From assembly GCF_011745625.1 (NCBI RefSeq), contig NW_027191453.1, positions 868,001 to 932,000 on the forward strand: a stretch of DNA of 64,000 nt, given 5' to 3'. Every line of letters starts with the position of its first letter. Within the stretch, counting starts at the first letter, position 1. Positions 1 to 64,000 of the stretch are shown here, in pieces. This DNA is from Cladosporium halotolerans (Eukaryota). The position numbers and the translations under genes are program-made. A model generated the notes under the pieces. It saw nothing but the letters and a program-made list of their open reading frames with translations, was not told where the DNA came from and did not search any database.

Positions 1-2362
1 AGACAACGACATTTTCCAGCTCGCTCGCAACATCAATGTCGGCTTTTTCGCTACCGTGGTTCTGAAAGACTACGTTGCTGCAATCCTCAACACACCACGC
101 GCCGACTCCGAGTGGTGGCTCAACCTTGGAAAGGAGATTCCTCAGCCTGGCGGCCAGCGCCTTGAGCGTGGCACCGGCAACGTGGTATCCACTGAGTTTG
201 CCGTTCTCTACCACTGGCATGCTGCTCTCAGTGCCGCTGATGACCAGTGGATGGAGGATGTCATCAGAGAAGCCATTCCTGAGCTGGGAGACATCAATGA
301 CATGACGCCTGAAATGATGACCAAGGTCTACAGGCTGTTCGGCACAAAGTACCACACGACACCCGCCAAAGAATGGACCTTTGGCGGCCTTGAGAGAGGC
401 GAGGACGGTAAATTTAGCGACTTCGATCTGGCCGAAGTTATCAAGGACTGCATTGAGGAGCCCGCGCACGCTTTCGGTGCTCATGGCACACCTGCTAGTC
501 TGAGGTGCGTTGATATCATGGGTATGCTGCAGGCACGCAACCAGTTCAACGTTTGCACTATGAACGAGTAAGTCAGATCTCCCGGTTTCAAGGGAACATG
601 AAATGCTAACCTCGACAGATTCCGCAAATATCTGAATCTGAAAACTTACGAGAGCTTTGATGAGTGGAACGAGGACAAGGAGACTGCCAGAGCTGCCGAG
701 CTTCTGTACGGCCACATCGACAACCTCGAGTTGTACCCTGGGTTGATGGCGGAGTGCACTAAGCCCGCAATGCCTGGTAGTGGTGTCTGCCCCGGACAGA
801 CCACGGGACGTGGTATTCTTGATGATGCTGTCGCGCTGGTCCGCGGTGATCGTTTCCTGAGCTACGACTTCAACAGCAGCACCCTCACCAACTGGGGTGC
901 GGCGAAGATTTCCGAGGCCGCGCCTGGAGCGTACGGCGGGATGCTTCCCACCCTTCTCATGAACGCGCTTCCTGGTGGCTGGACCGGCACTTCTTCCTAC
1001 GCCTTACTTCCGTTTTACACTCCTCGTGCGGCACGTGGAATTCTGAGAGACAACGGTGTCATCGACAAGTACGACACTGAGCGTCCTCCTAGCGGCAGAG
1101 AGATTGTCGGTATCCACACTCAGGCTGGCTGCAAGGCTGTCTTCGAGGACCGCCAGAACTTCCGCGTCATGTACCAGCATGCCATCAGGAAGTGCACCGA
1201 CGGGCACGACTTCATGATCGGCTGGGACGAGGCCAAAAGGCACGATGACCGCTCCAAATTCCTCCACGACGTGTTCTTCGAGCAAGGCTTCGAAGCCAAC
1301 GTCACCAAGTTCTTCCGTAGCACGGTCGCCGACCTCATCAAGAAGAAGTCACTCTCGTACAAGGGCACCCGCCGATCGCTGAACGTCGTCCGTGACGTCT
1401 GCAACGTCACTCCCATCATGTGGCTCGCCAACCGCTTCTCCATCCCCCTCAAGACCGAAGACACACCTCGCGGTCTGCTCACCATCCCGCAGCTCTTTGA
1501 CTGCTACCTCGTCCTCTTCATATACCAGAGCTTCAATATCCTCCCCATGAGCGAATGGAAGCTCCGCGAGGGCGCCAGCAAAGTCTCCCCCCTCCTGCGC
1601 AAGATCTTCGAGACCCACCTGCGCACGCAATCCGGCCTCACGGAGCACTTCGTCGACTGGATGGCCAAAGGCAGCGCCTTCGAAGTCAAGCCCGAAGCCG
1701 ACCGCCTCTACAAGGCGCTCAACGACTCCGACCTCCCCGTCGGCGACCTCGTCGGCGACTGCATCGGCATGGGCGCCCCCGTCGCCGGCAACATCACGCA
1801 GCAGGCCTCGCTGCTCATCGACCTCTTCCTGTCCCCCGACTACGAGCAGTACAAGAACCGCATCGTCGAGCTCGCGCACATGGACGAGGCCATCTCCGAG
1901 CGCGAGCTGCAGGGCTTCGTGTTCGAGGGCATGCGCCACGCCGGCGTCGTGCCGGGCCTGCCGCGCGTGGCAGCCAAGGACGTCGTCGTCAACGACGGCG
2001 CGCGCGGCAAGGTCCACGTCAAGGCTAACCAGCTCGTCCTCATTGCCACGTCCAAGGCTGCCATGGACCCCGTCGCCTTCCCGGAGCCGGAGAAGCTCGA
2101 CCCGCACAGGCCGTTCAGCGCGTACACGCTGCTCGGGCACGGGCTGCACTTCTGCTTCGGCGCGAGGTTGGTCGGGTGCTCGCTGGCGGCGACGCTGAGG
2201 GAGGTGTTCAAGCTGAAGAATGTGCGGAGGGCGAAGGGCAGGCATGGCAAGTTCCATTCCGTTGAGCACAACATTGCTGGCGTGAACCAGAGACTTTACT
2301 TGGATGGTAATGCGAAGGAGTCGCCGGTTCCGACGAGCCTGGTTATTGAGTATGACGAGTAG
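1..2362 (+). CDS. Fatty-acid dioxygenase-cytochrome P450 fusion (Ppo / linoleate diol synthase family), 5' end outside window
   Basis: Heme-peroxidase motif EFAVLYHWH. Intron 568-618 (GTAAGT..CTAAC..CAG) joins ..TMNE to FRKYLNL..LYGHIDNLELYPGL and DAVALVRGDRF. C-terminal P450 ExxR (EGMR) and heme-Cys motif GHGLHFCFG. Stop at 2362. Confidence 0.92.
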
Positions 2363-2737
2363 ATGATACGAGTGGATGGTAATTATGATGGGAAGGAGTG
2401 GGCTAGGATGAGACTATGAATATGTGCAATATATGCGTCGCTCCCGAAAAGCCTTGAAATGACAGTCCTTCGCTCTATTTCGAGTCCCTCCGCAAATGTC
2501 CTGCCACGACACCCTCTCACTACACGCGACCACGGAAGAGAATTAAAGTCCCCCGCAGTGACCTCAAGACTGTGCCGATACAAATTTATGATTCCCACAC
2601 TTCTCAACAAGGCGCTAATACCAACAGTATATCTGTACAGGCTTTTATTCGTCTTACGTACGAAACATTCATCACTACGTTATGAACATTCCACCCATCA
2701 TCTCATCCCGTCCAACTTATTTGTAACCATCCTCCAT

Positions 2738-5700
2738 CTACACCTCAACGGTGAACGGCCCATCAAGCTTCTGATCCATCTCAATAGTAACAACACCCTT
2801 CTTGTACTCCCACTCATCGTCCTTGCACTTCTTCTTCCCCTTGCCCTTCTTACCATACTTCGGCGCCTTGCCGGGCTTCTTGGAACCCAGCACCTTAACG
2901 GCGCTCACCCTCGCGTCCTCAGCCGTGTAGTCGAACGAGCCGCTGGCCTCCAGCACGCCGTTCTCGTACTTGAACTCGATCTCCGACGTCGCCTCCTGCT
3001 CGATGCTGTCGCCGTCGTCGAGGTACAGCTTGCCGCTGGCCTTGCCGTCGCGGTCGGGCGCGACGATGAGCTGGAAGGGCTTGGCGCGGACCTCGGTGGT
3101 CGTCAGGCCGCTCTCGGCGCGCAGGGGGATGACGGCGCCTCCGCGGACGTGCAGGGGGATTTGCGTGAAGTCGATGTCGTTGAGAGTGACCTCGGAGCCA
3201 GAGCCCTCGACGACCTCCCAGGTGTCGAAGGCGTAGAAGCGGTCGTCGGGCACGTAGATGGTGACGCTGGTGGAGTTCTCCTCCGTCACGGGCGAGACGA
3301 GGATGTCGGCGCCGTAGAAGAACTGCAGTTGGTTGCTGAAGAGGGCGGCGTCGTAGGGGTAGTTGAAGAAGAGGGGGTTGAGGAGGGGCGTGCCGTCGAC
3401 GGTCTGCTGGTGCAGGGCGGTGTAGATGTAGTCGAGCAGGCGGTAGCGGATGTCGTAAGCGGAGCGGGCGGCATCGGCGACGGTCTCCCAGAGGTAGAAT
3501 TCCTGCGGGATGGAGGTGTCGCCGTTGTGGTTGCGGGAGAAGGGGTAGAAGGCGCCGAGGGTGGCCCAGCGGGCGCAGAGGGTTTCGGTGGTGTTGCCGC
3601 CGAAGCCGCAGATGTCGGAGCCGACCATGGGCATTTGGAAGAAAGTGGTGAAGTCGAGCATGGCTTGGATGGACATCCTGTACTGCTCCCAGGTGCTCAG
3701 GTTGTCACCGAGCCACTTCGCGACGCTGCGGCCAGCGCCGGCGAATGTAGAGCGAGTGATGACCATGGGGCGACGAGCGGGCCTCCTTGCGAGGAGGGCG
3801 TTGCGGGAAGCCACACTCATCATAGATCCATAGAGGTTGTGGACGTCAAGCTCAACGTGACCATCGTAGTGAACGATGTCAGTGTCGGCGGTGAAGTTGG
3901 ACAGCCCGCCGTAGGGGGTGATGGTGTTCGTATTGTCGATTTGGTACGGTGGCTCAAGGTAGTTCCTGTCAGGGTATCCGATCACTTCAGCCTCTTGACG
4001 CTTGGAGAGCGGGGAGCCCTGGGGGAGAGCATTGCGCTTCTTGGTGTTCGGCGCAGCATCGGAAGCGAGCCAAGGCGGTGCGTAGACGTAGTTGTCAGGC
4101 GGGTAGGGAGCAGCACCGGGCTGGAACTCAGGCGGGAAGCCTGGGATCTCGCGAGGCTGGGAGCGAAGGGCGGGGCGAGGCGGAGGGAAGTTGCGCTCCT
4201 CGGCAGTGGTGTCAGGGTCGTTGGCGAAAAGGTTGAAGTTGGCGGGCTCGTTCTGTCAAAAAGCGGTCAGTGCATTGCTCGTGTTCCCGAAGTCTCAGCC
4301 CACTCACCATATCAATCCACAGTGCGTCAATATCGACTCCGCTGTCGGCATCGAAGAACGAGAGGAACTCATCGTTCCAGTACTCCTGAATCTCCGGGTG
4401 GAACCAATCAGGGAAGGCAGTGACACCAGGCCAAACCACGCCACGGTAGATCGAGCCGTTCTTGTAGAGGAAGAGACCCTCATCGCGGGCAGTGGTGAAG
4501 GTATCGTAAGTAAGGTTGTCATACTTCTGCTCCTGGTATGCCACAGCTGGGTCAACCATGACGACATAGTGCTGGTCGTGCTCGTGGAGGTAGTCAACGA
4601 CATCCCGCATCCTCTCAAGAGGGAAACGGTCAGGATCGAGGGTCATGATGTAACGCTCGTACATGTAGTCAACTGCAAGCTAGTTAGTAACTGCAGCCCC
4701 AGGAATTGATTCAGCTCTGCTTACTGTCAGTCCACATGGTCTCAAGCGGAATGCCGGCGGCAGAGTAGTTTGTAATGACCTCCGCGATAGCGTAGAAGTC
4801 ACGGTAGCCGTAGCTAAATCTCGTATTAGTGGTACTCCATTTAAACGGGAGCTTCACGACTCACCGGCACTGGTGCAGACCGAAGCCCCAGTAGGGCATC
4901 ATAGCAGGCAATCCAGCGACTTCGGCGTATTGCTGGCTGACTTCGGTTGGTGTCTCACCAGCCATGAAGTAGAGATCAATCACACCACCGAGGGTGTTGT
5001 ATTCAAGGTATTGCTGGCCATCCTCGACATCGATCTTTACATCCATACCAGAGCTGGAAAGGAGGAAGACACCGTGAGTGCCTGCATCACCACGGTGCTC
5101 GAAGTAGACCGGGTGGGATCCGTAGAGGTTAGAGCCGGTCGGGACACCGTAGGAGTCCCGGTTCCAGAAAGTGCGGGTATAGTCGGTTGTGTTCAGACGC
5201 AAGCCGTCGGTGTGCTCTCCCAGACCGTAGATGTTAGGGTCTTGGGGGAGGGCAGTACGGAGGCGCAGGTACTGATCTTGGAAGATGAGAGACGCAGCGG
5301 AGGAATCGAAGAGCACCTCATCGTTCGACTTGCGGGTGACCTTGAAGCTGAAAGGGCTCTCTTCCCACGAGAACTCGAGATCGGAGTCGTCCGAAGATAC
5401 GGAGTCGTCGGAGCTCGGGGTAGGGAAGACATCGGTAGGCACCTGGTAGGCAACAGCAGGGCTGTCCTCGATCTTCACGTGGAGGCGTTTGGCTTTGAGC
5501 GTGGTTAGCGTCCAAGTTATAAGATGTTCCAGCATCAATCATCTTACAGGAATCGTAGTTGACCGACAAGCGGAGGTTCTCGATATCCTTGCCATAGCTG
5601 TTGCAAGCTGCACCAGCCAAAGACAGGTCGGCAGAGAGACCAGTGCCGGTCTGCTGGACGTTGCTGGCAGAGTAGCCAGGGCATGATGTGTCGTTCGAGA

Positions 5701-5770
5701 GCTGTCTCGGAGCAATCGCTCGAGCTGAAGCAGCAGCCACAAGGGCACTGCCGGCGAGTAATCCGTGCAT
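2738..5770 (-). CDS. Secreted GH31 alpha-glucosidase (multi-exon)
   Basis: Signal peptide [16 protein letters not shown]. Motifs [25 protein letters not shown], nucleophile WIDM|NE split by intron (~4254-4307), [20 protein letters not shown]. Other introns near 5493-5547, ~4813-4864 and ~4673-4723. Confidence 0.95.
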
Positions 5771-5828
5771 GGTTGAGACGAGGAAATTCGACCTACCTCC
5801 ACCCCGGCAACGAGACTGCTGCAGGTAT

Positions 5829-5836
5829 GTTATATA
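5829..5836 (-). promoter_or_regulatory. Putative TATA box of the GH31 gene
   Basis: TATATAAC on the minus strand about 60 bp upstream of the ATG at 5770. Confidence 0.45.
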
Positions 5837-8800
5837 CTCGCCCTTTCGGCGGTTCTCACGGTGAATTCTACCGTGGCTGCAGCATTGTTGACGCCGGCCA
5901 AGAAAGTTGACGAAGCGATGTCATCGGCCTCCCTTGCCAGCGGGAGCGCAGACACGTGAGGCGCCCTCGCTCAAGCCGCGGCCGCAACGGTATGAAGTGA
6001 GCGAAGATCTCAGAGCTCTGCCTGGCGCCGGCTGCAGGAACCGGCGGAGTCAGGCGGAGTTTGGCCTCGCGAGTGGCGCAATGCGCGCCCAGCTTCCCTG
6101 TCCATCTCCACATCGCACGGGCCGCCCCCCTCTGTCTCCACTCGTTTTCCCCGCCCCCAAGACCGCGCCGTCATTCTTGGTATCGTCGTCTCCAAAGAAA
6201 CATGCAGGGTCGTCTGGGAGATCCAGCATTACGAGGCCGCCACCGCCGACAAAAACTCCGTCGCAGATTATATCGCTCAAAATTTGTGTTGAGATGAGGG
6301 TGGCCCCTCCACATCCACTCCGCCGTGGGGCACGGTATAGGGTATGCCTCGCAAATGAACGCGGATGTGTTACTGTTCTCGGCAGTGCCACATGAACCGC
6401 GGTATACCGTACCACGAGCCCGAACGCGCAGAGCCGAGAGACCATGACGGCGAGGCTGATTACCGATCGACTTGCCTGAATGAGCCTAGAAGACCTGCCG
6501 ATCGCTTCAGAACGCATCTGCAGCATGCATCGAAGAAAATCAGCTGATCACTGTAGGGCAGAAAGCAAGGACCGTGATGGTAACGTGCAGTGCAGAGGTC
6601 ATCACCATCGTCCGTTCGATCTGCTTGGTACCTGGGCCATGTTCCTGGCCACGCATCTCCATGGCGTGACCTAGGCCAGACCAACGTGAATACTTTGGCG
6701 ATGTCACATCGCTGAAGAGACTAACGAATGGCAAGTTCCGCTTGGAGGTCATTGTTGTTTTCATGGTTTCTTGTCCTCGCCGAATCTTGCGGCCCATTCG
6801 ATCGGACTTCTCCACTGCTATCGCATTTTTCGGAGACTGGGCCTGGGGTACCCATCGAGAGTTCCGACTTGAACGGTGGTTTGATCAGAGCAGATGCTAC
6901 AAGCGTGAATGCTGTGAAGGTAAGTAGTTGTTGCCCCCCAAATCATGGCCCGAGATCTTCTCATGCACAAGTGAGACGTTGAAGCTTCCGGTAACAAGAA
7001 ATCCATGGGCGTAAATCACTAATGATAAATACAGCGAAAGCCAGGCCGGCAGTGAAGCTCCCATGCCAGTCACCTCGTGAACGACGAGGCTGCGGAAGCA
7101 TCCAATCGTAGATTATCAACCCAGCCCAATGGACAGTTCGCAGCGTGGGACTGGAACGTCGTTCGTGAACCCTGATAGGCGGTACACACTCCACCGCACT
7201 AGAACACCTTCAACACCACATCGCTTTTCCTTCTCTGTCAAGCAGCCGCACCCACTACACCCTCGCGCCTAATGCTAGCACCAGCACCCGCGCCAGCACC
7301 ACCTGCATTATCATTACCACCATCACCAGTACCATCCCCAAAGCCAGCGCTGGGCCCCAAGAAGCTGTCGCGGCGTCTTTCTCCGTCCTCAGGACCAACA
7401 GCAATAATCATGTTTCCGAGGCATGCCGAGCACTTTGGGGATGCCCCCAATTTCCTAAGAACGTCAATTAGTTTCCTCCTATACGTTTCACAGCTGCGCT
7501 TCAGTACTCACCCACTGTGCCCAGTACCGGCGCATCTTCCGCAGACAATGTAATCAATGCCGCCGATGTTGAAGATTACTCTGTTGCTCGCACAAAGTCT
7601 GTCTGTGCGCGGGTGTGCTGTCCCGTCGTTCGTTTTTCTTCCGCTGTTGGACTGCATGTTTGCGGTGAGGTTTCTTGGGTTTGCTGTGGATGATTACAAC
7701 GGGGTGGAGGGTCCCTTATGTGGGACCTTGGGGGTAACAATCCCATTTTCCTTTAAAATCTCCTACTTCCAGGCAACCGGATGCCCAGACGAGGCGAACG
7801 AGGGCAAGAGGCCGTTCATCCGCGCCTTGTCGCCTCTCTGCCAGCACATGGCCGATCTTCCTGGTCAGACTGGTGGGGCGTCGAGGTCTTAGACTGCGCT
7901 CGCAACGAGCCTTGAACTTCTCACACCTATCATTACATCTCCTGAGCAAGTGGTAAGCCAATCCCAGCCGGTGGGAGGCCGCCCTGACGCCACGCGGTCG
8001 AATCTGCTGACATCTCACTGGCAGTCATCCTTCGTGCGATGCCTTAGCTACCGCCCTAGATGAACCACGCCTTAGTACTGGCCATCAACATCCAAGACGA
8101 GGCGAACTGCCAGGCAACCTGGCAGGCCCCTTAAGGCAAGAGGTGAGTCGACATGTGGCTTACTCACCGGAGTAAGTCCAAGGGGATGCCATGATTGGCA
8201 AGCGCTCGCGCCTCATTGTCCTCCTCTTCACCGGACGCTCAGCAGGGGGCAAGCAGCAGCGGAGGGACTGCAGTATCGCTCGCTTCGATTGACCGTTTCT
8301 CTGAGCCAAGTGCCTCAGCCAGCTCACGAACATCAGCACGTGCACCAATATTGACACCTCAGGCTCATTCATCCTAACCCCCCTCAGAGGCGCAGTCTGC
8401 CACGCCCACCATGGCGCGCACATCGTGGAGCAGGACGTCCGCAAATGCTCCCAAACAGACGTCATTGATACTCCAGCGAGAGGCGTGGTTCGCAGCATCC
8501 ATCCTTCCGCCTCCCTTGCAGCACCTCAGCCACTCTAACGCAATCACGTCCCGCGCCGGCAACACACAGCGCCACCCACCGTCAAAGCCAGCTCCGGGCA
8601 CACCTTCTTTGCCACCGACCTGACATTGGCCAGACCGCAGCATCCACAGCCTCCGCCTCCCTATTCCAAACCAAGCCCCCCATAGCCCACAACATCCCAC
8701 GAGCAAAGCCCGCAACAACACTCTTTCTCCGTCTCACACGTCTCACGTCTCCATCTCCCGGCAAATATACCGCCAGGCTCGCGTCCCGCGCCAACAAAGC

Positions 8801-9511
8801 GCCCGTCCTTCGCAAACAAGCGAGCAACGCGCAGAGTACATAAGCACTACCGCTGCGTGCCGCCCGTGGCGCGGTCTCTAGCTCCCTCACCACGGCGTTA
8901 GCGAAGCCTCAGACACCCGTGCCGACACGAATGCAGCATACCGGCGGGCATCGCCACAGGGCTGTGACCCTATTGCGCGGAGGCGGAGCGGGCCATGAAG
9001 GCGGAGCGCGGGAGGATTGTGGGTAATCTGAGGCGGTTCAGGAAGAGGTAATCGAGTATTGTAGTGGAGCACGCCGAAGAAAAAGTTCTGCATTTGCATT
9101 GCATTGCACAGCATTGCATTTTCCGCACGCCTAGCTAGCTATTCTACTGCTTGCCTGCCCCAAAGTCCGAAACCAAAAGAAGAAAGAAAAAGGGGTAAAA
9201 ACGCCACCGTCCGCTGCGCCTGTGATTGTGCATTCCGCCGCCCAAGAGTGATCCGTTGTTGGGGAGTTCGCGTCCAGAACCGGGGGGAATAGCTCGTTGC
9301 CGGTTTGAACGCCGGTGGGGAAAGTCAGGAAGTCAGGAAGCTTGTGAACGAAACGCCGGGTGGTCTCGTGGTATTCGTGGTATTCGTTTTGAAGGAAAGG
9401 AAAGGGAGGGGGTGTGAGCGGTTGCAAGGTACCAGTACGTCTAGAGCGGTGCGTGGGTACGCAGCGCTTAGCGGGACGAGACTGATGGCCTGCAGGCCAG
9501 GATGAAGTAGT

Positions 9512-11599
9512 CTAGCAGTCAGCCAGACGAGCGCCCAGGGGAGAAGCCAGAAGGGCGACGAGTCCGACACCGCCAACAAGGGCGCCGGCAGCGTACTTGC
9601 CGACCTCGGTGACGGTAGATCTGAGGAGGCTCTTTCTGGCGCGTGGCTGCTTGATCTTGCGCTTCTTGGGCTTTGGCTCCGGCTCCGGCTCCTTGGCTGC
9701 ATTCGCAAGCTCCTGACGAACAGCATCGTCCTCGGCAGCCTGCGGCTCGAAGTGAGTCTGAGTGCCAGCCTCCTCGAATCCGGTAGATTTAGCGGTGTGG
9801 TTGTCTGTGTCGGCAGTGATATCCGCGGCCTTGCGCTTGGTACCTACGATGCGAAAAGATGATGACTCGGTGGCTTCAGCTGAGAACTCTTCGGAAGTAC
9901 CAGAAAAGCAACCCTTGAGTCCGTCTGTGTTGGCTGTGACAGGGTGTGACATCTCCTGGGAAAGTTGGCTGGGAAAGCCAAACACTGGAGTTTCGAGCAG
10001 CGGATGACTGGGTGCTGGTGGTGGGAACACGGTCCAGTTGAAGCGCAAACCACCATCCTGTCTGGTTTGCTGATTGTTCAAGCCAGGCTGGTAGGCGGTG
10101 TATGACGGCGGGTTGTAGGGAGGGACACCGTAGGAGTACATGTTGCGCGGATTGAAATCGTACGTAGCTGAGCCATCAGGGCCGATGTCCCATTTGCTAC
10201 TGCTCGCCAAGTCAGCATCTATGCCATATGCTGCGGATATTGCTCTATGAGTCGATTCGTACGAGCGTGGTAGAACAGCAGTCTTGGCAGAAGGGTTGTT
10301 GACGGGATCGATTCCATAGGCGGGCGCCTGAAAGCCGCGCACAGGGTCGTAATGCGGCCTAACGGGAGCAGGAGAATCGCGAGTTGGAACGTCACGGCCA
10401 GCCTCCTCGCCTAAAGTGCCTAGCTCGTGAGAAGGCTCGCGCTTGCTAGACATGATTTCGGGGCCCTCATCATCCTCAACATCGCCGTCAGGATTGTCGA
10501 CGTTGGAGGGCTGCGCGTCATTGCTGTCGATGTCAGCGATAGCAGAGCCCGCATCTTCGTCATCTGAGATCGCTGACTGATCAACACCCGATGTTGGATC
10601 CTGAGTACTCCACAATTCGCCATCACCATAGGGATCGTCCTCATCCGAGTTGTAGGCATCCTCCTCGTCAGACGCTTCGTCGAAGAAATCCTCAGATACG
10701 CCAACATATCCAGGAGCAACTGGAGTTCCAGTGGCCTCAACGGGCATTTCAGACTCGGCGTAGGTATCCTGAACGACCGTTGTGTCCTGCAACGAAGCAC
10801 GAGGTGCTGTGATGACGGGTTCGTGTTCCACATCATCATCATCATCGTCAAGCTCGATCACGACGGACGGGGACGACTTCTTCGGCTTTTGCGGCTCGAC
10901 ATTTGCAGTTGCTTGCTCTGGTGTAGTGTGAACGGAGGAGCTCTGCACCTGCACCTCTTCAACGCTGCTGTCGTCGTCAAAGTCAGACTCAGAGTCTGAA
11001 GGGCAACTGATTCCTGGCTGAGCAATCTTGACCGGAGCAGCCGCGTTCGGCTCCAGGGTCTCGATGTTTTCCACCTCAAGGGTGACACCGTCGTAGCTAT
11101 CTAGAATGCCGTTAGACCGAGCAGTTTCGCGATGAGCGGGTGCAAGACACTCACTGTCAGCTCTGCTCACGGACTCGCCAAGTCGAACAGTATCGCCCAA
11201 GAACAGCTGGAAAGGCTTGTGGGCCAACAACTTCTGGCCGTTGACTGAGGTGCCATGCATGCTGTTGCAGTCCTTGACCAAGACCTGCGATCCGGGCACG
11301 GTCCACTTGCTCACTTTGAGCTCGAGCTCGGCGTGCGCACGGCTGACCACCGGGCAGGCGAAGAGGGCGTTGTCAACAGATGCCGAAAGGTTCTTGGCTT
11401 CGGAGCGCGAGGAGCGGCCGACACTGACTGGCTTGTCGGGGCGGAGGGTGATGCGACGGTTGAAGCCGCCAGCTGGGTTGACCTGGCGCAAGGTGATGGC
11501 CACCGCTGAAGTCCTAGGGTCAGTCGCACGTTGCGCAGACAGTTTGTTCGAAGGCATACACTGATACTCACAGTTGCCGGCATCGGAGGCGGACGCCAT
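9512..11599 (-). CDS. FHA-domain protein with long acidic disordered region and C-terminal transmembrane anchor
   Basis: FHA motifs VGRSS, VVSRAHA, SMHGTSVNG. C-terminal hydrophobic YAAGALVGGVGLVALLA. Introns 11506-11571 and 11101-11154 (GTGAGT..CTRAC..YAG). Start at 11599 preferred; 11650 possible. Confidence 0.8.
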   Translation of the reverse strand: MASASDAGNCEYQCMPSNKLSAQRATDPRTSAVAITLRQVNPAGGFNRRITLRPDKPVSVGRSSRSEAKNLSASVDNALFACPVVSRAHAELELKVSKWTVPGSQVLVKDCNSMHGTSVNGQKLLAHKPFQLFLGDTVRLGESVSRADSECLAPAHRETARSNGILDSYDGVTLEVENIETLEPNAAAPVKIAQPGISCPSDSESDFDDDSSVEEVQVQSSSVHTTPEQATANVEPQKPKKSSPSVVIELDDDDDDVEHEPVITAPRASLQDTTVVQDTYAESEMPVEATGTPVAPGYVGVSEDFFDEASDEEDAYNSDEDDPYGDGELWSTQDPTSGVDQSAISDDEDAGSAIADIDSNDAQPSNVDNPDGDVEDDEGPEIMSSKREPSHELGTLGEEAGRDVPTRDSPAPVRPHYDPVRGFQAPAYGIDPVNNPSAKTAVLPRSYESTHRAISAAYGIDADLASSSKWDIGPDGSATYDFNPRNMYSYGVPPYNPPSYTAYQPGLNNQQTRQDGGLRFNWTVFPPPAPSHPLLETPVFGFPSQLSQEMSHPVTANTDGLKGCFSGTSEEFSAEATESSSFRIVGTKRKAADITADTDNHTAKSTGFEEAGTQTHFEPQAAEDDAVRQELANAAKEPEPEPKPKKRKIKQPRARKSLLRSTVTEVGKYAAGALVGGVGLVALLASPLGARLADC

Positions 11600-12441
11600 G
11601 GTGTCGCTGGCGAAGTAGGGGTTCATCGCTGCGTAAAGCAGGGGCGGCATGGGAGCTCAGCCTGCAGGGAGTCTGGTGCGATAAGGTGGATGTAAGATGA
11701 GGGAGAGTCGGCGGTGCGAGCAGGGCAATAAGTGCGGCAAGCGGCGGTCCGGTGCGTGGGCGGGAGCCTTCACCTCCCCTGAGCGGCGTGTGGTTGAGGT
11801 GTAGGTCAGTGAAGGTGACAGAGGGGCGGTGCCAGCAGGGTGGTGCGACGGCAGCGGTGGAAGGCGGATGATGGGTGGATGGAGGGTGCGGGGCGCGTGA
11901 AGTCCAGGCGCCGGCGCAAGGCAGCGAGCGAGTGTCCGGTCGCTGCGCTGGCGAACATGTGACTGTGACGGTAATGATTGGGGGGAGCTCTGAGCTCCTG
12001 TGGCATGTTAGGAGGCGTTGCCTGCCGTCACTCTAATGATTGCATTCACCCACATGAGCCCCGGTGATGGTGATGCCTAGGGCAAAGTCGCGCAAGAAGT
12101 GAGGACAGCCTCTATATACATAGACACCCCATTTTTAGGTTGTCCACCTGCATTTCACTGCCAGACGTGAGGCGCGAGTGGTCCTGATCGTCACAGCACC
12201 AGATAGCGATGCCGCGCTACCCCGCCATCAGCAGCGATAACGATAACGGGAAGCATCCCGCCGCGCCGGCCCGCTTCCTCGGCCGCGCGACTGGCGCAGA
12301 AGGTCGGCTCTCTTGAAGCTTGACTGCGCAGCGAAGAAAATCAGCTGCAGTCAGCTGAAGACGCGCGCGCGCATTGCCACCGACTCTCCAGCAGGAGCAC
12401 GCACAACCCTCATGCGAAGGCTTCGATAGCCGCAGCTCGAC

Positions 12442-15400
12442 ATGGACGCCACCTACGAGGACACCGGCAAGGAGCAGGTGCTGGATCGCCACCCCAAGCG
12501 CATCAAGTCGCTCCAGTTCGGCATCTTGAGCCCGCAGAACATTGTCTCGCAGTCCGTTGTCAATGTCACGGACCGAAACTTGTACGACCTCGACCGCCCG
12601 CTCGGGCAGCCCCGGAAACAAACAGCGAATGGACCTCTGGACGAGCGACTGGGCACGTCTTCCAAGACTGAGACTTGCGCGACCTGCGGCGAAGGCTTGA
12701 AGGATTGCAGTGGACATTTTGGACATGTGAAGCTGGTGCTGCCTGTTTTCCATTATGGCTACTTCAAGAAGATCATGGAGATCCTGCACTGTGTGTGCAA
12801 GGAGTGCAGCCAGGTCTTGCTGCCGGAGAAGGAAAAGCGGAAGCTCTTGCGCCAGATGAGACGGCCTGGCATGGACGGCCTTAGGAGGGACGCCTTGTGC
12901 AAAAGCATCGCAACAGAAGCGCGCAAGGTCAAGATCTGTCCGCACTGCTCGGCATACAACGGTCAGGTCAAGAAGGTGCCTCAGCACCCAATCAAGCTCA
13001 TTCACAACAAATACACCATCTACACTTCTTCGAGCGCGCGCAGCAAGGTCAAGCCGAAAGAGATGGAGCAGTTCGAAGCTTCCTTCAACGCTGCGAAAGA
13101 AGAAAACCAGGAGATTGAGCGTCACTCGAAAAAGGCAATGGACGACATGAACCCTCTGCGGGTTCTTCAGATTTTCCGCAAGATCCCTGGACCCGATGTG
13201 GAGTTGTTCGGAATGGATCCCTCGATTGGCAGGCCCGAAACCATGATCTGGACTCACATCCCAGCACCTCCCGTAGCCATCAGACCTTCAGTCTCACAAG
13301 AGGCTGCAACCACTGAAGACGACATTACGAACAAGCTGGGAGACATCTTACACATCAACAGCCTCATTCGTGCAGGTCTAGCGCAAGGACAGCCGATCCA
13401 GAAATTGACTGAAATGTGGGAATTCCTTCAAGTACAAGTCGCGATGTACATCGACGGTGGCCTTCCTGGCCTCGGTCGCGACTCTGCATATGGCAAAGCG
13501 ATGCGCGGTTTCTGCCAGCGCCTGAAGGGCAAGCAGGGTCGATTCCGTGGCAACTTATCAGGAAAGCGTGTCGATTTCTCTGGACGTACGGTCATCTCCC
13601 CCGATCCGAATTTGTCTATCGAGGAAGTAGCCATCCCCATGCGGGTGGCCGTGAACATGACATACCCGGAGAAAGTCAACACACAAAACATCAAAAAGCT
13701 CAAAGAATGTGTCTTGAGGGGTACAAAACAGCATCCCGGTGCGAACTTCGTCATCAAGGGACGTGACGGTCGCCGACTTGCTTTGCGGGTTGCGAGCAAC
13801 AAAACCGACTTGGAGAAGATTGCGAGCCGCCTTGAATTTGGCGACACTGTGGAGCGCCACCTGGAGGACGGCGATGTGGTGCTCTTCAACCGTCAGCCTT
13901 CTCTTCACAAGCTTTCCATTCTAGCACACAAGGCAAAGATTCGACCGTGGCGAACTTTCCGTCTGAACGAGTGTGTTTGCAACCCTTACAACGCCGACTT
14001 TGACGGTGACGAAATGAACATCCACGTGCCGCAAACAGAAGAAGCACGCACAGAAGCCATCGAGCTCATGGGTGTCAAGAACAACCTCGCCACGCCGAAG
14101 GATGGTACTCCCATCATTGCGGCCATTCAGGATTTCATCACAGGTGCATATCTCACCAGCCGAAAAGACAAGTTCTTCAATCGACGACAATTCGTACAAT
14201 GGGTCAGCATGATGTACGACGGCATGCAGGTGAAGGACCCCTACACTGGCAAAGAATATTCGGTCAAGATACCACCTCCTGCGATCATGAAGCCACAACA
14301 GCTATGGACCGGCAAGCAGCTGTGGTCACTTCTCATCAAGCCTCATCCGGACTACCCTGTCAACATCAACCTGGAAGCCAAGTGCAAACAGTACTCTGCG
14401 CCTAAAGAGAAGGGCATGATCCCTGACATGGTTCTGAACGACGCATATCTGGTCATCCGCAACAGCGAGGTCATCTGCGGTGTCATGGACAAAGCAACCG
14501 TCGGTGACGGAAAGAAGGACTCAGTCTTCTACGTCGCCATGCGTGACTTTGGTCCTGACTATGCTGCGTCAATGATGAACAGACTCGCGAAGCTGTCAGC
14601 CCGCTGGATCGGTGAGCAAGGATTCTCCATCGGTATCAACGATGTTTATCCTAGCGACAAACTGCGCGCCAAAAAGCAGGTCCTCGTCGATGCGGCGTAC
14701 GCCAAGTGTATTGCTTTGATCAACAAGTTCAAGGCCGGCGAGCTTGTGCGCGACCCTGGTTGCGACGAAGAAATGACCATGGAGAATCAAATGTCTGGTA
14801 TCCTGTCAAAGGTCCGTCAAGAGTGTGGTGACGCTTGTTTCGACGAACTCAGCATCTACAACGCTCCCTTGACCATGGCCACCTGCGGTTCCAAAGGTTC
14901 CCTCATCAACGTCTCGCAGATGGTTGCCGTCGTCGGACAGCAAATTATCGGCGGAAAGCGTGTCTTGGACGGCTTTCAAGACCGCACGCTGCCTCACTTC
15001 CCCAAAGCATCCAGAGACCCGCCTTCAAAGGGTTTCGTGCTCAACTCTTTCTTCACCGGCCTGAACCCGTCCGAGTTCATCTTCCACGCGATGTCCGGCC
15101 GTGAAGGTCTAGTCGATACCGCCGTCAAGACCGCCGAGACTGGTTACATGTCACGTCGACTCATGAAGAGTTTGGAGGACTTGAGCGCGCAGTATGACAA
15201 CACCGTCCGCAGCTCGACTGGTGTCGTGGTCCAGATGAAATTCGGTGACGACGGCCTCGATCCTGTCGACATGGAGGGCAATGCGAAGCCCGTTAACTTC
15301 GACCGCACTTTCTCCCATGCCGTTAGCAGCACTTGGGACAACACCGAGCGGGGCCTCACACAGCCTGAAGTCAGCGAAATCCTGGCGGCTGTCGTACAAA

Positions 15401-16887
15401 GAGAAAAGAAGGGTGTTGACAGGATGTCGGATACTGGCCAAGAGCTGCTCCCGTACAACGATCAGACGATTGAGAACACAGACCAGCAGGAGAGTATCCG
15501 CAGCTTCATCGCCACCGTGGAAGACTACGTGAACGACAAGATGAAGGGGCTCGTCAGCAGCCAAAGCCGCGGCGATGGTGCCGTTGATCACATCTTCAAG
15601 CTTTCTCGCTCAGCGCTCGACAGGTTCCTCTACCTCTGCTTCCATAAGTTCGAGAAGTCCAAGGTAGAAGCTGGTCACGCCGTCGGTGCCGTTGGTGCGC
15701 ACTCAATTGGTGAGCCCGGCACCCAAATGACGCTGAAGACTTTCCATTTTGCTGGTGTCGCCGGTATGAGTATTACGCAGGGTGTCCCCCGTATCAAGGA
15801 AATCATCAACGCCAGCAAGGCCATCAGTACACCCGTCATCAGCTGTGCTCTGGACAGCCCCTACGAGGCCATTGCCGCCCGCATGGCCTCCGCGCTCATT
15901 CAAAAGACCTATCTTCGCGACATTGTCGCCTACGTCGAGGACGTCTGGGGCGTCGACGGAGGCTGGATCAACATGCGCGTCGACTGGCAGGCCGTCCGCA
16001 ACCTGGGCCTGCGCATCGGGATGCACCACATCATCGCCGCTATCGAGAGTACTAAGGGTTTCCGACAGCTCGGCGTCACCGCGGTCCCCAAAGGCAACTG
16101 CCACCTGCGCGTCTTCTGCTCCGTCGGCGACTCCGACGACCCCAAGAAGCGCCGCGCGCCCTCGCGCGCAACCAAGCTCCCCACCGGCGAAGACGCCGCC
16201 GAAGACCTCTTCACCACCATCCAGCAGCTCAAACGCAAGCTGCCCGACGTCGTCATCAAAGGCTACCCCGAGGCGACGCGCGCCATCATGAAGAAAGACG
16301 AGAAGCCCGACCACACGGGCCGCGAGCCCATCTCCGTCCTCGTCGAGGGCTACGGCTTCAAGGCCTGCATGACGACCGACGGCGTCAACGGCTACCGCTG
16401 CACGACCAACAACGTCCTCGAGTGCCGCGACGTGCTCGGCGTCGAGGCCGCCCGCATGACCATCATCCGCGAGATCTCCCAGGTCATGGGCGGCATGGGC
16501 ATCGACCCGCGCCACATGCAGCTGCTGGCCGACGTCATGACGTACAAGGGCGAGATCCTGGGCATCACGCGCTTCGGTCTCGCGAAGATGCGCGAGAGCG
16601 TCTTGCAGCTGGCGAGTTTCGAGAAGACCGCCGACCACCTGTTCGAGGCCGGCGCGAAGATGAAGCAGGATGAGATCTCGGGCGTCTCGGAGTGCATCAT
16701 CATGGGCCAGAGCATGACGATCGGCACGGGCTCGATGAAGGTCGTCAGGCCGTTGGAGATCGACGTTGGGCTTGGGGATAGGGCTGTGGAGGGCTTGTCG
16801 TTTGGCGATGGGTGCAGGCCGGCGACTCAGGCCAGGCAGGAGAGGCTCAAGGCTAGGCGGGCGGCGCTTGTTGGCGCTGCTGCTTAG
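12442..16887 (+). CDS. RPC1: DNA-directed RNA polymerase III largest subunit (C160/RPC1)
   Basis: 1481-aa intronless ORF. Zn motif CATC..CSGHFGH, KQGRFRGNLSGKRVDFSGRTVISPDPNL, catalytic YNADFDGDEMN, GEPGTQMTLKTFHFAG, GITRFGLAKM. No Pol II CTD heptads. Confidence 0.97.
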   Translation: MDATYEDTGKEQVLDRHPKRIKSLQFGILSPQNIVSQSVVNVTDRNLYDLDRPLGQPRKQTANGPLDERLGTSSKTETCATCGEGLKDCSGHFGHVKLVLPVFHYGYFKKIMEILHCVCKECSQVLLPEKEKRKLLRQMRRPGMDGLRRDALCKSIATEARKVKICPHCSAYNGQVKKVPQHPIKLIHNKYTIYTSSSARSKVKPKEMEQFEASFNAAKEENQEIERHSKKAMDDMNPLRVLQIFRKIPGPDVELFGMDPSIGRPETMIWTHIPAPPVAIRPSVSQEAATTEDDITNKLGDILHINSLIRAGLAQGQPIQKLTEMWEFLQVQVAMYIDGGLPGLGRDSAYGKAMRGFCQRLKGKQGRFRGNLSGKRVDFSGRTVISPDPNLSIEEVAIPMRVAVNMTYPEKVNTQNIKKLKECVLRGTKQHPGANFVIKGRDGRRLALRVASNKTDLEKIASRLEFGDTVERHLEDGDVVLFNRQPSLHKLSILAHKAKIRPWRTFRLNECVCNPYNADFDGDEMNIHVPQTEEARTEAIELMGVKNNLATPKDGTPIIAAIQDFITGAYLTSRKDKFFNRRQFVQWVSMMYDGMQVKDPYTGKEYSVKIPPPAIMKPQQLWTGKQLWSLLIKPHPDYPVNINLEAKCKQYSAPKEKGMIPDMVLNDAYLVIRNSEVICGVMDKATVGDGKKDSVFYVAMRDFGPDYAASMMNRLAKLSARWIGEQGFSIGINDVYPSDKLRAKKQVLVDAAYAKCIALINKFKAGELVRDPGCDEEMTMENQMSGILSKVRQECGDACFDELSIYNAPLTMATCGSKGSLINVSQMVAVVGQQIIGGKRVLDGFQDRTLPHFPKASRDPPSKGFVLNSFFTGLNPSEFIFHAMSGREGLVDTAVKTAETGYMSRRLMKSLEDLSAQYDNTVRSSTGVVVQMKFGDDGLDPVDMEGNAKPVNFDRTFSHAVSSTWDNTERGLTQPEVSEILAAVVQREKKGVDRMSDTGQELLPYNDQTIENTDQQESIRSFIATVEDYVNDKMKGLVSSQSRGDGAVDHIFKLSRSALDRFLYLCFHKFEKSKVEAGHAVGAVGAHSIGEPGTQMTLKTFHFAGVAGMSITQGVPRIKEIINASKAISTPVISCALDSPYEAIAARMASALIQKTYLRDIVAYVEDVWGVDGGWINMRVDWQAVRNLGLRIGMHHIIAAIESTKGFRQLGVTAVPKGNCHLRVFCSVGDSDDPKKRRAPSRATKLPTGEDAAEDLFTTIQQLKRKLPDVVIKGYPEATRAIMKKDEKPDHTGREPISVLVEGYGFKACMTTDGVNGYRCTTNNVLECRDVLGVEAARMTIIREISQVMGGMGIDPRHMQLLADVMTYKGEILGITRFGLAKMRESVLQLASFEKTADHLFEAGAKMKQDEISGVSECIIMGQSMTIGTGSMKVVRPLEIDVGLGDRAVEGLSFGDGCRPATQARQERLKARRAALVGAAA

Positions 16888-17162
16888 TTGGGCTTGGATG
16901 ATTCAGGGGGGATGTGACGATGTCGATGTGTCTTTACAAGCATAGCGTATGGCGTTCTGGGATGGGGACGTGAGGTACGAAGTAGTGATATATCCCGTGG
17001 ATGAGTTATGGTCGTATCAACAATTTTTACACAAATGCTTTCTCTGTGGAGATCCTTCTTCAACGTGCTGCTATCATCCCTTCGTATGTTCAAGACCGCC
17101 CCGATCATTCGGTCTCTTCACTCACCATCACCTTACGTATTGCACATTAACTATCCAATGAT

Positions 17163-17780
17163 ACTCGGGCACGGGACAATCCACTAGCACCAGTGAGCAT
17201 TCGTCCAATCCCCTGCTCTCCCCGTCGCACCCACATTTGTTCAAGGTAAGTGAAAGCGAGCGCGCGCCGCGGCCGACTCGCAAAATAATAAACTAATAAA
17301 AATGAAGTTAAAAGGACTCGGGGGCGGGAACAGACAACCCACTAGCGCCGTGGCCTCGCTGTCCAATTAGCTGCTCTCATTTTCGCGTCCGCGCTGGATG
17401 TAAGTGAATGAGCAGGTGGGCGTGCGATATCGCGCGCGCGCGCCGCCGCGCCCTGCGAAATAAAAAAATAATAAAAATGAAATTCAAAAGACTCGGGCGC
17501 GGGAAGAGACAACCCACTAGCGCCTTGGCCACATTGTCCAATCAAACGCTTCTGCCGGCCTCCCTTGGCTCGGGCAAGTGAACGACCAAGTCAAGGATGA
17601 AGTGAATGAGCACGCGCTGCGGCGGCGCGGCAGTTTCGCGATTAATCGAAAAAACGAATGAGATTAAAAAGACTCGGGCGGGGGACGAGACAGCCCACTA
17701 GTGTCCGCCGAGATCCCACCAATCAAATACTTGGTGCACTAGATGTTTCACGTGACTCAAGCCCGCTGGAAGTGAAGTGA
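17163..17780. repeat. Tandem degenerate non-coding array: four modules ACTCGGG-N5/10-GACA(A/G)YCCACTAG-N17-CCAAT...AAGTGAA, with GC hairpin and A-tract between modules
   Basis: CTAG at 17184, 17342, 17517, 17698. CCAAT at 17205, 17363, 17538, 17719. ACTCGGG at 17163, 17316, 17491, 17672. AAGTGAA at 17248, 17402, 17600, 17770. Confidence 0.88.
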
Positions 17781-18159
17781 ACGGCTGAAGCAGACAGCCT
17801 CGTTGGATTGAAGCAACCGACTGGACTATCCTGCGACTTACTACAAGCCGGCAAATATACAAGGAGCCGCTGGGTCTTGTCCCATTCTGATGATCAATAC
17901 CTCTTCTGTCTTCCACCGACGACTTTGCGAGATGACAGCTCTCGATTGCTGATGTTCATTTGGAAGGTTTGAAATCGATGGCAGCACTCTACTTTCGATG
18001 TTCGCAACAGAGACAGAGTTCGGCCACTCCACTCAAAATTTGCTGGCAATATTGGCTCTCTTGGCGTTCGCATCTACCGTGGGAGGGCGGTACGACCACC
18101 TCTCCATGTCCGTACACGACATGTCTCGAGGTGTATCGGCGAGACAGGTCAGCTCAGAT

Positions 18160-18184
18160 TAACCCCAAATAACCCTAACCCTAA
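18160..18184 (+). repeat. Interstitial telomere-like repeat (telobox) TAACCCCAAATAACCCTAACCCTAA
   Basis: 2.5 perfect TAACCC units plus one degenerate unit, in intergenic DNA upstream of the OTU gene. Confidence 0.75.
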
Positions 18185-18400
18185 ACTCGCAACGGGGCGC
18201 TAGGGCCAGGTAGTCCCGAGCCAATCAGCTCTTACGGTTGACACTCTCAGATCTCATGACATACAACAAGGTGCTACCAGCTTTCCCAGACGCCTGAAAC
18301 CGATTTTTTACTGAGAGAGCCTTTGTCTTGAGAGCCTCGCGGTAGCCTCGCGGTTTCTAGACCAGTGACACTAGTGCTCCGCCTGGATTCCCTAATCAGC
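18185..18400 (+). promoter_or_regulatory. Two further CTAG-N17-C(C/T)AATCAGC modules upstream of the OTU gene
   Basis: CTAG 18200 with CCAATCAGC 18221; CTAG 18371 with CTAATCAGC 18392. Direct repeat AGCCTCGCGGT x2 at 18333-18354. Confidence 0.6.
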
Positions 18401-18517
18401 GCCTCCCCCGCTGCAGCTCACAGATCATCACAGAAAGTCCGCTGTGCCAATCCCAATTGACCCCTCCATCCATCCCTCCAGCAAAATCTGAGCTCGCTGC
18501 CCAACCGCCCCAACACA

Positions 18518-19405
18518 ATGGAGGAACTGCAAGCCCGCCACCGCAAAGAGCTCAAAGACCTGCAAAGCCGCGTGACGCAGAAGAAAAAGCAAGCGAGCAA
18601 GAAAACCCGCAAAGGCGTCAACGAGGAGTGCGAGCGCTTGGAAGCGGAGTTAAAGAGCAAGCAGGAGAGCGAGGTCGCGGAGTTCAATGGCGAGGCGAGC
18701 GAGCCGCCTACTGAGGCCCTGGAGGAGCTTGCGTTGGAGCAAGATGGGCCTGAGCCCGAGCCTGAAGCTGAGGTGAAACCGGCTGCGCAGACGAATGGTG
18801 CAACGCCTGCGCCGGCGCAAGCTCAGGGTGGGAAGAGGAATCGGCAGAAAGAGAGGCTGGCGCGAAGGGCGGCGGAGCAGGAGGAGTTGGCGAAGCAGGC
18901 TGCGGAGGAGGCGAACGATCTGCCTGATATGAAGCAGCAGGAGCGTGAGAGGATGCTGGCGTACATGAAAGAGCGTGGGCTGCAGGAGAAGGAGATCCGT
19001 GCCGACGGACACTGTCTGTATTCTGCGGTTGCGGATCAACTTGGGCAGTTGGAGATACCGCTGGGAGCGGCGCCAGGTGCTGAGCCCCAGATTCCGTACA
19101 AGACTACGCGTGCTGCTGCAGCGGGGTGGATTGAGAGCCATCCGGATGACTTTGCGCCGTTCCTGGAAGAGCCTTTGCCGGACTACCTGCACAAGATCAG
19201 GGATACGGGCGAATGGGGCGGACAGCTGGAGCTGTTAGCGTTGGCCAAGAGCTATGGAGTCGAGATCAACGTGCTGCAGGACTTTGGCAGGGTGGTAAGG
19301 ATCGAGCCGGAGAGCGACGCTGCTGGCAAGACGATCTGGCTGGGCTACTACAAACATGGCTTTGGACTGGGCGAGCACTACAACAGTCTTCGGAAGGCTG
19401 GATGA
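18518..19405 (+). CDS. OTU2: OTU-domain deubiquitinase (Otu2/OTUD6B-like)
   Basis: N-terminus MEELQARHRKELKDLQSRVTQKKK. Catalytic DGHCLYSAV, WGGQLEL, GLGEHYNSL. Confidence 0.92.
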   Translation: MEELQARHRKELKDLQSRVTQKKKQASKKTRKGVNEECERLEAELKSKQESEVAEFNGEASEPPTEALEELALEQDGPEPEPEAEVKPAAQTNGATPAPAQAQGGKRNRQKERLARRAAEQEELAKQAAEEANDLPDMKQQERERMLAYMKERGLQEKEIRADGHCLYSAVADQLGQLEIPLGAAPGAEPQIPYKTTRAAAAGWIESHPDDFAPFLEEPLPDYLHKIRDTGEWGGQLELLALAKSYGVEINVLQDFGRVVRIEPESDAAGKTIWLGYYKHGFGLGEHYNSLRKAG

Positions 19406-19463
19406 AGAAAGGACATTCGGGGAAAGACAGACGCATGGAAGTCGATTGGCGCTGCCATGAATG

Positions 19464-20086
19464 CTACTGTGGTCGCATGATGTACTCGCCGGCCTCGATG
19501 GCCAACACAGGTGACTGCGGCGGATCGTCGTCGACATCGCCTCCCGCCTTCTCGTTCTTCTCGTCTTCGGTCTGCCCATACGTTCTTCCTTTCCGGTATC
19601 GATGCACAACGACGGCACCATAGACAAGCGCCGCGATCGTCACAACAAAGGCAAGGGACATTCCCACTGCTTGCCAGATCTTCCAAATGGTCCAAACGAG
19701 ATCCGACTCGATCACTCGCTGTGCGACTGTTGTTGCCATTCCGACACAGAAGTACAGAAGCCAGAAAGTGCTCTTGAACACTTGTATGCCTAGGAACGTC
19801 CATGGATGCAGCGCACGCACGTACCAAAGGCCGATTTCTGCTGCTGTGAATAGGATGCAGATGAACATGAAGGCCAGGGCCACGACCCATCCTCTGGTAA
19901 TCGACGTTAGCAACTCGCTGGGCTTGAATCAAAGTCTGGGTTGGCTTACACGTCAACTTCAGTGCCCTGACCTTCGACCTCAAAAATCAATATCCCGATC
20001 ACAATAATCGTGTCGGTAGACAGAAGCATCTGAAGGATCCAAAGAGGAGACAGCGCCCACGTGCTCCAGGTCTTTCGAGGGTACAT
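19464..20086 (-). CDS. Hypothetical membrane protein with about 4 TM segments
   Basis: Exon 20086-19950 joins in frame through intron 19894-19949 (GTAAGC..CTAAC..CAG) to a hydrophobic ORF ending at 19464. Confidence 0.7.
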
Positions 20087-21077
20087 TGTGAGAGGTGTGA
20101 TGATCCATGATGCGCAGTTGTAGCGAGCACGCGTCGCGGCAGCTTCCATGCTTGCGGTTCAATAAACGATAGAAATGGTGTTCAACGGTTGTAGAGCATA
20201 TATCGTCTATAGACCACAAACGAGAAGGAAATAGAGGGCCCTGCAGACAGAAGATGGCCGCAGGGATTCACGAGCCTTTTCTCACCCGGGCCAGCTCTCT
20301 CTTACCTCACAAGGCCCGCCAACACGTACGTACTCCCGTCGCCGGGAACATGACAAGCGCTCATGCGCTCTCTGCTGCACAGCCAACATCGCAGGCTCCG
20401 CCGTGGCATGCCCTCAGCCGGAACTTCCGGCCTGGGCTTGCGTAGGCGTGCGAAAGCTGGATCTCCCGCTCCGCGGACTTCGCGCTCTCTCGTCGTCATC
20501 CACCACCTGAACCTACTTCTCTGCCGTGCACTCCGGAGTTCGCAGGCACATGGCTAATGTCGTTGGCGGCTCAGTTTAGCGTGATCGGTAGGATGCGGGG
20601 ATCAGGGTTCTAGTGGGATGGGTTCTTCGACGGGGCTTGGTGGGTTGGAAGGTGGGATTGTTCGGATTTGCGGCGGTGCGCAATCCTTTGCACATGGAGC
20701 CGCGGCGTGTGGTTCGTGGCAGGGTCTGATGCGCGGGTCCGTTTTGCGGTCATACCGTACGCGTTCACGATACTTTGTTATACACGAAATAGTGTGCTGG
20801 GCAGGCTCTGGGGTTTGTATATGTGGGCAACATCGCCTGCGAGCTCGGCCGTAACGTCCCAGACACGATTCTCCGACCATGCAATGCCATAGAATAAACA
20901 AGACTAGTTGCGTAGTCTTCAGAGAGATTATACTACCACTGCATGAAGCGTAAGAACAGGAAGAGTAGATCAACGCTGTCGTACTGTTCATGTTCCGAAT
21001 GATGAGCCGTGGATGTATCTGGTGACATCGATGCCTTCTGAAGACAGCCATTGTGATTAACTTCATGAGACGGGCCA

Positions 21078-21671
21078 TCATGAGGTCTTCGAATGCACAC
21101 AGAGAGCAATGCCACCCAGCACAAAGGTCATTCCGATCCAGGTATCTGATGCGTAGTCAGTATCATCATGCCCCGGTTTGCGAATCCGATCTACTGTGCT
21201 GGATGACATACCTCGGGAAATCACTTTGCCCTCCGCCCACCATTCTCCTAGCACGGTGAACAAGAAGGCGAGCGAATTGGTTATAGGTACAGTCAACGAT
21301 AGCTCTGGAACATGGTAAGTCCTTCGTGATCCACAGAATCATTCTGCAACGTGATTCTCACCAGCCTGCCCAATCAATAAAAAGAACCACACGCTGCCCG
21401 TCACGTTCAGCAGCAACGGGACCGCATAAGCCGGATTCTTCAGCAGATCGATCACTGCGTACAAAATGCTCCAAAACTTGCGTTTCCACCATGGAGCATC
21501 CGATGTAAGGTAGGGCCGCTGCGGTTTAGGTTGCTGGTCTCGAACAACGGCTGCTCGACGCATGAAAGGAGTTGTCAGGCCCCAGCAAGCTCCCACAGCC
21601 AGGAAGCTGACCACCCAGCGCCAGATTGGTGGAGAGGCTGGTGCGACTGCAGCGGGAGGATCCGGGTCCAT
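21078..21671 (-). CDS. TMEM234-like small drug/metabolite-transporter-fold membrane protein
   Basis: Motifs GACWGLTTPFMR, PLLLNVTGSVWFF, LSLTVPITNSLAFLFTVLGE, WIGMTFVLGGIALC across three exons. Confidence 0.85.
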
Positions 21672-21935
21672 GTTGAGAAAGTAGGCTCGCGGATATAGAA
21701 CTTACGCGATGGCAGTTGATCAAGTGCGTTGTACCCCTTCGAAAGCGGCCGAGGCTTTGTTGGCTTGACCGCTGCGATGGACCCCGAGCGTGGGGTCTCG
21801 ATTGCTGAAGTGGGGGCAGACAGATGGCAAACGATGACGACTGTTCTGGCTGTCTTGATCGCTTCTGGAGACAGATAACAGAGCATTGCACTCGGGGACA
21901 CGCGTACTTATTATTTACAGAGCTCACCAGCAATC

Positions 21936-22939
21936 ATGTCACCCTCACGAGTGTCGCCCCCGCCGGCCAATGACCTCGCCAATGGTCTCAGCAAAGAGCA
22001 GCTCGAATTCTGGGACACGAACGGCTATCTGCTCATCCCAGATGCCCTGTCACAAGACCAAGTAAAAGGGCTGTACGATGAGTCCAACAGGCTCCTCAAC
22101 GACTTCTCGCTGGACGACCATCCCATGACGAAGTTCTCTACCGGCGAGAAGAGCGACCATGTCGGCGATAGCTACTTCCTTGAATCTGGCGACAAGGTCC
22201 GATTCTTCTTCGAAGAAGGTAAACATGTCCACTCCAGATCGCATTCGCCTGCCCGGTTAGCCACCTAACGCCCTCCCTTACAGACGCCTTCGACTCCACC
22301 GGCTCCCTTACAAAGCCCAAGCACCGCGCGATCAACAAAATCGGCCACTACCTGCATCGCCTCAACCCCTCCTTCGCCTCCGCCTCCATCACGGCCCAAA
22401 ACGCCGCCATCGCGCGCTCCCTGCGCTTCCGCGACCCGCGAGTCCTGCAATCCATGATTATCTGCAAGCAGCCCGAGATCGGCGGTCGCGTGCCGCCGCA
22501 CCAGGACTCCGTCTTCCTGTACACGGACCCGCCGTCGGCCGTCGGCTTCTGGTACGCGCTGGAGGACGCGACGGCGGAGAACGGGTGCCTGTCGTTTGCG
22601 GCGGGGAGCCACCGCCGCGCGCCGATTAGGGATCGGTTCGTGCGGGCGGAGGACGGGAAGGGCACGACGTTTGCGCCGAACGAAGGCGGGGCGTGGCCAG
22701 AGGGGTTGGAGGAGGACAAGGATGTCAGGAAGGAGGTGTATGATTTGGGCGAGGTTAAGGCTGGGACGCTGGTGCTGATTCATGGCAATTTGCTGCATAA
22801 GAGCGAGAAGAATACGAGTCAGAAGGGCAGGATGATCTATACTTTCCATATGATTGAGGGAGAGTGCGAGTATGACGGGAGGAATTGGCTGCAGCCTCCC
22901 GCGGAGGGTTTCACGAAGCTGTATGAGGAGGCAAGCTAG
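21936..22939 (+). CDS. Phytanoyl-CoA dioxygenase family (PhyH/PHYHD1-like) 2OG-Fe(II) oxygenase
   Basis: QSMIICKQPEIGGRVPPHQD (HxD), ALEDATAENGCL, HGNLLHKSEKN. Intron ~22219-22283. Confidence 0.92.
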
Positions 22940-23210
22940 GTTGTACGTACGCTGTTACGAATGATAATGTACAGGGATGAAAAACGTGTGCCACATTGGC
23001 AGGAGATATTCATGAGTAGCCTTCAATGGGAGGCGTTAATATTCATAGAGCATTTATCGTAAATGGCGCCGCAGCACCGTATCCGCCTGATGGCAGTCTG
23101 AGGTACGCTCACAAAATTCCAAACTCCTGGTTTTCCCTTCGCTAGCCATCAATACACATAGAACACCCTCCCGTGCCGTAGCAGGGTAGAGCTCGGATTT
23201 ATTCCCCCGT

Positions 23211-23762
23211 TTACGCCTTCTTCTTGGGGCCCAGCATAGGGGCACCAATGTTGGAACCCGTCAGCCGCACGTTGGCGGCCTTTTGCAGCTTGAGCACGGC
23301 GTCCATGGCAGGGAAGTCGGCGCCGGTGCGCTCGAGGTCGGCGACGACCTTGACGTCGACGTTGGCTTTGGATGCGAGGTCCTTCTGAGTCATGGTGCCG
23401 CCCTTCTGGTTCTTGAGCTGGTTGCGAGCCTGCATGAGGGCTTTGGAGACTTCTTCGGGAACCTTCTTAGTGGCGACAGGGCCGTCCGCGCGGTCGACCT
23501 TGGTGAGGCGCTGGCCGCCGAGGTTTGCACTTGCGGCCTGTTGATATGTTGTTAGAGGCTGGTGAAATGATTGGAGGGGTTGGCGGGGCTGTCAGGCTGT
23601 ACTTACGTTTGCGGATGCGTACTTCTTGTCAGTGCTGAGGACGGCGCCGCTGCGCTGAGCAGCGTTGAGTGCGCTCTTGCCCTTGACAGTGGTCTCGCGG
23701 TCGGCCATGCCAGGTCCACGGACCTTGCTGCCGATCTTGGTGACGGTGTCCCACTCGCTCAT
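23211..23762 (-). CDS. MBF1: Multiprotein bridging factor 1
   Basis: Exon 1 [32 protein letters not shown]. Intron 23538-23606. Exon 2 GQRLTKVDR.., then [24 protein letters not shown]. Confidence 0.95.
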
Positions 23763-24159
23763 TTTGGAGGTGTTGTCGGGGTTGTTTGACTGAGAATTGG
23801 TTCCTCGGGTGGATTCAAAAAGCTTCGTGTCGGAGTAGTGGTATCAGCTGTTGGTGGTAGTGGTGTGGTGTGGAGTTCTTCAGCAAGGGCGCAGCAGAGT
23901 GAGAATATGATGTGTTCGGTTCTCGACTGTGGGGCGGGCGGCGTGAGTGATTGACGGCTGTGACGAAAGCGTTCACCGCGGCGGCGCTTCCAAGGGCTTC
24001 GATGGCGAAAATGGAAGCTCACTAAGCCTCCGTGCACGTGAGCGCCTCCCCTTCACGATCACCGTCCATGATCGATTGCTACAACATGTGATTCAGTTAC
24101 TAAGGTGGGTCATATACATCAGAAGCACTAGCCTCGTTTATTTAGCGGTTCATTTAGCA

Positions 24160-24737
24160 TTATCCAGCACCGGTGTGGCCGAGCCCTGCGGCTGTCATAT
24201 TGCCTCCGGCTGAGTCGCCTTCACCAAAGACACGCGATGGATCGACAGCTCTGGAAGAACCAAACTCAGACTGCAGGGCATCGATCACGGCGCTGTATTC
24301 ATCGAGCTGTGTTGGATACCTGAATTCAGGCGCGAGACGATAGTCCACTGCATAGATCTGAGCTCAGCTGTTCTCGGAAAGGAGGCGTATCTCAGTCCAT
24401 TCTCGAATTCATCGACAGATCCGACGGTATAGCCACCGCCATGGAAGTGGATCAAAGCAGCATCACTACCAGAGCTCCTGGAGGATTCAGGATACAGCAC
24501 ACGGATGGAAATAGTACCGTGTGGTCCTCGGATGGCAGTGAATTCGACTCTTCCAATCGGATTTACTCTGTCCTGTGGCAATGAGTGAATGCCAAAAACC
24601 TCCCGATGGTGCCTCCGCTCATCGTGAAAATCGCCTTCTTCCCCTAGGTGTAGATCTGGGTTGTCGTGAAGGAACTTCTTGATCTCAGGGGAGAGAGAAG
24701 TACGGCCCGCGACATGAGGGATATTCGGCATAGTCAT
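24160..24737 (-). pseudogene. Disrupted HSL-family alpha/beta hydrolase (esterase/lipase)
   Basis: HFHGGGY, VDYRLAPE and GDSAGG motifs present. Frameshift at ~24390 and in-frame TGA (RLLSENS*AQIYAVDY). Stop shortly after the nucleophile, so the catalytic Asp/His region is missing. Confidence 0.82.
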
Positions 24738-25891
24738 TCTTGGTGGAGACTGAGATACTCGAAATTTGAAATGCCTGTGGAGTTTCAAATACGTGGAGCT
24801 CTTCGCAGATGTATCAATATGATTATTCTCGTGCAAGTGTAATGACGTCGTGCTGCTGTGGTGAAAGACGTTCCGGGCGTTCGGAGAAGTCCAGATATGC
24901 GTCTAAAACAACATTTCTGCCAATACAGCTCTACAATTAGCAAACATCATGGGATCAATACAGTATGATTGCGTTGTGAGTGTAGCGAGACCAATCGTGA
25001 AGGCTGCTCACGGAGTGCAACAGCGAAGCGGCGCTATACTGCAAGTCTTTCCGCGTACAGTATCTAATATTTTGGAGCGACAAATGTTTAGGCTCTCACT
25101 GTGGAAAATCCCAGCCCTAAAAGTCGATGGGAGAAGGTAGCACGCAATGTACTCTTCAAGTTCCGGAGACGCGTAAAAGTCAACACAGGCTTTGAGATGT
25201 CATCATGTTCGCTTACTACGCTCTCTATCAGGTAATTTTGAACATGGGAGTTATCCCGCCAACCGCGAAATGCTTGATATTGTAAGCGTTGGATCTCATG
25301 TGAACCAGAACGGCGGGTGTGCCTACTGCCACACCACAGATGAGTTTCACTACCATGTACAAAGCTCGAGCTCCAGCCGCAAATCCTTCTAATAGATTCA
25401 TGATCAATTTTTCACACTCTTGTTTGCAACAAGGCTGTCCGAGATCAAAATAGAACCCTCGTGGCACAAAGTCCACCAATAGCTGAACAGCATGGCTGCC
25501 AAGGAGCATGGATGTTGCATGCATTGTCAGCGGTGCATGCATAAGCGATCCCATGTAGCTCTTTTTGGACCCCAAATATCACAGCCTTGCTATTCGAGTC
25601 AATATGATCAGAAGATACCGTTTGCAAGCGGATCGGATTCAGCAGATTGATGGCTAGGGCGGAATTCCTCAAGCCTCTTCTGTAGGATGGTATGTTTAGA
25701 AGAACGGGCTGGCTGACGTGCATTTGCTGCATGTTGGTTCAACATGATATCTCGAACGATAGTGGAGAGAGGATATGGGAAGATATAACTCGACCCATGA
25801 TACCCTGTCAAAGGATGGTTAGACTTTCAATTCAAAACCATACTACTTTCAATCAGCATTTTCTCACTCCGTTCACTGATCGTTCGACAAG

Positions 25892-26842
25892 ATGGTGCTT
25901 GGCTACAGCAATTTCTTCCATCTGCCGAAGGACGAATACCGTCAGGAACTCAAGAGACGTAATACCGCCGAGCTCCGCGGACTGGAGATTGGCAAGACTC
26001 GCGGTCGTATCTCCTCCAGTCTTACAACCGTCGGTGGCATATTCGCAGCACCCATAACAGCTGGCGGTAGCCTGATCGTTAGTGCTATCGGAGCACGCAA
26101 GGTCAAAGTAGCAGACGACAAACTCGGCATGATCCGTGACGAACTCAGTTCACGAGGCAAAAAGCTCCACAGCACGGACGCCAAAGACGTAGCGGTTGCA
26201 GGAGGCTCCTGGGCACTAGGAAACATCATTGCAGGCGGCTTGGTCGACGCCTCAATCGATGGCGCATTTGGTGGCGCTGCTGCCAGCAGCGCTGCGGAAG
26301 CTACGCAGGCCTTGGCCGGTGAGAGTGGTGTTTCTGGAGGCTTCATCAGTCAGGGCGCAGCTGTGCCAGCCATGACAGATCAGCTCCTTGCTGCGGTGTC
26401 CGATACCGCTGGACCAGGCGTGGGCCTTCTTGCTACCGACGTTGGTCAACAAGCCATCAGTGACCTGGGAGCCACAGCTCTTGGTAGTACAGGGGCTTTT
26501 GTTGTGAAAGAGGTGGTTGGAGATGTGATTGCTGAGGGCATCTCGAAGGTATACGCACAAGCGTTCGAGAGCGACAAATGCGGGAGAAACAGAGGTCCGC
26601 AGAACATCTCCTGCGATGTTTGCGGAGTGGGAATCTGGCGAGGCGATTTCATGCGTAAGTCTTCCACATGACCTGGCCCAATTGATGCTGACATTCGTGT
26701 AGACTGCTGCGCATGCAACGACGACGACTTTGACCTTTGCTCTGCCTGCTACAGCAAAGGGTACCGGTGCAGATGTCCTGTCACAGATCAACATATCCGC
26801 CAATTGCAGTTGGATAGGATAGCGGTAAAAAAGAATAATTAG
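25892..26842 (+). CDS. Hypothetical protein: Gly/Ala-rich hydrophobic N-terminal region plus C-terminal ZZ-type zinc finger
   Basis: Intron 26655-26702 (GTAAGT..CTGAC..TAG) joins CDVC..DFMH to CCACNDDDFDLCSACY. Stop TAG at 26840-26842. Confidence 0.8.
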
Positions 26843-26979
26843 GACGTCAGCATTTCCGTTCTTCTAAGTTCAGTGGAGTGATAGAGCATTCGGGGTCCGA
26901 AAGCGGCATAGGAAGGCAATTCTGGCGTTATTGTTTGCATTTGCACTAGATACCCTTCCTTCACGGACGTTATTTATTC

Positions 26980-29082
26980 TTACCACTTTTTAACAAAGCT
27001 GGCGTCCCTCTTGCTGAGCTCTACAGCGCTTCTCTTCCTCTTCTTAGCATCAGGGTTCACCTCGGCGGCCGTGATGTTGCCGCACTCAGGCGTCTTCAAT
27101 TGCTCGCCGAAGATGTCACCCATCCAAATCAGAACACCGTTTGACCAACCGAAACCTTCAACGACCTCATACTCGCCTCCACCACCAGCAGCGTTGGTGC
27201 TGTTGTCCGCGTACTTCTCAAACATGGTACCATTGGCCTCGGGATCCGCGCCCTCAAGCTGCGGGAGGTCCTCAGTGGAGCCACCAGTGACACGCCAAGT
27301 GCAGAAGGTCGAATCGATGTAGCGCTGGCTGAGGTTCAGGGCCAGCTCCTGGGTCCAGATGTACGAGGGATCGTCCTCGCCGAAGGTGGGCGGGGTGTTG
27401 AGGAGGCCGTTTGTGACGATGTACTGGAGCGGCGGCCACGCGTTAGGCTCATCCCACTGCTGGCCGGTCTGAAGGTTAGTGGCGGGAATGGTGCCAGCCT
27501 TGCGCATCAGTTGGTCAGCAACAGGCGCGTACGCACGTTGCACTGCATATGGGTTGTTCTTGAGCCATTCGGGCGCTGCGCCTGTCCAGAACGGGTAGAA
27601 CTGCGCAACATTGAACGAGAGCATTTGACCTTCCGGAGCACCGTCGCGCTCCTCCTCTGTGGAGTCCTCGTCGGCGATGATGTACACGTTACGTGCAGAA
27701 GATGTGAGGTTGTAGTCGAAGTAGCGAAAGTGTTCCTCGTCCCACATGAGAGCGGTCATGGCAGCGCTGCGGTCTTTAGCAAGCGATTCCCATGCCTCTG
27801 CAGCCGTTGAGTTGCCGGTCTGGTTGTAGAACTCCGCGATGACGATTTCGTTGTAGTAGAGAATCGAGTTGAGATCAACAGGAACGATGTTCTTGGTGTT
27901 GAGAGAGCGGAGAGGGAAGTACACGTCGTTCACAGCATCCGCCGGATTTCTCAACCAGCGAGAAGTGTAATCCCACCCTGACTCTGCACCAGAAGCTAGA
28001 TCGGAGTACAGTACAGCACGCTGGCTCTCGTTCAATGGTGTTCCGGGGTAAATAATGCCGCTCTCAGCGTAGTAGGACTCGTTGTTGGCCGTCACGTAAT
28101 CTTCGTAATAGCTCTCCGGACGCGGCTGGTTGTTGGAGACCTCGTAGTGATTCAACGTATAGGTCTCACCATCAACTTCAATATCGACTGTACGGTTGTT
28201 CATGAAAAACTGATGTTCCTTGACAAGGGTCGGCAAAGCCCGCTCGATAATGCTGGTGTCGTTGGTGTACTCGACGTAGTCGCGCACCATCTTTGTGAGG
28301 AGCTACCAGACGCTTCGTCAGCAGTATTTCTGGTCGTGCCAGGGAGAGATATGCTTACAGGAGGCTGGCTGCGGTTCTCGTAGTAGACTCTAGCGCCGTT
28401 GGGCATGAAACCGATGTCGTCGATGATATCCAGGAAGTTTTCGATGATATTTAACGCAATATCGGTAAACGAGCCTTCTGTACGTAATAGGCCCTCCAAG
28501 ATGAAAGCGCTGTCCCAGTAGTACGGCTCCCTGAAGCGCCCGCCAGCCACAACGAACGTCCGGTTGAGGGGGATGAAGGAACTGACACATCCGGTGCAAT
28601 TTCCGGCGCCCACGTACTGCCGAGTCAGGTCCGGCCAAATGCCAATGACCTGACTGATAAAGTCGCGTACGGTAGAGCTGTTGACATGCTCCAAGAACGT
28701 AGGATCAGTGGTGAGCTCGTCCGTAGGAACGGGCGCAATCTCAGAACCAGCTTCGCCAAAGTATTCGGACAGAAAGTTGTTTAGCTCAGTGTTGTTACTC
28801 AATGGTTTGGTCAGATTGTCGAAAGCCGCAATGACCTCTTCAAGAGGGCGTATGGTAGGACTGTATAGATTGATCAGAAACTGATTAAATGGATCGATGG
28901 TTGGGCTGGTGATCGTACAGATCGACGTAAAGCTTTGAGTCTTCAAACGGCCGAGCGAGCTCGATCTGCCGTAGGATCTCGCCCTGGCAATACAACGGCG
29001 AATCGCAAGGAGCGATCACAGATCCATTCTGATACAGTGCGGTTGCCAAAGGCAAGAAACATAGTATGGTGGAAGTCAACAT
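26980..29082 (-). CDS. Secreted GH37 alpha,alpha-trehalase
   Basis: Signal peptide. Motifs DSKLYVD, GGRFREPYYWDS, NRSQPP, PRPESY, AESGWDY, QWDEPNAWPP, GFGWSNG. Introns near 28861-28917 and 28291-28357. Confidence 0.95.
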
Positions 29083-29784
29083 CGTGCCAGTACGTGTTTC
29101 AAGTTCGCGTAAAAGCCGTGCGCTTCGGTCCTCCGCGATCGACCCAAACGAAACGTTCCACCCTCTGAAAATTCTGGGAACGCGCCATGCTTAAGAGCGC
29201 CCGTCAGCACCAAGTGAGGGTAAAGCCTGTGCCCGACCGTGTTGGTAGAAGGGCGCCCGCACGTGCGCCAAGTCGGCTGTGGTCTTGGGCTGAGGTGCCG
29301 TTCGGTGCCGCTTGCGTCACAGCCGACCAGACGATCCCCAAAAACTCCGCAGCGGATCCTCTTGGCCGCAACTCTCCTTCTGTGGGAGACTGGGGAAGGC
29401 CGAGAGTCGACCAATGGTGGAGGCCGGGTCCCTCGCATCGTTCCATGTTCGCCTGAGCAGAGGACTGTGCTGAGAAACCAGGCCGAAGATGCAGCATGGT
29501 GCCACCGCAGTAGCGGAGTCTCCACCCCAAACGCTTTGGTGCTTAGCTATTCAATGGACCGACGACATGGTATCGTGCACTGACTTTGTTGCTCGGTAGA
29601 TACCATGCTTCCCTGTCTTGGCATTCGCCTACCATTGCTCCCATAGGAAGGTAACGATAGAGGCAGGCGTCGAGCCTACGATAACCGAATCAGTAGGTTG
29701 GCCCTGAGGATCTATATGAAGCACGTAGACTCGTAGGTCTGATGATTCTCTAAGTTGCTCTTCAATTGTACTCTTAGGCGGACC

Positions 29785-30967
29785 ATGATGAAGTCAATCT
29801 TTGCTGGTGCCCTAATGGGCGGGCTTGTTCTCGGACAGACCAATTTCACTGGTGACATACTGCACGGATACCCAGTCATCTCCGCTCTTGACATTGCCGA
29901 TGTGCCGGCCAACACGATCTCTCGCTACTGGATTTCTGCAGCGCAGGCCCAAGGCGGACTGGACTACTTCGTTCCGGTTTTTGTTGCCCGCGGCACCAAC
30001 AGCTCCCTGACCACGGGCCGCAAGTTGTCGCTCTCAGCCTCGATTCATGGTGACGAACTCAATGGCATCCCGGTCGTGCAACGCGTGTTTGCCAGCATCA
30101 ATGAGACCGTGGCAAGCGGTGGTCTCAATGGCACCATCATAGGCGTCCCAACCATGAACCCCAATGGCAACATTCACAATCAGCCCAACTTCTATACCAG
30201 CTCCGACAATGGGTACTACAACAACCTCAACCGCCTGATGCCTGGCACGAGCGTCGAGGAAGGTGGCGACCTCGCAGATGCTTACGACTTTACCATTTGG
30301 AACAACCTCTGGGGCAATACCTCGAACGTGGATATTGCTGTAGATCTCCGTACGTTCGGAGCCCTTGAATTGAACCCGAACACCAAAGACTGACCTTCTT
30401 TCAGACACCCTTTCAATTGGATCTAATGGTCCATTCTGGGCCTATGCTGATTTCGCCCTGCCCGGCGTTCAGCGCCTGGCCGAGCTCGCTCAGCCCGACA
30501 TCATCAAGATCGACTCCGGTGAGCCAGGAAGTGTCGAGACCACTTGGGTCGGCCACAACGTGCCTGCCATCACCCTCGAGATCGGACCGGCGAAGATCTG
30601 GAACCGTACGCTCATCACGCGCGCCGAGAACTTCATCTACCGCCTGATGGACGACCTGTACATGGACACCACCAAGGCTGCAAACCGGACTGACCCGGTT
30701 GTTGTGGACCTGTCTGCTACTTACAAGGCGACGAACTTGACGAAGTTGCGGGCCATGCACAGCGGTTGGATAGAAATGGACTTAACCCCCCTGCAAGATG
30801 TGACGGAGGGAGAGGTCATTGGCAACATTTACAACTCTTGGGGAGATGTCTTGGAGGAGCTGACTGCACCAGCCACCGGCAAGGTCTTGACCGTGAACTT
30901 CGATCCGGCGGTCGAGAAGGGTGCAGGTGTGCTGGACATTGTCTACAACGCCACTTCTACAGAATAG
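29785..30967 (+). CDS. Secreted succinylglutamate desuccinylase/aspartoacylase-family (M14-like) Zn hydrolase
   Basis: Signal peptide. HGDELNG, NLNRLMPG, VDL|HT across intron 30350-30404, PAITLEIG, C-terminal barrel-sandwich-like segment. Confidence 0.88.
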
Positions 30968-31513
30968 ACAAGGGGATGTGTAGGGTTACGATTATGACCG
31001 ATGTCGCAAAAGGATCTAGTTCATCAGCATGAGACGTATATTAATCTTGTGCTTGGGATCTTCGTAACGTCAGATGACACACCTGCTTCCATTATCCGTC
31101 TTGCTTTCACCCCATGTCGTGGTTGATTCGAAGCAAACTTTTACAGCATAATAAAGCTTGAAATGGACGTCAGCCGAACAAGATGAGCGTATTCCTTGGT
31201 CTCTTTCGTACGTGAAAGATGTGACGACCTCCGACGGAAAACTAGTGCTCAATCGCGTCATTATCTAAGCTGTTGAATGTCTATGAAGAATTTTCATCGT
31301 ATCGCTTATGTTTTATCTTCCAACGACAGCGACGCGGTGTCGGCTGCTCATCATCAACTCTCTCGCGTCGAGCTGGCTTCGACAACGCAGATGCGAGAAC
31401 ATCAGTCGACTTGCGGGATTCCCAAAAACACGTCACATTTCATTACTTCCCGAAACCTTCCATTAGAAGGACCAGAGACAAAGACGCGTCAAGTTCAGAA
31501 CCAAGATAAAAAG

Positions 31514-32563
31514 ATGGCACCGCCGGCGGTAGGGAATCCCTCACCTCTGTCGTTGGTTACTCAATTGACCCGTGACCAGACGCCATCTCCTCATCGTTTC
31601 CTTTCCGGGACGCGTCGAGCAAAATCACCAGTCAAGTCTACAAAGACGCCATCTCGCCTCACTCAGAGTACAGGAGTGGCCGAGGAGGCCGCAGCAACTA
31701 CAACGCCACATCGCCAACAAGAACCGTCAGCATCCAACCCGCCTCCAACGCAATTCGCACCAACACCACGCTTCTCCCTGGGCAGACCGAAACCCGCCTC
31801 TACACAGACCGCGCCATCACCACCGCGCACGAACCTCGCACAAGCCCTCCGCCCTCCCCGCCCTCGCGAAGATGTCGAAGAAACCCACTCACCCGAAGCC
31901 GACTCTCCCCACGACGACGAAGAAATGCTCCTCACGACCGACCCCGACGAACTCATCCAGCCCTCAATAGAATCCGCACCTCACCTCCCTCCGCCAACCG
32001 ACCTCCCCTTCTCCCCGAAACGCCGCCGCCTCGAACCCACAAACCCGCCCTCGCCACTCCCGACCTCAGCAAGCACGAACCCACACCCGCGCTTCGCAGC
32101 GCCTTCGACATCGACCTCGACGCCCGCCCCGGCACCCACCACCCGCCCCTCCTTCCTCCGCCCTCCCACGCCTCCCCAGCCCGCGCCGCTCCCTCAGACT
32201 TTCTCCCCGCACCGTCGCGGCGCGGCGTTCGTCCCTGGTGGCGTGGCGGCGACGCTGCAGAGCTGGGTTGTGGAAGCGGGGCAGAGCGCGACGCAGTTTT
32301 CTGCTTTGAGATCGAGGGACGATGCGTGGGGGTTCAGGGTCAGAGTTGAGGTTTTAGAGGGGATGGAGGGGTGTGGGTGGAGAGTTCTGGGGCGGAGGGA
32401 TGGACGGGATCGGGATGGGGAGGTGGTGAGGTGTCTGTTGGTTGGGGAGGGGAAGGGGAGTTTGAGGGTTGGTGGGGTGGTGGGTGTTGGGGGTTTGGGG
32501 TGGAGGGTGGATGTTGATGGGGAGGGGGTGTGGTGGGTTGGAGTTGGGTGGGAGGCAGGATGA
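31514..32563 (+). CDS. Hypothetical Pro-rich protein with folded C-terminal beta-rich domain
   Basis: Long ORF (upstream in-frame ATG at 31277). Motif FSPHRRGAAFVPGGVAATLQSWV followed by a beta-strand-like tail. Confidence 0.65.
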   Translation: MAPPAVGNPSPLSLVTQLTRDQTPSPHRFLSGTRRAKSPVKSTKTPSRLTQSTGVAEEAAATTTPHRQQEPSASNPPPTQFAPTPRFSLGRPKPASTQTAPSPPRTNLAQALRPPRPREDVEETHSPEADSPHDDEEMLLTTDPDELIQPSIESAPHLPPPTDLPFSPKRRRLEPTNPPSPLPTSASTNPHPRFAAPSTSTSTPAPAPTTRPSFLRPPTPPQPAPLPQTFSPHRRGAAFVPGGVAATLQSWVVEAGQSATQFSALRSRDDAWGFRVRVEVLEGMEGCGWRVLGRRDGRDRDGEVVRCLLVGEGKGSLRVGGVVGVGGLGWRVDVDGEGVWWVGVGWEAG

Positions 32564-34500
32564 GTGTTTAGCTGATGGCTCGTTGCAGTAGTGTCGTGGA
32601 TGTCTACTGCTGTGTTCGCAGGTATCCAACGAGGAAGACGTGTTTCGATCAAACAGCCCGTGTACTCTTATATACTGTAGCATCAAGCGAGCTAGGAACG
32701 TAGGGTCCTTTGATGGTCTCCCACTCCTCCGCCGAAGACAAATGCTACGAGTAAGAAGCAACAGACCCTGGTCTTGAACGCACGTGTCTTGACTCTCGTG
32801 CTCTGCTTACGCCCTCAGGCGGCCTCAAACAGGGGTCGGGCATCAGAAGTATCGCAGCTACATATACAACGCTCACAACACAACCAATAGGCGCGCTCCG
32901 CGCCGCACAGAGAAGCAAAAAGCACAGAATACGATGACGCCGAGTATGCGTCGGTCCTCTGTAGCCGACATGAGACACGAGCGAATCAAACGGCCCCTCC
33001 TAATTTCGAGCTTTGCATGCTACTGCAGCAGGGTTTCGGGCTCGCGCAGGTCGTCGTGGCAGTCTGCCGGCAGCGTCAAAGAACGTGACTGGACCGACGC
33101 GGGCAGAGGTGGCTGGGCGAGTGCTCGCGTTCATGCACGCTGGCCTTTTTTTGACGATGTGGATGGCAAGCTTTGATCGGTCACATGTCGGCGGGTTCAA
33201 GGCCTTCGGGTGGGGACTTCTCTCACCATGTGATGGCGGTGGGCTAGCATAGACACTTTCAGGTCTCCTTCACTGTGATGAAGGAGCGGTGGGCGTTTGT
33301 GGGATCCTGGTCTTTGGGCCTCGCGAGCCCTGGCGCAACGATCTTGTGGATTACATGGCCAAGGCGGCCGTTCGAGCAGCGGCCGGATGTGCGGACGTGC
33401 TGCGTGCGTGCTACTACTGGGGTTGCTGTGCGGACAGGCGCGCCGTTTCGCATGCACGGGTGCAGTAGCAGCGAAGTAGGTTGGCCGCTGAGATGGCCGT
33501 TGGTGCATCCACGTGCCCTCGCTCGGCTCGGCCGCAGACGATGGCGCGGATGGCGTTGATGGCTGAAGAGGCGGCGGCACGAGGGCGACGGGCTGCTGGC
33601 GGGCGCCTGATGTGAGCGGGCGCGAGTGCTACATTGTTGTACTTATTGCAGGGGTGGTGGACGGGCGCAGACGGCCTCGACGGCGTGTGGTCCGGGCCGT
33701 GCTCGCGGTGGTGAGATGATCGCTGGCCACAGACTTCCGGCGGCGGTGGAGCGTCGTCCTGACGACTGCTGCCAACTACGTTATTGGCGTGGCGGGGGAG
33801 CCAGCGAGCCAGCGAGCCAGCTGCAGCGCGCGCGAGAGGCCCTCAGGCTGCCCGCGGCTTGGACCGCGCTGCGCTCTGCCGACGCCTGCTGTTATCGCCG
33901 CCCGAGGCCATGTTTCTCGCCCTCGCGAACAATTTGCTTGCCGCCCTCCGTCGTGCGAGTGTCTCGCCCTGCGCATCCTGTCGTCGCGCCACATCCCACA
34001 CCTGAAGACTACCCTCCCGCGAAGGTTGGCACGGCTCGCCCGGCCAGGCTACGCACCCGCGACACCACCGCCTGGCGACCTTGGAGCTGTCTCCACCGGG
34101 ACTCCCGCCCGGCCAGCGCTGCACTGCCATCATCCTTGCTGTTTCCCTCTGCCTGTTCGGCTAGAGACGCCAGCGCCGACCCTATTCACCACCACCGCCG
34201 CGAGATCCACCCTCTATTCTCCAGCGATCTCGTCAAGTCGACGACGCCTGGCCTGCGCCCGCACAGCACCGGACCGCCATTGCACGACTCGCACGACCCT
34301 GCAAACAGCCTCGATACGCTCCACCGCATCTTCAAGCGTTACCAGCCCCGGCCTCTCGTGCGACCTTCAATCGCCCGCACGCCCGCGCAGTCGTCGTTTG
34401 CGACAGTTTGCACGCGCAACATCACCACGACATTCTTCTTGACCATCGGGACATGTATCAACGCACATCGATTGCCCAAACGGAACAGTCCTAGGTTAGG

Positions 34501-37500
34501 ATGGGTCTGGACACCCGACGACCACCACTCCCTGCACCTACCGACATCAGCAGCTCCCTGGACGACTCGAGTGGATTTGGAACCGAAGTCGCAACGAACC
34601 TCACTACGAAAACCGACAAAACGAGCCACACGATTCCTGAAGACGGGAGTCCAATCACCATCAGTACTCACAGAGGCCCTGTGAGCAAGAAAGAAGGCCG
34701 TCATCATCAGCGACAGAAGAGCCAAACGAGCCTGCTGATTGAATACTTCGAGGCCGGCAAAGGCCCCGACAAGAGCAAGAACAAACCCAGTGTGCGAGTA
34801 AGAGTTACACCGAGTTCAAGAAAAGGCAGTCGCGGACAGGATGCTGTGCAGATCACGGGTATAGGAAAGGATCGTAAACCGTCGTACTCGCGTCGCATCT
34901 CCCTCTCGAGCAAGCGCCCGGAGGAGAAAGCACCTGAGGGTACTGAAATCTCTCAATCTTCAGAGAGCAACGTTTCTGGTCTACCTCCCGTGGAAGTCGA
35001 GGTGCTGAACAACGAAAGCGAACTCTCTAGCGTTCGCTCGCCAGCACCGCCTGCACCACTACTGTACGCCGCGAACGAATCGAACGTGTCGTCTATGCCC
35101 CCGGACAGCATGCTTGAAGGAAGTACCGCAGACAGCGAGCATGCTCGCGAGTATGGACCCGAAGGAAGCATTACAGCCAGTGAGGCTGAGTACCTCAAGG
35201 CACCCTCTCATACACGCAGCCGCAGCGCGAGCCAGGAACGCATCACTCAAAAAGTGATGGAGAAGCTCAATCAGCAATCTGGAAAAACTCGGCGATCAAG
35301 TCGCGATTACGAAGAAAGCGGCCACAGAAGACGGCGATCATCGAAATCACATCGCTTGGAGGACGACTTGCCGAGTGGAGCGGAGTCGAGTCTGCTCTCT
35401 TCCAACCCTACGGCCAGCCAACGTTCACAAGTCTCTAGCATTTCGCAGGGATCTCGTATGACCAACAACCCGAAGCTTCTGGAAATGGTCGAGGACACCA
35501 TCAAACGTATGATCTTACCGGAAATCAATGCCATCAAAGCCGATCAGAAAGTTGACAGAAACCATCGCACATTTGAAGAGTCACGGCGCGGCTCATCAGC
35601 ACAAAGCGATTTCGACAAGAGCAGCGTGAGCCGAAGTCTTAGCAAGTCTTCGAGCACGCCACACTTTGCGAGCCGACCGAAGGTGGTTTTGAACCGCGAT
35701 GGCGATGACCCTGGTACCGTTCTTTCCCGTGGCGACTCGGAATACAAGAAGCACCGCAAATCCAGCAGAGACAGGCCATCAAGCCGGAGGTCTTCTGGAG
35801 GCCGCTCGGTCGATAAAGACAGCTACCTGGACGAAGAAGGTGGGAAGAGTCGATCGGGAAAGAGCAGCCATCGCGCGCGAGACGCAGCCGCTGGTGCCAT
35901 CGCCGGAGGCATCTTAACACAAGCGGCGCTGAAGAACCACGATTCACAGGGCGACGTCCACGAGCGTCGCAAGAAAAGGACGAAGAGCCGCGGTACACAC
36001 GAGAGGTCTGCAAGCATTACCGACACCGCTGATGAGGAGTCGTACCTCAAGCAGAAGCTTGTTCCTCCGATGCCCATGGCCAGCAGGATCAATGACTCGG
36101 ACTTGACTCGCGACAGCATAATGTCGGCAGACAGCAGGGGTGATTCGGCGCTAACCGAAGAAGTGCATACGCCGGTGCGAGAGATTTCTCGAGGATCCAT
36201 CGACGCCGCCATGTCTCCCTCTTCGTCCTCGCGCACGCCGACTAGGAACTCAATGTCGAGGGGCTTAGGCATGAGCCATGACAACAGAAATCTTGGCAGC
36301 CCGGACAGCAATGCGTCAACCACAAAAGCAAGAATTGCAGCTCTTACTGCTGCTGCTGGTCTCGGCGGTGAAGCAGCTGCTCATGGAAGTCGCCGGCACG
36401 TCGATGCAGATGGTTATGGCAGCAAGTCATCACGGCCTTCTCTTGCAAGTCCTGCGCAAAGCGTATCAAGCCTTCGGAAACAATATGAAGAGCCCTTGAT
36501 CCCTTCGCCGCTCAGGCCCACAAGCGCCACCTCGCGACCCTCATCGGTGGGCAGGCTTCGTGATTTGCAGGAATCGCCAACTGCACTCCGTTCTGGGCCG
36601 TCATCTCCTACCGAGAAGGATGCTCGGTCTCGGCAGAATCTTCGCCCTATGAGTAGCAGCGGTGACGAATTTACCACTCCTCTGGAGAAACCGAACCCTG
36701 GTTACCTGCGTGACGGCACAGCCACTCCCACCTCTGAAGATGTAGACGCATGGTATGAGCGCCAGCATCTGGAGAATGACAAGTATAGGGATTCTATCAG
36801 CGGGGATACCAACAGAACCTCTTACCAAACGAACCCATACCCCGAGGACGAGAATCGCTACTCGATGTACACGCAGGACAGCATGACCGATGACAAGCGA
36901 TTCTCTACATTCACGCAAGACAGCCAGGCTGACTCAAACCGCCTTTCAGTCGGAGAGGACGTGCGCCGCGGTGCTGGTGCGAACGCGCAATATGTCAACC
37001 ACCCAGCTGGTCTGGAGAGTGCGGTCGCTTCTCTCGTCGATCCATCTACTATGAGCAGCGGCATGCAGGCTTCTTCAACTGCTGACAGCTCCTTCAAGGC
37101 CAACGGCTCGTACAGTGAGAGGATGGCGCAGCATACTCGGAACATGTCGCAGGACAACTCCGTGTCATACGATGGCTCTACGCTCAGCCAGTCGGGCCCT
37201 AGTCAGGACCGATGGGCTGCTCTGAAGGGCCAGGCTGCGAACAATTTGGCATCGAACAGCCCAGATCAGCGTGGATCGCCTCGTCATAGCGAGACAAGAA
37301 GTCCCGATCAGGAACGCCACCTCAGTGAGGAATCTATCAAGTTGGGCGCCAGCGGCCTTCCGGATGTCAATGATCCTCTGCCTGAAATTGGCCACTTTGA
37401 CGACACGAAGTCAGAGCTCTCGACCAACCCGTCAATTATTCAGGGCCCTCTTGGTGGCGACGCATCTGGAAAGGAGACATGGCCGTACACGCCGTCGCCT

Positions 37501-40209
37501 TCGCAGGAGAGGGAAGCCGAGGGAAGGAGAGCCAGTGGATCGTCGAAGGGAGACCACGGCAAAACAGCCGCCGGACTGGGTGCCGGTATCGGTGCTGCTG
37601 GTGCCATTGCCATGGCAAAGTCCGCTCGCAGTGAGCAAGCAGCTCAGTACGAAGATGACAGGCTTACCCCAGACACTCGTAGCTATGGTGAGGAGCAATA
37701 CCAGAGCGACGGCAAGCTCACCCCCGACACTGGTCGCTACCACGGCGAGAACATCGACAGGAACGCCACCCCGACGAGCCCTGCCATGCCTCGCGATGAA
37801 GGCTACGACACTGCTCATGATCGTTCGGCTGGCGCGCTCACGCCTAAGGCTGAACAGCAGCATTACGGCAGTGCAGACATTGAGGCTTTCAACAGAGCTA
37901 TGAATGGAGCTGATAACGGTAACGACCCTTTCTTGAATGATCCGAGACAAAAACGACATGTCAGCGGTGGTTCTCACGGCATGGCTTCACCTCTCTACGA
38001 CAGCGCGACTGGCAAGGGCATGGATCATATTCAGTCCAAGGACATCGTTGCTCTCATGGATCATCTCACTGTTAGGGATGCTCAACGCAACGCCCGAGAC
38101 ACCGAGATCTTGGTCAGCCTTGTCCGCAGCGCCGCCGAAATGCGCCAGAACTTCGAGGAGATGAAGCACTTCATCAAGAACCAAGATCAGATGATCATGG
38201 CCAACACTGATCGTGACGCCGAGCAGACCGTCCAAAGGGTCCTGGGCGGTCCTCGCCCTCAACCGCCGAGCTCGCCGCGTACACCTCGCCAGAGCCACAC
38301 GTCTTCTGAGGATGTTCAGACCAAGCGCAAGGGTGTCCTCAGTCGTGCTTTGAGGGGATTGAAGGGCAACAAGAACGCCAGTGCCTCCGATCTGGCCAGG
38401 ATTGAGGACATGCTCATGCAAGTTCTCGATAATGTCGAGGACCTCAAGCACCAAGGTGTGATTCCTGCTCGTCAGCCGATGTCAACTTTCACCAACGACT
38501 ACACCAACGAGACTAATGAGAGCTTGGACTCGTACGAGAAGCTGCGGTCGGCACCGGACCCGGGTTATGAGCCTGAGGGCAACGCCGGTACCGGCAGCAC
38601 GCCCAGCCACTCCGGCGGCCTTCCCGTCACTACCAGGGGCGACAAGAGCCAGTTCCACTCTGGCTACAACGGTCGTCCTGGCTCGGTGAACAGAGTCAGC
38701 ACGGTCATGGAAGGCGATGAAGAGGAAGACGAGCGCTACTATGACGACGATGACAGTTACCTGCAGCCTCACGAGCGTGATGTTCTGGAGAACCAGTTCG
38801 AGAACAACGAGAAGCTGCTCACGCCGACGCAGGAAATGCGCAGAGGCTTCACGCCGACGCACACCCCGCCGCAGCGCGGCACTCCCGGCTCGCAGGGCAA
38901 CGACCTCACGCCTAGGACTGCTGAGAAGGAGCGCAAGCATAAGAGCAACAGCTCTTCGATCTTCGCAGGCATCCCTAAGATCTCACGCTGGTCCAAGACC
39001 ACGTCTAGCTCCGCTGCTCCTGACCCGGCTAGTGTCGACAGCCCCAACGTGTCCAGGAACCAGCGTCCGATCTCTCGTGGCAGCAGGGCTAGCTCCATGC
39101 ACAGCTATGACAGCGAAGACTTCCTTCCGAATGACGGCGACGATCATTCCTCCTACACCAGCACCCGTGATCGTGGTCAGTACGGCAACCCCAACGCCGA
39201 GACGCGCAGTATGCGTAGCCAGGGCAGCCGCATTACACGCACGCCCTCGCCGCTGATTCCCTCTGAGGCGTCGTACAACCGTGATGATGACTACGGTTAC
39301 CCACAGTCGCAGGCGCAGGCGCAGCAGCAGCGACAGATGCCACCGCGCTCGCCTGTACAGCAGGTTACTGATTTCGACGAGCCTGAGTTTGATGATCCCA
39401 AATACCAGGCTCATCGCAACTCGCTCCTCCTGCAGCACCCTCAGCCGCGTCAGGGTCCTACGAGCAGACACCAGAACACGTTGGAGGATCAAGCGCACAT
39501 GGCTATGATCGATGATGGTGTGACAAGCAGCACCCTCTCCCAGCAGACTGTGTCGGACTTCGACCCGGCCAACTGGGGCTCTGCAGGCGCGGGTGCCTTG
39601 AACAGGGCTCGTCTGCCTACGGCTGAGCCCACAAGCTCGCCGGCCTCGATCAAGGCCAAGCCAGACCTCTCTCCAGCTCAGCCTCAGCCTGCTGCCCCGG
39701 CCCCGGCCCCACAGCAGGCGCCTCCGAACTCGAACTACAACCGCTACGATGACGAGGAAGATGACGACTGGGAGCCGCAGTACAGCAACAGCGGCTTCGC
39801 CCGCAACTACAACTCCTACTCCGGCGGAAGCGGCGCCGGCATGTACTACTCCTCGCCCCTCGGCTCCGGCCACCTGCTCGAGCCGATCCAGGAAGTGCGA
39901 TACTCGCTGGAGACCGACAGCGGACACGTAAGTTCATCTCGCACAATCGACCAGATATCGAGCACAACTGACCAAGGTTTCCGATAGATCTCCCCAGAGC
40001 CCTCAACGACCCCCAAGCTCGCCTCCGCGCGCGCCGTCGACGTCCGCACCGCCCGCCGCGGCGGCTCGCTGACCGGCCCAAGGCCCATGGGCACCAAGAG
40101 TCCCAGCCCCGCCCAACAGCAGCAGGCGGCCGGCAACGGCACGGTGAGAAGGAAGCCCATCAGGGGTAGCAAGGCCAGCCAGGAGAGCTTCGAGAGCGGT
40201 ACGTTTTGA
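34501..40209 (+). CDS. Very large, mostly disordered hypothetical protein (~1880 aa)
   Basis: 1828-aa ORF. Intron 39928-39987 extends it in frame to TGA at 40207-40209. Ordered islands SQTSLLIEYFE, LLEMVEDTIKRMILPEI, KDIVALMDHLTVRDAQRNARDTEILVSLVRSAAEMR. Confidence 0.85.
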
Positions 40210-41129
40210 TCGAGAAGAGGCGAGGCATTTGCATTGCACTGCATTGAAGAGCCAGCGTGTGGGCGTTTTACGATACACGAGCGTTTTTTTCTTGGGGGGA
40301 TTTTGGAGGAGTTTCTTTCTTCGAGGTGTGCGGTAGCTTGGGGTGACGAGGCTGAGTGCCTCTGTGGCTTCTGGCTGCCGCACGTCTTTTGCTTATTGCT
40401 TGGTTTTTATTTTCTCTTTCCAGGGACCAGAAGGGACCCTTAACGGCATGGAGTGTAACGACGACTACGAAATGCTTTATATCGATTACCCCGTTTAGCG
40501 AGAGGTCGAGAGAGGGGCCTGGAGTGTATAGTGGGCGAACTTGCGTTTTCGTACATGGGAATAATAGACACGGTGTTCTGTAATCAGTCCTTTCTTTCTG
40601 CAGATCGGTATACATAAGTTGCGGGCATACGATATCGGATCTTGCCCAACCCAGCGCCTAACCTCGTATTTTTTTTTGGTTTGACATGTGCTACACAGCA
40701 GGAACTAAGCATAGAATTACATCAAGTACCCAGAAATATTTCATCAAACTGAATCAGCAGCTCTTCGAACTAGGCCATCGCACCCGCCTCACCTAAACGA
40801 CCCTTCGGCCTCGGCACAAGCGCCAACCCCAGGGTCACAGGGTCCAGCGCCCGTCGCGTCCGCTCGCGCCTGGCTGGCGTCCTGCACTCTGACGTGCCCG
40901 CATCAGCCACGCCGCGAAGCTGTACGAGGTACACGGGGGTTTCTCTCATCCCACACCCGGACGGACGACATCCCTCGCTCCTCCGCCGCTTTGCTGACCT
41001 TGCCTGCCGGCGCGGCGCTTGCTGCTGTTTCTTCGAGCAAACCCTCTCGTCTGGAACTTGCATTTTGAATCCGAAACACACACACCCGCTCTCTCTCTTC
41101 CCAGAACAGCTGAGCTGCGAGACGGAGCC

Positions 41130-42533
41130 ATGGCGGACGAGTACGGCGCCGACGACGACGACCCCTCGTTCTTCTACGACGACGACGACTACCTGTACGT
41201 CGAGGACGACTACGCCATCGCCGTGAGTTCCCCCGATCCCCCGCTCCCCGCGCCCAACCCCAGAAAAGAGAAACAAGGCAGCAAACCGTGACATCCGCCC
41301 TCCCGGCCCCGCCGGGCGTCGCGGGCGCGTGCATGCGGTGCACGGGGAGCCGCCGAGCAGAGACGAACACCCAACGCCCAAAGCTGACACCGAACGCTGC
41401 CGCAGGACGAGCTCGCGGAGACGCAGATCCCCTCGCCCGGCTACAGCGGCGCGCACGACGAGCTCGCGCTCGACGCCCTCGACTACGACGTCTACGAGTA
41501 CTTCGGCGACCTGGAGTACGGCGGCGACAGCTACTGGGACGCGCGGATCAGGCACCTGGGCTGCGCTCCGGCGCAGCAGAAGCAAGGGCAAGGGCCGGCG
41601 CGGGCGGGCGAGAAGAGGAAGAGCGAGGAGGGCGGGGAGGCGGGGTCGGCGAGGAAGAGGCGGCGGGAGGAGGGGCAGGAGAACGTGGTTTATGTGCCGT
41701 TTGAGGCGCGGTGTGCGCCGGAGCCGCCCGGGGTGGGGGATGGGAGGGGGTTTGCGCTGTTGCCGGATTGGAAGGAGAGGTTTCCTGAGGGGGGTGAGGG
41801 AGTTGATGGGGCGGTGGGGAGGCAGATGCCGGCTGATATGAGGAGGGCTGCGGAGGGGGAGGGCGACGAGGAGGATGAGGAGGGTGGGGAGGAGATGGAG
41901 GAGGATGATGAGGGTGAGGGTGAGAGAGTGGCGGGCGTGGATCACGATGTGGTCATGCACATTCTGAGGCAGAAGCTTGCGGACAGCGGGCTGGGCGATG
42001 TGGACGAGGGCATGTTCGAGGAGGCTATTGCCAATATGCTGTCTGGCAAAGGCGACGGCGACGATGCTCTTGGAGGTCTGGCGAACATCCTGCTTGGCCA
42101 GAAAGGCGAGGGCGGCGACGCCTTCCAAGGATTCCTCGCTGGCCAAGGCGTACAATTGGACGAAGGAGAAGACGGAGACGGCTCCCCAGCAGCAGAGACA
42201 TCCTCGGAGAGCAAGGACAAGTCTACACCCACACAAACTTCCGCCTCTTCAAACACCACATCAAACCCCTCCAGCAATACTCCAGCTTCGACTAGCAAAC
42301 GAAAGCCCACGGGCGGCACAGAGCCACCGCCAGCATCCACCCGCAAACGCCGAGCTCCCTCTCTCGACGTGACCCCGGTGGAGCCCGCAAACGCAACACC
42401 AAAGCCTTCCGCAAAGCGCAGGAAGGCCCCCTTGCACGCCGGAGCCGAAACGCCCGAAAGCGACGCCACTCCCGCCACGTCTGGCGCGAGAACGACCAGG
42501 GACGCCGTGGCGGGCGGGAAAGGGAAGAGATGA
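41130..42533 (+). CDS. Hypothetical acidic protein with basic C-terminal tail
   Basis: Exon 41130-41222 (MADEYG..YLYVEDDYAIA), intron 41223-41405 (GTGAGT..CTGAC..CAG), then DELAETQIPSP..DLEYGGDSYWD continuing into the ORF ending at 42533. Confidence 0.75.
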
Positions 42534-42977
42534 AACGACGACGAAGGCAGAACGCTCAATATCGAAGCCTCCTGACAAAAGGAGGTCGAACTCCGCTCCA
42601 CAGGCTCAACTCGAGCCGCGCTCTTCGCTCGCACCGCCGTCGCCGCACGATGTTTGCCTACCGACCATGGACATGTCGAGCGCCGCGCCTGCGATCTGCA
42701 GAGCACTCGCGCCAGCGCCGAGGAGGAACCGAAGGAGCACGACCTGCACGCGACAGCAACGGCTCTCTCCTCCAACCGAACCTCCAAGCCCTGTTGCTCC
42801 ATCCCACGACAGACACGCCGCCACGACCCAGCGTGAACGAGCAGGCGCAAGGAGGTGTGGGTGGACACAGCTGGATCGTACATACGTAGCCGCGCCGCCC
42901 CCCTCCCACCAACTCTCGCCCCTCATCTCATCCCCCGCGCGCCCAAAGCAGCGAACGGAGAAAGAGAGCAGCAGCAG

Positions 42978-43004
42978 ACGGACGGACGGACGGACGGACG
43001 GACG
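42978..43004. repeat. (GACG)n microsatellite
   Basis: About 6-7 tandem GACG units in intergenic/UTR DNA. Confidence 0.8.
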
Positions 43005-44607
43005 GTTGGGAATGATACATGTAGCGAGCCCCTTACGCACCTGAGTAGAAGCGAAGAAACGGATTTGCTCTGAGCAGCGCTCAGGAGTCTCGAACGACAA
43101 AGTAGCCCCCGTTGTGCGTGCTGTACTAGACCCACGTACTGGTGATGCAGATATGTTCCACGGGCATGAAGTCCAGGCGGCACGGGGCGCAAGGTCTGGT
43201 CTGGTGCGAGGCGGTCGACGCAGCGCGGAAGAATCAATCTGCGCAGCGCGTTGGGGACAGATAGGTGAGCACTCACTCACACTTAAGGACCGCAGACGGG
43301 CGAAGCAAGGCGAGGAGTGTGGAAGGCTGCATTGCAGTAGGAAGGCAGGAGGGTCGGGAAGGGCGCGTGGAGTGGTTTGCGTCTGGGACACATCATAGCA
43401 CAGCACGTGCTCGGCTCTCGCTCAAGAAACCTCCGAAAGACACGCTTGTTGGTGGAGAGCAGACGATCAGATGGCAGAGCATAGGTATCGTCTCAGGCCA
43501 CCAAGACGTCCACGAGCACGAGCAGGGGCAAACAGCACGGAGGCGACGCCACGGGCCCCGCGAGGCAGACAGACAGACAGACAAACACAGATTCAGGTCC
43601 AAAGCAACCGAGAGCAGCGTCTCCTCAAAGAAAAATAGAGAAAAAAACTCAATCGATCGCTTGATTCTTCCTATTATGAAGTCGAACGCAGATAAGAGCA
43701 AGAAGAAAAAGAAAAAGAAAAAGCGACAGCGCGAACCCGCCCAATCCCATGAGCAAGTAAAAGATGAGGACCCATCGCCTCCCGTAAAGAAACAGCCCGC
43801 GCACCGGCTGGCTCCGTGGCAATCCGAATGAGATCGTGGTTCGTATGTCACGCAGACAGAGTCGAACGTGTCATCTCCTCGTAACGCAAGCGAGCAGTCA
43901 TCCTCATCATCACCATCATAATCATCATGAATCCAGGCCGCAAGCGGGTGCGAGCGAGGTCCAGAGCCGGTGCGCGAAGGCGAAGGCGAAAGCGATGCGG
44001 AACGCTAACAGAAACGCGGAAGCTTTTCCTCCCAAGATTTCCCCCGAAACGCAGTCAGTCCAGCGAGCGCAAAAAGACATGATGAGGTTTCCCGCGGTCG
44101 TCAAGTCATGATGGTCCCGGTGGGAAGCAGAACGATGCAAGGTCCAGAGAGGTCCGATTGCGCAAAGAGCAGCAAAAGTCAAGATGGCGAGGCCTATTAT
44201 CGATACAGAGAGAGAGAGGCAGAGGTATAGCGTGTCCGTGGCAGCATTGGCAAGAAACAGCAAGTATAACAGGTCATAGCATTTTTTGGATGTAGGCAGA
44301 GATCTACGGGGTCCTAGGCTGTGTACTAGAGCTTCCAGCGGGTGGATTGCGAGTGCAGTGTGCTCCAAAGTTTTGGACGGTCCTCGAGTAAGGCCTCGAT
44401 ATACTTACTCCTAGCAGCTGCGAGCAGTCTTTTGCTTGCAATCGCTCCCTGACAAAGAGGGTCTGCATTGAGTCCAGCATTCGGAAAAATGCGTTTGTGC
44501 AGAGACGGAGGCCTCGTCCGGGACTTGATGGGCAAGAGTTGAAAGCAGTAGCAAGAGCAAATGCAGAGGAGCAGTCCAATCCAGGGCCAAGTCAGGTTCC
44601 ATGAGCA

Positions 44608-46143
44608 TTACTGCAATCTGCGGCGAGCAGTCCGAGCGCTGTCGCTAGAGGTTGGAGGAGCAGGTCGCTCCCGTCCGTAATTCGGCTCTCTCGAAGGCTG
44701 TTGTGATCCATACTTCTGACCCGACTGGCTTTGGCCGGACTGGCCCGGAGTTTGGGGATACTGCGCCGCTAGTATGCGACGTCAGCGCTTACTTCTGACG
44801 GGAAGAAGCGCTCGCTCATCTATACTTACGACGATTGCCGCCGTACGCGTCGTACGAAGTCGGCACGGAACCGTAGGGACTGTAGACGTTAGTAAATGCA
44901 CAGATGATGGTTACATGCTGACCACGGGTCTGCGAACCTTTGTTGAGGCGGACTGGTGACAGATTCCCGCTCGCGTGGCAGTGACGCGGTGGTGGCGGCC
45001 GGGCTAGGGTAAGCATACCTGGGGTCCTGACCTGGGTAGTCCTGGGTATACCTTGGGTCCCTAGGGTCTCTCATGTCTCTCGGATCACGCGGGTGGTCGC
45101 GCGGGTCCCGACTGTCACTCCTCTGCGGCTGCAGCGATTGTCCATAGGGGTTGGCGCCTCCGTACATGGACGGCTCAGGGCGCATGGAAGAGTCCGCAGA
45201 AGAGACTGGAACGTAGTAATTCCCCTGTCTTACGTATCCCGGAGGGGCACCATCACCAGGTTGAGAAGCATATCCGCCACTGCGAGGGTACACAGGTTCC
45301 TGGGAATATGAAGAAGTCACTGGAGGAGCGCGGCCGTAGGACGCTTGTTCTTGAGGATAGGCCGTCCTAGAATCCGGGAAGCCTCTCGGGTCGGCGCCGT
45401 AACGAGGGTCCGAAGGGTATCCACCGTTGCGGTCATTCGGATATCTCCTGTCCTGTGGCGGGCCAGAAGGAGGGTCAATTTGCATGCGGTCATCCATCCT
45501 GTCTATGGGCATCCTGTCCACTGGCATGCGGCTCACGGGGATCCTTTCTGCGGGCGTCCTTTCCACCGGCATCCTGTCTATGGGCATTCTGTCCACGGGC
45601 ATGGCGCGGGAACTGGGCACGGAAGATCCGTAGGGCGCCTCCAGGGCCGGAGAGTCTCCGTCACGGCTTCTCGGCACTCTGGCCGCCTGCGAGTTATGGT
45701 ATGTGTTTGAACCAACGTAGTCTGGCATCTTGTCAGGTGCTGTGTTCCCTGCTTGATGTGTCACACGGGGACTTTGACTACCTCGAGTCCCGGGCATCCT
45801 CTGCTCTTGTCTCCACCTTGCGGAATCTGCACGCAAGTCTGCAATCATGGCCTAGCGGGGAGGGGTTAGCAACAGCAGACGGCGGGTCGTCTGATCGGGC
45901 ATACAGTTGTGAGGTTGCGATACGCTTTGATCCAGTATCCGGTGATACCCTGGGCTAGTGTAAGCATAAGAAGACACGGCGAGACGGTTGAGGCGTGCTG
46001 ACCTCGTTCTCCCCGGTGCCTTTGCCCGGTCGCACGGTCGCATCGTTGCCGAGATATCTCTGGATGTCGGTGACGATGACATGGCGGTCGATGCCTTCGC
46101 CGGGTACAAACCACTGCCTGGCGAGCTCGCTGTTGGGCGGCAT
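44608..46143 (-). CDS. RfeG-like putative transcription regulator (multi-exon)
   Basis: N-terminal domain QWFVPGEGIDRHVIVTDIQRYLGNDATVRPG / GYWIKAYRNLTT / MIADLRADSARWRQEQ, then P/Q/Y-rich low complexity. Last exon reconstructed as PAQYPQ..TARRRLQ* with stop at 44608. Confidence 0.8.
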
Positions 46144-47181
46144 GTTGGGAGGAGGGCGCGGTGCGGGCGGGTTAGCAGCAACTCTGTCGCAGGCCTGAAG
46201 GACGTCCTAATTTCCGAGGGCAGGCGGGAATAGGCCAGAGGGGTGTATGAACGCAGATAGGAGAGGCTTCAGCTAGGAGAGGCTTCAGCGGGAGGAAAGG
46301 CCGGGTGTAGAGACGGGTGAGGTTGTCGAGGATGAGAGCGCGGTCCCACTTTGGGCAGCCAAATCGCGACGGAAGCGAGGAAGGGCCAGGGCAGGGAAGA
46401 AGTCCAGACGGGCGCGAGGAAGCGAAAGCAAGCCTATTCTCCTTATACAGACAGGGCAGGGAGCAGGGATGGAGGGAGGGCGGAGGGGTGAGGCAGGGCG
46501 GCGGAGGGTGGTATAGGCAGGCAGGAGACAAGCAGAGTCAGGCAGGAGAAAGAGGTGGTGGGCTGGTGGTGCGGGCGGGCGAGTGGGCGGTCCAGGCCGG
46601 TGTGCGGTGTTGGCGGGCGAGAGGCGCGAGAGGCGGGCTCAGCTGGCGGCGGCGTAGTGCGCGCCCGTGCTGTGCAGTGCGCGCGTGGGGAACGCCGGCT
46701 ACGCGCAGCGATTGGCTGCGCCGCTGTTCGCCTGCGCCAAACGCCTGCGATGCGGCCGGGTGAGTCGGGACGCTGCTGCTGCCCGTCGACCGTCGCTTCG
46801 CCGGCGTTGGTGGTGCCTTGGTGGGTGCTGGTCGCTGGTCGGGGCAGGCTGCTGACGCTGGCACGGAAGTCGGGAGGCCGCCACGGCTGGCAGCAAAGAT
46901 GAGGAAGCAGACGTGCACATCGGCGCTGAGGGCGTGGGCGGGCGCGCGCCATAATCACTGCCGTGAGATGCCTTGCCTCACCTCACCTTGCACTCCAGCG
47001 CAATTCCCCGCGAGGCTGCCACGCTGCCTCGCTGCCCCAGGCCCTCCGCTGTCGTGTCAGGCTGCCCGCCGGCCACGTTGGATTGGGCTTCCATGCATGC
47101 GCCGCATCACCCGCCCACGCCCCTCCCACCAGCCGGTCTGCCAATATCACAGCACCCTTCATCCCTACGCCGCCACACGTT

Positions 47182-47207
47182 TGCCTGCCTGCCTGCCTGC
47201 CTGCCTG
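47182..47207. repeat. (TGCC)n microsatellite
   Basis: About 6 tandem TGCC units upstream of the RfeG-like gene. Confidence 0.75.
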
Positions 47208-48902
47208 CTCTGCCTCGCCCTCGGCCTCGTCGTGTCTGCCGTCTAGCGCGCGCCCATCCCATCGCACGTCCTCACCGAGCAGCGCCCAAAGCTGCAAACC
47301 CACCCTTGATGCCTGAGCCCGCCGTCACACACAAGCACCACCCCAGCCTCACTCTTCACCCGCCCGGCCTGACTGCTCCTCGCAGCCTAGCACAGCGTTT
47401 GCAAAGCACCGCAGAAACCTGCCGCTTACCGCTCCCTCCTGCACGACACGACACCCTGCAGCTTCGCCCGTCCAGCCAGGCCCTCCTCACCTCGTCGTCT
47501 CGGCCTTGTCTCAGCCTGCCGTGCCGTCTCGCTCCCAGCCTACAGTGAAGATCAACATGCCATGACGGAAGCCCGCCCTTGCCAGTCGCGCGTAATAGCA
47601 TGCCTATATCCGGCGACGTCATCGTCGGTGACAGCGCCTGACTTAGGCTTTCGCCCCATCATTTCTCAAACCTTAGCTCAGCTAAACCCATCCAGCTCAG
47701 TGCACCACGTCCATTGACATCTGACGCAAGCCCTCGCGCGACAAGCGCTGCGTCCACGTTCTCGTCCTCCATTCGCGAACATGCACGTCCTTCGCGCGTC
47801 CGAGTGTCGCCGCCGTCTGCGGTCCTCGCGTGGACGTTAGCGATTGGCACCACTTCTACAACACCGCATCGGCGCGCCTTCTTTCGGCTTCCCGTCGCAC
47901 CTCTCGCATGCACACGCTCCTCCGACCTACATGACAGAACGCATACTCCTCCCCCCTCGGACATCCTTCGTTTTCCCTTCCGCGACTAGAACGGCAGGCG
48001 CGGTGAGACGAGAGCCCGGAAGCGGCCACCCCTCAATACATACAAGCCTTGCGGCCCAACTCAGGCCCAGCAGCGAATGCCGAGAGCAGATTTGCGATGT
48101 CGATCTCCCCCTTCCCATCGAAGATTCTGACACCGGGGCTTTCCTGAAATGATCATCCACGTCTCCGCATGCGCGTCCCACGTGTGAGAAGCGAGTTAGC
48201 CGCCGTGTTCCCACTGCTGTTCGCGAACTCTGGCGATCTAGAACGAGCCTCTCCGTCGCACTGGGCTGATCTGTAGCTGACGGTGACCGCCTCTGCTATG
48301 CTGTACCACCCGCAAGCTAAGAATTGCCCCAGCGACAAGCTTCAAATAGCAAGAGGAGCAAATAGCGTTTCCCGTAGCGAGCAAGCGTGCGTGACGAGGT
48401 GCCCGACGCGAAAGGACGCGAGGCCAGGTGCGGTTTGGGGACGAGAATACCGTTCGTCTATCGTAAACATCACTAGCCTACTGTCGCGTGGCTTGATTCA
48501 AAGTTCGGAGAGGAGCCCAACTCACCGTCGCCCAGTCAAGCGTAGGTATCTCGGACGTTTCGCAGATGGGCGTTTCGCTGGGGCGCTCACCGACGTCTTT
48601 GCGCGCAAGGGTGGACTTTGGCGCGTGCGTGTGACGACGACTATGAATCTCAAATATTCAGCAATCAATGAAACCGCACAATAATGCACTGCGCATGTTC
48701 CCAGTCCGTACCAAATAAACCAGCCCTCAAGTCGTCTAGGGTATACCAAATGGGACCCCCATGCCCGAACTTCCCCCGTAACTCGGCCCCCAGACACCTG
48801 ACTTCATCGGCGCCGCGACTCCCATCGCGAGCTCCAATGTAAGGCACCACAACCATACACACCCAGCTACGCCAGGCCGATCACACCGCCCTCGATCTCA
48901 AA

Positions 48903-49357
48903 ATGGCAAACGGGTACGCCGAGTCCATCCCTAGCATTTCCACACATCTCAAGCGCGCTCGTGCGCGAGCTGACGATTCCACAGCTGGAGCCTCCTCGTC
49001 AGCGTCATCTTCATCGCCGCCTTCTGCGCCGTCGCGTGGTTCGCGAGCCCGAAGGGCGAGAACCAGACGTACGCACTCCCGTCCTTTTCCCTTCCAAAAA
49101 GAGCCCAGCTAACCCAACCAGCGTCTGGCGCTCGACCCTCATCCTCTCCGCCTGGAGCTGCTGGCTCATGTGGGGTACGTATATTCTCCCCTAGGTTTTG
49201 ATGCTACCAAATGCGAATGAAAGAGAGTGGAGAGCTGACAGAGCGTTTTGCAGCGATCACGTTTCTCGCGCAGTGGCACCCGCTCATCCAGCCGCAGCGC
49301 GGCGACCTGCGGCCGGAGTACAATGGCGGGCCGGTGAAGGGGGAGAGTTTCTTTTGA
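48903..49357 (+). CDS. VMA9: V-type ATPase subunit e
   Basis: Four short exons splice to MANGWSLLVSVIFIAAFCAVAWFASPKGENQTVWRSTLILSAWSCWLMWAITFLAQWHPLIQPQRGDLRPEY..*. Not found intact by the ORF track. Confidence 0.92.
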
Positions 49358-49848
49358 TCGAGGGGAGCGGAGGAAAAAGAATGCTGTACACTGAGCGATA
49401 CGGGAGAGAAGTGGGAGTTTACGGGCGTTAAGAAATGTACTTCATGGGATTTTTGACTGGGGATAAGATGGTGGGAGATGGCCGCGGAGAGAGAGAGGAG
49501 GGTGGGAACGAGTGTCCTGGCTGGGGAGATGCGCCGGCGAATTGCACGCGTGCTTGCGTCTCTGCCGCCAGATGGCTGTGGGAGATGGGGAATGTAGCTC
49601 TGGGGATAGAGAGGGTGAAGACGAGCATTGTCACGCCGCCGCCGCGGACGGCTGGCGTGTAGCATATAACTCAACTTGTACATGGGAACCAGGACATCAT
49701 CAAAGTCAAAGCAAGTCTCTGCCCGTGCTGTTACGAGATGCGCACCGCAGCATAGGGACAAAAGATGAACGTGCTAGAGCATCAGACCATTGGAGGTGAA
49801 AGTGTCCACGCGTATCTCGAGACTATCTCCCCATCTATCCACCCTCTC

Positions 49849-50990
49849 TCACACCAACCCAACACTCCCCACAAACCTCCGCCACAGCTCAATTACATCC
49901 CCCGTCTCCACCACGCCCGCAGCAGCAACCCCTCCCCCAACCCCCACCGCTCTAAGAATACACTGTGGCAACAAATCAGCCTTCAATCCCTTCCAAAACA
50001 AACAAGGAGGGGACATCAAAACTCACCCACCCAACCCCCGCCCTGCAAACCGCCCCGACAGCCGCCAGCACACCAGCCCTCACGTACCCGCAATCGAGCA
50101 GGATCTCCAGCGCCGCCACATTGTTGATGATGACCGCCCAGCTCACGGCGCTCGCGCTGCTGGGCAGGTCGTAGTTCCACACCAGCAGCAGCAGCGGGAA
50201 GAGCTTGGTGAAGCTGCTGACGAGCAGCGCGGTGCTGATGAGCGCTTTGTGCGGGTAGTGCGGGATGATACTGGAGAGAGGCCGCGGGAGGCGGAGGGAC
50301 AGCAGGGTACGGATGGGCATGTGGAAGGACGCGGTCTCGATGGCGCAGAGGAGGAGGAAGAAGAGGTATTGGAGGAGGATGGGCTGGGAGGCGAGGAGGG
50401 AGGGGGAGGTGGCTGCGTCGGGGGGAGACAGGGGCGTGCTGCTGTTGGTGAGGTTGCTTGGGGTGGAGGGGAAAGGGGGCGGCGGGGAGAGCGGGAGGGC
50501 GGGCGAGGAGGGGGTGGCTTTTTCGATGCGCGCCCAGGTTAGGTAGACGTCGAAGAGGAGGAGGAGGATGCCGAGGCGGATTATGGAGGACTGTGGGGTC
50601 GGGGGTTAGTGGGTGGTGATGGGGAGAGAAGGGTTGGTGAGGGGCTTACGTCGAAGCGGTCGTCTTCGCGGCCTAAGCGGTTGAAGAGGAGGTGGCGGTA
50701 GACCTTGAGAGTCGTCAGTGATTTTGTTGGGTTTTGGGGTCGGTTGTAGGCTCTTTTGTCCTTGCAAGAGGTGGAGGGCGTGACAAGACTAGACTGACCT
50801 GGGGCTTGATCAAAACTAGATCAATAAATAGCACGACAAAGTCATGCTCGACATATTTGTCGGCGAACGGGATCTTGCATGCCGGACATTGCGTTAAGCG
50901 GACGCCTTTCCCAAGTGCTTTATCGTCGGCCTTGCTGTACGTCGTGTAGAGTGACGAGACTGGGTATCGACATTCGATGCAGATCGGCAT
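49849..50990 (-). CDS. ARV1: Arv1 family ER lipid/sterol homeostasis protein
   Basis: MPICIEC..RLTQCPAC..ADKYVEHD..IDLVLIKPQ|VYRHLLFN and ALLVSSFTKLF. Three introns; last exon reconstructed to TGA at 49849. Confidence 0.92.
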
Positions 50991-51611
50991 GTTGGCTAAT
51001 CTTCGTTTCACGGTTGATAAAATCAAGAGTTGCCGGAAAGGAAATGTCTTTGAACTCCGGCAAGGCCAGCTACAGCGCGAATTGTTCTCCTGTCGAGCAG
51101 ATGTTCCTCCTTCGTCGTCGTCCCGGAAGCCTCCGCCTTTGATATCTTCTCAGGTTCGCATCGCCCTCCAGTCCAGACTTGACGCGAGTTTCCAATACGC
51201 AAGGCTAGTCGCCTGGCTTCTATCTGGTTGGTTGTTTGATGAACGGTGTTGCCGTCTGAGTGAGTGCGGGTGGTGTGAGGAGGCGACGTTTGAAATCAAC
51301 CAATCAGAATTCGCCAATCGAGAAGCATATAGCGCACAACACGACCTCACTTGTTTCATGCCACACCTCACATACGTGTTGTTGTTCCATTGATATACCT
51401 GTTTTCATAAACAACTTGACGTGAAATTTCAACGAGCCTGGCATGCTCTGCCGGTTTTCTCGTCAATACCAGAGCAATGGAAATCACCACGGACGTGCCC
51501 GCACTGATGTGGACATAAGACCAACAAACAATTGGCACGCGTCGGACACCGGCCGTTCACAAACGTTTGGCTTACCACGTCATTCCATCTATGTCAGATC
51601 ACCTGGAATAA

Positions 51612-53532
51612 TCACTTCTCCCCCTTCCCATCCCCCCTCCCTCCCACCCCACCCCCAACCTCCACACTCTGCACCCCCACCACCTCCTCCCCGATAACCA
51701 CCCCGCCACTCTCCGGGCCCCGAAACTGCTTCCTCCCCGTCGTCACCCACGTCACGGCCGCAATAGCCATGATAATCCCCACGGCCGCCGACGTGTAATT
51801 CATATTCTCGGGCGTGACGGGCGAGACGGTGGGGAAATTGCATGTGATGGCGATGAACACCAGGTACACGAGGCCGAGGACGTTGAGCGGCACGCTCCAG
51901 CGGCCGAGAGAGTAGGCGCCACCGATGGCGCGGGCGGCGGGCGGCGGGTTGCGGGTTGCGAGGGAGGTGAGGCGGGCGAGGAGGACGAGGGCGTAGGAGA
52001 TGTCTGGCGTTGGGTGGTTAGTGGGTGGGGATTGGAGGTACGGGGGTTGGTGGTGAGGACGTACAGAAGCCTTCGGTTGCGATGGAGATGACGGTTTCGA
52101 AGCCGGTGACGGTGCCGAAGTAGATGCTGTCGAGGGCGAGTTGGACGAAGACGGTCAGGCAGAGGGCGTTGACGGGGATTTTGCGCTTGGGTTCGACTTT
52201 GCCAAAGAAGTCGGAGAATGGGAGGCCGCTGGAAGCACAGTCAGCTTGGATAACGTTACCGTTCGAATAGTAGGCCCACTTACCGGTCACGAGCAAAGGC
52301 GTAGACGGCACGGCCGCCTTCTGCAGTGAGCGAGTTCGATGCTCCAGAAACGATGACGGTGATGAGAGCACAGAGGCAGGTGGCTCCTGCGACAGAGCCA
52401 GTGCTGTTGAAGATGATCTCGATTACGGGCACACCGGTGGCCGTGCTGGAGGTTGCCTCAATGTCTCCCATGCAGAAGCAGAGGGCAATGAGGGCCTGCA
52501 GTGTTGGGAAAAATCAGTCAAGACTCATGGCATCAATCAAGTGTGATTGCACTCACAATGAATCCGGTGAATGCGCCGACATATACCGCGAGAACGATCG
52601 CCCTCGGCGCCTCTTTGCGTGCATTCTTGAGTTCCTCCGTCATGTGAGCTGGAGCGTCGTAGCCTGTAGTTTCCATCGTCAGCGTTCCCTCTAACTCCAC
52701 AAAAGACCAGAAAACATACAGCACATCCCAAAAGCCGACTGCAACAGCCCTAAAACCGCCGTGTAACTCGGATTGAACCCCGACAGATTAACAAAATCCG
52801 AAAACACAAAGCTCGCCGGCTGCTTGTGGTCATTAACCGCGAGAATCGTCACAATGACAATCACAAACGAGCTGATATTAAAGATGAAGATCCCCTTCGA
52901 GACCTTATCCAGCAGCTTCGGCAACAGCGTATTAAACCCCAGCGCCGCGATGCCCACGCAGTACGCCACTAGAGCCGTGTGCCAGCGCTCGATGACATAC
53001 GAGGGGTTGCAGAGGTTCGCGAGCCCGAGGATGAAGTTAGCGACGATGAAGTTGTTCGTCGCGCCCATGGCCAGGATGCCGATCAGCATGAACCAGCCGG
53101 CGATGTAGGAGAAGCCGCGCGCGATGGGCCGGGGCGCCATGACTGCTACCCAGGAGTATTGGCCGCCGGCGACGGGGTAGGCGGAGCACCTGTGGGGGGA
53201 GTCAGTTCGTTGGTCCCAAGGGGTGATGAGTGTGTGGAGGGCTAGGTCGCTTACATTTCTGCCATGCTGTACGCCACGCACAGCGTGAACAGGCAGACTC
53301 CGATCCAACTCCAGACCATGACTGGTGGCCCGCCGCTTTCGACGCCGATGATGAGGACGCTTGACAATGCCGTCCAGCTGGTGACTACGCTGAAACTGAA
53401 ACCAATCATGCCCAGCAGGCCGAACGATCGTGTAAGCTCGCTCTTGTAACCCAGTTCGTTGAGAGCGGCATCTTCGTCCAAGTTGTGGCCCGCGACCGGT
53501 TTCTGGAGCTCGTAGTCGTGATCGTCTTCCAT
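51612..53532 (-). CDS. APC-superfamily amino-acid permease (choline/GABA, ACT family)
   Basis: LGYKSELTRSFG, GGPPVMVWSW, AEM|CSAYPVAGGQY, YDAPAHMTEE, RAVYAFARD|GLPFS, NMNYTS across about six exons. Confidence 0.93.
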
Positions 53533-54689
53533 GTTGAAGACACTAGGTCAAAGCAATCGAAAGCAACCAAATATACATGCAGTTGGCGACCAAATCAGTC
53601 CGCTATAATAAGAGGCACACTCTCGCCTTAAAGCCCTCCTCACCAACCTCCCAAAACACCTCCATCCCGCAAACCCCAAACCGTAAACCGCGACGATCAC
53701 CAACTCCCAGGCACCTATTACTTAACCAGATCTCCAACCGTAGGGCCGCAGGGCAGTGACCCGCAAGGACTTGCCTCATCAAGCAAGGCAAGCTCTCCTC
53801 TCTAGACAACGTGCAGATAACGCGGCCGGCAAATGCGACATCTCCCCGCGCCGGGCAAGCAAGCGATAGCCGGCAGACGTGACGTGACGAGAAACGTTCG
53901 GTTTCTCGGGAAGAAAGCACACGACACTTCGCACGTGGGGAGCGCGAGGGAGGGCTCGTGCGGAGAGAGAGGCGTGGAGAGTGGGTTCGATTGTCTGGGG
54001 AGGGGACCGGCGAGAGATCGTCGAAGCGAGGATGCACGATCCAGCAATGGCACGGCAGACGGAGAAATGGGATCAGCTCTCGGTGTCCTCACTTTTAGTT
54101 TCAAAAGCAAGCAATTTCACTTCCTTTCACATCACGTCGATTGTTGAAGGCGTCCTTGGCGGACGCTTCTCCAGCACCGGGCAACTCTTATCTCAGCCCC
54201 AGCGAAAGAAAGTGGGGCGGGCCACGGGTCCCTTCTTCTTAGCGCCGCCAATGGATGTTGCAGGACAGGCCGATGTCGTCGAACGATAGCTGCCCGGCGG
54301 TGTGGTGTGTCAACGACAAGTATATAAGATAAGGCGTACCTTTGTAGATCAGTACTCGAAGTCCAACTCTGGACTTCCACGATGCGGACGAAAGCACGAA
54401 CACGAACACTTCATATCTCAACGACAGCAAAATGGCTCGAAATGCATTGGATATGAATACCAATGTACTATCTACAAGCGTCGACTCGCCGGCTCCAAGC
54501 CGCTGCGAGCAAAACGTTAATTACAGCGTTGGGAGCTCGCGAGCTCGAACCTCGTGCTCATCATCGCACACAGTCCCTCATACAATCCCGCGAAGCCAAA
54601 GGACATCGCGCATGACATGACATCGTCTCTTTCGTGGCCCGCAGCTAAACATGACAGTGAAGATCCCCCTCTTGCGCCTCGACTGTGCC

Positions 54690-57600
54690 TCAACCAAAGC
54701 TCCCCCCACCAAGCCCCTCCATACTCCCATTCGGCAGCCCAAAGAACTCAAACCAATCGCCCACATTCAGCGTCGTGGGCACAATGGGCCCGCCGTACGA
54801 AGAATTGCTGTACTGATCGTCGGCCTGCTGCGGCCCCGACATCGCCTGCAGCTGCGCCCACGCGGCCGGGTCCTGGTGGTACGGCGGCATCTGCTGGACG
54901 GGCTGGGAGGACTGGTCCATGGGCATCGCGGGCGGCTGCATCTGCGGCGCGAACTGCTGCTGGGGTGGCGGGGGCTGCTGCTGGCGCAGGGCCGGGTCGA
55001 CCATGTTCTGGTTGGGGCTCTCTAGCGGGAACATGCCGTTGGTCTCGGGGGGAAAGAGCTGGTCGGGCTGGTAGTTTTGCCAGAGGTCGTCGGAGATTTT
55101 GGGGGAGTTGCGGGTGTGCAGGAAGAGGTCGGGCGGGGTGCCGGGGACGGAGTAAGGCATGAAAGGCGTTGTGGGGCGGGTGTTGCTGCGGGAGGCGCCC
55201 ATGAAGGCGTCGGTGGCTTTTACTGGCTGGGGCTGGTTGGAGGCGAGCTGGGGGAGTTGTTGCGTCTGCTGTCCCTGCTGCTGCTGTTGAGGCTGTGTGT
55301 TTGGCTGTTGTAACTCTCGCGAAGGGGTAATGTTTGGCGATTGCGGCCTGGAGCGCTCGTATGACATCTGCGGTGCAGGTGGGCCGTTGGTGTATCCGAA
55401 CTCCATCTCTTCGAACTTCCGTTTGTTGCTGTCGTTCGAGACAGACTCGGTTGGAGTTGCGTCCTTGGTCTTGGTGCCACTGTGACCATTGAGTCTGCCT
55501 TTCTGATGACGCCGACCAGCAGCTCTCTGCAGCCTTTCCTCCATTGCCTTATTTCCGAGGATGGAATCGAACAGGGTGTGTACCATCTTGGCCACTAGCC
55601 AGACTTTGGATACGTCCTTGAGCGCGTTCATACAGATCGCAATCCGCCGTTGTGTGACCGACACTATCGACTGGTTGGACGAACGCATTTGGTAGACGTG
55701 CATGATAAGCGCTGAGAATAAGCTGTAGACACTGCACCCGCTGTCAGTAACGTTGCACGAACGCAGCTTGGACTGTTGTCTTACATGAAAGCAGGGGTGA
55801 AGCGGAGCTGGTCGTGAGACTGCAACGCTTCCACAATGGAAGTGATCATCCCTGCAGCTTGGTAGGCGATGGTCCTTGAAGGGTAAGCTGGCTCTTCAAA
55901 GAAGCCATTTGCTTGCCGGGACTCCGCTGATCCTGCCGGTGGCATGTGTGCACGGTGCAGTAAACAAAGCGTAGTGCTACATGAGGTCAGTAAGCGCGAA
56001 AAGGGCACGGGGTCTGCGAGACGTACTAGTAATTCGAGTGTAGCAGTGCCGACCAGAAATGGTGGCGTTGAGGTTCCCATCGTACTTCGGGCGGACAATT
56101 CTGCAGCCAATCTGCGAGGGCCATGTCGCTGTGTGTCAAGTCCAGCGCATTGTTCCGTCGCACTTTTGAGGCAACGGAATATTGTTGAGACAACACCAGA
56201 CCCATGATCTCGCAAAGCTTGACGTAGTTCAGGAAGAACTGTACGTGGATCGGGTCAGGGGGGTATTCCGCTGGCCGATCGGGCTCATCATCGATGAAGT
56301 CGTCTTCCGATACCATCTCGACATCCGAGTCTTCAATATTAATCGACACCGGTCGTCCAAGAGCAACGGCTACCGACCGGTCGCGCGTGAAGAGTGTCCA
56401 CCAGATGCGTTTCCAGAGTCGCTTGTCGGCTTTACTGAGCTGTGATGATTCGATACTATGACGCGTTAAGCGAGATTCAGTACACGATAGCCACGAATGT
56501 GTCTCACCTTCTGTGCATTCCTGACCCCTGTGCTACAATTATAGCGACGCGACTCCAGTAGAAAACGTTTTTGGTCACGTCTGAAGCGATGTCAGACCAG
56601 GCCGCGAGTGGATTGCCTGGCACTGCGTGATACTCACCTGCAAAAGTGTGTTAGCGAAGTTCTCTAAGTATTGAAGTCTTGTTTCAGAGGGTAATTGGTC
56701 TGTGGCGTTGACGGCATTTGAACAGTCGTTTGCAGCTATGCAGTATTCGCAAAGCACGATTTGTGGTCCCTGGAACGTGGGACGAGGCGGAAATGATAGA
56801 GACCTTAAACATACCTTCTGGTCCCTCCCACCACCAAGCGAGCAGGATCAAAGCCTGCACGATGGTGACTCTGTCGTCCTCGTAATTCGCATCGTACAAA
56901 GCTTTCGCGCGTTTGTAGAAAGTCATTGCTGCGGGTGTTGTGGAGCCATTAGCATCCATTAGTTGGGGATTACTGCATACCCTGGAGCCAGCCAAAAGTA
57001 TCGCCTGAAGTAAAAGTAACGATGGAGGATTTTTCGAATCTCGGTAGCGGCGCATGAACTTGCTGCGGTTGATGACTGGCACCACGGGCGCGATCCACTG
57101 GAAATAAGCGTCGACGAGTTCGTCGCACAGCGCTCTGGGAGGGAGGAGGAAGGCTCCTCGTTGATGCAGGATGTCGATTTCGACATTGTCGAGTTCATTG
57201 ACGCGGGCCCTTGCTCCTCGGACGTTCTCCGGTAAAGGATAGTGCACTACGTCGGTTGTGCCGTGCTTGTCCTGAACGAGAAGAGAAAGATTGGACGATT
57301 CTCCAAGGTATGCGACGCGGCCAGCTTCTTTGATTGGAGCTCGCGCAAACTTGGGTTTCATGTAGTGAAGGTAGGTGTTGTCGGCAGCGCGCTGCTGCGA
57401 GGCAAAGCCCTCTGGCGTCTCCGTGGGCGGGAGTGCAGCCTGTGTGTTTGCGCCAATCTCGTCCGTGTATGGTTTGCTGCTACTGAGAGAGTGTCTGCTA
57501 GCCTGGGCGCCAGATATTGCAGCAGGGGAGCGATCGGTCGTCGAGCTGTAGGACCCGCGTCGGTCGCTGCGTGCATAGTGGTCAGTGACCTGTGCTTCTA

Positions 57601-58085
57601 AATATCCTTCATCAATCCATACCTTTCCGACTCCTTCTTGCCTGCCGTCTTCTTGCGCTTGGGCGTAGGGATCTTGCAATCGATCGAGAAGGCCACGCAG
57701 TTTGTACATGGTACGCCGAGGCTAGCCGCGTCGCATCGGACCTGTAGGCAGAATGAGTACGCTGGCGTTTCCGTGAATCTTCGACGTCGGGAGTGTTATC
57801 GCACCTTTCGCGCATGACACGTCTGGGAGGTCGTTAGCAGACGTCAGGGTACATCAGACGAGACGAACTTACTTCACATGCTCGCGATGCGCGTTGCCTG
57901 ATTGGGCGGTCAGCGCTGCATACCACAGTATTTGTTCGCGATCACTACCTTCTGAAACTGGGCTGTCCACTCTGTCCGCTCTGGCCTGGGCTCTGATCTT
58001 TCTGCGCGTCGCTGGCGCTGGCGGTGTTGCTAGGGCTGGGGCCGCCAGCTCCGCCCATGTTGGCGATCGGTCGCTGGTCGGCCAT
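54690..58085 (-). CDS. farA: Zn(II)2Cys6 transcription factor, FarA/Ctf1-alpha type (fatty-acid utilisation regulator)
   Basis: Micro-exons splice to SFRRQRASRACETCHARKVRCDAASLGVPCTNCVAFSIDCKIP. Also KPKFARAPIKEAGRVAYLGESSNL, fungal-TF domain KRLWKRIWWTLFTRDR, and C-terminal VPTTLNVGDWFEFFG. Confidence 0.9.
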
Positions 58086-58776
58086 GGCGGGCAGGCGGTG
58101 TGCGCGAGGACGGCGAGGCGTGTGGTCGGTCCGGTCTGGGTCGCGGAGGGTGTTGCGACGTGGTATAGTTGTCGCGGGAGACGTGCGCGTCCGGGACACG
58201 GTCTAGACGTGGCAGGGCAGACCCGGTCGCGGATGTGCTCTTCGCGATGCCCTTATGCGGGGAGTCGCAGCAGCAGGCGCGGCGGGAAAGGCCGCCGGGG
58301 TGCGCCGGGAGGGCGTCGTTGCGGGCGGAGTGGCAGGCGAAGGAAGGCGGCGAGGCTCAGCGCGTGCTCGCCGCAGACCGGCTCGGAGATGGCAAGCGCG
58401 ACAGGCAGCAGGGCCGGTCGTTGGATTTCAGGCGCGTGAGGTGTGTGTGTCAGTTGAGCTGCCTCCCTTTCGTTTCTGGGCCGAGGCTCGAAAGCTGCGG
58501 GCCTCACGGCGCGCTCGGCGCCTCGTGCGCCGCTTTGCAGCCCGCGTCGATCGTGCTTGGCTGCTTTTCAGACGCCGCCGGCGGGCGCGGGAAGCCCTGC
58601 GAGAGGGCCTCGCGTGAGCCACCAAACCATCCTCCCATTGACTTTCAGGTGCGTTGTTTGGACAAACTGTCTGCATAGCCGCCCTGGTAACTGGGATTCC
58701 CGCGGGTGTCCGGAGACGTCGTCGCTACAGTCGACCGCAAACCAACATTACGTATACCTCCGCACAATCACAAAAC

Positions 58777-59244
58777 ATGGCATCCCAAGAGCCCAACCCC
58801 AACGGCTCCTCCACCTCCACCAACCCAGCAGCAAACATCCTCACCTACCACTGCCTCTGTGCTCAGCTCAGCCTCGCCACCACCACGGCGTTGGAGGACC
58901 TTCCCCAACGGCAGATGGATGCAGCAGCGATTGCCACAGTCGGCGACTTCGCTTCTCCGACGAGACCGACTCTGACGATGCAGGCCCTCTCTGCGGACGT
59001 CGCAGCCACAGTTCTAAAACTGGACGACGGGTTTGAGAAGCGTTACGTTGTTCGTTGCTCGCGATGCGGCTTGGCTGCTGGCTATCATCTGGACAAAAGC
59101 CAGTTCGGTGGGACCGAAGGCCAAAGTGGTCCCCAGGCGGATGTAGTCTACATTCTCCCAGGAGGGCTGCTGACGACTGAGGAAATGATGGCGGGCAGGA
59201 GTATGGAGGCTGAAATCGGGAAGGTTGGTCTAATGACAGCGTGA
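58777..59244 (+). CDS. STEEP1/CXorf56 (UPF0428)-like Zn-binding protein
   Basis: TYHCLC, LEDLPQRQMD, DDGFEKRYVVRCSRCGLAAGY, VYILPGGL. Good start context AAAACATGG. Confidence 0.75.
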   Translation: MASQEPNPNGSSTSTNPAANILTYHCLCAQLSLATTTALEDLPQRQMDAAAIATVGDFASPTRPTLTMQALSADVAATVLKLDDGFEKRYVVRCSRCGLAAGYHLDKSQFGGTEGQSGPQADVVYILPGGLLTTEEMMAGRSMEAEIGKVGLMTA

Positions 59245-59610
59245 GCTCGTTCGATGCTTGGAGTTTCTCAAACCCAATGACACCCTGCGACGCAGATGGT
59301 GCTCCACGGCCACGCTCAGTGCCTACGTATTCACGTCCTGAGAAACACACCGTGACTGCCAGGGTTTGCCGGTCGCACTTGGAAATTGATGGAGTCTCTG
59401 AAGCACAAGCACCATGCTACTTGTGACTGCAAACCAGGCGCTGCTTCGGCCAATCTTCAGCGCAAGCCATTCCAATCTTGGAGCAAACATCCACTTGAAC
59501 GGGTTTCTTCGGAAGACAACGCGCGTATGCAATTCCTCTATCTCGCTACCGTTGCGATTCCATGCCAACGAATGCGGTACAAATCACCCTCGTCAACGCC
59601 ACCCAACCCT

Positions 59611-60096
59611 CTACGCGCCCTGCGCGAAGTTCTTCTTCTCATGCTCCATGATATCCGCCACCTTCTGCGCGCTCGCGCTCTTCGGATCAAACTCATACCC
59701 AATCCACTCCCTGGCCAGCCGCCTCGCCAACTCCAGCCCAATAACGCGCTCGCCCATGCACAGCACGTGCGCGTCGTTGCTCAGAATGCTCCTCTCGACG
59801 CTGAAGCTGTCGTGCGCCGTCACGGCGCGGATGCCCGGCACCTTGTTGGCGGCGATGGCGACGCCGAGCCCCGTGCCGCAGACGAGGATGGCGCGGTCGG
59901 CGTCGCCGCGCGCGACCATCTGCGCGGCCTCGACGGCCGGGTGCGCGTAGGAGGTCTTGTCGCTCTTGTCGAGCACGCCGACGTCGACGACTTTGGCGAT
60001 GCGGGCGTCTTTTTCGAGGTCCGCTTTGATCGCGGCGCGGTAGCCGAGGCCGGCGTCGTCGCCGCCGAGCACGATGGTCATAGGCTTGGGGGCCAT
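59611..60096 (-). CDS. rpiB: Ribose-5-phosphate isomerase B (RpiB/LacAB family)
   Basis: [43 protein letters not shown]. Confidence 0.95.
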
Positions 60097-60145
60097 GGTG
60101 GCTGTCTCTGTGGGGTATGTGGGAAAGGTGGGTTGGGTTGGGTGT

Positions 60146-60418
60146 TTATAGCTGGCTCGTGTCGCAGCCGACTGTGGCGGGGTTCACGTCGACGGCGTCG
60201 CCTTCGGTAACGTGCGGTTCTTCGACGCCTTTGGCTTCGTACTTGACCGGGTTGGTAGCGACGGTCGTCTTGCAAGTTGACGAATGCGGTTCTTTCGTAT
60301 CTGTTACTTTGACCTCTCCAGTAGAGTTGTCCGTGATCTTCTCGTGGAGGTACTTGTGGTCGACGTCGAGCTTGGAGGTGATTTGGATTTTGCTGTGGTC
60401 GTCGTTGGGAGAAGGCAT
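60146..60418 (-). CDS. Putative 90-aa hydrophilic small protein
   Basis: ATG ORF with coding-like codon usage, preceded by an AATAAATA element. No recognisable domain. Confidence 0.4.
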
Positions 60419-61608
60419 GGCGGGCGAAGAGCGAGAGAAGGGTATTTATTGCGACCGGACAAATGTGGCCACCGGAGCTGCTCTTTGCGGCTCTTTCTGC
60501 CCCTCGTGCCGGGTCAATCGAGGTGGGATACTCGAAAGAGGGGTCGATGGTCGTCGGCTACTGAGCCTGTGAGGGCGGCTTACGCTGTTGGGTATGCCGA
60601 GACCCTGGGCGCTGACTGCTGTGGCGTGTAATGATGATCTGAGCTTTTGAGGGGTTCTGGACAGTGGTTTCGTAGATATGATTAGATCTTGGTTTTTCTT
60701 TCTGATGAGTTGCTTTGCTGCTCTAGCGTATGAGGCTGATGATGAGGCCTGGGTGGCGTTTGTGGACAGTCGTCGTGAAACGTGAGCTTCAAAAGTCGTC
60801 CAGACTACCTAGAAGCTCGGCCCACGCTCCTCCGGAGTCCAGCCACGACGCATCAACCAGACAGGTACATGGCCAAGCGACAAGCGGAGTGGAAAAGTGG
60901 ATGGGACATGCAGAGCCCTTTTCCAGTCTTTCATAGGCCATCCATCGGCTTACCGCTTTATGTGTGAGGGCTCGTGCCTGTCAGCGTCTGTACCTGCATG
61001 CTCGAGCTTTTGTAGACACAAACATTGTAGATTTTAGTAAAACGCCCTTGATGCCTTTTAGCTGTGCTTATCAGACGACTTGCTCTACAGAACTGTCTGC
61101 ATCAACATTCTTGTACCAACCTATCCCAAACCGAGACAGCTCAAACCCCTCCCTCGGATTGCAAACGTCCATACCTCGGCATGCCGAACATCCATCATGG
61201 TTGTACGAGCTGGTCTCGTCTCATGGGCCTAACAGCAGAGCAAACCGGCAAAGACGAGCTTGAGGCATGCGCGTCTGCATTTAGCTTTCCTCAAAGTCAA
61301 CTTTCCCAAGCTCCAAATTACGCAAGTCCATTCCCGAGAGGCCGGCCATGTTTTGCGCTTCGCCGTTTCTCGGAGTCGCAAGCATTGCGATTCCAAATGC
61401 CCCTCTTCGCCCCGCACTCGAAAGAAAGTGTGATGGGTGGTGGATGGATGCAACGTCATGGCGTCAAACGTGCTTGATCAACAACGTTTCCACAAACGAT
61501 AACACAATATTCGCAGTCTCTGTAAACCTGTAAAGTACAATATAGTAACACCGAGTAAAAGCAATCTTCTACCCGTTCCGGAGTCCGACAACTCGCATCA
61601 GACGCACG

Positions 61609-62342
61609 ATGGCCCCGCAAATCACGCTCTACTTCCTCCAAGCCTCGCGCTGCATCCGCACCGCCTGGCAACTGCACGAGCTCAACCTCGACTACGAGCT
61701 CAAGTTCTCGCCTCGCGTCGGCGGCCTCGCCCCGCCCGACTTCAAGAAAGAAGCAGGCGGCGGCCTCGGCAAGTTCCCGGCCATCGTCGACAACGGCGTG
61801 ACCATCACCGAGAGCGGCAACATCGCAGAGTAAGGGAATCCCGAAAGCCTGCAATGGACCAGCTCTCTCTCAGGTATATGCAAACGAGCGCCGCTAACGC
61901 AGACTTGTCAAGATACCTCTGCGACACCTACGACACGGCGCACCGCCTCCTCCCACCCCTCGGCGACCCCAAGCGCTACGCCGTGCTCCAATGGGTGCAC
62001 GCGGCCGAAGCGACCTTCGCCCTGCACGGCATCGCGGTCCTGTACGCGCGCTGGCACCAGAAGTCCGGCAGCGTGGAGGAGACGGAAGCCGGGCTCTCGA
62101 AGAACGTGCTGAACGACCTGGACTTCCTCACCGTGGAATTGGACAAGAGCCCCGGGAAGTTCCTGTTTGGCGACGAGCTGACGGTCGCGGACATCCAGGT
62201 GCACTTTTCGGTGGCGTTTGTGCTGGCGAGGCAGCTGGGGTTGCAGGGGAGGCGGTTCGAGAGGCTGGAGAGGTACTTGAGGGATTGTGAGGGGACGGAG
62301 AGTTATAAGGCTGCGGTGGAGAAGACGGGGCATGAGATGTAA
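61609..62342 (+). CDS. Glutathione S-transferase (Gtt1-like)
   Basis: LYFLQASRCIRTAWQLHEL, LGKFPAIVD, ESGNIAE|YLCD across one intron (~61830-61912), FLFGDELTVADI. Confidence 0.93.
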
Positions 62343-62797
62343 GGTAGTCGGGGGATCGGGACGGGAGAGTGGTCATGTGAGGCTCATGAAAATATCAAGT
62401 ACATTCCTACCACTGCAATGACCTGGGGTTGTGGTGTGAGAAGCAAGTGTGAAGACCATTGATCCAATGACTTCTTCAGCAAAAAACGCAGTAAAACGTG
62501 ATGACAGTGGCGAGGCTGTATTGGTTCCTTTTAGATCTTGTTCATGGCATTACATCGTTACTGATTTTATCTGCCCTCCAGCATGCATCGTAATGGTAAA
62601 CTATGCAAATCATGGCCGGAGCCCCCGGCATGTGTCGCAAGTCCAAAGCATGTCCGCAATGCTTCGTAGACCCTTCATTCTGTCGAGCATCAACCACTAT
62701 CTTTCAAGTGGAGCTCTCCCAACAAGTAGTTGGCATATCCAAGATCATTGAAGGAAAAAGGCAAGTTCAGAACATCTCAGAAGTATACATGACTTCT

Positions 62798-63298
62798 TTA
62801 CTGAGTGCTCTTGCCAGTACCACCGACAGCGTTGTTGGACATCGAGCCAGCGGGACGGACAGTCTCGTCGCCCTGGCGGATGTTGCCGCGAATGTCGTTG
62901 TCGCCGGGGCGCTGCTCGGCGGCGATGGCAGCCTTGTCCTCGGGGCCGCCCTCGCCCTGGAAGTCGGCGGCCTTGGTCTGCTTGCCGGTGGTGGGGTTGA
63001 TGGAGCCGCCCTCGGACAGAGGGATCTGGCGGTTGTCGCTGGCGCCCTGGCCGCCGATCTTCACTTCGGCGCCGGGGAACTTCTGGCTGACGCCTTGGTC
63101 GACGCCGGACTCGATGGCTGGAGGGGAGGGTTAGTGCTGGAATTGAATGGGCGAGGGCGCATTGCAGGTCTTACTGGAGTCAGAGGCGGCGTGGGCGTGG
63201 GCGTTGACGTCGGGCTCCTTAGCGGCCTGGGAGTTGAGGTCGCGCTCGGCCTGCTTGGCGATGACCATCGGGTCCTGTCCCTGGTAGTCGGCAGACAT
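62798..63298 (-). CDS. Small hydrophilic (hydrophilin-like) hypothetical protein
   Basis: Exon 1 MSADYQGQDPMVIAKQAERDLNS..ASDS, intron ~63118-63174 (GTAAGA..CTAAC..CAG), exon 2 ESGVDQGVSQKFPGAEVKIGG..NRQIP..GGPEDK. Confidence 0.8.
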
Positions 63299-64000
63299 TG
63301 TGATAGATGTGTTGTATGTTGGTGGTAAAGAGGGAAGGTGTTATGTGTTTGTTGGTCGTGAAGGCGTAAGATGGAATGGGTATCAATGAATTGTATGTGA
63401 GGAGAGAAAGAAGAGATGTCTTTGCAGTGCAGACATCGAAAAATATCAATCGCTGCCCCTCACTGCTCGCGTGAGACGGAGGCAAACGTCATGCCTCCGT
63501 TATGGCGTCAACGGGTCGAGCGAGGGGAGTTTCTCGGAAAATAGTGGGACTTTTGAGATGGGCTCAGAACCGCCTGGAAATTGGCTCGTAGAGACATGGG
63601 TGCTGGACGAAACGATAATGGTGCAATGCTCGTGAGTCTGGGAGTGCACGAAAGGTCTCGACTACGTAGACTTAGGGAATCAATGTCACAATGACAAGAA
63701 GTGCAATGCACAACATAACGACTGATCGATCTAGCAGCCCCTCGAGAATCACAAAAACTCATCATTCTTCAGAGCCTGCTATCCTGCTACGCGCCAAACG
63801 ATTCAAGTCCCCCAAGGAGTCCCACTCCACCAACGCGATCATCGATTCAGGCACGAAAACTCCCGCCCACGCAGAACAGTCACAAAATTAGTCCAGACTG
63901 ACCATCGACTTTTCCCAACAATTCCAGCGCCTTCTCGGGCAGCAATTTTCAGCTGGTGGATGTGCCTCCTTGACACACGGTTCAGTTGCGAGCCATTGTG

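Follow-up and report, generated by a model that had tools for sequence, protein, structure and literature searches.

A six-copy CCAAT module with a fixed 17-nt spacing, probably amplified from the promoter of an OTU-domain protease gene in Cladosporium halotolerans

In the window, the 64-kb stretch of Cladosporium halotolerans DNA that was analysed, an ORF for an RNA polymerase largest subunit is followed by one for an OTU-domain cysteine protease, and between them lie six modules in which a CTAG is joined to a CCAAT box, or CTAAT in the last, by a 17-nt spacer (Table 1). In yeast the counterpart of this OTU deubiquitinase is Otu2, which acts on ribosomal protein ubiquitination. A coordinate check located all six modules on the + strand where a first-pass annotation had placed them, and the other details of that annotation were accurate as well: the shared ACTCGGG, GACA(A/G)YCCA and AAGTGAA blocks, the periods of 158, 175 and 181 bp among m1-m4, the 171 bp between m5 and m6, and the CTAAT of the sixth module at 18392. 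In a pattern search of the window GACA[AG][CT]CCA fell at 17175, 17333, 17508 and 17689, and + strand matches to ACTCGGG, to this pattern and to AAGTGAA were almost confined to the array. The m1-m4 units measure 153-181 bp. Since they are only 52-68% identical in pairwise comparison, with 28-64 gap columns, the array was not called as a repeat by Tandem Repeats Finder. Transitions and transversions are about equally frequent between the units, without the transition bias that resembles RIP.

Table 1. Genes, modules and intervening sequences at the OTU locus (positions in the window)
Feature	Position	Strand	Composition
RNA polymerase largest-subunit ORF	12442..16887	+	1481 aa; Rpb1 domains 1-5; upstream neighbour in this genome only
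m1	17163..17254	+	ACTCGGG 17163; GACAATCCA-CTAG 17175-17187; 17-nt spacer; CCAAT 17205-17209; AAGTGAA 17248-17254
Unit 1 inter-module filler	17255..17319		GC-rich 17255-17282, then A/T-rich with AATAAA 17275-17319
m2	17316..17408	+	ACTCGGG 17316; GACAACCCA-CTAG 17333-17345; 17-nt spacer; CCAAT 17363-17367; AAGTGAA 17402-17408
Unit 2 inter-module filler	17424..17495		GC-rich (CG)n 17424-17460, then A/T-rich with AATAAA 17451-17495
m3	17491..17606	+	ACTCGGG 17491; GACAACCCA-CTAG 17508-17520; 17-nt spacer; CCAAT 17538-17542; AAGTGAA twice (17576, 17600)
Unit 3 inter-module filler	17607..17674		GC-rich 17607-17634, then A/T-rich 17641-17674
m4	17672..17781	+	ACTCGGG 17672; GACAGCCCA-CTAG 17689-17701; 17-nt spacer; CCAATCA 17719-17725; AAGTGAA twice (17770, 17775)
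Telomere-like TAACCC x2.5	18170..18184	+	CCCTAA at 18173 and 18179; immediately 5' of m5
m5	18185..18227	+	ACTCG..CGGGG; CTAG 18200-18203; 17-nt spacer; CCAATCA 18221-18227
m6	18367..18419	+	GACA-CTAG 18367-18374; 17-nt spacer; CTAAT 18392-18396; then conserved block GCTGCAGCTC 18410-18419
OTU-domain cysteine protease ORF	18518..19405	+	295 aa; OTU domain match; all six modules point toward it

The window holds 99 CTAG and 52 CCAAT (38 ATTGG). CTAG-N17-CCAAT was found five times (17184, 17342, 17517, 17698 and 18200), always on the + strand and always within 17184-18225, and dinucleotide-preserving shuffles contained a mean of 0.25 such combinations, with none of 100 reaching five. At every other spacing from N5 to N30 the pair was absent from both strands. 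The exact distance, which had been noted by eye, was thereby upheld, and of the control spacings suggested as a check none was populated in the window. The 17-nt spacers do mostly differ, as had been remarked, with 2-7 of 17 positions identical between array modules; m2 and m3 are the one exception (13 of 17).

Orthologous intervals were drawn from 50 metagenome loci, which, being collected by their OTU protein and not by the motif, are unbiased with respect to it; the close relatives among them all come from three metagenome assemblies. In all eight of the closest loci with upstream DNA (six distinct sequences) the sole + strand CCAAT within -400 to -1 maps to positions -115 to -122 relative to the OTU start, and a CTAG (TTAG in L001/L002) lies exactly 17 nt upstream of it, the spacers being unrelated. 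The relatives that keep YTAG-N17-CCAAT have OTU proteins of 78-83% identity and upstream DNA that is essentially unalignable; among the three deep lineages (the window, group A and group B) the upstream 300 nt are 50-57% identical. Upstream of OTU in the window and in six relatives, a search of both strands turned up YTAG-Nn-CCAAT 16 times at N17, and for n from 8 to 27 all other spacings were empty. In these regions 16 of the 25 CCAAT are partnered at N17, against a YTAG frequency of 0.005 per position. As an indel control, the following conserved block, GCTGYAGCTC, stands anywhere from 13 to 42 nt from CCAAT across the same seven orthologues. In three lineages (L003, L012/L013 and L016) inverted N17 copies occupy the minus strand, facing a divergent 165-aa ORF. 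The sole site outside the OTU intergenic region is at L016 2371 (minus strand), for which no target gene was recognised from the ORFs. No CCAAT was found within 400 nt upstream of OTU in L006, L014 and L020/L021 (67-69% OTU identity), which restricts the element to one clade.

The array units are homologous to this orthologous promoter element. A profile built from m1-m4 found its best matches in 208 kb in the relatives' OTU-proximal modules (E 0.002-0.02), and with a profile of the orthologues alone the top-ranking matches in the 64-kb window, both weak, were m4 (E 0.064) and m1 (E 0.17). GACA, YTAG, N17 and CCAAT are common to both, and the relatives carry, at about +38 after their proximal module, a GTRGAAAG that resembles AAGTGAA. 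In relatives the module is single or has a period of 72 bp, and m6 corresponds by position to their single OTU-proximal module. With regard to a dispersed transposon or MITE end, which would have copies at unrelated loci, the 64-kb window has no further copies beyond the array, a strict DNA pattern of m1-m4 gave no matches in the metagenome contigs, and relative to the OTU start the orthologous position of the module is fixed. The proposed alignment of orthologous intervals thus recovered the element where the first-pass annotation would have it conserved, and its preference for selection over a decaying minisatellite agrees with an N17 that was held in the orthologues as the filler diverged. 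Of the composite platform that it envisaged, as an enhancer, boundary or origin, the composite element with a CCAAT box stands, and the boundary and origin-like options found no support. Its association of the array with the Pol III largest-subunit gene holds as adjacency in this genome and goes no further: in none of the sampled relatives does a polymerase largest-subunit gene lie upstream of OTU, and the array sits exactly at the synteny break. For the ORFs upstream in the relatives, Pfam returned nothing beyond a sub-threshold EamA match.

Taken over 18 modules the consensus is GACAA-N4-YTAG-N17-CCAAT(CA); because only three deep lineages were sampled (the window, group A and group B), these do not represent 18 independent events. 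YTAG stands 17 nt 5' of CCAAT in all 18, and the CCAAT pentamer is present in 17, m6 being the exception. A favourable flank for the CCAAT complex is CCAATCA/G, and here 13 of 18 modules have C at +1 and 16 have A at +2. The filler is saturated: compared in 153 pairs, the spacers share a mean identity of 0.31. Strictly spaced CCAAT composites are a classic route to gene-specific function of NF-Y and its fungal counterpart, the CCAAT-binding complex (CBC), and the invariant distance from CCAAT to a second motif, with filler diverging across species, which the modules show, is what marks a stereo-aligned NF-Y composite. The rigid spacing looks selected, since related fungi carry the same YTAG-N17-CCAAT once before the same deubiquitinase gene. 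YTAG-N17-CCAAT probably marks a pair of cooperating DNA-binding factors, and the motif suggests that one of them, occupying the CCAAT half, would be HapB/C/E. The CBC is described as bending DNA by 68 degrees and as acting with stereo-aligned partners (PMC7266990, PMC7144946).

Further evidence came from sequencing runs. Position 18393 is C, giving CCAAT, in all three runs that cover m6 (X1, X3 and X4, which are 95-99% relatives), and the window strain reads CTAAT; the conserved proximal copy has lost its CCAAT in the window's own strain. In run X3, 16 nt are missing at 17686-17701, a deletion that spans the GACAGCCCACTAG half of m4, so that at least one array copy is dispensable. For the upstream polymerase gene, RNA-like contigs obtained in two studies stop at 17011-17014. 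X2 and X4, both RNA-like, cover the stretch 17015-18264 with nothing but a 154-nt piece at a depth of 2.3, a gap that was not counted either way. The OTU contig of X4 begins at 18265, 44 nt after the start of the m5 CCAAT, and covers the region of m6; coming from a single run, this start is a weak hint of where initiation may occur.

We consider it probable that the array arose by tandem amplification, specific to this lineage, of the conserved, oriented proximal promoter module that belongs to the OTU gene itself, now present in six copies to which the CBC and a partner factor would bind. We favour this reading because the orthologues conserve the N17 element with exact spacing while the next block lies anywhere from 13 to 42 nt from CCAAT. 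Amplification would have produced four upstream copies (m1-m4) and two proximal ones (m5, m6). In each, the CCAAT(CA) half would be bound by the CBC (HapB/C/E, the fungal NF-Y) and a second sequence-specific factor would read (GACAA-N4-)YTAG. Known HapX sites lie downstream of CCAAT, whereas the YTAG half starts 21 bp upstream of it, a distance of two helical turns. Since the spacing does not vary at all, the two factors may be in contact, either directly or by way of a bridging protein, in a rigid arrangement. CCAAT would form the half proximal to the start site, with initiation some 40-45 bp downstream, and the four extra copies would make up a homotypic cluster ahead of the OTU promoter, whose activation they would, in the simplest case, strengthen.

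Other explanations of the array were weighed against amplification of the promoter module. Each unit runs from the module through about 40 nt to AAGTGAA, then a GC-rich stretch and an A/T-rich stretch with AATAAA (17287, 17295, 17459, 17470), an order that would suit autonomous mini-promoters or tiny transcription units. In that case m1-m4 would each fire a short transcript near AAGTGAA, about 40-50 nt past CCAAT, that crosses the GC-rich stretch and ends in the A-rich AATAAA stretch, and the function would lie in the RNAs or the act of transcription and not in OTU activation, for instance as upstream ncRNA transcription that modulates or insulates the OTU promoter. The place of m5 44 nt upstream of the X4 contig start and the likeness of the relatives' GTRGAAAG to AAGTGAA point the same way. 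Nonetheless, the folds of the GC-rich hairpins (eight in all, each of the four inter-module stretches taken on either strand) did not improve on those of shuffled sequence (z -1.55 to +0.70), the array has no Rfam match and the A/T-rich stretch of unit 3 (17641-17674) is without AATAAA, and we regard such transcription units as unlikely. It could also be proposed that unequal crossing-over or slippage, possibly during the rearrangement by which the polymerase gene came to lie before OTU, duplicated the OTU promoter as a neutral by-product, leaving m1-m4 functionless and decaying. The absence of the array from all sampled relatives beyond the window's close strains, its position at the synteny break, the lost half of m4 in X3 and the lost m6 CCAAT of the window strain are all consistent with this. 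However, decay of that kind would have been strongly non-uniform, as the spacers retain 2-7 of 17 identities and the units differ by 28-64 gap columns, yet ACTCGGG, GACARYCCACTAG, CCAAT, AAGTGAA and the 17-nt distance are intact in all four copies. Moreover, the blocks kept by the paralogues include those kept by the orthologues (GACA, YTAG, CCAAT and N17), and a RIP-like transition bias is missing, so that we think a neutral origin quite unlikely.

A period of 158-181 bp is near the nucleosome repeat, and the units alternate A/T-rich (at least 76% A/T) with GC-rich stretches (at least 84% G+C), the array beginning about 150 nt beyond 17011-17014, where the upstream mRNA apparently ends. Poly(dA:dT) and factor sites might accordingly phase nucleosomes and part the polymerase-gene terminator from the OTU promoter. 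Such a chromatin or boundary array is improbable in our judgement, as relatives carry the module singly or at a 72-bp period and a period near 170 bp is consequently not a conserved property. An element acting at the RNA level, either a host gene for snoRNAs or other small RNAs with GTAAGT splice sites between the units or a motif of the OTU mRNA 5'-UTR, could draw on GTAAGTGAA at 17246 and 17400 and on the position of m6 within the region of the RNA-like OTU contig of X4. It is a very improbable account, as GTAAGT occurs in only two of four units, RNAalifold found no conserved pairs over 18 modules and the modules, by eye, lack a consistent shared reading frame. Likewise, an Rfam search of 16500-19000 at E<=10 gave a single match, a minus-strand CD-box at 17000-17068, outside the array, whose 13.3 bits fall short of the gathering score of 45, and ARAGORN reported no tRNA genes.

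Several narrower identifications were discarded. An array of small RNA genes (snoRNA, tRNA or another Rfam family) has neither a covariance-model match in the array nor a conserved fold, and against a protein-coding reading the frames of the modules, inspected by eye, are interrupted by stops and inconsistent between units. A 64-codon ORF with an ATG near 17979-18170 looks random, and a C/D snoRNA from TGATGA ... CTGA at about 17889-17953 was dropped because TGATGA is altered in the contig of the X4 relative. As for the partner, the SrbA SRE, the RFX X-box, TALE TGACA and Yap/AP-1 half-sites, like the Myb and Tbf1 TTAGGG sites and the S. pombe HomolD box, were compared with the modules by eye on their consensus motifs, and each fits a few of them; none was adopted, since the invariant T-A-G and the group B modules were not fitted. 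A full-text literature search found no description of a YTAG-N17-CCAAT element, which is no proof of its being unpublished; with no curated RNA family matched and no copy elsewhere in the window, the first impression that the unit is not a recognised element still holds.

The nearest fungal parallel is the CBC:HapX site of Aspergillus, described as CSAAT-N12-RWT with TKAN 11-23 bp downstream. Like the present element, it combines CCAAT with another short motif, the distance between the two being constrained, and is conserved across species at specific promoters (PMC7144946). The modules are not CBC:HapX composites: RWT at +12 is found in none of the 18, and the partner, YTAG preceded by GACAA, lies 17 nt 5' of CCAAT, where the HapX partner is 3'. 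The spacing is also invariant here, whereas the HapX half-sites range over 11-23 nt. To our knowledge, HapX downstream of CCAAT is the only well-characterised partner geometry in fungi. Among animal NF-Y composites that are stereo-aligned, ERSE is CCAAT-N9-CCACG (NF-Y/ATF6). In DECA-N11-CCAAT (TALE/NF-Y/Sp2), the spacing is described as due to a bridging protein whose tolerance is only about 1 bp (bioRxiv 10.64898/2026.02.16.706105). Like these, the module combines CCAAT with a second motif at an invariant distance and with free filler, but it differs in partner motif, kingdom and spacing (17, against 11 or 9) and belongs to neither class, having GACAA-N4-YTAG at 17 nt where DECA-CCAAT has TGATTGACAG at 11 bp and ERSE has CCACG at 9 bp. 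Its GACA is only loosely similar to the TALE core TGACA, 2 of 18 modules having the T at -10, and we know of no fungal counterpart of the animal composite partner. It is possible, and we propose it tentatively, that GACAA-N4-YTAG-N17-CCAAT is an undescribed, clade-restricted fungal element of the enhanceosome type, directional with CCAAT toward the gene, in which a partner would be locked to the CBC directly or, as with Sp2 in DECA-CCAAT, through a bridge.

Amplification of promoter sequence beside a CBC site has a precedent in cyp51A of Aspergillus fumigatus, where the TR34 and TR46 tandem duplications multiply factor sites and alter downstream expression (PMC9239056, PMC7266990). As there, the repeat units of the array are homologous to the gene's own proximal promoter element, as judged by the profile matches, of which the reverse direction is weak. 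The cyp51A repeats, however, are 34 or 46 bp, recent, in two to three copies and variable within populations, whereas the array units are 153-181 bp with filler saturated by age, in four plus two copies. A minisatellite would share the head-to-tail units of similar length, but units that are 52-68% identical with many indels, and nonetheless invariant in their motif blocks and one internal distance, set the array apart from it.

Should the reading as an enhanceosome-type element be correct, this genome would carry a natural six-copy array of it, offering both a ready bait for the partner and an experiment of nature in the amplification of promoter modules. A partner lying exactly 17 nt upstream, in an orientation tied to the gene, would be a different geometry for the CBC, one backed purely by comparative sequence. 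With 18 modules from three deep lineages, no spacing variants and an indel control, the existence of a second CBC partner becomes directly testable. As Otu2 acts on ribosomal protein ubiquitination and a telomere-like CCCTAA pair adjoins m5, it may be speculated that the element is part of a translation-linked regulon. For promoter evolution, the array would indicate that whole promoter modules, and not only pieces of 34-46 bp as in cyp51A, can amplify in tandem, and that binding motifs can outlast randomised filler after amplification.

The array lies between an ORF encoding an Rpb1-family polymerase subunit (1481 aa, domains 1-5) and an ORF for an OTU-domain protease, whose look-alike protein clusters are mostly from Ascomycota. 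In the first-pass annotation six modules with a fixed CTAG-N17-CCAAT spacing were described, and this was confirmed, as the region reads as described and the window holds five matches at N17, all on the + strand (Table), versus no CTAG/CCAAT pair when all other spacings between N5 and N30 are counted on both strands, with 99 CTAG, 52 CCAAT and 38 ATTGG present. Dinucleotide-preserving shuffles gave an expectation of 0.25, and at least five matches were reached in 0 of 100. No further module copies were found elsewhere in the 64 kb. The motifs ACTCGGG, GACA[AG][CT]CCA and AAGTGAA, said to be shared by the first four modules (m1-m4), were indeed located there, the last of them 38-51 nt past CCAAT, and their + strand matches are almost all inside the array. 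The divergence claimed for the 17-nt spacers was also borne out (2-7 of 17 positions identical, except for m2 and m3 with 13). Whole units show no transition bias and are only 52-68% identical with 28-64 gap columns, so that Tandem Repeats Finder makes no array call.

Several other features were seen in and around the array. A lone CCAAT (CCAATGA, 17155-17159) without a YTAG (CTAG or TTAG) partner is found 4 nt upstream of the ACTCGGG of m1, and two more are in the OTU leader (18447 and 18453). Just upstream of m6 there is a perfect 11-bp direct repeat (AGCCTCGCGGT, twice, 18333-18354), next to which two relatives, X1 and X4, have an AA insertion after 18354. Units 1 and 2 have alternating (CG)n runs in their GC-rich filler (17255-17282 and 17424-17447); these runs are potentially prone to Z-DNA or slippage and are unconserved between units. 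An FHA-domain ORF of 712 aa (9512-11650, minus strand) is unrelated to the array.

Relatives were gathered by an OTU protein search blind to the motif, giving 50 metagenome loci. The eight closest with upstream DNA, all from three metagenome assemblies, form group A (L001/L002, L004, L005) and group B (L003, L012/L013, L016), with OTU identities of 78-83% to the window and 87-89% between the two groups. The 300-nt upstream regions of the three deep lineages are 50-57% identical and essentially unalignable. Conservation across relatives had been proposed as a test, and YTAG-N17-CCAAT was kept at all eight loci despite this upstream divergence; in the 400 nt before the start codon each has a single + strand CCAAT, located at -115 to -122, with CTAG (TTAG in L001/L002) exactly 17 nt upstream and spacers unrelated in sequence between the groups. 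The earlier inference of a selected composite CCAAT element is therefore supported by conservation in orthologous OTU intervals. The positional orthologue of the relatives' proximal module is m6 (CTAG at -147, CTAAT at -126), which is followed by the GCTGCAGCTC block, as are the modules of the relatives. In relatives with an OTU identity of 67-69% and below the element was missing, and on the loci sampled it is confined to one clade.

Downstream of OTU (window about 19500-22700) synteny with the relatives is kept. On its upstream side, 4 kb of L002, L013 and L016 (1-4000) matched no part of the window by tblastx, and the break lies precisely within the intergenic stretch that precedes OTU (window 16888-18517). 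A polymerase gene upstream of OTU was found in the window only and in no metagenome locus. In group B the divergent neighbor is an ORF of 165-166 aa with a hydrophobic, membrane-like look, with no Pfam hit and no homologue in the window. A profile made from m1-m4 only had its best matches in 208 kb of loci at the group A proximal modules; in group B its top matches were on the minus strand and are inverted modules, GACAATCCG-TTAG-N17-CCAAT, facing the divergent 165-aa ORF (two of them for the ORF in L013 and L003). At about 3720-3760 of L016 (minus), where L003 and L012 have the second inverted module, GGCAATCCG-CCAG-N17-AGCAAT looks like a decayed copy with the 17-nt distance retained.

Positions of modules and of the divergent group B ORF
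Sequence	Feature	Position	Strand	Basis
Window	modules m1 to m5	17184, 17342, 17517, 17698, 18200	+	CTAG-N17-CCAAT
Window	sixth module, m6	18371	+	CTAAT in the window's own sequence
L003	inverted modules	1025, 953	minus	profile of m1-m4
L012/L013	inverted modules, 72 bp apart	3784, 3712	minus	
L016	inverted module	3800	minus	
L016	outlying additional copy	2371	minus	
L013	divergent OTU neighbor	2807-3304	minus	
L003	divergent OTU neighbor	60-560	minus	

Telomere-like TAACCC/CCCTAA repeats (2.5 copies, 18160-18186) immediately precede m5. In L016 a GGGTTAGGGTTGGGG run follows the outlying module at a distance of about 50 nt (about 2290-2310, minus), and in the relatives (T)TAGGGCTGCAGCTC comes after the proximal modules. 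These may be Tbf1-type sites, as in ribosome-related promoters.

Among 18 distinct modules, which come from only three deep lineages and are not independent events, Y-T-A-G is present in 18 and Y at +4 in 16, the upstream G-A-C-A-A at -9 to -5 in 13-15 each, and CCAAT-C-A in 17 (CCAAT), 13 (C) and 16 (A). When both strands upstream of OTU were searched in the window and six relatives, YTAG-Nn-CCAAT was present 16 times with n = 17 and not once with any other n from 8 to 27; 16 of 25 CCAAT there have a YTAG partner, the per-position frequency of YTAG being 0.005. As an internal control for indels, the stretch separating CCAAT from GCTGYAGCTC was compared in these seven orthologues and varies between 13 and 42 nt, and spacer identity averages 0.31 (153 pairs), which argues that the 17-nt distance is under selection and not merely inherited. 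By these comparisons the OTU promoter was shown to hold a conserved, oriented DNA element of two or three parts with rigid spacing.

Other explanations have to be weighed. One is that the array acts as an RNA element, and a TGATGA ... CTGA arrangement at 17889-17953 does have the look of a C/D box; it had no Rfam hit, its TGATGA is altered in a 154-nt contig of X4, and it is probably due to chance. Rfam (E<=10) gave a single sub-threshold hit located outside the array, ARAGORN found no tRNA, the GC-rich inter-module stretches, which have the look of hairpins, folded no better than shuffles (z -1.55 to +0.70, 8 folds), and RNAalifold over the 18 aligned modules returned zero pairs. A coding reading was likewise rejected, as by eye no open reading frame is common to the modules. 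The strict module pattern had no matches in the metagenome collection.

It was also considered that m1-m4 are autonomous mini-promoters. Two studies supply RNA-like runs, X2 and X4, in which the polymerase-gene contigs stop at 17014 and 17011, and thus the array begins about 150 nt past the apparent 3' end of that gene; if the X4 contig (4661 nt) is colinear, its other end would fall about 88 nt ahead of the polymerase start codon, consistent with a full mRNA. The OTU contig of X4 begins at 18265, 44 nt after the start of the CCAAT of m5 and upstream of m6. Since X4 is a single run of guessed type this start is no more than a hint, and so faintly suggests that a duplicated module can serve as promoter. 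The array might also be a chromatin-phasing boundary or a neutral relic. Points against the promoter-module reading are that one relative, X3, is missing half of m4 (16 nt, with the GACAGCCCACTAG half) and that the CCAAT of m6 is lost in the window's strain, position 18393 being C, which gives CCAAT, in 3 of 3 covering runs. The filler was randomized in paralogues and orthologues alike, but both were shown to retain the same blocks.

Composite sites of a similar kind are known, such as the stereo-aligned NF-Y composite ERSE, CCAAT-N9-CCACG, to which the element has a functional likeness. The same is true of DECA-N11-CCAAT, where a bridging protein allows only about 1 bp change (bioRxiv 10.64898/2026.02.16.706105). 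The CCAAT-binding complex HapB/C/E (CBC, the fungal NF-Y) bends DNA 68 degrees, its coverage reaching as far as 12 bp 3' of CCAAT, and HapX, the partner known for it, is placed 11-23 bp downstream of CCAAT (PMC7144946, PMC7266990). In contrast, the partner motif of the array is on the opposite, upstream side, and the RWT signature is present in 0 of 18 modules; a CBC:HapX site was therefore ruled out. The amplification is akin in kind to cyp51A TR34/TR46 (PMC9239056), although the array units are much longer and older. No description of YTAG-N17-CCAAT was found in a full-text literature search, which does not prove it unpublished.

We propose that HapB/C/E would bind CCAAT(CA) and that a putative second factor would bind YTAG, which has GACAA nine bases to its 5' side. 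The start-to-start distance of 21 bp, two helical turns, would place both factors on one face of the DNA, and the zero tolerance for +/-1 bp suggests direct or bridged contact between them. Relatives have one OTU-facing proximal module and at most two inverted ones, and the tandem array was found in none of those sampled; its units are present in close strains (95-97% identity), where X1 contigs span m1 and m3-m6 and X3 contigs m2-m5. Across these loci the six-copy amplification of the OTU-promoter element was shown to be specific to the window's lineage. The description that fits the array best is a module of the OTU promoter that has been amplified, and its four upstream copies are taken to be a homotypic cluster that would add to OTU activation.
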